Part shown: one piece after another, positions 1 through 6,993 of the stretch | Position numbering within the stretch: position 1 is the first letter of the stretch | Layout of the letters: every line of letters begins with the position of its first letter | Notes under the pieces: generated by a model | Databases searched by the model: none | What the model was told of the DNA's origin: nothing | What the model saw: only the letters and a program-made list of their open reading frames with translations | Made by a program: the position numbers and the translations under genes | IMG/VR virus record: IMGVR_UViG_2675903469_000006 | Span: 1-6,993 of that record | Origin: a virus | Lineage: Duplodnaviria; Heunggongvirae; Uroviricota; Caudoviricetes | DNA length: 6,993 bases | Strand: one strand, 5' to 3'

Positions 1-142
1 CCCCTATTAGCGGTTACCAGCGCCCCACCAGACCCGGTGACATCACCCCCCGGATCATGGACGACTGGGGGCAGTAATCATGCCGGGTCTGGCTGGCTAA
101 CACCCCATTATAAGGGGTACGAATAAAGTAACGGGGCGGGAT

Positions 143-340
143 ATGTATCAGATGGAAAAAATATCAACAGGCATTGCCTACGGCACCTCCGCCGGCAGTG
201 CCGGCTACTGGTTTTTGCAGTGGTTGGATCAGGTCAGTCCATCACAGTGGGCTGCGATTGGTGTGCTGGGAAGTCTGCTTCTGGGGCTTCTGACTTATCT
301 GACGAATCTGTATTTCAAAATAAGAGAAGATAAGCGTAAG
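143..340 (+). pseudogene. S: Class II holin (phage 21 S21-like pinholin), N-terminal fragment truncated by IS2 insertion
   Basis: ATG at 143 with a second in-frame ATG at 152 ([10 protein letters not shown]...). The translation [63 protein letters not shown] closely matches the phage 21 S21 pinholin as I recall it. The reading frame runs straight into the IS2 terminal inverted repeat at 341, and the track ORF 143..427 is the resulting chimeric read-through. Confidence 0.85.
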
Positions 341-381
341 TGGATTTGCCCCTATATTTCCAGACATCTGTTATCACTTAA
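341..381. repeat. IS2 terminal inverted repeat (right end, IRR)
   Basis: Imperfect inverted repeat partner of 1631..1671, seen directly in the sequence. Confidence 0.8.
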
Positions 382-1257
382 CCCATTACAAGCCCGCTGC
401 CGCAGATATTCCCGTGGCGAGCGATAACCCAGCGCACTATGCGGATGCCATTCGTTATAATGCTCGAACGCCTCTGCAAGGTTCTTTGCTGCCGTTAACC
501 CGTCTGGTTTGGGCATGATACTGATGTAGTCACGCTTTATCGTTTTCACGAAGCTCTCTGCTATTCCGTTACTCTCCGGACTCCGCACCGCCGTGTTCTT
601 CGGTTCAAGTCCCAACATCCGGGCGAACTGGCGTGTTTCATTAGCCCGGTAGCATGAACCATTATCCGTCAGCCACTCCACTGGAGACGACGGAAGATCG
701 TTGCCGAAGCGGCGTTCCACCGCTCCCAGCATGACGTCCTGTACTGTTTCACTGTTGAAGCCGCCGGTAGTCACCGCCCAGTGCAGTGCCTCACGATCAC
801 AGCAGTCCAGCGCGAACGTGACACGCAGTCTCTCTCCGTTATCACAGCAGAACTCGAACCCGTCAGAGCACCATCGCTGATTGCTTTCTTTCACGGCCAC
901 TCTGCCTGTATGTGCCCGTTTCGATGGCGGTACAGCAGGTTTTCGCTCAAGCAACAGCGCATTCTGGCGCATGATCCGGTAAACACGTTTGGCATTGATC
1001 GCAGGCATACCATCAAGTTCTGCCTGTCTGCGAAGCAGCGCCCATACCCGACGATAACCATACGTGGGCAGCTCTCCGATAACATGGTGTATACGGAGAA
1101 GCACATCCGTATCATCAGTGTGACGACTGCGGCGGCCATCCATCCAGTCATCGGTTCGTCTGAGAATGACGTGCAACTGCGCACGCGACACCCGGAGACA
1201 ACGGCTGACTAAGCTTACTCCCCATCCCCGGGCAATAAGGGCGCGTGCGCTATCCAC
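352..1257 (-). CDS. insD: IS2 transposase OrfB (InsD), DDE integrase-like catalytic domain
   Basis: 301-aa minus-strand ORF inside the IS2 boundaries. Sequence [21 protein letters not shown]...[11 protein letters not shown]...[19 protein letters not shown] is typical of IS3-family OrfB. It overlaps OrfA in the -1 frame. Confidence 0.95.
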
Positions 1258-1580
1258 TTTTTTGCCCGTCCATATTCAACGGCTTCTTTGAGGAGTTCAT
1301 TTTCCATCGTTTTCTTGCCGAGCAGGCGCTGGAGTTCTTTAATCTGCTTCATGGCGGCAGCAAGTTCAGAGGCAGGAACAACCTGTTCTCCGGCGGCGAC
1401 AGCAGTAAGACTTCCTTCCTGGTATTGCTTACGCCAGAGAAATAACTGGCTGGCTGCTACACCATGTTGCCGGGCAACGAGGGAGACCGTCATCCCCGGT
1501 TCAAAGCTCTGCTGAACAATTGCGATCTTTTCCTGTGTGGTACGCCGTCTGCGTTTCTCCGGCCCTAAGACATCAATCAT
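1215..1580 (-). CDS. insC: IS2 transposase OrfA (InsC), helix-turn-helix DNA-binding subunit
   Basis: 121-aa [44 protein letters not shown]... The track ORF begins 15 codons earlier at 1625, but that extension lies inside the terminal inverted repeat; the internal ATG at 1578..1580 gives the canonical 121-aa product. Confidence 0.9.
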
Positions 1581-1630
1581 CTGTACTCCAATGACTAGTC
1601 TAAAAACTAGTATTAAGACTATCACTTATT

Positions 1631-1671
1631 TAAGTGATACTGGTTGTCTGGAGATTCAGGGGGCCAGTCTA
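1631..1671. repeat. IS2 terminal inverted repeat (left end, IRL)
   Basis: Reverse complement matches 341..381 with a few mismatches. Confidence 0.8.
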
Positions 1672-1672
1672 A

Positions 1673-1693
1673 NNNNNNNNNNNNNNNNNNNNN
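1673..1693. other. Assembly gap (run of 21 N)
   Basis: Twenty-one consecutive ambiguous bases immediately after the IS2 end: a scaffold join, not biological sequence. Confidence 0.99.
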
Positions 1694-1797
1694 CGATTGG
1701 TGTGCTGGGAAGTCTGCTTCTGGGGCTTCTGACTTATCTGACAAATCTGTATTTCAAAATAAGAGAAGACAAGCGTAAGGCTGCGAGAGGTGAATAA
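1694..1797 (+). pseudogene. S: Class II holin (S21-like pinholin), C-terminal fragment resuming after the gap
   Basis: In-frame translation [33 protein letters not shown] followed by a stop (TAA 1795..1797), matching the S21 C-terminus. The first 85 bp near-duplicate 256..340 with 2 mismatches. Confidence 0.8.
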
Positions 1798-2294
1798 TGT
1801 CGCCATCATTACGCAAGGCTGTTGCAGCTGCTATTGGTGGTGGGGCTGTTGCTATAGCATCTGTGTTAATCACTGGCCCAGGTGGTAACGATGGTCTGGA
1901 AGGTGTCAGCTACATACCATACAAAGATATCATTGGTGTATGGACTGTATGTCACGGACACACCGGAAAAGACATCATGCTCGGTAAAACGTATACCGAA
2001 GCAGAATGCAAAGCCCTCCTGAATAAAGACCTTGCCACTGTCGCCAGACAAATTAACCCGTACATCAAAGTCGATATACCGGAAACAACGCGCGGCGCTC
2101 TTTACTCGTTCGTTTACAACGTGGGCGCTGGCAATTTCAGAACATCGACGCTTCTTCGCAAAATAAACCAGGGCGATATCAAAGGCGCATGTGACCAGCT
2201 ACGTCGCTGGACATATGCTGGCGGTAAGCAATGGAAAGGGCTGATGACCCGTCGTGAGATTGAGCGTGAAGTCTGTTTGTGGGGGCAGCAATGA
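1797..2294 (+). CDS. R: SAR endolysin (phage 21 R21-like lysozyme, glycoside hydrolase family 24)
   Basis: 165-aa ORF whose ATG overlaps the holin stop (TAATG). The Gly/Ala-rich N-terminus [30 protein letters not shown] is typical of a signal-anchor-release domain, followed by lysozyme-like sequence ([11 protein letters not shown]...[12 protein letters not shown]) very similar to R21 as recalled. Confidence 0.93.
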
Positions 2295-2755
2295 GCAGAG
2301 TCACCGCGATTATCTCCGCTCTGGTTATCTGCATCATCGTCTGCCTGTCATGGGCTGTTAATCATTACCGTGATAACGCCATTACCTACAAAGAGCAGCG
2401 CGACAAAAACGCAAGAGAACTGAAGCTGGCGAACGCAACCATTACTGACATGCAGCAGAGACAGCGTGATGTTAATGCACTCGATGCTAAATACACGAAG
2501 GAGTTAGCTGATGCGAAAGCTGAAAATGAAACTCTGCGCGCTGATGTTGCCGCTGGTCGTCGTCGGTTGCACATCAAAGCAGTCTGTCAGTCAGTGCGTG
2601 AAGCCACCACCGCCTCCGGCGTGGATAATGCAACCAGCCCCCGACTGGCAGACACCGCTGAACGGGATTATTTCACCCTCAGAGAGCGGCTGATGACGAT
2701 GCAGATGCAACTGGAAGGGGCACAGGAGTATATCCGCACTCAGTGCATTAAGTAG
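2291..2755 (+). CDS. Rz: Rz inner-membrane spanin (i-spanin)
   Basis: The ATG at 2291 overlaps the endolysin stop (ATGA). The product [60 protein letters not shown]... has an N-terminal transmembrane helix followed by coiled-coil sequence and is near-identical to lambda Rz as recalled. The track's GTG start at 2279 is less likely. Confidence 0.9.
2511..2693 (+). CDS. Rz1: Rz1 outer-membrane lipoprotein spanin (o-spanin), embedded in the +1 frame of Rz
   Basis: 60-aa ORF lying wholly inside Rz in another frame: [60 protein letters not shown]. It has a lipobox (LVVVGC) and a proline-rich stretch, matching lambda Rz1 as recalled. Confidence 0.85.
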
Positions 2756-2797
2756 CCTTTTTATCGTGGTAAACATTTCGCAGGGTATGAGGTATTT

Positions 2798-3148
2798 ATG
2801 CCATCACTAATCCCACGTGCCTGCCGTAAGCGTGGATGTGCAGGTACAACCACAGACAGTTCGGGTTACTGCGATAAACATCGCGGTGAAGGCTGGGTGC
2901 AGCACCAGCGCGGACTGAGCCGCCACCAGCGTGGCTATGGCTCAAAATGGACGGTGATTCGTGCCCGTATTCTGAAGCGCGATAAAGGTCTGTGTCAGTT
3001 GTGTCTGCGTGTCGGTGTGGTGAGCGAGGCGAAAACCGTCGACCACATCATCCCGAAAGCGCATGGCGGAACAGACGCAGACAGCAACCTGCAGAGTCTG
3101 TGCTGGCCCTGCCATAAAGCGAAAACAGCGCGCGAACGAATCCGGTGA
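2798..3148 (+). CDS. HNH endonuclease (phage packaging-associated; HK97 gp74-like position)
   Basis: 116-aa ORF with GAGG (2789..2792) 5 nt upstream of the ATG. It carries HNH and zinc-binding signatures (C-x2-C ... DHIIPKAHGG ... N ... CWPCH) and sits immediately upstream of the terminase small subunit. Confidence 0.85.
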   Translation: MPSLIPRACRKRGCAGTTTDSSGYCDKHRGEGWVQHQRGLSRHQRGYGSKWTVIRARILKRDKGLCQLCLRVGVVSEAKTVDHIIPKAHGGTDADSNLQSLCWPCHKAKTARERIR

Positions 3149-3166
3149 TAATTATTCTCACTTGTA

Positions 3167-3230
3167 GGGAGGGGCGGGGCAAATCCCTGTGACCTGACGT
3201 CTTCCGGACTGCCCGCCCCATCGTTTTTTT
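3167..3230. other. GC-rich inverted repeat followed by a T7 run in the HNH-terS intergenic region; candidate cos/packaging site or terminator-like hairpin
   Basis: GGGGCGGGGCA (3171..3181) pairs with TGCCCGCCCC (3210..3219) with one bulge, across a loop of about 28 nt, followed by ATCG and TTTTTTT (3224..3230). It lies exactly where HK97-like phages place cos. Any function is inference. Confidence 0.4.
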
Positions 3231-3269
3231 ATACCCGCGAAAAATGAAATTTAACCAGGAGTGCCGCAT

Positions 3270-3764
3270 ATGGCTGGAACGGCGGGGCGTTCCGGGCGTC
3301 GCCCCAAGCCAACGGCGCGCAAGGCGCTGGCCGGAAACCCCGGCAAGCGAGCCCTGAACAAAGATGAACCTGTTTTTACGCCCATCAAAGGTGTTGAGCC
3401 ACCAGAGTGGTTCGCTGAAGAAGATCTCCCTCTCGCCACGATCATGTGGCAACTGACAACCAAAGAACTCTGCGGTCAGGGCCTGCTGTGCGTGACTGAC
3501 CTGGCGGTACTTGAGCGGTGGTGCGTGGCCTATGAGTTCTGGCGACGTGCCGTGAAAAATATTGCCATACAGGGCAACACCATCACCGGTGCAATGGGCG
3601 GCAGGGTCAAAAATCCGGAGCTGACCGCCAAAAAAGAACAGGAGTCCGAGATGAGCAGCACGGGGGCAATGCTCGGACTCGACCCCAGCAGCCGCCAGCG
3701 TCTGATTGGCCTGGCGGGGCAGAAGAAAGCCACTAACCCGTTTCTGAAAATTATCGAATCATGA
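3270..3764 (+). CDS. Terminase small subunit (P27 family / Terminase_4-like)
   Basis: AGGAG (3257..3261) lies 8 nt upstream of ATG 3270; the track's GTG at 3261 is too close to that site. [34 protein letters not shown]... contains the GNPGKR motif typical of P27-family small terminases. The stop overlaps the terL start (ATGA). Confidence 0.85.
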
Positions 3765-5494
3765 GCCGGAAATCTTACCCCAACGTAAATGCTGCAAATC
3801 AGTATGCCCGGGATGTCGTGCGCGGAAAGATTGTTGCCTGCCAGTTTGTGATTCAGGCCTGCCAGCGCCATCTTGATGACCTGATGGCGGAAAAAAGTAA
3901 GTCGTTTCGTTACCGCTTCGACAAGGACCTGGCTGAACGGGCCGCGAAATTTATTCAGCTGTTGCCGCACACCAAGGGGGAGTGGGCATTCAAACGGATG
4001 CCCATCACGCTGGAGCCGTGGCAGCTATTTGTGATCTGCTGTGCGTTTGGCTGGGTCAATAAAGGCACCCGGTTGCGCCGCTTCCGGGAGGTGTACACCG
4101 AAATCCCCCGTAAGAACGGCAAATCAGCAATCTCTGCCGGTGTTGCCCTGTATTGTTTTGCCTGTGATAACGAGTTTGGCGCGGAAGTGTATTCCGGTGC
4201 CACGACAGAGAAACAGGCGTGGGAAGTCTTTCGCCCGGCGCGACTGATGTGTAAACGCACACCCATGCTGACGGAAGCGTTCGGGATTGAGGTTAACGCC
4301 TCAAACATGAACCGTCCGGAGGATGGCGCGCGGTTTGAACCGCTGATCGGCAACCCAGGTGATGGTTCATCACCCCACTGTGCCGTGGTTGATGAATATC
4401 ACGAGCATGCCACCGATGCGCTTTATACCACAATGCTTACCGGGATGGGGGCGCGACGTCAGCCACTGATGTGGGCCATCACCACCGCCGGGTACAACAT
4501 TGAGGGGCCGTGCTACGACAAGCGGCGGGAAGTCATCGAGATGCTCAACGGCTCGGTGCCTAACGATGAACTGTTCGGGATCATCTATACCGTTGATGAA
4601 GGTGACGACTGGACCGGCCCGCAGGTGCTGGAAAAAGCCAATCCAAATATTGGCGTGTCGGTTTATCGCGAATTTTTGTTAAGTCAGCAGCAGCGTGCGA
4701 AAAATAACGCCCGTCTGGCAAACGTCTTTAAAACAAAACACCTCAATATCTGGGTGTCGGCGCGTTCGGCGTATTTCAACTTGGTGAGCTGGCAGAGCTG
4801 CGAGGATAAATCACTGACCCTTGAGCAGTTCGAGGGGCAGCCGTGCATTCTGGCCTTTGACCTGGCGCGTAAGCTGGATATGAACAGCATGGCGCGACTT
4901 TATACCCGCGAGATTGACGGTAAAACGCATTACTACAGTGTGGCCCCGCGTTTCTGGGTACCGTATGACACGGTGTACAGCGTCGAGAAAAATGAAGATC
5001 GACGGACAGCCGAACGCTTTCAGAAATGGGTGGAAATGGGCGTTCTGACCGTTACCGATGGTGCGGAGGTGGATTATCGCTACATCCTCGAGGAGGCCAA
5101 AGCGGCGAACAAAATCAGCCCGGTCAGTGAGTCACCCATCGACCCCTTCGGGGCGACCGGGTTGTCACATGACCTTGCTGATGAAGACCTGAATCCCGTC
5201 ACTATCGTCCAGAACTTCACCAATATGTCCGATCCGATGAAAGAGCTGGAAGCAGCGATTGAATCGGGACGTTTTCATCATGACGGCAATCCCATCATGA
5301 CCTGGTGTATCGGCAACGTGGTCGGCAAAAACATGCCGGGTAACGATGATGTGGTGAAACCCGTCAAAGAGCAGGCGGAAAACAAAATCGATGGTGCAGT
5401 TGCGCTGATTATGGCGGTTGGCAGAGCCATGCTGTACGAGAAAGAAGACACGCTGTCTGACCACATTGAGTCCTACGGGATCCGCTCGCTTTAA
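3761..5494 (+). CDS. Terminase large subunit (HK97-like, Terminase_1 family; ATPase plus nuclease)
   Basis: 577-aa ORF translationally coupled to terS, with a Walker A-like motif (IPRKNGKS) and a long conserved C-terminal region. It is the largest ORF in the window and sits in the canonical position. Confidence 0.93.
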
Positions 5495-5505
5495 CTGAGG
5501 TAATT

Positions 5506-5688
5506 ATGATCATGCTGATTCTCGCGCCTCTGGTGGGCGTGCTGGGTGCGCTTTTGCTGGCGTATGGTGCCTGGCTGATTTATCCCCCGGCGGGTTTTGT
5601 TGTTGCCGGGGCGCTGTGCCTGTTCTGGTCGTGGCTGGTGGCGCGATATCTCGACCGTACACGGCAGTCTGTCGGCGGAGGTAAATAG
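5506..5688 (+). CDS. Small hypothetical membrane protein (about 60 aa, two predicted transmembrane helices)
   Basis: GAGG (5497..5500) lies 5 nt upstream of ATG 5506. [60 protein letters not shown] is highly hydrophobic with a basic C-terminus. Its stop TAG overlaps the GTG of the following portal frame (TAGTG). No family assignment possible from sequence alone. Confidence 0.5.
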
Positions 5689-6844
5689 TGTTCTTTTCGG
5701 GATTATTTCAACGAAAAAGCGATGTGCCGGTGACCACGCCAGCAGAACTGCTGATGCTATCGGGCTGTCATACGACACCTATACCGGAAAGCGGATCAGT
5801 AGCCAGCGGGCCATGCGCCTGACGGCGGTCTATTCTTGCGTCAGGGTGCTGGCAGAGTCTGTTGGTATGCTGCCCTGCAGTCTCTACAAAATCAGCGGTA
5901 CCCTGAAAACACGGGCGGTGGATGAACGACTGCATAAGTTGGTTTCGGCAAAACCTAATGGCTACATGACACCGCAGGAATTCTGGGAGCTGGTTATTGT
6001 CTGCCTGTGTCTACGGGGGAATTTTTACGCCTACAAGGTAAAGGCACTGGGAGAAGTGGTGGAGCTTCTTCCGATAGATCCGGGCTGTGTGGAACCGAAG
6101 CTGAACAGCCAGTGGCAGCCGGTTTATCAGGTGACGTTTCCGGATGGTTCCGTGGATGTGTTGACCCAGAATGAAATCTGGCATGTGCGCACCCTGACGC
6201 TGGATGGACTTGTCGGGCTGAATCCCATTGCGTATGCGCGTGAGGCCATTTCACTGGCAGCGGCAACCGAGGAGCACGGTGCCAGGTTGTTTAGTAATGG
6301 TGCGGTGACATCCGGTGTGTTGCGTACGGAACAAAAGCTCACGCCGGATGCTTACGAGCGTCTGAAGAAAGATTTTGAGGAGTGTCACACGGGGCTTGGC
6401 AATGCTCACCGCCCGATGATTCTGGAAATGGGGCTGGACTGGAAGTCGATGGCGCTGAACGCCGAGGACAGTCAGTTCCTGGAAACCCGCAAGTTTCAGC
6501 TGGAAGAAATCTGTCGTCTGTTCCGGGTGCCGTTGCACATGGTGCAGAACACCGATCGCGCCACCTTCAACAATATCGAAGAGCTGGGGCTGGGATTTAT
6601 CAACTATTCACTGGTGCCGTATCTGACCCGCATCGAACAGCGGATCAACACCGGACTGGTACGAAAAAGTAAGCAGGGCGTTTATTACGCCAAATTTAAC
6701 GCCGGGGCGTTACTGCGCGGGGATATGAAGTCCCGTTTTGAAGCCTACGCCACCGGGATCAACTGGGGAATTTACTCTTCCAATGACTGCCGCGACCTGG
6801 AAGATATGAATCCGCGTCCCGGTGGTGTAATGCCGATCAGTTAA
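5688..6844 (+). CDS. Portal protein (HK97 family), apparently frameshifted near the 5' end and 3'-truncated by IS4
   Basis: The long frame (track 5597..6844) carries a portal-like core (AMRLTAVYSCVRVLAESVGMLP ... through the C-terminus). The only convincing start is the GTG at 5688, with GGAGG at 5677..5681, but it is in a different frame: MFFSGLFQRKSDVPVTTPAEL reads on to a stop at 5820..5822. The conserved frame has no plausible start before M at 5813. The last five codons (VMPIS, then stop) are encoded by the putative IS4 end. Confidence 0.8.
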
Positions 6845-6876
6845 GGATCAGTTGACCGATCCAGTGGCTGTGTAAG

Positions 6877-6912
6877 AATCCGGAAACGCTCACTTGTTTC
6901 CGGATTTTTTTA
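6877..6912 (+). terminator. Hairpin plus T-run (rho-independent terminator-like) just upstream of the IS4 transposase start
   Basis: AATCCGGAAAC (6877..6887), loop GCTCACTT, then GTTTCCGGATT (6896..6906) running into TTTTTTT. It may shield the transposase from read-through transcription. Confidence 0.45.
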
Positions 6913-6993
6913 TGCACATTGGACAGGCTCTTGATCTGGTATCCCGTTACGATTCTCTGCGTAACCCACTGACTTCTCTGGGGGATTACCTCG
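6912..6993 (+). CDS. insG: IS4 transposase (InsG-like), N-terminal 27 codons only; runs off the window
   Basis: ATG at 6912; translation MHIGQALDLVSRYDSLRNPLTSLGDYL. Identification is by recalled similarity and needs a database check. Confidence 0.6.
   Translation, partial: MHIGQALDLVSRYDSLRNPLTSLGDYL

Follow-up and report, generated by a model that had tools for sequence, protein, structure and literature searches.

An 86-nucleotide direct repeat around an IS2 insertion in a phage-21-type holin gene is very probably a scaffold misjoin of two paralogous lysis regions

Lysis cassette and insertion sequences

The described systems closest to the locus analyzed here are (i) the lysis cassette of phage 21, which comprises the S21 pinholin, the signal-anchor-release endolysin R21, and Rz/Rz1 and with which the essD-rrrD-rzpD cassette of DLP12 can be compared, (ii) the insertion sequences IS2 (IS3 family) and ISEc20 (IS110 family), and (iii) the scaffold joins made between paralogous short-read contigs, in which a negative gap is represented by a token run of N. 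Insertions of IS2 and ISEc20 in decaying lambdoid prophages of Escherichia and Shigella are commonplace. We analyzed the viral sequence IMGVR_UViG_2675903469_000006:1-6993, and its full length of 6,993 nucleotides (nt) is referred to below as the window. Its features are listed here by position and strand; X and Y denote the two haplotypes defined further below, and L numbers designate related public sequences.

1-132, minus strand: terminal 132 nt of ISEc20 (IS110 family); the element sits 10 nt ahead of the holin ATG
143-340, plus strand: 5' part of a phage-21-type class II holin, codons 1-66, allele X (G304, T331)
255-340, plus strand: left repeat copy, allele X
336-340, plus strand: IS2 target site GTAAG, left copy of the true 5-bp duplication (L004, L005)
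341-1671, minus strand: complete IS2 (IS3 family), 1331 bp, 99.9% identical to annotated IS2
349-381 and 1630-1662: imperfect terminal inverted repeats of IS2, 79% complementary
352-1257, minus strand: IS2 orfB (HTH_21, rve, and rve_3)
1215-1580, minus strand: IS2 orfA (HTH_Tnp_1)
1258-1264, minus strand: A6G slippery site of IS2 (CTTTTTT; AAAAAAG on the coding strand), in the orfA/orfB overlap
1672, no strand: last base of the left contig, a stray A (G in L004 and L005)
1673-1693, no strand: run of exactly 21 N, the scaffold gap between two contigs, across which the haplotype changes
1694-1779, plus strand: right repeat copy, allele Y (A1743, C1770), with which the right contig begins
1694-1797, plus strand: 3' part of the holin, nt 113-216 through the stop codon, Y allele; the gene is intact in related genomes
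1797-2294, plus strand: endolysin, R21-like phage lysozyme, Y allele (PF00959, E=2e-45)
2291-2755, plus strand: Rz spanin gene (PF03245)
2511-2693: Rz1, embedded in Rz (from the list of open reading frames [ORFs])
2798-3148, plus strand: HNH endonuclease (Pfam match)
3261-3764, plus strand: small terminase, P27-type (Pfam match)
3761-5494, plus strand: large terminase (Pfam match)
About 5687-6844, plus strand: portal (Pfam match)

The lysis genes of the window follow the order of the phage 21 cassette, and the likeness, which concerns the genes alone, includes matches to PF04971, PF00959, and PF03245, the MYQM motif (dual-start) at the beginning of the holin, the overlap of holin and endolysin (holin stop codon, 1795-1797; endolysin ATG, at 1797), and an Rz1 gene embedded in Rz. 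When restored to its 71 amino acids (aa), the holin matches PF04971 with an E value of 1.5e-35 and a score of 121 bits (cutoff, 26). The N terminus of the endolysin, as read from the sequence, is hydrophobic, and relatives of the cassette in E. coli carry the annotations essD and rrrD. Such cassettes are present in a median of 2 and up to 14 places per E. coli genome, and in E. coli RMDEC465 one prophage carries the X allele and another a related cassette; the best match in complete E. coli genomes was at 98.6%. Downstream of the cassette, the packaging module (2798-6844) is 100% identical to the corresponding segments of L007 and L008, and its genes are 93 to 95% identical to those of the Shigella phages SfII and SfIV.

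Unlike in the phage 21 cassette, the X holin is cut by IS2 after codon 66 and is separated from its promoter side by ISEc20. As scaffolded, the X segment reads into IS2 to form a 94-aa fusion ORF (143-427), in which 28 IS-derived codons stand in for the last 5 of the holin, and the X endolysin lies 1.3 kb away behind oppositely transcribed DNA. Since the end of the holin is replaced and the endolysin is separated from it in this way, the X lysis cassette is, judging from its sequence, presumably inactive through the IS2 and ISEc20 insertions.

The IS2 copy closely resembles the described element: it has the same length of 1331 bp, the same orfA and orfB, the A6G frameshift site, and imperfect inverted repeats, and it matches over its full length features annotated as "IS3-like element IS2 family transposase" (99.9%). 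Its transcription is opposite to that of the lysis genes. A complete IS2 insertion is flanked by a 5-bp duplication; in the window, a single wrong base and the gap take the place of the right flank. The copy number of IS2 in E. coli genomes has a median of 4 and a maximum of 41. Of ISEc20, the window holds only the terminal 132 nt, and its transposase was read from the IMG/VR contig L005, which covers window positions 1-1671 with a single mismatch inside IS2 (position 1398). Relative to L001, L004, and L007, this contig has an insertion of roughly 1.45 kb at the ISEc20 site with a 398-aa ORF matching DEDD_Tnp_IS110 (PF01548) and Transposase_20 (PF02371); the element, which contains window positions 1-132, is 99.9% identical to annotated ISEc20. 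An E. coli genome can contain as many as 9 copies of the latter. Shigella sonnei 53G carries both IS2 and ISEc20 (PMC7373316), which, together with the 98.6% match noted above, loosely suggests a Shigella sonnei-like source organism. An Rfam scan of the whole window (E<=1) returned only a chance match to mir-200 and nothing in the ISEc20 end.

Geometry of the repeat and the IS2 insertion site

A repeat finder run on the window identified a direct repeat of 86 nt, with copies at 255-340 and 1694-1779 that are in register and differ at exactly two sites, G304/A1743 and T331/C1770. Both differences fall on third codon positions and are synonymous (ACG/ACA, Thr; GAT/GAC, Asp), and the translations of the two copies are identical. 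By chance, about 2e-40 such 84/86 matches would be expected in 7 kb, and the runner-up among the direct repeats of the window has 29 nt and 72% identity. The leftward extent of the right copy is masked by the N run, which abuts position 1694. A preliminary description of this DNA had reported an 85-bp repeat with two mismatches at 256-340 and 1694-1778; the repeat and its two mismatches stand, but the length is 86 nt, and those coordinates were one base out of register. It had also placed IS2 plus 21 N between the copies, which we confirm with the addition of one base: the copies are separated by IS2 (341-1671), a single A (1672), and 21 N (1673-1693).

We sought the left junction between the holin and IS2 in IMG/VR by an exact scan, which retrieved three contigs (L003, L004, and L005). 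The first of them terminates 22 nt into IS2. The other two are contiguous through the same insertion and contain an IS2 of 1331 bp with GTAAG on both sides, followed by GCTGCGAGAGG. In both, the IS2 end CCAGTCTA directly adjoins GTAAGGCTGCG, without the 86-nt repeat; the junction in full reads ...GGGGGCCAGTCTA and then GTAAGGCTGCGAGAGG, which corresponds to the GTAAG duplication and the last five holin codons. The proposal that the long repeat is not a transposition footprint is thus borne out by these contigs, in which the same insertion is accompanied by a clean 5-bp duplication. GTAAG is present at both ends of the element in L004 and L005, and the base that follows IS2 in them is G, so that the A at window position 1672, the first base of a right flank that otherwise consists of the N run, is a mismatch. 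An origin of this stray A from an IS2 minicircle or tandem junction was considered and found no support.

The junction of holin and IS2 was not found in 5,426 complete E. coli genomes; matches covering 67% of it in E. coli genomes proved to be unrelated essD holins near an IS2. An exact-pattern scan for the left junction was likewise negative in species-representative genomes and in JGI metagenomes, and the scaffold itself did not turn up in the viral, genome, or metagenome collections.

The ends of the two contigs are informative. The right contig starts at 1694, i.e., 49 nt before the first base that discriminates X from Y (1743). The left contig is almost entirely repeat sequence: it consists of 132 nt of ISEc20, 171 nt common to Y, 37 nt specific to X, and IS2. 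Two short-read assemblies that hold Y (L021 and L022) have a contig that runs unbroken through the holin, with 0.7 to 1.2 kb of upstream sequence. We also considered deriving the assembler k-mer size from other contig ends, such as that of L005 (22 nt past its last single-nucleotide polymorphism [SNP]) or the 452-nt contigs described below (repeat overhangs of 122 nt), but the values vary between assemblies and are uninformative for the source of the window.

Haplotypes and independent assemblies

The preliminary description had suggested that two holin alleles were joined in the window and had proposed SNP phasing of mapped raw reads as a check. We phased the SNPs in related public sequences. 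Beyond the two sites in the repeat, the discriminating positions lie in the endolysin gene, at window positions 1828, 1841, (1918), 1981, 1982, and 2015, and they define two haplotypes.

Haplotype X: G304 and T331 with T1828, C1841, C1981, T1982, and T2015 (L001, L004, and L005)
Haplotype Y: A and C at the two repeat sites with the window's C1828, T1841, T1981, C1982, and C2015 (L006, L007, L008, L016, L018, and L020)

The IS-free prophage L001 is prophage A in the chromosome of E. coli RMDEC465, taken from the complete-genome collection, and the Y sequences were drawn from IMG/VR and from chromosomes encoding the exact endolysin protein of the window. Phasing was perfect in these nine independent sequences, and a mixture of X and Y was absent from all contiguous ones. 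In the window, by contrast, the sequence before the N run is X and that after it is Y, and the haplotype changes only there, as expected if two alleles had been joined.

A number of further comparisons agree with this assignment. (i) On the left side, window positions 133-340 are 100% identical to the intact holin of L001, and L005, despite its single mismatch over 1-1671, continues into the X endolysin. The identity of L004 and L005 to the window is only 97.7% past the insertion. (ii) On the right side, the repeat copy is 100% identical in the intact-holin prophages L006 to L008 and L016 to L022, and the holin of L006 to L008, L016, L018, and L020 is intact, with 71 aa, in all. Sequence L007 is 100% identical to the window over 1694-6921 and L008 over 1694-6844, and CP104423 (L016), LR213449 (L018), and CP049183 (L020) show 100% identity over 1694-5294, again with an intact holin; in finished chromosomes, the exact endolysin protein of the window adjoins an intact holin. 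(iii) The X and Y holins do not differ over nt 1-161 (window 133-303). Between 1775 and 2015, X (L001) and Y differ at 5 to 6 sites, and over 2016-2458 they are identical. From about 2459-2530 onward, X-type (L001 and L004) and Y-type sequences diverge completely, and the X backbone of L001 continues with DedA and a different terminase. Because of this complete divergence, the left 1.67 kb of the window is probably not linked to the packaging genes, as far as can be judged from sequence comparison, and the doubt that the preliminary description had cast on this linkage was justified.

We then examined how the interrupted X holin (X::IS2) appears in other assemblies. The 94-aa fusion ORF, looked up by exact match, was present in about 20 samples, 15 of which have this piece as a free-standing contig of 451 to 452 nt (ISEc20, 122 nt; holin, 208 nt; IS2, 122 nt); such a fragment is prone to misplacement. 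In an isolate assembly (GCA_001253355.1), the sequence CXFC01000326.1 (L010) contains the X holin with 705 nt of IS2, a single N, and then a second piece in which 385 nt of normal upstream sequence precede an intact A/C holin and an endolysin. The overlap of the two pieces amounts to about 260 nt in that assembly versus 86 nt in the window. Joins of one kind thus come with different overlaps, and the extent of the duplication is accordingly set by the assembly and not by biology.

The window thus compares well with the described joins of paralogous short-read contigs, in which N are placed between alternative ends, as is the case here; the overlap is set by k-mer size and SNP position, and the same locus is an orphan or is bridged by a single N elsewhere. 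A simple join of unitigs would not account for the length of 21 N and the presence of a whole IS2 within the left contig.

Origin of the repeat and its consequences

Taken together, we consider it very probable that the repeat is an artefact of two paralogous lysis-region contigs set end to end and not a biological duplication. The left contig (contig A, 1-1672) would derive from a decaying prophage X, whose holin was struck twice, by ISEc20 upstream and by IS2 after codon 66; the true X locus would continue from IS2 through the GTAAG duplication and the 5 terminal holin codons to an X-type endolysin. The right contig (contig B, 1694-6993) would come from a second prophage, Y, with an intact holin that shows two synonymous differences from X. 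The stretch over which the two holins are identical (133-303) would create a fork in the assembly graph, and contig B would begin 49 nt, or one k-mer, ahead of the first discriminating base, as at a fork of a de Bruijn graph, that is, 81 nt upstream of the IS2 site in X. By placing B after A with a token N run, the scaffolder would have made these 81 nt and the 5-bp target site appear twice; the length of 86 nt would follow from the 49-nt k-mer overlap and the 37 nt between the first SNP and the insertion site. If so, IS2 would not truly be joined to CGATTGGTG, and the missing upstream part of Y would be ...GTCTGTCGGGGGGGCGGGATATG, up to about holin nt 161. We infer that both copies are present in one genome and that the assembler used a k of about 49; the scaffolder was probably led to its link by read pairs within the stretch of about 1.3 kb over which X and Y are at least 98% identical.

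A strict unitig model with k=49 fails in that contig A crosses the 171-nt shared segment and contains a whole IS2, and some repeat resolution or gap filling must therefore also have acted. Given the identity of X (L001) and Y over 2016-2458, part of contig B may be a collapsed consensus, in which case the order from A to B would be locally correct.

This last point leads to a reading that we regard as possible though somewhat unlikely, namely, that the order is right, with IS2 truly followed by a sequence almost the same as window 1775-2458, and that a repeat collapsed, with the X downstream region merged into Y over 1775-2458 by bubble popping, so that only 1694-1774 (81 nt) and everything beyond about 2530 would stem from the other copy. 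The near identity of X and Y described above (5 to 6 differing sites and then none up to 2458) fits this well, as do the end of the L005 contig at the equivalent of window position 2037, just past the last discriminating SNP, and the small gap estimate of 21 N, which suits a true distance near zero. This reading is, however, nested within the misjoin explanation: the 86-nt repeat would still be an artefact, and the packaging genes would still belong to Y. We consider improbable a mixture of two strains or samples, through contamination or in a metagenome, with X::IS2 from one and Y from the other joined via their shared sequence. The three IMG/VR genomes with X::IS2 yielded no viral contig with the exact Y allele, an observation that counts against our explanation and, together with its converse, in favor of a mixture, and X::IS2 was found in only the 20 or so samples mentioned, as compared with 3085 collection blocks in which the Y endolysin is listed. 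Against a mixture speak the isolate assembly of L010, which unites X::IS2 and an intact A/C holin, and the fact that several such cassettes per genome are normal; the repeat remains an artefact either way.

IS insertions are often polymorphic in cultures, and a single prophage in a mixed population, with IS2 in the holin of some cells only and both versions placed serially, would also set an intact pre-insertion holin beside an IS2-bearing one. A recent polymorphism would, however, give identical flanks, but the copies differ at two sites in 86 nt, each is phased with its own endolysin allele and prophage backbone in nine other sequences, and ISEc20 is located upstream in X and is absent from the Y-type contigs, all of which makes this reading highly improbable. 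Scarcely credible, finally, is a real structure in which the N run stands for 21 true bases and the order is holin 5' part, IS2, about 22 nt, and holin from nt 113 or earlier, produced by recombination of the X IS2 with a second IS2 in the Y holin or by another IS2-mediated rearrangement. Copies of IS2 are abundant and do mediate rearrangements, and in L008 a distance of 4.7 kb separates the Y holin from an IS2 variant upstream of it. Nevertheless, the recombination would require a second IS2 in the Y holin, which is seen in no Y sequence; the start of the right part exactly one plausible k-mer before the first SNP would be a coincidence; and the overlap between these two loci is different in L010. 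We also rejected the notion that the 21 N mask bases that simply continue the holin, because a G, and not the A found at 1672, stands 22 nt upstream of 255, which likewise argues against simple holin continuity in a real structure. Were the structure real nonetheless, it would represent an IS2-mediated hybrid of two resident prophages, in which a dead lysis cassette is fused to a live one.

With the misjoin as the preferred explanation, the feature combines an ordinary artefact of assembly with an equally ordinary insertion of IS2 into a decaying prophage and reveals no new biology. Its relevance lies in annotation. An annotator working from the scaffold would report a holin gene that is duplicated or in fragments and would credit the wrong prophage with ISEc20 and IS2, and the Y prophage, with its SfII/SfIV-like packaging genes, could be read as disrupted in lysis, although its holin is intact in related genomes. 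The locus also provides a worked example of how SNP phasing in related public contigs exposes a scaffold misjoin without recourse to reads.

Insertion elements at the holin of the X prophage

The holin of the prophage allele to the left of the run of undetermined bases (X) was found to be associated with two insertion elements, defining the following features.

Window 1-132: non-coding end of ISEc20 (IS110 family); the element continues at 1793-3252 of L005, an IMG/VR contig contiguous through the same IS2 insertion
Window 143-427: holin-IS2 fusion ORF of 94 aa, in which the interrupted holin reads into IS2 as scaffolded

ISEc20 interrupts a G run located 10 nt before the holin ATG, with its gene for the DEDD transposase oriented away from the holin. 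The X holin was therefore struck by two different insertion sequences, ISEc20 and IS2. The non-coding ends of IS110-family elements encode bridge RNAs; no Rfam match was obtained for the ISEc20 end at 1-132. The fusion ORF, composed of 66 holin residues and 28 IS-derived residues, was called by gene callers in approximately 20 public samples. The predicted fusion protein would keep both transmembrane regions and lose only the charged C-terminal AARGE.

Contig ends, repeats, and further scaffold joins

IS2 and the N run are separated by one nucleotide, an A at position 1672 that ends the left contig, whereas the true junction in L005 and in L004, a second contig contiguous through the insertion, has a G, which is the first base of GTAAG. 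Because of this G, the A corresponds either to a contig-end error or to the flank of another IS2 copy. Additional sequences relevant to scaffolding are the following.

L008 (IMG/VR contig with the right-side allele, Y) 3333-4663: IS2 variant of the Y prophage, in the orientation opposite to that of the window IS2
L010 (CXFC01000326.1, an independent public scaffold) 62-969, N at 970, and 971-1962: holin::IS2 fragment, single N, and intact-holin contig

The IS2 variant is 97.6% identical to the window IS2 and located ~4.7 kb upstream of the holin; L007, another Y contig, starts 65 nt inside it (L007 1-65). This variant is a further repeat with the potential to mislead scaffolding here. In L010, a single N links the same holin::IS2 fragment to a contig in which the holin copy is intact. 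The endolysin of that contig represents a third allele of mosaic type, resembling Y at 1828 and 1841 and X across 1918-2015 (window positions). The Y contig L006 matches the window Y allele perfectly over 311 nt, ending at a single N (~851), beyond which it is unrelated to the window; this break is probably a further scaffold join, within the endolysin gene.

Mosaic block and neighboring genes

Window 2798-3764: HNH endonuclease gene and P27-type small terminase gene

The HNH endonuclease gene is directly upstream of the small terminase gene, which is followed by that of the large terminase. This order is usual in HK97/SfII-like cos phages, and the window is in this respect not unusual. The X and Y prophages have in common a mosaic block of ~1.3 kb that is at least 98% identical (window 133-2530 compared with L004, L007, and L001, the IS-free X prophage of Escherichia coli RMDEC465). 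It runs from ~540 nt upstream of the holin, a stretch that on the Y side is outside the window, through the holin and endolysin genes into the 5' portion of Rz; positions 2016-2458 are identical to L001. X and Y then diverge abruptly at ~2459-2530, inside Rz/Rz1, and this point resembles the kind of recombination boundary that typifies lambdoid mosaicism.

Follow-up and report, generated by a model that had tools for sequence, protein, structure and literature searches.

The window, by which we mean the whole 6,993-nt stretch of DNA analysed here, is best read as part of a Shigella sonnei draft assembly in which two unlinked contigs were joined over 21 N, with an IS2 element lying in the pinholin gene of the first; we put the probability of this reading at roughly 90%. 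The left piece (1-1672), from what we call locus A, contains the end of an ISEc20 element, a run of G, the 5' part of a holin gene, IS2 and one extra base. The right piece (1694-6993), from locus B, extends from the 3' part of a second holin gene through to the start of an IS4. Between them, at 1672-1693, a single 'a' and 21 N (N run 1673-1693) form a scaffold join between loci that lie 2.2-2.7 Mb apart within the same S. sonnei chromosomes: locus B and locus A were found at 0.95 Mb and 3.68 Mb in UGZB01000001.1, at 0.89 Mb and 3.06 Mb in LR213449.1, and at 0.06 Mb and 2.72 Mb in JBEAAD010000003.1.

The join was revealed by comparing the window with itself. The 86 nt at 1694-1779 repeat positions 255-340 with 2 mismatches, both synonymous (codon 54, ACG/ACA; codon 63, GAT/GAC), and at these distinguishing SNPs the locus A allele reads G304 and T331. 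The right piece begins partway through a holin gene, 81 nt upstream of the IS2 target site, crosses that site intact (...AAGCGTAAG/GCTGCGAGAGGTGAATAATG, the slash marking the site) and continues straight into the endolysin gene; the first SNP that tells the alleles apart falls 49 nt after the start of the piece, at approximately k-mer length. All 5300 nt of 1694-6993 matched locus B at 100% identity in L010, L011, L012 and L014, four chromosome-scale records of which three are complete chromosomes and the fourth a near-complete NCTC contig. Against the true sequence downstream of IS2 at locus A, the right piece was 97.8% identical over 768 nt only, and the same comparison found no similarity beyond window position 2541. 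An overlap carrying locus-defining SNPs, together with the 100% match to locus B, indicates that scaffolding created the join artificially; the window's endolysin, spanin and terminase genes are therefore not downstream of its IS2. The first-pass annotation had assembled 143-340 and 1779-1797 into one interrupted gene. Its insertion point, after codon 66, was correct; the 3' segment at 1779-1797 belongs to locus B, where the holin is an intact 71-aa gene, and the 86-nt overlap, two SNPs and locus B match are not what a continuation of the interrupted gene across the gap would look like. Assigning the right-hand genes to the same locus, as that annotation also did, was thus mistaken.

The alternative it implied is a single prophage, in which IS2 split the pinholin gene, the gap hides only the 5-bp target duplication, the right-hand genes lie downstream and lysis is abolished. 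Several of its elements are sound: the left junction holds up, S. sonnei does have a simple insertion flanked by a 5-bp duplication, and the 3' end of a holin gene and an endolysin do come after IS2 in the true locus. However, simple insertion cannot generate a right piece that starts 81 nt upstream of the target, runs through it uninterrupted and differs at two SNPs. The perfect match to locus B, as against 97.8% to locus A with similarity lost after about 850 nt, is equally at odds with a single prophage, as is the fact that locus A runs into DedA and Terminase_3 genes, not into HNH and Terminase_4. We consider a single prophage most unlikely. What the gap joins is two paralogous lysis cassettes, which invalidates any inference drawn across it about a lysis defect, packaging type or completeness; the useful output of the analysis is a flag that the join at 1673-1693 is artefactual.

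We next consider the insertion itself, which finished genomes resolve on both sides. GTAAG, the 5-bp target-site duplication, has its left copy at 336-340 and its right copy outside the window. In complete S. sonnei chromosomes the junctions read GCGTAAG/IS2/GTAAGGCTGCGAG, and at least 8 chromosome-scale S. sonnei records have IS2/GTAAG/GCTGCGAGAGGTGAATAATG on the right side (in a longer reading, GCGTAAG/IS2/GTAAGGCTGCGAGAGGTGAATAATG). The duplication that the first-pass annotation supposed to be hidden by the gap is thus present, with GTAAG on both sides of the element in these records. After the right GTAAG, the 8 records continue with the last five holin codons (AARGE) and then the endolysin start; the true locus A sequence past IS2 is GTAAGGCTGCG followed by the locus A endolysin, whose allele is marked by a T at '...tacatacTatacaaag'. 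The empty site, with a single GTAAG, was found in uninterrupted E. coli alleles with 100% identity to window 133-340. The holin::IS2 fusion product occurred on 234 contigs, with 18 index blocks having a longest contig >1 Mb, and public databases already list it under the name 'lysis protein S [Shigella sonnei]'. The choice of query determined what was recovered: the 94-aa fusion returned only short contigs broken in the IS, and the 91-aa form from Met4 returned finished chromosomes. Among 5,426 complete E. coli genomes, megablast with window 1-640 found no record covering the left junction, a result that argued against E. coli sensu stricto, and an exact 41-mer of the junction had no match in GTDB species-representative genomes.

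These data also bear on whether the source strain has an IS2 at this holin at all, or whether the holin::IS2 junction is an assembler chimera. IS2 is multicopy, and the contig stops exactly at the far end of the element plus one non-matching base, as might be expected of a chimera. Yet independent assemblies, both short-read and finished, show this very junction together with the upstream ISEc20 end, and a matching 5-bp duplication accompanies it, which makes a chimeric junction scarcely credible.

The extra base at 1672 is an 'a' where all finished genomes carry 'g', the first base of GTAAG. We could exclude the identical IS2 copy near bamE as its source, since the flank of that copy also begins with G (GTGTC). 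The 'a' is probably an artefact of gap filling or consensus calling at a repeat boundary. We envisage that a scaffolder or assembler linked the contigs through the identical holin 5' halves of the two loci, and that gap filling next proceeded across the multicopy IS2 and ended one base past it, where the flanks of the copies diverge; such gap filling would also account for the 'a'.

The same base could instead be taken as a sign of a real, strain-specific rearrangement, in which IS2 copies or the ~98% identical cassettes recombined to place holin::IS2 beside locus B, with the gap hiding a stretch of sequence. S. sonnei chromosomes are known to be rearranged by IS (PMC7373316), locus B is bracketed by IS2 copies, and base 1672 does differ from the canonical flank. 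Nevertheless, a right piece that starts mid-holin and 49 nt before the first SNP resembles a k-mer graph boundary and not a recombination joint, and recombination between IS2 and the neighbouring copy would have put GTGTC or bamE after the IS. Moreover, the canonical locus A arrangement was retained in 10 of the 10 chromosome-scale records examined. We regard a rearrangement as improbable and favour an artefactual join of two unlinked contigs.

A genuine 86-bp duplication was likewise considered and rejected, as it is absent from finished genomes, its two copies carry locus-defining SNPs, and the duplications made by IS2 are 5 bp long. A join of the same type occurs in another public draft contig of S. 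sonnei (CXFC01000326.1, 1-1962), where a holin::IS2 fragment is followed by a single 'n' and then by a complete holin and an endolysin. The SNP pattern of that endolysin matched neither locus A nor locus B exactly. This contig suggests that such misassembly recurs, and that a third S21-type cassette or a recombinant allele may exist.

The inserted element is a complete IS2 of the IS3 family, 1331 bp long, at 341-1671 on the minus strand, with IRR at the 341 end and IRL at the 1671 end. Its reverse complement differed from E. coli K-12 MG1655 IS2A at 4 of 1331 positions (99.7% identity). The orfA product InsC (1215-1580, minus strand, 121 aa; Pfam HTH_Tnp_1) was identical to K-12 InsC1, and the orfB product in the InsD frame (352-1257, minus strand, 301 aa; Pfam HTH_21, rve and rve_3) was identical to K-12 InsD1; the orfA/orfB overlap contains the A6G (AAAAAAG) site for programmed -1 frameshifting (1257-1263, minus strand). 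The IRR begins at 341 (TGGATTTGCCCC...) and is the same as that of K-12, the IRL finishes at 1671 (...GGGGGCCAGTCTA) with one substitution at IS2 position 32, and inverted-repeat arms at 349-381 pair with 1630-1662. The first-pass annotation had recognized from the letters alone an intact, reversed IS2 with both terminal repeats, both ORFs and A6G, and these comparisons bear it out in every respect.

IS2 moves by a copy-out/paste-in pathway, using an OrfAB transposase made by -1 frameshifting at A6G. The copy in the holin shares with K-12 IS2A (IS3 family, IS2 group; located in yaiX) its 1331-bp length, InsC and InsD, the A6G site and both the IRL and IRR, and a 5-bp target duplication was seen in finished genomes. 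It differs from IS2A by 4 substitutions, one of them an A to G at position 32 in the IRL region. Window 1-1671 was 100% identical to three chromosome-scale S. sonnei records (L019, L020 and L026), and a second, 100% identical IS2 copy lies elsewhere in the same genomes with a 5-bp duplication of its own, GTGTC. An identical copy with a different duplication indicates that this IS2 variant has moved. Judged by its sequence, the copy in the holin is apparently transposition-competent, and the variant, being common to another S. sonnei copy, appears to be a local and still-moving form of IS2.

Upstream of the holin, positions 1-132 (minus strand) are the right end of an ISEc20-like element of the IS110 family, which interrupts the run of G 10 bp before the start codon of the holin. 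The whole element could be seen in record L003 (258-1707), where it encodes a 398-aa DEDD_Tnp_IS110 transposase, and was 99.5% identical to E. coli elements annotated 'IS110-like element ISEc20'. It accompanied the holin IS2 in the majority of S. sonnei records but not in all of them: L022 and L024 carry IS2, lack ISEc20 and have an uninterrupted run of 11 G. Compared with these 11 G, the arrangement of 7 G, IS and 4 G shows that ISEc20 made no target duplication, and the existence of records with IS2 but without ISEc20 indicates that the IS2 insertion is the older and ISEc20 came later.

The history of the locus would then be as follows. IS2 is proposed to have transposed into the S21-type pinholin gene of locus A between codons 66 and 67, duplicating GTAAG, and ISEc20 to have landed later 10 bp upstream of the start codon of the same holin. 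The true continuation after IS2 comprises GTAAG, the last five holin codons, the SAR endolysin and spanin genes of locus A, a gene of the DedA family and a packaging module of Terminase_3 type. In the chromosomes, the observed gene order after IS2 was endolysin, Rz, DedA-family, Terminase_3 large subunit, Phage_portal_3 and Mu-F-like head genes. Further IS elements, including IS3-family elements and IS1, are found throughout locus A, which is a decayed lambdoid prophage, a cryptic remnant.

The interrupted gene (143-340, plus strand; codons 1-66, locus A allele) encodes the 5' part of an S21-like class II holin, or pinholin, of Pfam family PF04971. The match to 'Bacteriophage P21 holin S' (E=1.7e-34) covered residues 5-66 and profile positions 1-62 of 64, and the rebuilt 71-aa holin shared 91.5% identity with phage 21 S21-71. 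IS2 interrupts the frame behind codon 66 (position 340), where the native residues end in ...REDKRK, and the retained 5' part was 100% identical to intact alleles in two E. coli records (L001 and L002). These matches confirm the earlier identification of an S21-like holin cut after KRK. Residues 1-66 aligned without gaps to S21-71, including the dual-start Met1 and Met4, and with topology taken from the S21 literature and transferred by our alignment, the SAR-like TMD1 and the pore-lining TMD2 lie wholly upstream of IS2. Reading on into IS2 yields a fusion ORF (143-427, plus strand) of 94 aa, or 91 aa from Met4, composed of 66 holin and 28 IS2-encoded residues.

The SAR endolysin adjoins the holin: at locus A, a 165-aa Phage_lysozyme gene follows IS2, GTAAG and 18 nt. 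This organization resembles the phage 21 cassette (S21-71/S21-68, R21, Rz/Rz1; OL657228.1), which has the same gene order, its record annotating a dual-start antiholin/pinholin, a SAR endolysin and spanins in that succession. In phage 21 and here alike, the endolysin start overlaps the holin stop, and the holins are 91.5% and the endolysins 96% identical. In comparison to phage 21, the last 5 holin residues of locus A are swapped for the 28 IS2-encoded ones, and, unlike in that viable phage, the cassettes here sit in IS-ridden prophage remnants.

The dual-start motif is MYQM (window 143-154; L011 7786-7797), as opposed to MKSM in phage 21, and the MYQM allele is common in E. coli prophages (WP_000284485.1). 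The extra N-terminal lysine of S21-71 is thought to be responsible for its antiholin character. With MYQ in place of MKS, the longer product lacks this lysine.

An element inside a gene need not mean loss of function, and the earlier expectation that this insertion should abolish holin function is too strong. In the fusion product both transmembrane domains survive, as do 66 of 71 residues (63 of 68 in S21-68 numbering). In a systematic truncation study, the S21-68 C-terminus was 'largely dispensable for assembly', with effects of truncation only at K56: truncations down to residue 56 gave pores, and C-terminal fusions to the 56-residue S21 core remained pore-forming (bioRxiv 10.1101/2021.04.20.440580). 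Since only five C-terminal residues are replaced, in a region found by experiment to be dispensable, loss of holin function cannot be assumed; by analogy with those constructs, exchanging 5 cytoplasmic residues for a 28-residue IS tail need not destroy pore formation. The predicted loss of programmed lysis is in any case moot, as the prophage that carries the gene is already riddled with other IS.

A loss of expression, together with polarity, would be a likelier consequence than loss of holin function. IS2 would place 1.3 kb of antisense IS between the pinholin gene and the translationally abutted endolysin and spanin genes, and ISEc20 and IS2 together would sever the pinholin from the late promoter. 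On general grounds, an IS2 in this orientation would be expected to be polar. Most likely, the locus A cassette has been silenced or uncoupled, and not enzymatically killed. There is little likelihood, in our view, that the fusion is a stable and pore-competent pinholin variant (63 of 68 S21-68 residues plus a basic tail) kept across S. sonnei lineages while uncoupled from its endolysin. If it were, the gene would not be dead, and might for example serve as a domesticated membrane-depolarising or abortive-infection-like factor.

These features fit the known genome biology of Shigella. S. sonnei 53G is reported to contain expanded numbers of IS1, IS2, IS4, ISEc20 and other elements, and the five IS that have expanded in every Shigella species include IS2 and IS4 (PMC7373316). 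The window, with IS2, IS4 and ISEc20 within 7 kb, is one more instance of the IS-driven pseudogenisation in Shigella described by Hawkey et al. 2020 (PMC7373316), a paper in which prophage and holin targets are unmentioned. An IS2 in a cryptic-prophage gene is routine in Shigella, combining a known element, a known kind of target and a known species.

Locus B is a prophage remnant with an intact lysis cassette. All of its features in the window are on the plus strand, beginning with the 3' part of the second, uninterrupted pinholin gene (1694-1797; codons 38-71, locus B allele), which is complete in the chromosomes (71 aa; L010-L012 and L014). There follow the SAR endolysin (1797-2294; 96% identical to phage 21 R21), Rz with embedded Rz1 (2291-2755), an HNH endonuclease gene immediately upstream of TerS (2798-3148), the Terminase_4 small subunit TerS (3270-3764), TerL (3761-5494) and an HK97-type portal gene (5813-6844), as assigned by Pfam. 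The portal gene has its 3' end cut off by an IS4, of which only the start is in the window (6827-6993); it was 100% identical to 'IS4-like element IS4' in E. coli, with identity running from about query position 227-229 onward, and an IS4 transposase gene comes after the portal gene in L012-L014. In the chromosomes, the order at locus B was DnaB, RusA, Q, ORF6N, intact holin, endolysin, Rz, HNH, Terminase_4, TerL and portal. Past the portal, finished genomes continue with IS4, another IS2 and then bamE/recN, which indicates that nothing of locus B beyond the portal gene remains. There is nothing unusual in the order HNH-TerS-TerL, which is typical of HK97-like cos packaging. Locus B lies between two IS2 copies, at ~470-3065 and 14150-15485 in L010-L014, one of which is 97.6% and the other 100% identical to the IS2 of the window, indicating that two diverged IS2 subpopulations coexist in S. 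sonnei.

Follow-up and report, generated by a model that had tools for sequence, protein, structure and literature searches.

A probable SfI/SfV/phiP27-type cos site between the HNH endonuclease and small terminase genes of a lambdoid prophage

What is the function of the short non-coding spacer that parts an HNH endonuclease gene from a small terminase gene in a lambdoid prophage? We analyzed a single stretch of 6,993 nt, referred to throughout as the window, in which a 121-nt spacer (3149-3269) runs from the HNH stop codon (3146-3148) to the ATG of terS (3270). A first-pass annotation had given this intergenic region the same length and borders, which hold on the sequence, and had proposed it as a candidate cos site marked by a GC-rich inverted repeat with a T-run. 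By comparison with related phages, we conclude with high confidence that it serves as cos in a prophage of the SfV/SfI/phiP27 type, with a packaging module resembling that of HK97. As such, the feature is an ordinary one and already known, as it belongs to the same family as the characterized SfV/SfI/phiP27 cos and has a cohesive end identical to that of SfI.

The window covers late genes of a lambdoid prophage, among them a packaging module of the HNH-assisted cos type. Pfam assignments give the gene order lysozyme, Rz, HNH endonuclease, Terminase_4 small terminase, large terminase, and portal, and the spacer is placed between the HNH gene and the terS-terL-portal block, as is characteristic of HNH-assisted cos sites. 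The genes around and downstream of the spacer are the following:

2798 to 3148, plus strand: HNH endonuclease gene, 116 aa (Pfam HNH, PF01844, E = 1.6e-16)
3270 to 3764, plus strand: small terminase (TerS) gene, 164 aa, P27/Terminase_4 family (Pfam PF05119, E = 3.7e-20)
3761 to 5494, plus strand: large terminase (TerL) gene, 577 aa, ATPase and nuclease domains (Pfam TerL_ATPase, E = 8.2e-26; TerL_nuclease, E = 4.2e-33)
about 5597 to 6844: portal gene (Pfam)

The HNH protein has an N-terminal Cys/His zinc-ribbon-like motif, and C9, C14, C25, and H28 are invariant in the HNH alignment. It is a full-length homologue of the HNH nickase of Geobacillus virus E2 (GVE2; PDB 5H0M, E = 1.1e-12, residues 1-114) and is the accessory nuclease of the packaging module. 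The terS gene is preceded by a Shine-Dalgarno sequence, AGGAG, at 3257-3261. Its ATG at 3270 is the start used in SfV orf1 and SfI_001, while a program-made ORF list gives a GTG at 3261 as an alternative, earlier start. A 134-aa minus-strand ORF spanning the spacer (3048-3452) had no Pfam hit and was treated as spurious.

Several other features of the window were observed outside the spacer. Between terL and the portal gene lies a 60-aa ORF (5506-5688) that is hydrophobic and membrane-like, with no Pfam hit. As it overlaps the listed TTG start of the portal gene (5597), the true portal start is probably further downstream. Directly after the portal ORF, at 6877-6906, AATCCGGAAAC and GTTTCCGGATT form a perfect inverted repeat of 11 bp around a loop of 8 nt, and a promoter-like match at 6852-6879 overlaps this repeat region. 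A second 60-aa ORF (2511-2693) sits out of frame inside the Rz gene and has a lipoprotein-like N-terminus (…LVVVGC); from the Rz/Rz1 annotation of SfV, it is expected to be the Rz1 spanin partner.

Unlike its SfI, SfV, and phiP27 relatives, the window prophage has an insertion sequence adjoining the holin gene. Within 143-1797, this IS3-family element (minus strand; orfA 1215-1625, orfB 352-1257; HTH_Tnp_1 and rve domains) lies in or next to the holin gene and is followed by 21 N (1673-1693) and then a second copy of a holin segment. A 49-nt exact stretch at 255-303 occurs again at 1694-1742, and the two copies have ~28 translated codons in common. Since duplications of no more than a few bp are expected from insertion of an IS3-type element, this arrangement may be a scaffolding artefact at a repeat. 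With an IS3-family element in or beside its holin gene, the prophage perhaps does not produce particles unaided.

The elements of the proposed hairpin were read directly from the sequence:

3171 to 3181: left arm, GGGGCGGGGCA
3210 to 3219: right arm, TGCCCGCCCC
3224 to 3230: T7 run

Both arms and the T7 run are where the first-pass annotation had placed them, but the arms, 11 and 10 nt long, are not exact complements. The perfect core of the repeat is 8 bp, GGGGCGGG at 3171-3178 with CCCGCCCC at 3212-3219. Beyond this core, one nucleotide (G3179) is bulged, and CA at 3180-3181 then forms 2 bp with TG at 3210-3211. To compare the repeat with chance, we shuffled the spacer 2,000 times, keeping its dinucleotide composition. 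Of the shuffled sequences, 123 (6%) contained a perfect inverted repeat of 8 bp or more around a loop of 3-45 nt, and 6 (0.3%) contained an all-G/C inverted repeat of that size. About five comparable inverted repeats are found elsewhere in the 7-kb window. The folding energy of the spacer is not exceptional, with z values of -1.2 (RNA, 121 nt), -1.65 (RNA, 71 nt), and -1.8 (DNA). By itself, the inverted repeat exceeds chance only mildly, and we judge the site to be real because of its conservation and the mapped genome ends of relatives, not because of the repeat alone.

Virion DNA ends, the check that had been proposed for this locus, are available for phage SfI. Run-off sequencing of SfI virion DNA compared with the prophage revealed a 10-nt gap, 5'-TGCCCGCCCC-3', which was taken as the cohesive end (PMC3636060). 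This cohesive end is identical to window 3210-3219 and sits in the same flanking context, as the flanks differ at 2 of the preceding 31 nt and 1 of the following 40 nt. The SfI record ends in ...TGCCCGCCCC and starts with GTCGTTTTTTT; against its opening, GTCGTTTTTTTATACCC..., the window departs from SfI only at 3220. Furthermore, the aligned 10-mer of phiP27, CGCCCGCCCC, the first base of which differs from that of the window, is annotated in its record as a misc_feature, "cos-site". The corresponding feature in the window is therefore placed as follows, on the basis of the SfI ends, the phiP27 cos-site, and HK97:

3210 to 3219, plus strand: cohesive end TGCCCGCCCC, the cosN-equivalent, a predicted 10-nt overhang that forms the right arm of the repeat

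In the window, the top strand would be cut at 3219/3220 and the bottom strand nicked at 3209/3210. The mapped cut is asymmetric, falling wholly inside the right arm and not across the hairpin. The SfI paper speaks of a "gap" without stating the overhang polarity (PMC3636060). The logic of run-off sequencing together with the example of HK97 makes a 3' overhang very probable.

The spacer is widely conserved. In BLAST searches of phage records, the spacer and terS are 97.5-98.5% identical to SfI, SfII, SfIV, and SfV over the shared stretch, window 3203-3300 is 100% identical to SfV and SfIV DNA, and the HNH gene with the left part of the spacer is 94% identical to the Stx2e phage phiP27. The SfV and SfIV records are opened at window 3202/3203, which is 7 nt to the left of the SfI cohesive end; the SfIV authors describe the linearization of their record as a convention. 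Like the window, the SfI, SfII, SfIV, SfV, and phiP27 cos regions have the HNH-cos-terS order and the same downstream T-run/ACCCGCG region. The site was found in 38-46 phage records, more than 100 viral contigs, and 1188 of 5426 complete E. coli genomes (about 22%), and all ten of the E. coli genome matches listed are annotated with an HNH endonuclease on one side and a P27 family terminase small subunit on the other. Conservation in related prophages, also suggested as a check, thus applies to the spacer, which is kept in SfI, SfII, SfIV, SfV, ST64B, phiP27, and many prophages, but not to the repeat itself (8-bp pairing in one of 23 sequence classes, defined below). Taken with the SfI-mapped end and the phiP27 cos-site feature, this conservation supports the original proposal of a cos site between HNH and terS. 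A literature search by literal sequence returned primer noise only, and the cos sites described in two papers citing phiP27, a Salmonella phage paper, and a cf-PICI preprint proved to be unrelated.

Compared with SfI-type phages and phiP27, the window copy is a mosaic of a phiP27-like left part and an SfV-like right part. The joint lies within cos, at about 3186-3206. To the left, the HNH gene and a block with the rare G3179 (instead of T) are phiP27-like, and from about 3190 rightwards the sequence is SfV/SfI-like. The same left part is joined to a different right part in other contigs. The conserved upstream block may be a recombination hotspot between packaging modules.

Aligning the window with its relatives revealed a composite layout consisting of a G-run plus CAAATC (3171-3185), 21 nt, GAC (3207-3209), the 10-nt overhang, and then A/T tracts. 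The window fits this order of block, 21-nt spacer, (G)AC, and 10-nt overhang exactly. Upstream of the cohesive end, the features are:

3171 to 3189: upstream cos block GGGGCGGGGCAAATCCCTG, which holds the entire left arm (conservation in relatives)
3186 to 3206: 21-nt spacer between AAATC and GAC, with a variable interior and the mosaic joint close to its 5' end (fixed length across phages; BLAST match boundaries)
3207 to 3209: GAC, with the predicted bottom-strand nick directly 3' of it at 3209/3210 (class counts, HNH nickase specificity, and the WBeta break)

The block at 3171-3189 is nearly invariant in 11 BLAST-retrieved relatives, and its flanks diverge. We also collected copies of an 18-nt version of the block from viral contigs; the 116 usable copies were grouped by their downstream sequence into 23 classes. 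A Terminase_4 TerS and/or TerL was found downstream of the block in all ten classes whose flanking ORFs were scanned, and an HNH gene upstream in three of the eight scanned classes with a usable upstream ORF. NAC occurs exactly 21 nt past AAATC in 13 of the 23 classes, against a background of 4.8%, and at N19-22 (within ±2 nt) in 21 of 23, both exceptions being inside long ORFs. The 10-mer that follows (G)AC is G/C-rich, with a mean GC of 0.84. The 21-nt spacing is exact in the window, SfI, HK97, phiP27, Kp4882, phi467, L079, and phi1207.3, as well as in WBeta and phiE125 by hand count.

Conservation is uneven along the site. Compared with Klebsiella relatives, window 3225-3269 is 93% identical, whereas the terS coding DNA is 79.5% identical, HNH is 68% identical, and the interior of the 21-nt spacer together with the overhang is just 43% identical. 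The upstream block and the non-coding DNA after the cut are therefore more conserved than the adjacent coding DNA, while the spacer interior and overhang vary. By analogy with other cos sites, block 3171-3189 is a putative upstream sub-site, either cosQ-like or an element that positions HNH or TerL.

This layout also accounts for the inverted repeat as a by-product, with the G-run of the upstream block supplying the left arm and the overhang supplying the right arm. Judged from the alignments, the repeat is neither a conserved nor a recognized feature, as its arms belong to two separately conserved elements. The arms are complementary in the SfV/phiP27 subgroup only. Six of the 11 relatives in the BLAST-retrieved alignment have a broken stem, and 3-5 of its 10 pairs are lost in the Klebsiella, phi467, and 733R5 groups without clean compensatory changes. 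Only one of the 23 sequence classes, the SfV type, shows 8-bp complementarity; the other classes have 3-7 bp, which is about the chance level for two G/C-rich segments. The RNAalifold consensus for the 11 relatives is weak (-6.3 kcal/mol), and the single "compensatory" pair that it reported was discarded as a register shift of the G-run and not true covariation.

These results bear on the alternative that had been offered alongside the cos site, namely, that the hairpin and T-run are an intrinsic terminator or attenuator that parts the lysis genes and HNH from the packaging genes, as the main or an overlaid function. In favor of this alternative, a G/C-rich stem of 8 bp, a bulge, and 2 bp can fold in the RNA ahead of U7, with a local MFE of -27 kcal/mol, at an operon-internal boundary, and a T-run a few nt past the C-rich block is often kept in relatives. 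However, the stem encloses 28 nt, where a short loop of 3-8 nt is the criterion, and AUCG (4 nt) separates the end of the stem at C3219 from the U-run, where 0-2 nt is the criterion. The unexceptional RNA folding energy (z = -1.2 to -1.65) also argues against a terminator, as does the failure of homologues to maintain either the stem or a fixed orientation of the tract. The A-run found in place of the T-run in three classes cannot serve as a U-tract on this strand and fits instead a DNA-shape element indifferent to orientation, as in the HK97 TerS site. A scan for consensus promoters and terminators found nothing in the spacer, and its matches across the window did not outnumber those in shuffles; Rfam covariance models had no match in window 2700-3800 on both strands at E ≤ 1. 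Furthermore, transcription in lambdoid late operons must cross cos to reach the head genes. The terminator is therefore poorly supported, and we regard it as improbable, although the spacer may have a weak secondary terminator effect.

Still less probable, to the point that we give it very little weight, is that the repeat itself is the signal, either as a cruciform or DNA hairpin or as symmetric half-sites for a dimeric packaging protein looping the 30 bp between them. The G/C-rich arms are complementary over 8 bp in the SfV/phiP27 subgroup, the all-G/C 8-bp repeat is rare in shuffles, and several other groups show weaker complementarity (5-7 of 8). Yet the pairing is not kept across the family, the top-strand overhang is G-rich in some classes and then looks like the block repeated in direct, not inverted, orientation, and the right arm of sal3 and F1055 has an uncompensated C-to-T change. 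The asymmetry of the mapped cut and a DNA folding z of only -1.8 also speak against such a signal. A tRNA-like T-arm reading of GGGTCAAATCCC was dropped, as it has a 3-bp stem, one T missing, and no Rfam match, and a lambda-type cos (12-nt 5' overhang, Nu1-type TerS, and IHF-assisted cosB) does not agree with the 10-nt gap, the 3' overhangs of HK97, and the Terminase_4 TerS.

In the cos site, the T-run would have a different role. It opens the conserved region downstream of the cut, which we delineated by conservation and by analogy with HK97:

3224 to 3254: T7 (3224-3230), ACCCGCG (3233-3239), A5 (3240-3244), and AAATTTAA (3247-3254)

HK97 TerS binds ACCCG plus an A/T tract at +15..+29 by DNA shape, with the orientation of the tract being unimportant (PMC11331095). 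Among our sequence classes, six have a T-run following the cut and three have an A-run. By this analogy, region 3224-3254 is most likely a putative TerS-binding, cosB-like site. The analogy is functional and not homologous, and the HK97 TerS and the Terminase_4 TerS of the window have no detectable sequence similarity.

The GAC at the left edge of the overhang suggests how the second strand would be cut. Phage HNH enzymes encoded next to cos were characterized by Xu and Gupta as strand-specific nickases that cut CG↓GT (AC↑CG) and tolerate the star site CA↓GT (ACTG), and this 2012 work drew no link between the nick site and cos ends (PMC3592412). Of these enzymes, N.phiGamma/WBeta and GVE2 HNHE, the latter aligns end to end with the window HNH protein, including the Cys/His motif. 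Their site, CG↓GT (star CA↓GT), matches the conserved GAC/YG (the slash marks the break) at the 5' edge of the window overhang, although the window has the ACTG variant and not the ACCG of the nickases. The bottom strand of the window reads 5'-GGGGCGGGCA↓GTCC, and the required nick would be CA↓GT. From the match of GAC/YG to nickase specificity and the homology to the GVE2 nickase, we infer that HNH nicks the bottom strand at 3209/3210. This specificity is carried over from the Bacillus and Geobacillus enzymes, which suggests but does not establish it for the window protein.

A bottom-strand nick at 3209/3210 combined with a top-strand cut at 3219/3220 would give exactly the mapped 10-nt end as a 3' overhang. 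In the proposed mechanism, TerS and TerL would act with the HNH protein on concatemeric phage DNA to introduce two staggered nicks, with HNH making the bottom-strand nick (CA↓GT) and TerL presumably the top-strand nick. The staggered nicks would leave the cohesive end TGCCCGCCCC, very probably as a 3' overhang, and packaging would proceed rightwards from terS and stop at the next cos.

HK97 offers a characterized comparison for such a scheme. Its packaging proteins are gp1 (TerS), gp2 (TerL), and gp74 (HNH). Cleavage of HK97 cos yields 10-nt 3' overhangs and is stimulated by gp74, and the authors suggested that one strand is perhaps cut by TerL and the other by gp74 (PMC11331095, PMC9410871). 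One of these papers is not consistent with itself, as the Figure 1 legend gives HK97 10-nt 3' overhangs, and the Discussion gives lambda 10-nt 5' and HK97 12-nt 3' overhangs; the lengths in the Discussion appear to be swapped (PMC9410871). Like the window, HK97 has an HNH-assisted terminase, a TerL with the same Pfam domains, and a cos composed of a G-run plus ATCAAATC, 21 nt, GAC, and a 10-nt overhang, followed by ACCCG and T7. Unlike the window, its overhang is CGCCGCCAAA, its HNH gene is ~320 nt upstream of cos instead of adjacent, and its G-run and overhang are not complementary over 8 bp.

To look beyond close relatives, we used as distant anchors independently chosen phages deposited as linear genomes, picked without reference to the layout; a search for related loci by HNH alignment had returned close relatives only (at least 75% identity) and not an unbiased distant sample. 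In HK97, phiE125, and WBeta, one terminus of the linear record coincides with the homologous position, and in D3 it does so within 1 nt. Variants of the G-run block are equally far from the genome end in HK97, D3, phiE125, WBeta, and phi1207.3. The sequences at these positions are:

HK97: ...GGGGGGGGATCAAATC-N21-GAC-CGCCGCCAAA, then the end of the record
phiE125: G-run-AAAAAG-N21-GAC-CGCCCGCTTC, then the end of the record
D3: GGGGCGGGTCAAAAC..., with the end at most 1 nt from the predicted position
Bacillus phage WBeta: ...GGGGCGGGTCGAAAA-N21-TAC/CGCCGCCCCC..., with the record break exactly at AC/CG

The HK97 record thus ends at the homologous position with the same layout, in agreement with the first-pass annotation, which had matched the position of the spacer to that of cos in HK97-like phages. 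An HNH gene lies just upstream in D3 and phiE125, and Streptococcus pyogenes phage phi1207.3 has the same layout following its HNH gene. mEp235 was rejected as an end anchor, as its record begins at the terS ATG and is uninformative on ends.

We made several observations on public records along the way. IMG/VR contigs and many phages of Streptococcus, Clostridium, and Blautia share, at 75-80% identity, an unannotated intergenic segment of ~80 nt that follows the HNH gene and is located at 1490-1585 in phi1207.3 (L223), at 3875-3965 in L079, and in many Javan prophages. It begins exactly at the G-run block and includes GAC-CG(A/G)CGCCCCC-TCAA(A/G)CGTG. Two genes downstream of it, both phi1207.3 and L079 have a gene for a ParB-methylase (or DNA methylase), and the phi1207.3 gene in the TerS position matches HTH_7 only, with no Terminase_4 match. 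In addition, phiE125 gp70 (L227, 217-573), annotated as "putative class I holin", scores as an HNH endonuclease (E = 4e-13), and in ST101-KPC2phi6.3 (L016, 162-515) a reverse-strand hypothetical ORF is annotated over the position of the HNH gene. Both entries are likely misannotations.

The order of elements also recalls the cos of phage lambda, in which an upstream element ~20-50 bp before the nicks precedes the nick site, and the small terminase has its site further downstream in bent or A/T-rich DNA. The window shares this tripartite logic, and its upstream block is placed where lambda cosQ sits, which makes cosQ equivalence a putative assignment by analogy. Unlike the window, lambda has 12-nt 5' overhangs made by terminase alone, no HNH partner, and an unrelated TerS and recognition sequences. 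The lambda sub-sites (cosQ-cosN-cosB) are summarized in PMC6092414.

The block is found in phages of both Gram-negative and Gram-positive hosts (E. coli/Shigella, Klebsiella, Pseudomonas D3, Burkholderia phiE125, Bacillus WBeta, and Streptococcus phi1207.3). It is conceivable, though we hold this tentatively and at somewhat less than even odds, that the G-run plus CAAATC is a sub-site conserved across HNH-type cos phages and that its distance of 21 bp to AC/YG, the HNH nick specificity, constitutes a general cleavage rule. Under such a rule, the bottom-strand nick at C(G/A)↓GT would be the work of HNH, and TerL would nick the top strand 10 nt further downstream, while the block, two helical turns (21 bp) from AC/YG, would position the complex as a cosQ-like or HNH zinc-ribbon site. 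We did not find the rule (block, 21 bp, AC/YG, 10 nt) stated in the accessible literature, which does not take in Juhala 2000, Allison 2002, Recktenwald 2002, Kala 2014, and Quiles-Puchalt 2014. The cross-lineage rule and its match to HNH nick specificity may be the only potentially new element here.

The spacer itself requires no new explanation. The packaging type expected for this prophage is cos, HNH-assisted, with a 10-nt overhang, and its virion ends would be at 3219/3220 on the top strand and 3209/3210 on the bottom strand. This is useful for prophage annotation and for choosing the linearization point of assemblies. With the site in about 22% of complete E. coli genomes, SfV/SfI-type phages are common, and knowing the site helps to judge whether plasmids or satellites carrying the ~90-bp segment could be packaged by them. 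The pattern of block, 21 bp, and AC/YG also bears on a question from work on HK97, that of how the two strands of cos are assigned to the nucleases. If the general rule is true, sequence alone would suffice to predict the virion ends of thousands of prophages with single-nucleotide precision.

Follow-up and report, generated by a model that had tools for sequence, protein, structure and literature searches.

Two predicted inactivating lesions in a relic HK97-family portal gene of a decayed Shigella sonnei prophage

Results

The stretch of DNA that was analysed, referred to as the window, comprises 6,993 nucleotides of IMG/VR virus record IMGVR_UViG_2675903469_000006. Between positions 1797 and 5494 it carries intact ORFs with strong Pfam matches, despite the disruption of the portal gene that follows them and the lack of head and tail genes. 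The features of this first part of the window are given below.

341-1671 (1331 bp): IS3-family element; its ORFs, on the - strand at 352-1257 and 1215-1625, match HTH_Tnp_1 and rve/rve_3
1797-2294: lysozyme, intact ORF, strong Pfam match
2279-2755: Rz, intact ORF, strong Pfam match
2798-3148: HNH endonuclease, intact ORF, strong Pfam match
3261-3764: P27-family small terminase (terS), intact ORF, strong Pfam match
3761-5494: large terminase (terL), 577 aa, intact ORF, strong Pfam match

At the left end of the window codon 66 of a P21-type holin gene (143-340) is followed by the 1331-bp IS3-family element, whose length and terminal sequence resemble those of IS2. The same element, 99.8-100% identical, was observed beyond IS4 in most of the related S. 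sonnei loci. A run of 21 Ns (1673-1693) directly follows the end of the IS element; it is absent from a preliminary description of this DNA, and because of it the window is considered to derive from a scaffolded or masked draft assembly. The IS element and the N gap lie between holin-gene fragments at 133-340 and 1694-1797, which overlap by about 86 bases. Since this overlap contains 2 differences, the fragments originate from two different prophage copies, and what links them is either a rearrangement mediated by the IS or a join made in scaffolding rather than a simple insertion. Additionally, one related locus (L008, CP044191.1) matches the window without differences from 2723 on, whereas its lysozyme and Rz genes (equivalent to 1826-2722) contain a cluster of 80 differences, a distribution that indicates replacement of its lysis cassette by recombination from another lambdoid prophage.

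The portal locus itself contains the following features.

5506..5688, + strand: ymfR, a 60-codon membrane-protein gene immediately 5' of the portal (ORF list and translation)
5677..5681, + strand: GGAGG Shine-Dalgarno sequence, invariant in phiP27, E. coli A36 and ST64B (DNA alignment)
5688..5822, + strand: stump ORF of the portal gene, 44 codons, of which codons 1-21 (5688-5750) are the authentic N-terminus and the next 23 are out of frame, ending in TGA at 5820-5822
5750..5751, + strand: site of the 1-bp deletion, where one G of an ancestral GG is lost in codon 22 (Ala), CTG GCK becoming CTG CT
5750..6827, + strand: rest of the portal coding sequence (codons 22-380 out of about 413), which lies in -1 phase with respect to the start codon (translation)
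5813..6844, + strand: 343-codon ORF reported by gene callers, which starts at the ancestral Met43 and ends in VMPIS and a stop codon read from IS4
6828..6993, + strand: left end of IS4 (TAATGCCGATCAGTTAAGG...), a 100% match to IS4 transposase InsG regions, which cuts the portal after codon 380

The start region of the portal gene was read directly from the sequence. The ymfR gene, whose counterpart in E. coli and phiP27 is annotated as 'protein YmfR' or 'membrane protein', terminates at TAG 5686-5688, and this stop codon is overlapped by the portal GTG in the arrangement TAGTG. The preliminary description had considered the GTG at 5688 to be well placed after GGAGG, and it was indeed found (5688-5690) six bases downstream of a GGAGG at 5677-5681 on the + strand. 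In phiP27 and E. coli A36 the portal is annotated from the same GTG, which overlaps the ymfR stop, and the product is 413 residues long; portals of 413-414 aa with this GTG start are found in the intact relatives.

Translation also confirmed that the GTG frame runs into a stop at 5820..5822 (TGA, after 44 codons) and that the conserved portal frame lies one base out of phase with no credible start of its own, both as previously described. The portal frame, in -1 phase, contains ...ADAIGLSYDTYTGKRISSQRAMRL... and extends to 6844; as the frame one base behind the GTG frame it reads ...ADAIGLSYDTYTGKRISSQRAMRLTAVYSC..., continuing to that same position. It is open from 5579 (the first upstream stop being located at 5576-5578), and 5' of ATG 5813 it holds no start-like codons except three TTGs at 5597-5603, inside ymfR. 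A TTG start at this position, which would open a 415-codon portal-frame ORF, was rejected as it is situated inside ymfR, lacks a ribosome-binding site and would produce an unconserved N-terminus. No Shine-Dalgarno sequence precedes ATG 5813 (upstream sequence GGATCAGTAGCCAGCGGGCC). The exact 44-aa stump peptide was not found in the protein collection, and gene callers do not report the stump.

The position of the shift was defined by aligning window positions 5660-5900 with the corresponding DNA of three intact relatives, phiP27, E. coli A36 and ST64B (245 columns). This alignment contained a single one-base gap, at 5750/5751, and no other indels, the relatives reading GAGCTGGCGGA where the window reads GAACT-GCTGA. 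Similarly, E. coli matches to the deletion region align 102 subject bases per 101 query bases. When the G is put back, the N-terminus becomes MFFSGLFQRKSDVPVTTPAEL followed directly by ADAIGLSYDTYTGK, the two being joined at the deletion site. The proposal that restoring one base near 5748..5753 would generate a plausible N-terminus was thereby substantiated, the gap falling exactly at 5750/5751 and 104 homologues matching the restored N-terminus.

These homologues were obtained in a protein search which returned 875 relatives at E<=1e-100, 104 of them being listed cluster representatives of 395-420 aa from hosts including E. coli, Plesiomonas, Kluyvera, Pantoea, Citrobacter, Serratia, Morganella, Xenorhabdus and others. 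All 104 listed representatives begin with an MFFxGxF-like motif, after which comes ...TTPAELAxxxGLxYDTYTGK in one frame across the deletion site, and the N-terminus is therefore conserved in one frame on both sides of the deletion. The converse situation, in which homologous portals would start at the equivalent of Met 5813 with nothing conserved upstream, does not hold, as these 104 homologues are full length and encoded in one frame.

The restored protein was matched by both family models above their curated cut-offs, which places it in the HK97 family by score: Pfam PF04860 (Phage_portal) aligned to residues 47-373 with 359.2 bits (cut-off 39.1; 2.6e-107) and TIGR01537 (portal_HK97) to residues 39-379 with 263.6 bits (cut-off 112.05; 2.5e-78). 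The solved HK97 portal structure 8cez was matched at E 1.5e-51, in an alignment which begins at query residue 27 and thus upstream of Met43. The phiP27 portal displayed 97.1% identity to residues 1-380 in a single tblastn piece. Furthermore, BLAST analysis of complete E. coli genomes and phage records identified the terL-ymfR-portal arrangement in 1,100 E. coli records and in phages phiP27, ST64B, SfI, SfII and SfIV, with a DNA identity of 87-93.5%.

Compared with phiP27 codon by codon, the restored frame contains 5 synonymous and 1 non-synonymous changes in codons 1-21, and 63 synonymous and 9 non-synonymous changes in codons 22-380, while in the two other frames the changes are nearly all non-synonymous. 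The two segments thus appear to have evolved as one coding sequence until recently. As the substitutions relative to phiP27 are mostly synonymous on either side of the deletion, the locus would be a once functional portal gene that decayed recently, and the surplus of synonymous changes suggests that its inactivation is of recent date.

A programmed -1 ribosomal frameshift, or transcriptional slippage, that joins the two frames would still permit synthesis of the full N-terminus. Given that the portal frame is already open from 5579, a -1 slip anywhere in 5688-5819 would produce the fusion, and a run of five A residues is present at 5714-5718. However, the A5 run also occurs in the intact relatives and is thus not an evolved recoding site, the GTG frame is devoid of any X_XXY_YYZ heptamer between 5688 and 5822, and the intact relatives are all encoded in one frame, with no conservation of a two-frame organisation. 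Since IS4 interrupts the gene anyway and its assembly partners are no longer encoded, the likelihood of such recoding is considered vanishingly small.

The preliminary description had left open whether the base was lost through a genuine inactivating mutation or is missing owing to a sequencing or assembly indel. In the latter case the true gene would be intact at its 5' end, and it may be argued that the window derives from a draft or scaffolded assembly, as indicated by the N run at 1673-1693, and that private indels exist in other assemblies of the same locus. The assembly collection, 1695 blocks of which contain the exact 343-aa product, returned ten chromosome-scale loci (from assemblies of 4.78-5.04 Mb), and in 10/10 of these independent assemblies, which come from different laboratories and include at least one Ion Torrent plus MinION hybrid, window positions 5660-5830 were reproduced base for base. 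Six of the ten are 100% identical to the window over 1694-6993. Moreover, at least 1000 contigs carry the exact 343-aa product, named 'portal protein [Shigella sonnei]', and at least 1000 further contigs a 336-aa version located at the contig end, these being N-truncated calls that start at Met43. The deletion lies in a GG dinucleotide rather than in a long homopolymer. The genuine mutation is the option that stood, and a sequencing or assembly error is regarded as extremely improbable.

The private indels referred to above were encountered in loci L006, L010 and L013, which contain 2-4 private gap openings and 0 mismatches over 5.3 kb elsewhere, the portal deletion being common to all three. 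Private indels without mismatches are the pattern that would be expected of assembly indel errors. Split gene calls for terS or terL were observed in L006, L010 and L013 (locus 5459-7682) as a result of these indels, which are probably long-read assembly errors. With regard to strain identity, GCA_002442535.1 is Shigella sonnei CFSAN030807 (PMC11594029), CP022457 is S. sonnei strain 2015C-3566 (PMC6456863) and CP037997 is S. sonnei FC1653, an Ion Torrent plus MinION assembly with 857 annotated pseudogenes (PMC6836418).

The distribution of the deleted allele was also assessed at the protein level and beyond S. sonnei. Each of the five cluster members that were fetched (P0003, P0004, P0009, P0010 and P0013) begins at Met43 or later, and among the matches listed all named cluster members are from S. 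sonnei, the clusters being defined at 90% identity, such that an intact near-identical allele could sit within the 94%-identity cluster P0016. The deleted allele was not found in complete E. coli genomes, where the best matches are approximately 93% identical, contain one extra base and are annotated as an intact portal; full-length E. coli matches to 5700-5800 have 93.1% identity, and a full-length match in H93 likewise has the one extra base. In the species-representative genome collection no match was obtained to a degenerate pattern allowing the extra G, nor to the exact window sequence, possibly, we assume, because GTDB treats Shigella as part of E. coli and the representative lacks the prophage. 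Every examined sequence with the IS4 junction also carries the 1-bp deletion. With the same lesion in ten of ten independent loci and on at least 1000 contigs, as would be the case for a pseudogene fixed in a lineage, the deletion is concluded to be a genuine mutation present in all or nearly all of the S. sonnei clone.

The 3' end of the portal gene is truncated by IS4 from position 6828, an event absent from the preliminary description. The phiP27 portal extends 33 codons beyond the IS4 junction point, whereas the window has VMPIS, derived from IS4, in their place. In the related loci the portal is followed by Nterm_IS4/DDE_Tnp_1 gene calls, and beyond IS4 lies either an IS3-family element and then bamE-recN-nadK-grpE, or directly raiA-pheA-tyrA. 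No prohead protease, capsid or tail genes were detected downstream of IS4 in any of the ten related loci. In one of the loci (L012, 9016-10441) the far end of IS4 abuts the region upstream of raiA without a repeat of the portal-side target, while an IS3-family element adjoining bamE interrupts the IS4 copy of other strains. As the far end in L012 lacks a repeat of the portal-side target, the late region may have been lost through IS4-associated deletion or recombination, and the IS4 ends imply serial IS-mediated deletions or rearrangements of this part of the prophage. With its late region lost, the prophage is considered to be a remnant, and the portal gene would carry at least two disabling lesions, the frameshift among them.

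The ORF from Met43 retains almost the whole Pfam domain (residues 47-373). A protein initiated at ATG 5813, i.e. the 343-aa product, might accordingly function as an N- and C-terminally shortened portal-like protein, particularly as Met43 is positioned just before this domain, the TIGR01537 match begins at residue 39, and most assemblies have intact ORFs for the neighbouring HNH, terS, terL and lysis genes. Nevertheless, ATG 5813 lacks the Shine-Dalgarno sequence that precedes the GTG, the 42 missing N-terminal residues are conserved in 104 of the 104 listed full-length relatives, the C-terminal 33 residues are replaced by the IS4-derived VMPIS, and the protease, capsid and tail genes are all gone. 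A functional shortened portal is consequently given hardly any credence.

Discussion

The most convincing explanation, held with near certainty, is that the locus represents a relic HK97-family portal gene in a decayed S. sonnei prophage, with two independent inactivating lesions of which the deletion is real and not an assembly error. The prophage would have possessed a packaging module similar to those of phiP27 and ST64B. Loss of a G from the GG in codon 22 would cause translation from GTG 5688 to leave the portal frame and to end after 44 codons, and IS4, inserted from 6828, would have removed the last ~33 codons together with the downstream prohead protease, capsid, connector and tail genes. 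The predicted outcome is that neither a full-length portal nor virions are produced from this prophage, and the frameshift, the truncation by IS4 and the lack of partner genes together suggest that portal function is lost.

A different reading of the genes that remain is that HNH-terS-terL-ymfR, the lysis genes and the portal-domain ORF from Met43 have been kept by selection rather than by clonality, the frameshift having created a new, shorter product. This is thought to be very unlikely; if true, it would point to a domesticated packaging/lysis module, or to a fragment of the portal acting against superinfection by HK97-like phages.

For the preferred reading, a relic gene with two lesions, the features by which HK97-family portals are recognised give a mixed picture: the family models are matched, while the single uninterrupted ORF of about 400-420 codons with a conserved N-terminus is broken twice, in codon 22 by the deletion and beyond codon 380 by IS4. 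As the ORF is interrupted, the locus is classified as a pseudogene derived from a member of the HK97 family and not as a functional member. Nor is the gene located between the large terminase and the prohead protease/major capsid genes, since HNH, terS, terL and ymfR are present and the downstream region is replaced by IS4 and chromosomal genes.

The S. sonnei genome is known for IS expansion and gene decay, and the changes described here are ordinary prophage decay and IS-driven genome erosion, with no new biology implied. Public annotations already name the locus '(partial) phage portal protein'. The consequence for annotation is that one frameshifted, IS4-truncated portal pseudogene should be recorded rather than a 343-aa 'portal protein', and the 1-bp deletion and the IS4 junction could together serve to mark the S. 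sonnei lineage.

With respect to known systems, clear sequence homology exists between the restored protein and the HK97 gp3 portal (PDB 8cez/8fql), TIGR01537 and PF04860. HK97 gp3 is, however, distant at the sequence level and is an expressed portal, whereas the copy in the window is a disrupted pseudogene. A parallel is provided by the e14 element of E. coli K-12, in which the portal pseudogene beeE is located next to ymfR in a defective prophage without late genes, as in the window. The e14 element differs in having other lesions and another host lineage, the combination of 1-bp deletion and IS4 junction being specific to S. sonnei. The phiP27 portal (NP_543090.1, L38) and E. coli prophage portals share with the window the GTG start overlapping the stop of the membrane-protein gene, and phiP27 and the E. 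coli prophages share the upstream order HNH-terS-terL-ymfR. In contrast to the window, where a G is missing in codon 22, IS4 follows codon 380 and no head genes remain, phiP27 possesses an uninterrupted 413-codon gene followed by the prohead protease and capsid genes. The portal of phiP27 is judged to be the closest to the locus, which originates from a bona fide HK97-family portal gene.

Follow-up and report, generated by a model that had tools for sequence, protein, structure and literature searches.

Insertion sequence IS4 interrupts an HK97-type portal gene in the window (the whole 6,993-nt stretch of viral DNA analysed here), cutting a decayed lambdoid prophage of Shigella sonnei at a site marked by the 12-bp target GTCCCGGTGGTG. 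It is very likely, in our judgement, that IS4 transposed into the portal gene and that inversions between this and other IS4 copies later exchanged the flank on its right. The prophage was defective then and is defective now, its portal gene being frameshifted and the remnant being bounded by IS elements. The feature itself is ordinary and already known from annotations and the literature; the locus has been public in S. sonnei since strain Ss046, IS4-flanked inversions have been published, and the finding carries little weight as a discovery. What is added here is the exact break with its 12-bp duplication, an extra frameshift, the exchange of the far side by IS4-to-IS4 recombination, and a warning about a scaffold join.

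Over 1,500 complete E. coli genomes carry an element, annotated as 'IS4-like element IS4 family transposase / insG', to which positions 6826–6993 are 100% identical (E = 7e-82). The match is far beyond chance, and the proposal of the earlier note that IS4 truncates the 3′ end of the portal gene is upheld. The first base of the element (TAATGCC...) was set from an annotated copy, L002, by its inverted repeats and 11-bp duplication, and this delimitation together with the comparison to intact portals places the start of IS4 at 6828 rather than at 6826, as had been supposed, so that the break lies between 6827 and 6828. At this point intact portal genes read CCCGGTGGTG/ATGTCTATC, which can also be read as ...GGTGGTG/ATGTCTATC, and the window reads CCCGGTGGTG/TAATGCCGATCAG, with the slash marking the break. 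Five E. coli portal matches (H16–H20) reach 11 nt past the junction; this apparent extension was rejected as a chance likeness of GGTAATGTCTATC and GGTGTAATGCCGATC. The left terminal inverted repeat agrees at 16 of 18 positions with the reverse complement of the IS4 right end TAATGCCAGTCAGTTAAG, which lies outside the window and was read in L002 and L006.

A complete IS4 of 1426 bp stands at the identical left junction in L006 (13068–14493), and the full-length element fills this site in the S. sonnei chromosomes L006–L008; where IS2, with its own 5-bp duplication, sits inside IS4, the element measures 2762 bp. The transposase frame had been described as beginning 84 bp beyond the end of the portal frame; its IS4 N-terminus is confirmed and the distance holds when counted from the first IS4 base to the insG ATG, whereas the portal stop codon is only 67 nt away. 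In L002 (PGAP) insG is given a start 18 nt upstream, at a TTG corresponding to window position 6894 (annotation 2069..3415, IS4 start 2003). Full-length InsG has 442 aa, and the copy in L006 matches PF13006 Nterm_IS4 (3e-33) and PF01609 DDE_Tnp_1 (8e-32); the 27-aa fragment in the window, too short by itself, gave no Pfam match. The element is IS4 of the IS4 family, a cut-and-paste DDE insertion sequence of 1426 bp, and nothing in the element itself differs from known copies. Coordinates are collected in Table 1.

Table 1. Coordinates of the portal pseudogene, the IS4 left end and their parts in the window
Feature	Position	Strand	Remarks
HK97-family portal pseudogene, 5′ 380 codons	5688..6827	+	Start GTG 5688
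1-nt deletion (missing G), portal frameshift at codon ~21	5749..5750	+	Single gap versus L001 and L013
Left copy of the 12-bp IS4 target-site duplication GTCCCGGTGGTG	6816..6827	+	Same 12-mer in L034 at 4197–4208
IS4 left end, nt 1–166 of 1426	6828..6993	+	Window stops within the element
IS4 left terminal inverted repeat TAATGCCGATCAGTTAAG	6828..6845	+	Imperfect, 18 bp
Sigma-70 promoter-like site TTGACC, 16-nt spacer, TG-AAGAAT	6852..6879	+	Inside IS4
IS4-internal hairpin, 15 pairs, 6-nt loop	6874..6909	+	6874–6888 pairs with 6895–6909
insG, first 27 codons (MHIGQALDLVSRYDSLRNPLTSLGDYL)	6912..6992	+	IS4 transposase N-terminus

The portal gene, whose GTG start overlaps the stop codon of an upstream 60-aa YmfR-like gene, matches Pfam PF04860 Phage_portal with E = 3e-107 (358.8 bits versus a cut-off of 39.1; profile positions 2–321 of 321). 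Residues 1–21 are encoded in frame 3 and the remainder in frame 2, and a tblastn comparison with the intact 413-aa E. coli portal gives the same division (residues 1–21 in frame 3, residues 5–380 in frame 2, 87.8% identity). At the frameshift site intact relatives have one more base, and the frameshift sequence GAACTGCTGATGC is found in all seven S. sonnei-type copies checked (L006, L010, L012 and L031–L034). The portal is thus doubly broken, by IS4 and by a frameshift independent of it; its reading frame is not intact and the gene is a pseudogene.

At its 3′ end the portal frame runs CCC GGT GGT GTA ATG CCG ATC AGT TAA (PGGVMPIS, stop at 6842–6844). The earlier note had seen this frame end as ...NPRPGGVMPIS in what looked like an insertion sequence end, and the VMPIS codons and the stop are indeed supplied by the IS4 left repeat, the cut falling after codon 380 of 409–413. 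It could be argued that the portal ends here naturally and that IS4 merely lies downstream of a complete gene, since the Phage_portal domain is fully kept, the cut being 7 residues past its end, and the lost tail is of low complexity. However, all eight intact homologues (409–413 aa) run 29–33 residues beyond PGG, as D/N-VYLTPMNMTT followed by the low-complexity stretch, and none ends at this position. The HK97 portal structure 8cez, which matches the intact homologue over residues 27–385 (E = 6e-52), aligns as far as 5 residues past the break and no further, the stop codon and last five residues of the window copy are IS4 sequence, and a displaced 3′ end follows the target duplication in contig L034, described below. 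The chance that the gene ends here naturally is practically nil, and we take this reading as already refuted.

The earlier note expected that a portal missing its C-terminus would block head assembly. The 33 residues are lost, but with the Phage_portal domain complete a block arising from this loss alone is not certain, the grounds for it in the protein sequence being weak. Intact relatives have the prohead protease start 79 nt past the break point, so that IS4 severs the late operon. The severed operon and the frameshift matter more than the missing residues, and arguments about function should draw on the locus as a whole.

The strong hairpin and T-run that had been noticed ahead of the transposase frame are borne out. 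The RNA fold has a stability of −20.6 kcal/mol (z = −4.1), equalled by none of 200 shuffles, and its 3′ arm runs into seven T at 6905–6911 that end at the insG ATG; a simple consensus terminator scanner made no call on the hairpin despite this strong fold. Hairpin, T-run and ATG together are the leader of IS4 itself, present in every IS4 copy, and were not made by the junction. The promoter-like site has 9 of 12 consensus matches and an extended −10 TG (one site versus 0.4 expected in the consensus scan), with a −10 element overlapping the hairpin's 5′ arm. RNA initiated at this site would begin inside the loop and be unable to form the stem; the stem would form in RNA arriving from the portal gene, which would terminate at the T-run, occlude the start of insG, or both. 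It is conceivable from this arrangement that the site functions as a promoter and that the hairpin has an insulating role. The scheme resembles that of IS10 and IS50, for which protection against outside transcription is known.

The window stops inside IS4. The right flank of the element was read at 19 places on megabase-scale S. sonnei contigs, most of them complete chromosomes. All 19 have an identical left junction, and beyond IS4 each continues into core chromosome in one of two forms. In configuration A, IS4 with IS2 inside is followed by bamE-recN-nadK-grpE; in configuration B, an intact 1426-bp IS4 is followed by raiA-pheL-pheA-tyrA-aroF. Nine of these loci (L003–L011) were read at base level, where the flank begins GCTCATTGAGC... 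on the bamE side or CAGCCCTTGAGC... on the raiA side, the IS4 right end is not followed by a target duplication, and portal 3′ sequence is missing within 6–8 kb; at the ten further places, gene calls reveal no context other than these two. Each of the two flanks belongs to the core backbone, found in 5,426 of 5,426 E. coli genomes at the yfjF/bamE and bamD/raiA intergenic sites. The lack of a duplication and the core flanks indicate that IS4 now joins a prophage remnant to the chromosome and is not a simple insertion. The earlier note had looked beyond the element for an 11–13 bp duplication and the displaced portal 3′ end; because the far side has been exchanged, the 1.5-kb extension it suggested would wrongly have seemed to refute a correct call. 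When an IS element stands at the edge of a window, a simple insertion should not be assumed, as the far side is often exchanged in IS-rich Shigella genomes.

Both the duplication and the displaced 3′ end are, however, present on one IMG/VR contig. A scan of IMG/VR for the IS4 right end followed by 0–2 nt and TCCCGGTGGTG matched L034 alone, which reads ...CTGACTGGCATTA/GTCCCGGTGGTG/ATGTCTATCTCACACCG... and is the only sequence in which the 12-bp duplication and the continuing portal gene follow the right end of this IS4. Here the IS4 right end and the 12-mer are succeeded by the portal 3′ end and by the protease corresponding to WP_001193631.1, then by capsid, connectors, tail tube and tape measure. 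The join of IS4 to the portal 3′ end reads ...GGCATTA/GTCCCGGTGGTGATG. The IS4 of L034 is 100% identical to the Ss046 copy, and the sequence downstream of the duplication is 99.5% identical to the intact E. coli SC516 prophage. Related IS4 loci carry target duplications of 11–12 bp (11 bp in L002), and the range for IS4 is 11–13 bp (ISfinder). The presence on L034 of both the 12-bp duplication and the portal 3′ end indicates that IS4 first inserted by ordinary transposition.

The reciprocal junction is thus seen, within IMG/VR, on a single contig that is itself a scaffold, with one N at 2819 and a hairpin loop that is flipped (reverse-complemented) at the contig end. In the left part of L034 the site is uninterrupted by IS4, with 3 differences in 386 positions from the IS4-flanked copy; immediately to the left of the junction, 48 nt are identical between the window and intact relatives. 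The genome behind L034 probably holds a second related prophage, with the read-through reflecting a switch of assembly path, and the join of IS4, duplication and portal 3′ end is unlikely to be an artefact. The reciprocal junction pattern had 0 matches in the metagenome contig collection (exact scan, run without a control), and both the left and reciprocal junctions had 0 matches in the genome contig collection, which evidently holds no S. sonnei. Approaching the reciprocal junction in S. sonnei through protease homologues led to other prophages (P0011, P0104, P0005, P0008, P0038 and P0098). Several of these prophages served as intact references. A foreign C-terminal tail in P0038 was considered as possibly IS-encoded and rejected, there being no such IS in the loci read.

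The portal/IS4 junction is common in S. sonnei. Window positions 1694–6993 are 100% identical to S. sonnei Ss046 (CP000038.1), and the large-terminase protein has exact matches in 4,305 blocks of the assembly collection, those read being S. sonnei chromosomes that include Ss046. The junction-specific 343-aa portal fragment ending in VMPIS occurs in 1,695 collection blocks, from which it follows that public S. sonnei assemblies widely share the junction; it is absent from the complete E. coli genomes searched. The left junction, used as a positive control, was found in three IMG/VR contigs. Two IMG/VR contigs, L031 and L033, are 99.6% identical to the window with the same junction and frameshift, and this divergence hints that the insertion may be older than S. 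sonnei or that the broken prophage may have moved between lineages.

Could the junction instead be an assembly artefact, arising where a short-read contig entered an IS4 repeat that had been collapsed, with an uninterrupted portal in the organism? The window ends 166 nt into IS4, as is typical of short-read contigs, L031–L033 end similarly (43–94 nt into the element), the left end of the window has an N run and an apparent scaffold join, and L034 shows a read-through copy of the site. The same junction is nevertheless followed by a whole IS4 in finished long-read or complete chromosomes, Ss046 among them, its specific protein is indexed in many blocks, and the three substitutions in the L034 read-through copy place that copy at another locus. 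We regard an artefact as a very improbable explanation of the junction, and the interruption of the portal by IS4 as real.

The left end of the window is a different matter. The earlier note counted the truncated portal as a second independent lesion of the prophage; the frameshift also inactivates the portal, but the other lesion, an IS2 in the holin gene, is most likely a scaffold join to another locus and not a lesion of this prophage. IS2, which annotation classes as an IS3-like element of the IS2 family, occupies positions 341–1671. Positions 1–340 derive from another copy of the holin, with 2 mismatches in 208 nt; of these positions, 1–132 are unrelated to the Ss046 upstream region. Past IS2 come one base and 21 N, after which the Ss046 sequence resumes inside the holin, so that at least 86 nt of holin are found on both sides of IS2. 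The holin::IS2 junction also occurs on small draft contigs beside an IS110-family transposase. Among the 19 S. sonnei places IS2 in the holin is found at none, and an uninterrupted 68–71-aa holin lies directly upstream of the lysozyme gene at 18, with none called at L047. What is counted as a lesion in a draft scaffold can, as here, be a join made in assembly.

From the junctions and flanks described above we infer an order of events and, with it, where the reciprocal junction should lie in S. sonnei itself. In an ancestor of S. sonnei, IS4 would have transposed into a lambdoid prophage and inserted after codon 380 of the portal gene, duplicating its 12-bp target, with five IS-encoded residues replacing the last 33 of the portal. 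The late operon would have been cut in this step, and the IS4 hairpin and T-run should stop read-through transcription. Later homologous recombination with two other IS4 copies, one between yfjF and bamE and the other between bamD and raiA, would have inverted the blocks between them. The ancestral order would be portal′-IS4(c)-[portal 3′ ... tail genes ... ssrA smpB ratA yfjF]-IS4(b)-[bamE ... raiA]-IS4(a)-bamD, which is colinear with the E. coli backbone. Recombination between copies c and a would produce configuration B, and a further inversion of the raiA-bamE block would produce configuration A. The portal 3′ end and the remaining head-tail module would now be found beside another IS4, 20–45 kb away.

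Published observations on S. sonnei are in line with this history. IS4-flanked inversions of ~45 kb in all lineage 2 genomes and of 20 kb in lineage 3 have been described (PMC12795559, Table 4) and attributed to IS-mediated homologous recombination (PMC12795559), and yfjF, ratA, smpB and ssrA, together with a block of phage genes, are present and inverted in lineages 2 and 3 (PMC12795559). The two recombination steps proposed above would correspond to the published 45-kb and 20-kb differences, although the assignment of the two configurations to lineages 2 and 3 would follow gene order rather than a strain-by-strain match. The placement of the S. sonnei prophage at ssrA derives from the published gene list and from backbone colinearity only. 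An ssrA location was also considered for the intact relative SC516 and rejected, as that prophage adjoins potB. Intact relatives have a lambda-type tail that includes a 'minor tail protein L' (gpL), and this fits the published phage block being the displaced remainder of the prophage.

Alternatively, the portal IS4 may have recombined with a directly oriented IS4 at yfjF/bamE, removing the portal 3′ end, the head-tail genes and ssrA-smpB-ratA-yfjF and leaving one hybrid IS4 scar, with no displaced 3′ end in the genome. Configuration A, in which portal′-IS4-bamE lacks a duplication, is the exact product of such a deletion between direct repeats; the direct orientation of copies c and b in the inferred ancestral order would suit it, as does the absence of nearby portal 3′ sequence at L003–L011. 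Such a deletion cannot, however, yield configuration B (portal′-IS4-raiA), the genes that it would remove are listed as inverted and not as missing, the phage block included (PMC12795559), and L034 holds the reciprocal junction with intact downstream genes. We consider the deletion unlikely and favour transposition followed by inversions between IS4 copies. More tentatively, the portal IS4 might belong, as one arm, to a switch of three IS4 copies around ssrA-bamE-raiA whose successive inversions define the S. sonnei lineages, a proposal that we find possible but would not yet call probable. If such a switch is true, the invariant portal/IS4 junction could mark the species and the right flank the lineage.

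Compared with known systems, the element shares its sequence, 18-bp repeats, leader hairpin, InsG N-terminus and 1426-bp length with the IS4 (insG) of E. coli K-12 and Shigella. Its location alone, at codon 380 of a prophage portal gene, sets it apart from IS4 elsewhere, and in many S. sonnei genomes this copy carries an IS2 insertion. The cryptic prophage e14 of E. coli K-12 is likewise a decayed lambdoid prophage with the late order terminase, 60-aa YmfR-like gene and portal, the last being a pseudogene that we take to be beeE; the 60-aa gene of a related E. coli locus, L013, is annotated ymfR. e14 is nevertheless a different element at a different site. Intact E. coli prophages with an HK97-type head and a lambda-type tail, such as SC516 (portal WP_000466247.1), have an uninterrupted 413-aa portal and share the gene order HNH, P27-family small terminase, large terminase, YmfR-like gene, portal, S78 protease and capsid. 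The SC516 portal is 88% identical to the one studied here, and its 3′ end and protease are ~99% identical to the displaced part in L034. The inversions published for S. sonnei (PMC12795559) have the raiA side and the bamE side as their block ends, as do the two right flanks found here, and the gene order in L006–L008 (raiA, pheA, tyrA, aroF, yfiL, yfiR, IS, IS21) matches the published list; to that account, which gives neither the portal location of the flanking IS4 nor the 12-bp duplication, both are added here.

The portal gene, which at the end of the window is cut by the left end of IS4, also carries a 1-nt deletion (see table) that is common to all seven S. sonnei-type copies checked. Since L031 and L033, IMG/VR contigs of greater divergence, are among these copies, the frameshift is a lesion that does not depend on IS4 and that these lineages have in common. 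The late-region gene set of the window otherwise looks typical and intact, and the large terminase, at 577 aa, is equal in length to that of intact relatives.

Features located in the window and in related S. sonnei loci
Feature	Location	Strand	Remark
Second holin copy	window 133-340		2 mismatches vs holin of window prophage; fused to IS2
IS2	window 341-1671	minus	
Rz gene	window 2279-2755		embeds Rz1-like lipoprotein ORF
Rz1-like lipoprotein ORF	window 2511-2693		nested in Rz gene
HNH endonuclease gene	window 2798-3148		adjoins small terminase gene
P27-family small terminase gene	window 3261-3764		adjoins HNH endonuclease gene
YmfR-like membrane protein gene	window 5506-5688		60 aa; stop overlaps portal start
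Portal 1-nt deletion	window 5749-5750		frameshift at ~codon 21
Promoter-like site TTGACC-16-TG-AAGAAT	window 6852-6879		-10 element in 5' arm of IS4 hairpin
IS2 interrupting portal IS4	L010 14190-15520		same place in L003-L005, L009, L011; configuration A genomes

An unrelated genome (L022; GCA_003547955.1, PCJS01000012.1, 6693-8732) holds a homologous prohead protease gene, called with an N-terminal extension (243 aa); directly before it, both strands carry Mu-type baseplate and tail-fibre genes. This arrangement, together with the called extension, suggests that the L022 prophage is rearranged or circularly permuted.

The left end of the window (1..1693) looks like a scaffold join. Positions 1-132 bear no relation to the region upstream in the S. 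sonnei reference chromosome Ss046, and IS2 is followed by one base and then by 21 N (1673-1693), with Ss046 prophage sequence picking up again at 1694, within holin. A holin stretch of at least 86 nt is thus present on either side of IS2, which cannot fit the 5-bp duplication made by this element. The identical holin::IS2 junction is carried by small contigs, where it adjoins an IS110-family transposase. In genomes of configuration A, where the right side of IS4 abuts bamE-recN-nadK-grpE, the portal IS4 spans 2762 bp owing to an inserted IS2 that is 100% identical to the window copy.

Transcripts from the promoter-like site in IS4 would start within the hairpin loop and so avoid the hairpin; this predicted start suggests that the transposase gene insG may be insulated from outside transcription. 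In L034, a contig with the IS4 right end, a contig end is joined through a single N, and there (2819-2850) the IS4 hairpin has its loop reverse-complemented, reading AAGTGAGC in place of GCTCACTT. This reversed loop is an assembly artefact at the palindrome. The scaffold also has a second copy of the IS4 target site, read through and differing at 3 of 386 positions.

Both L031 (IMGVR_UViG_2734482591_000008, 7706-12789) and L033 (IMGVR_UViG_2693429622_000001, 1-4970) share with the window both the portal|IS4 junction and the frameshift, but are only 99.6% identical to it over 5 kb. Diversity in S. sonnei is low, and this divergence is above that expected within the species. The broken prophage may be older than S. 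sonnei, or a different lineage of Shigella or E. coli may carry it.
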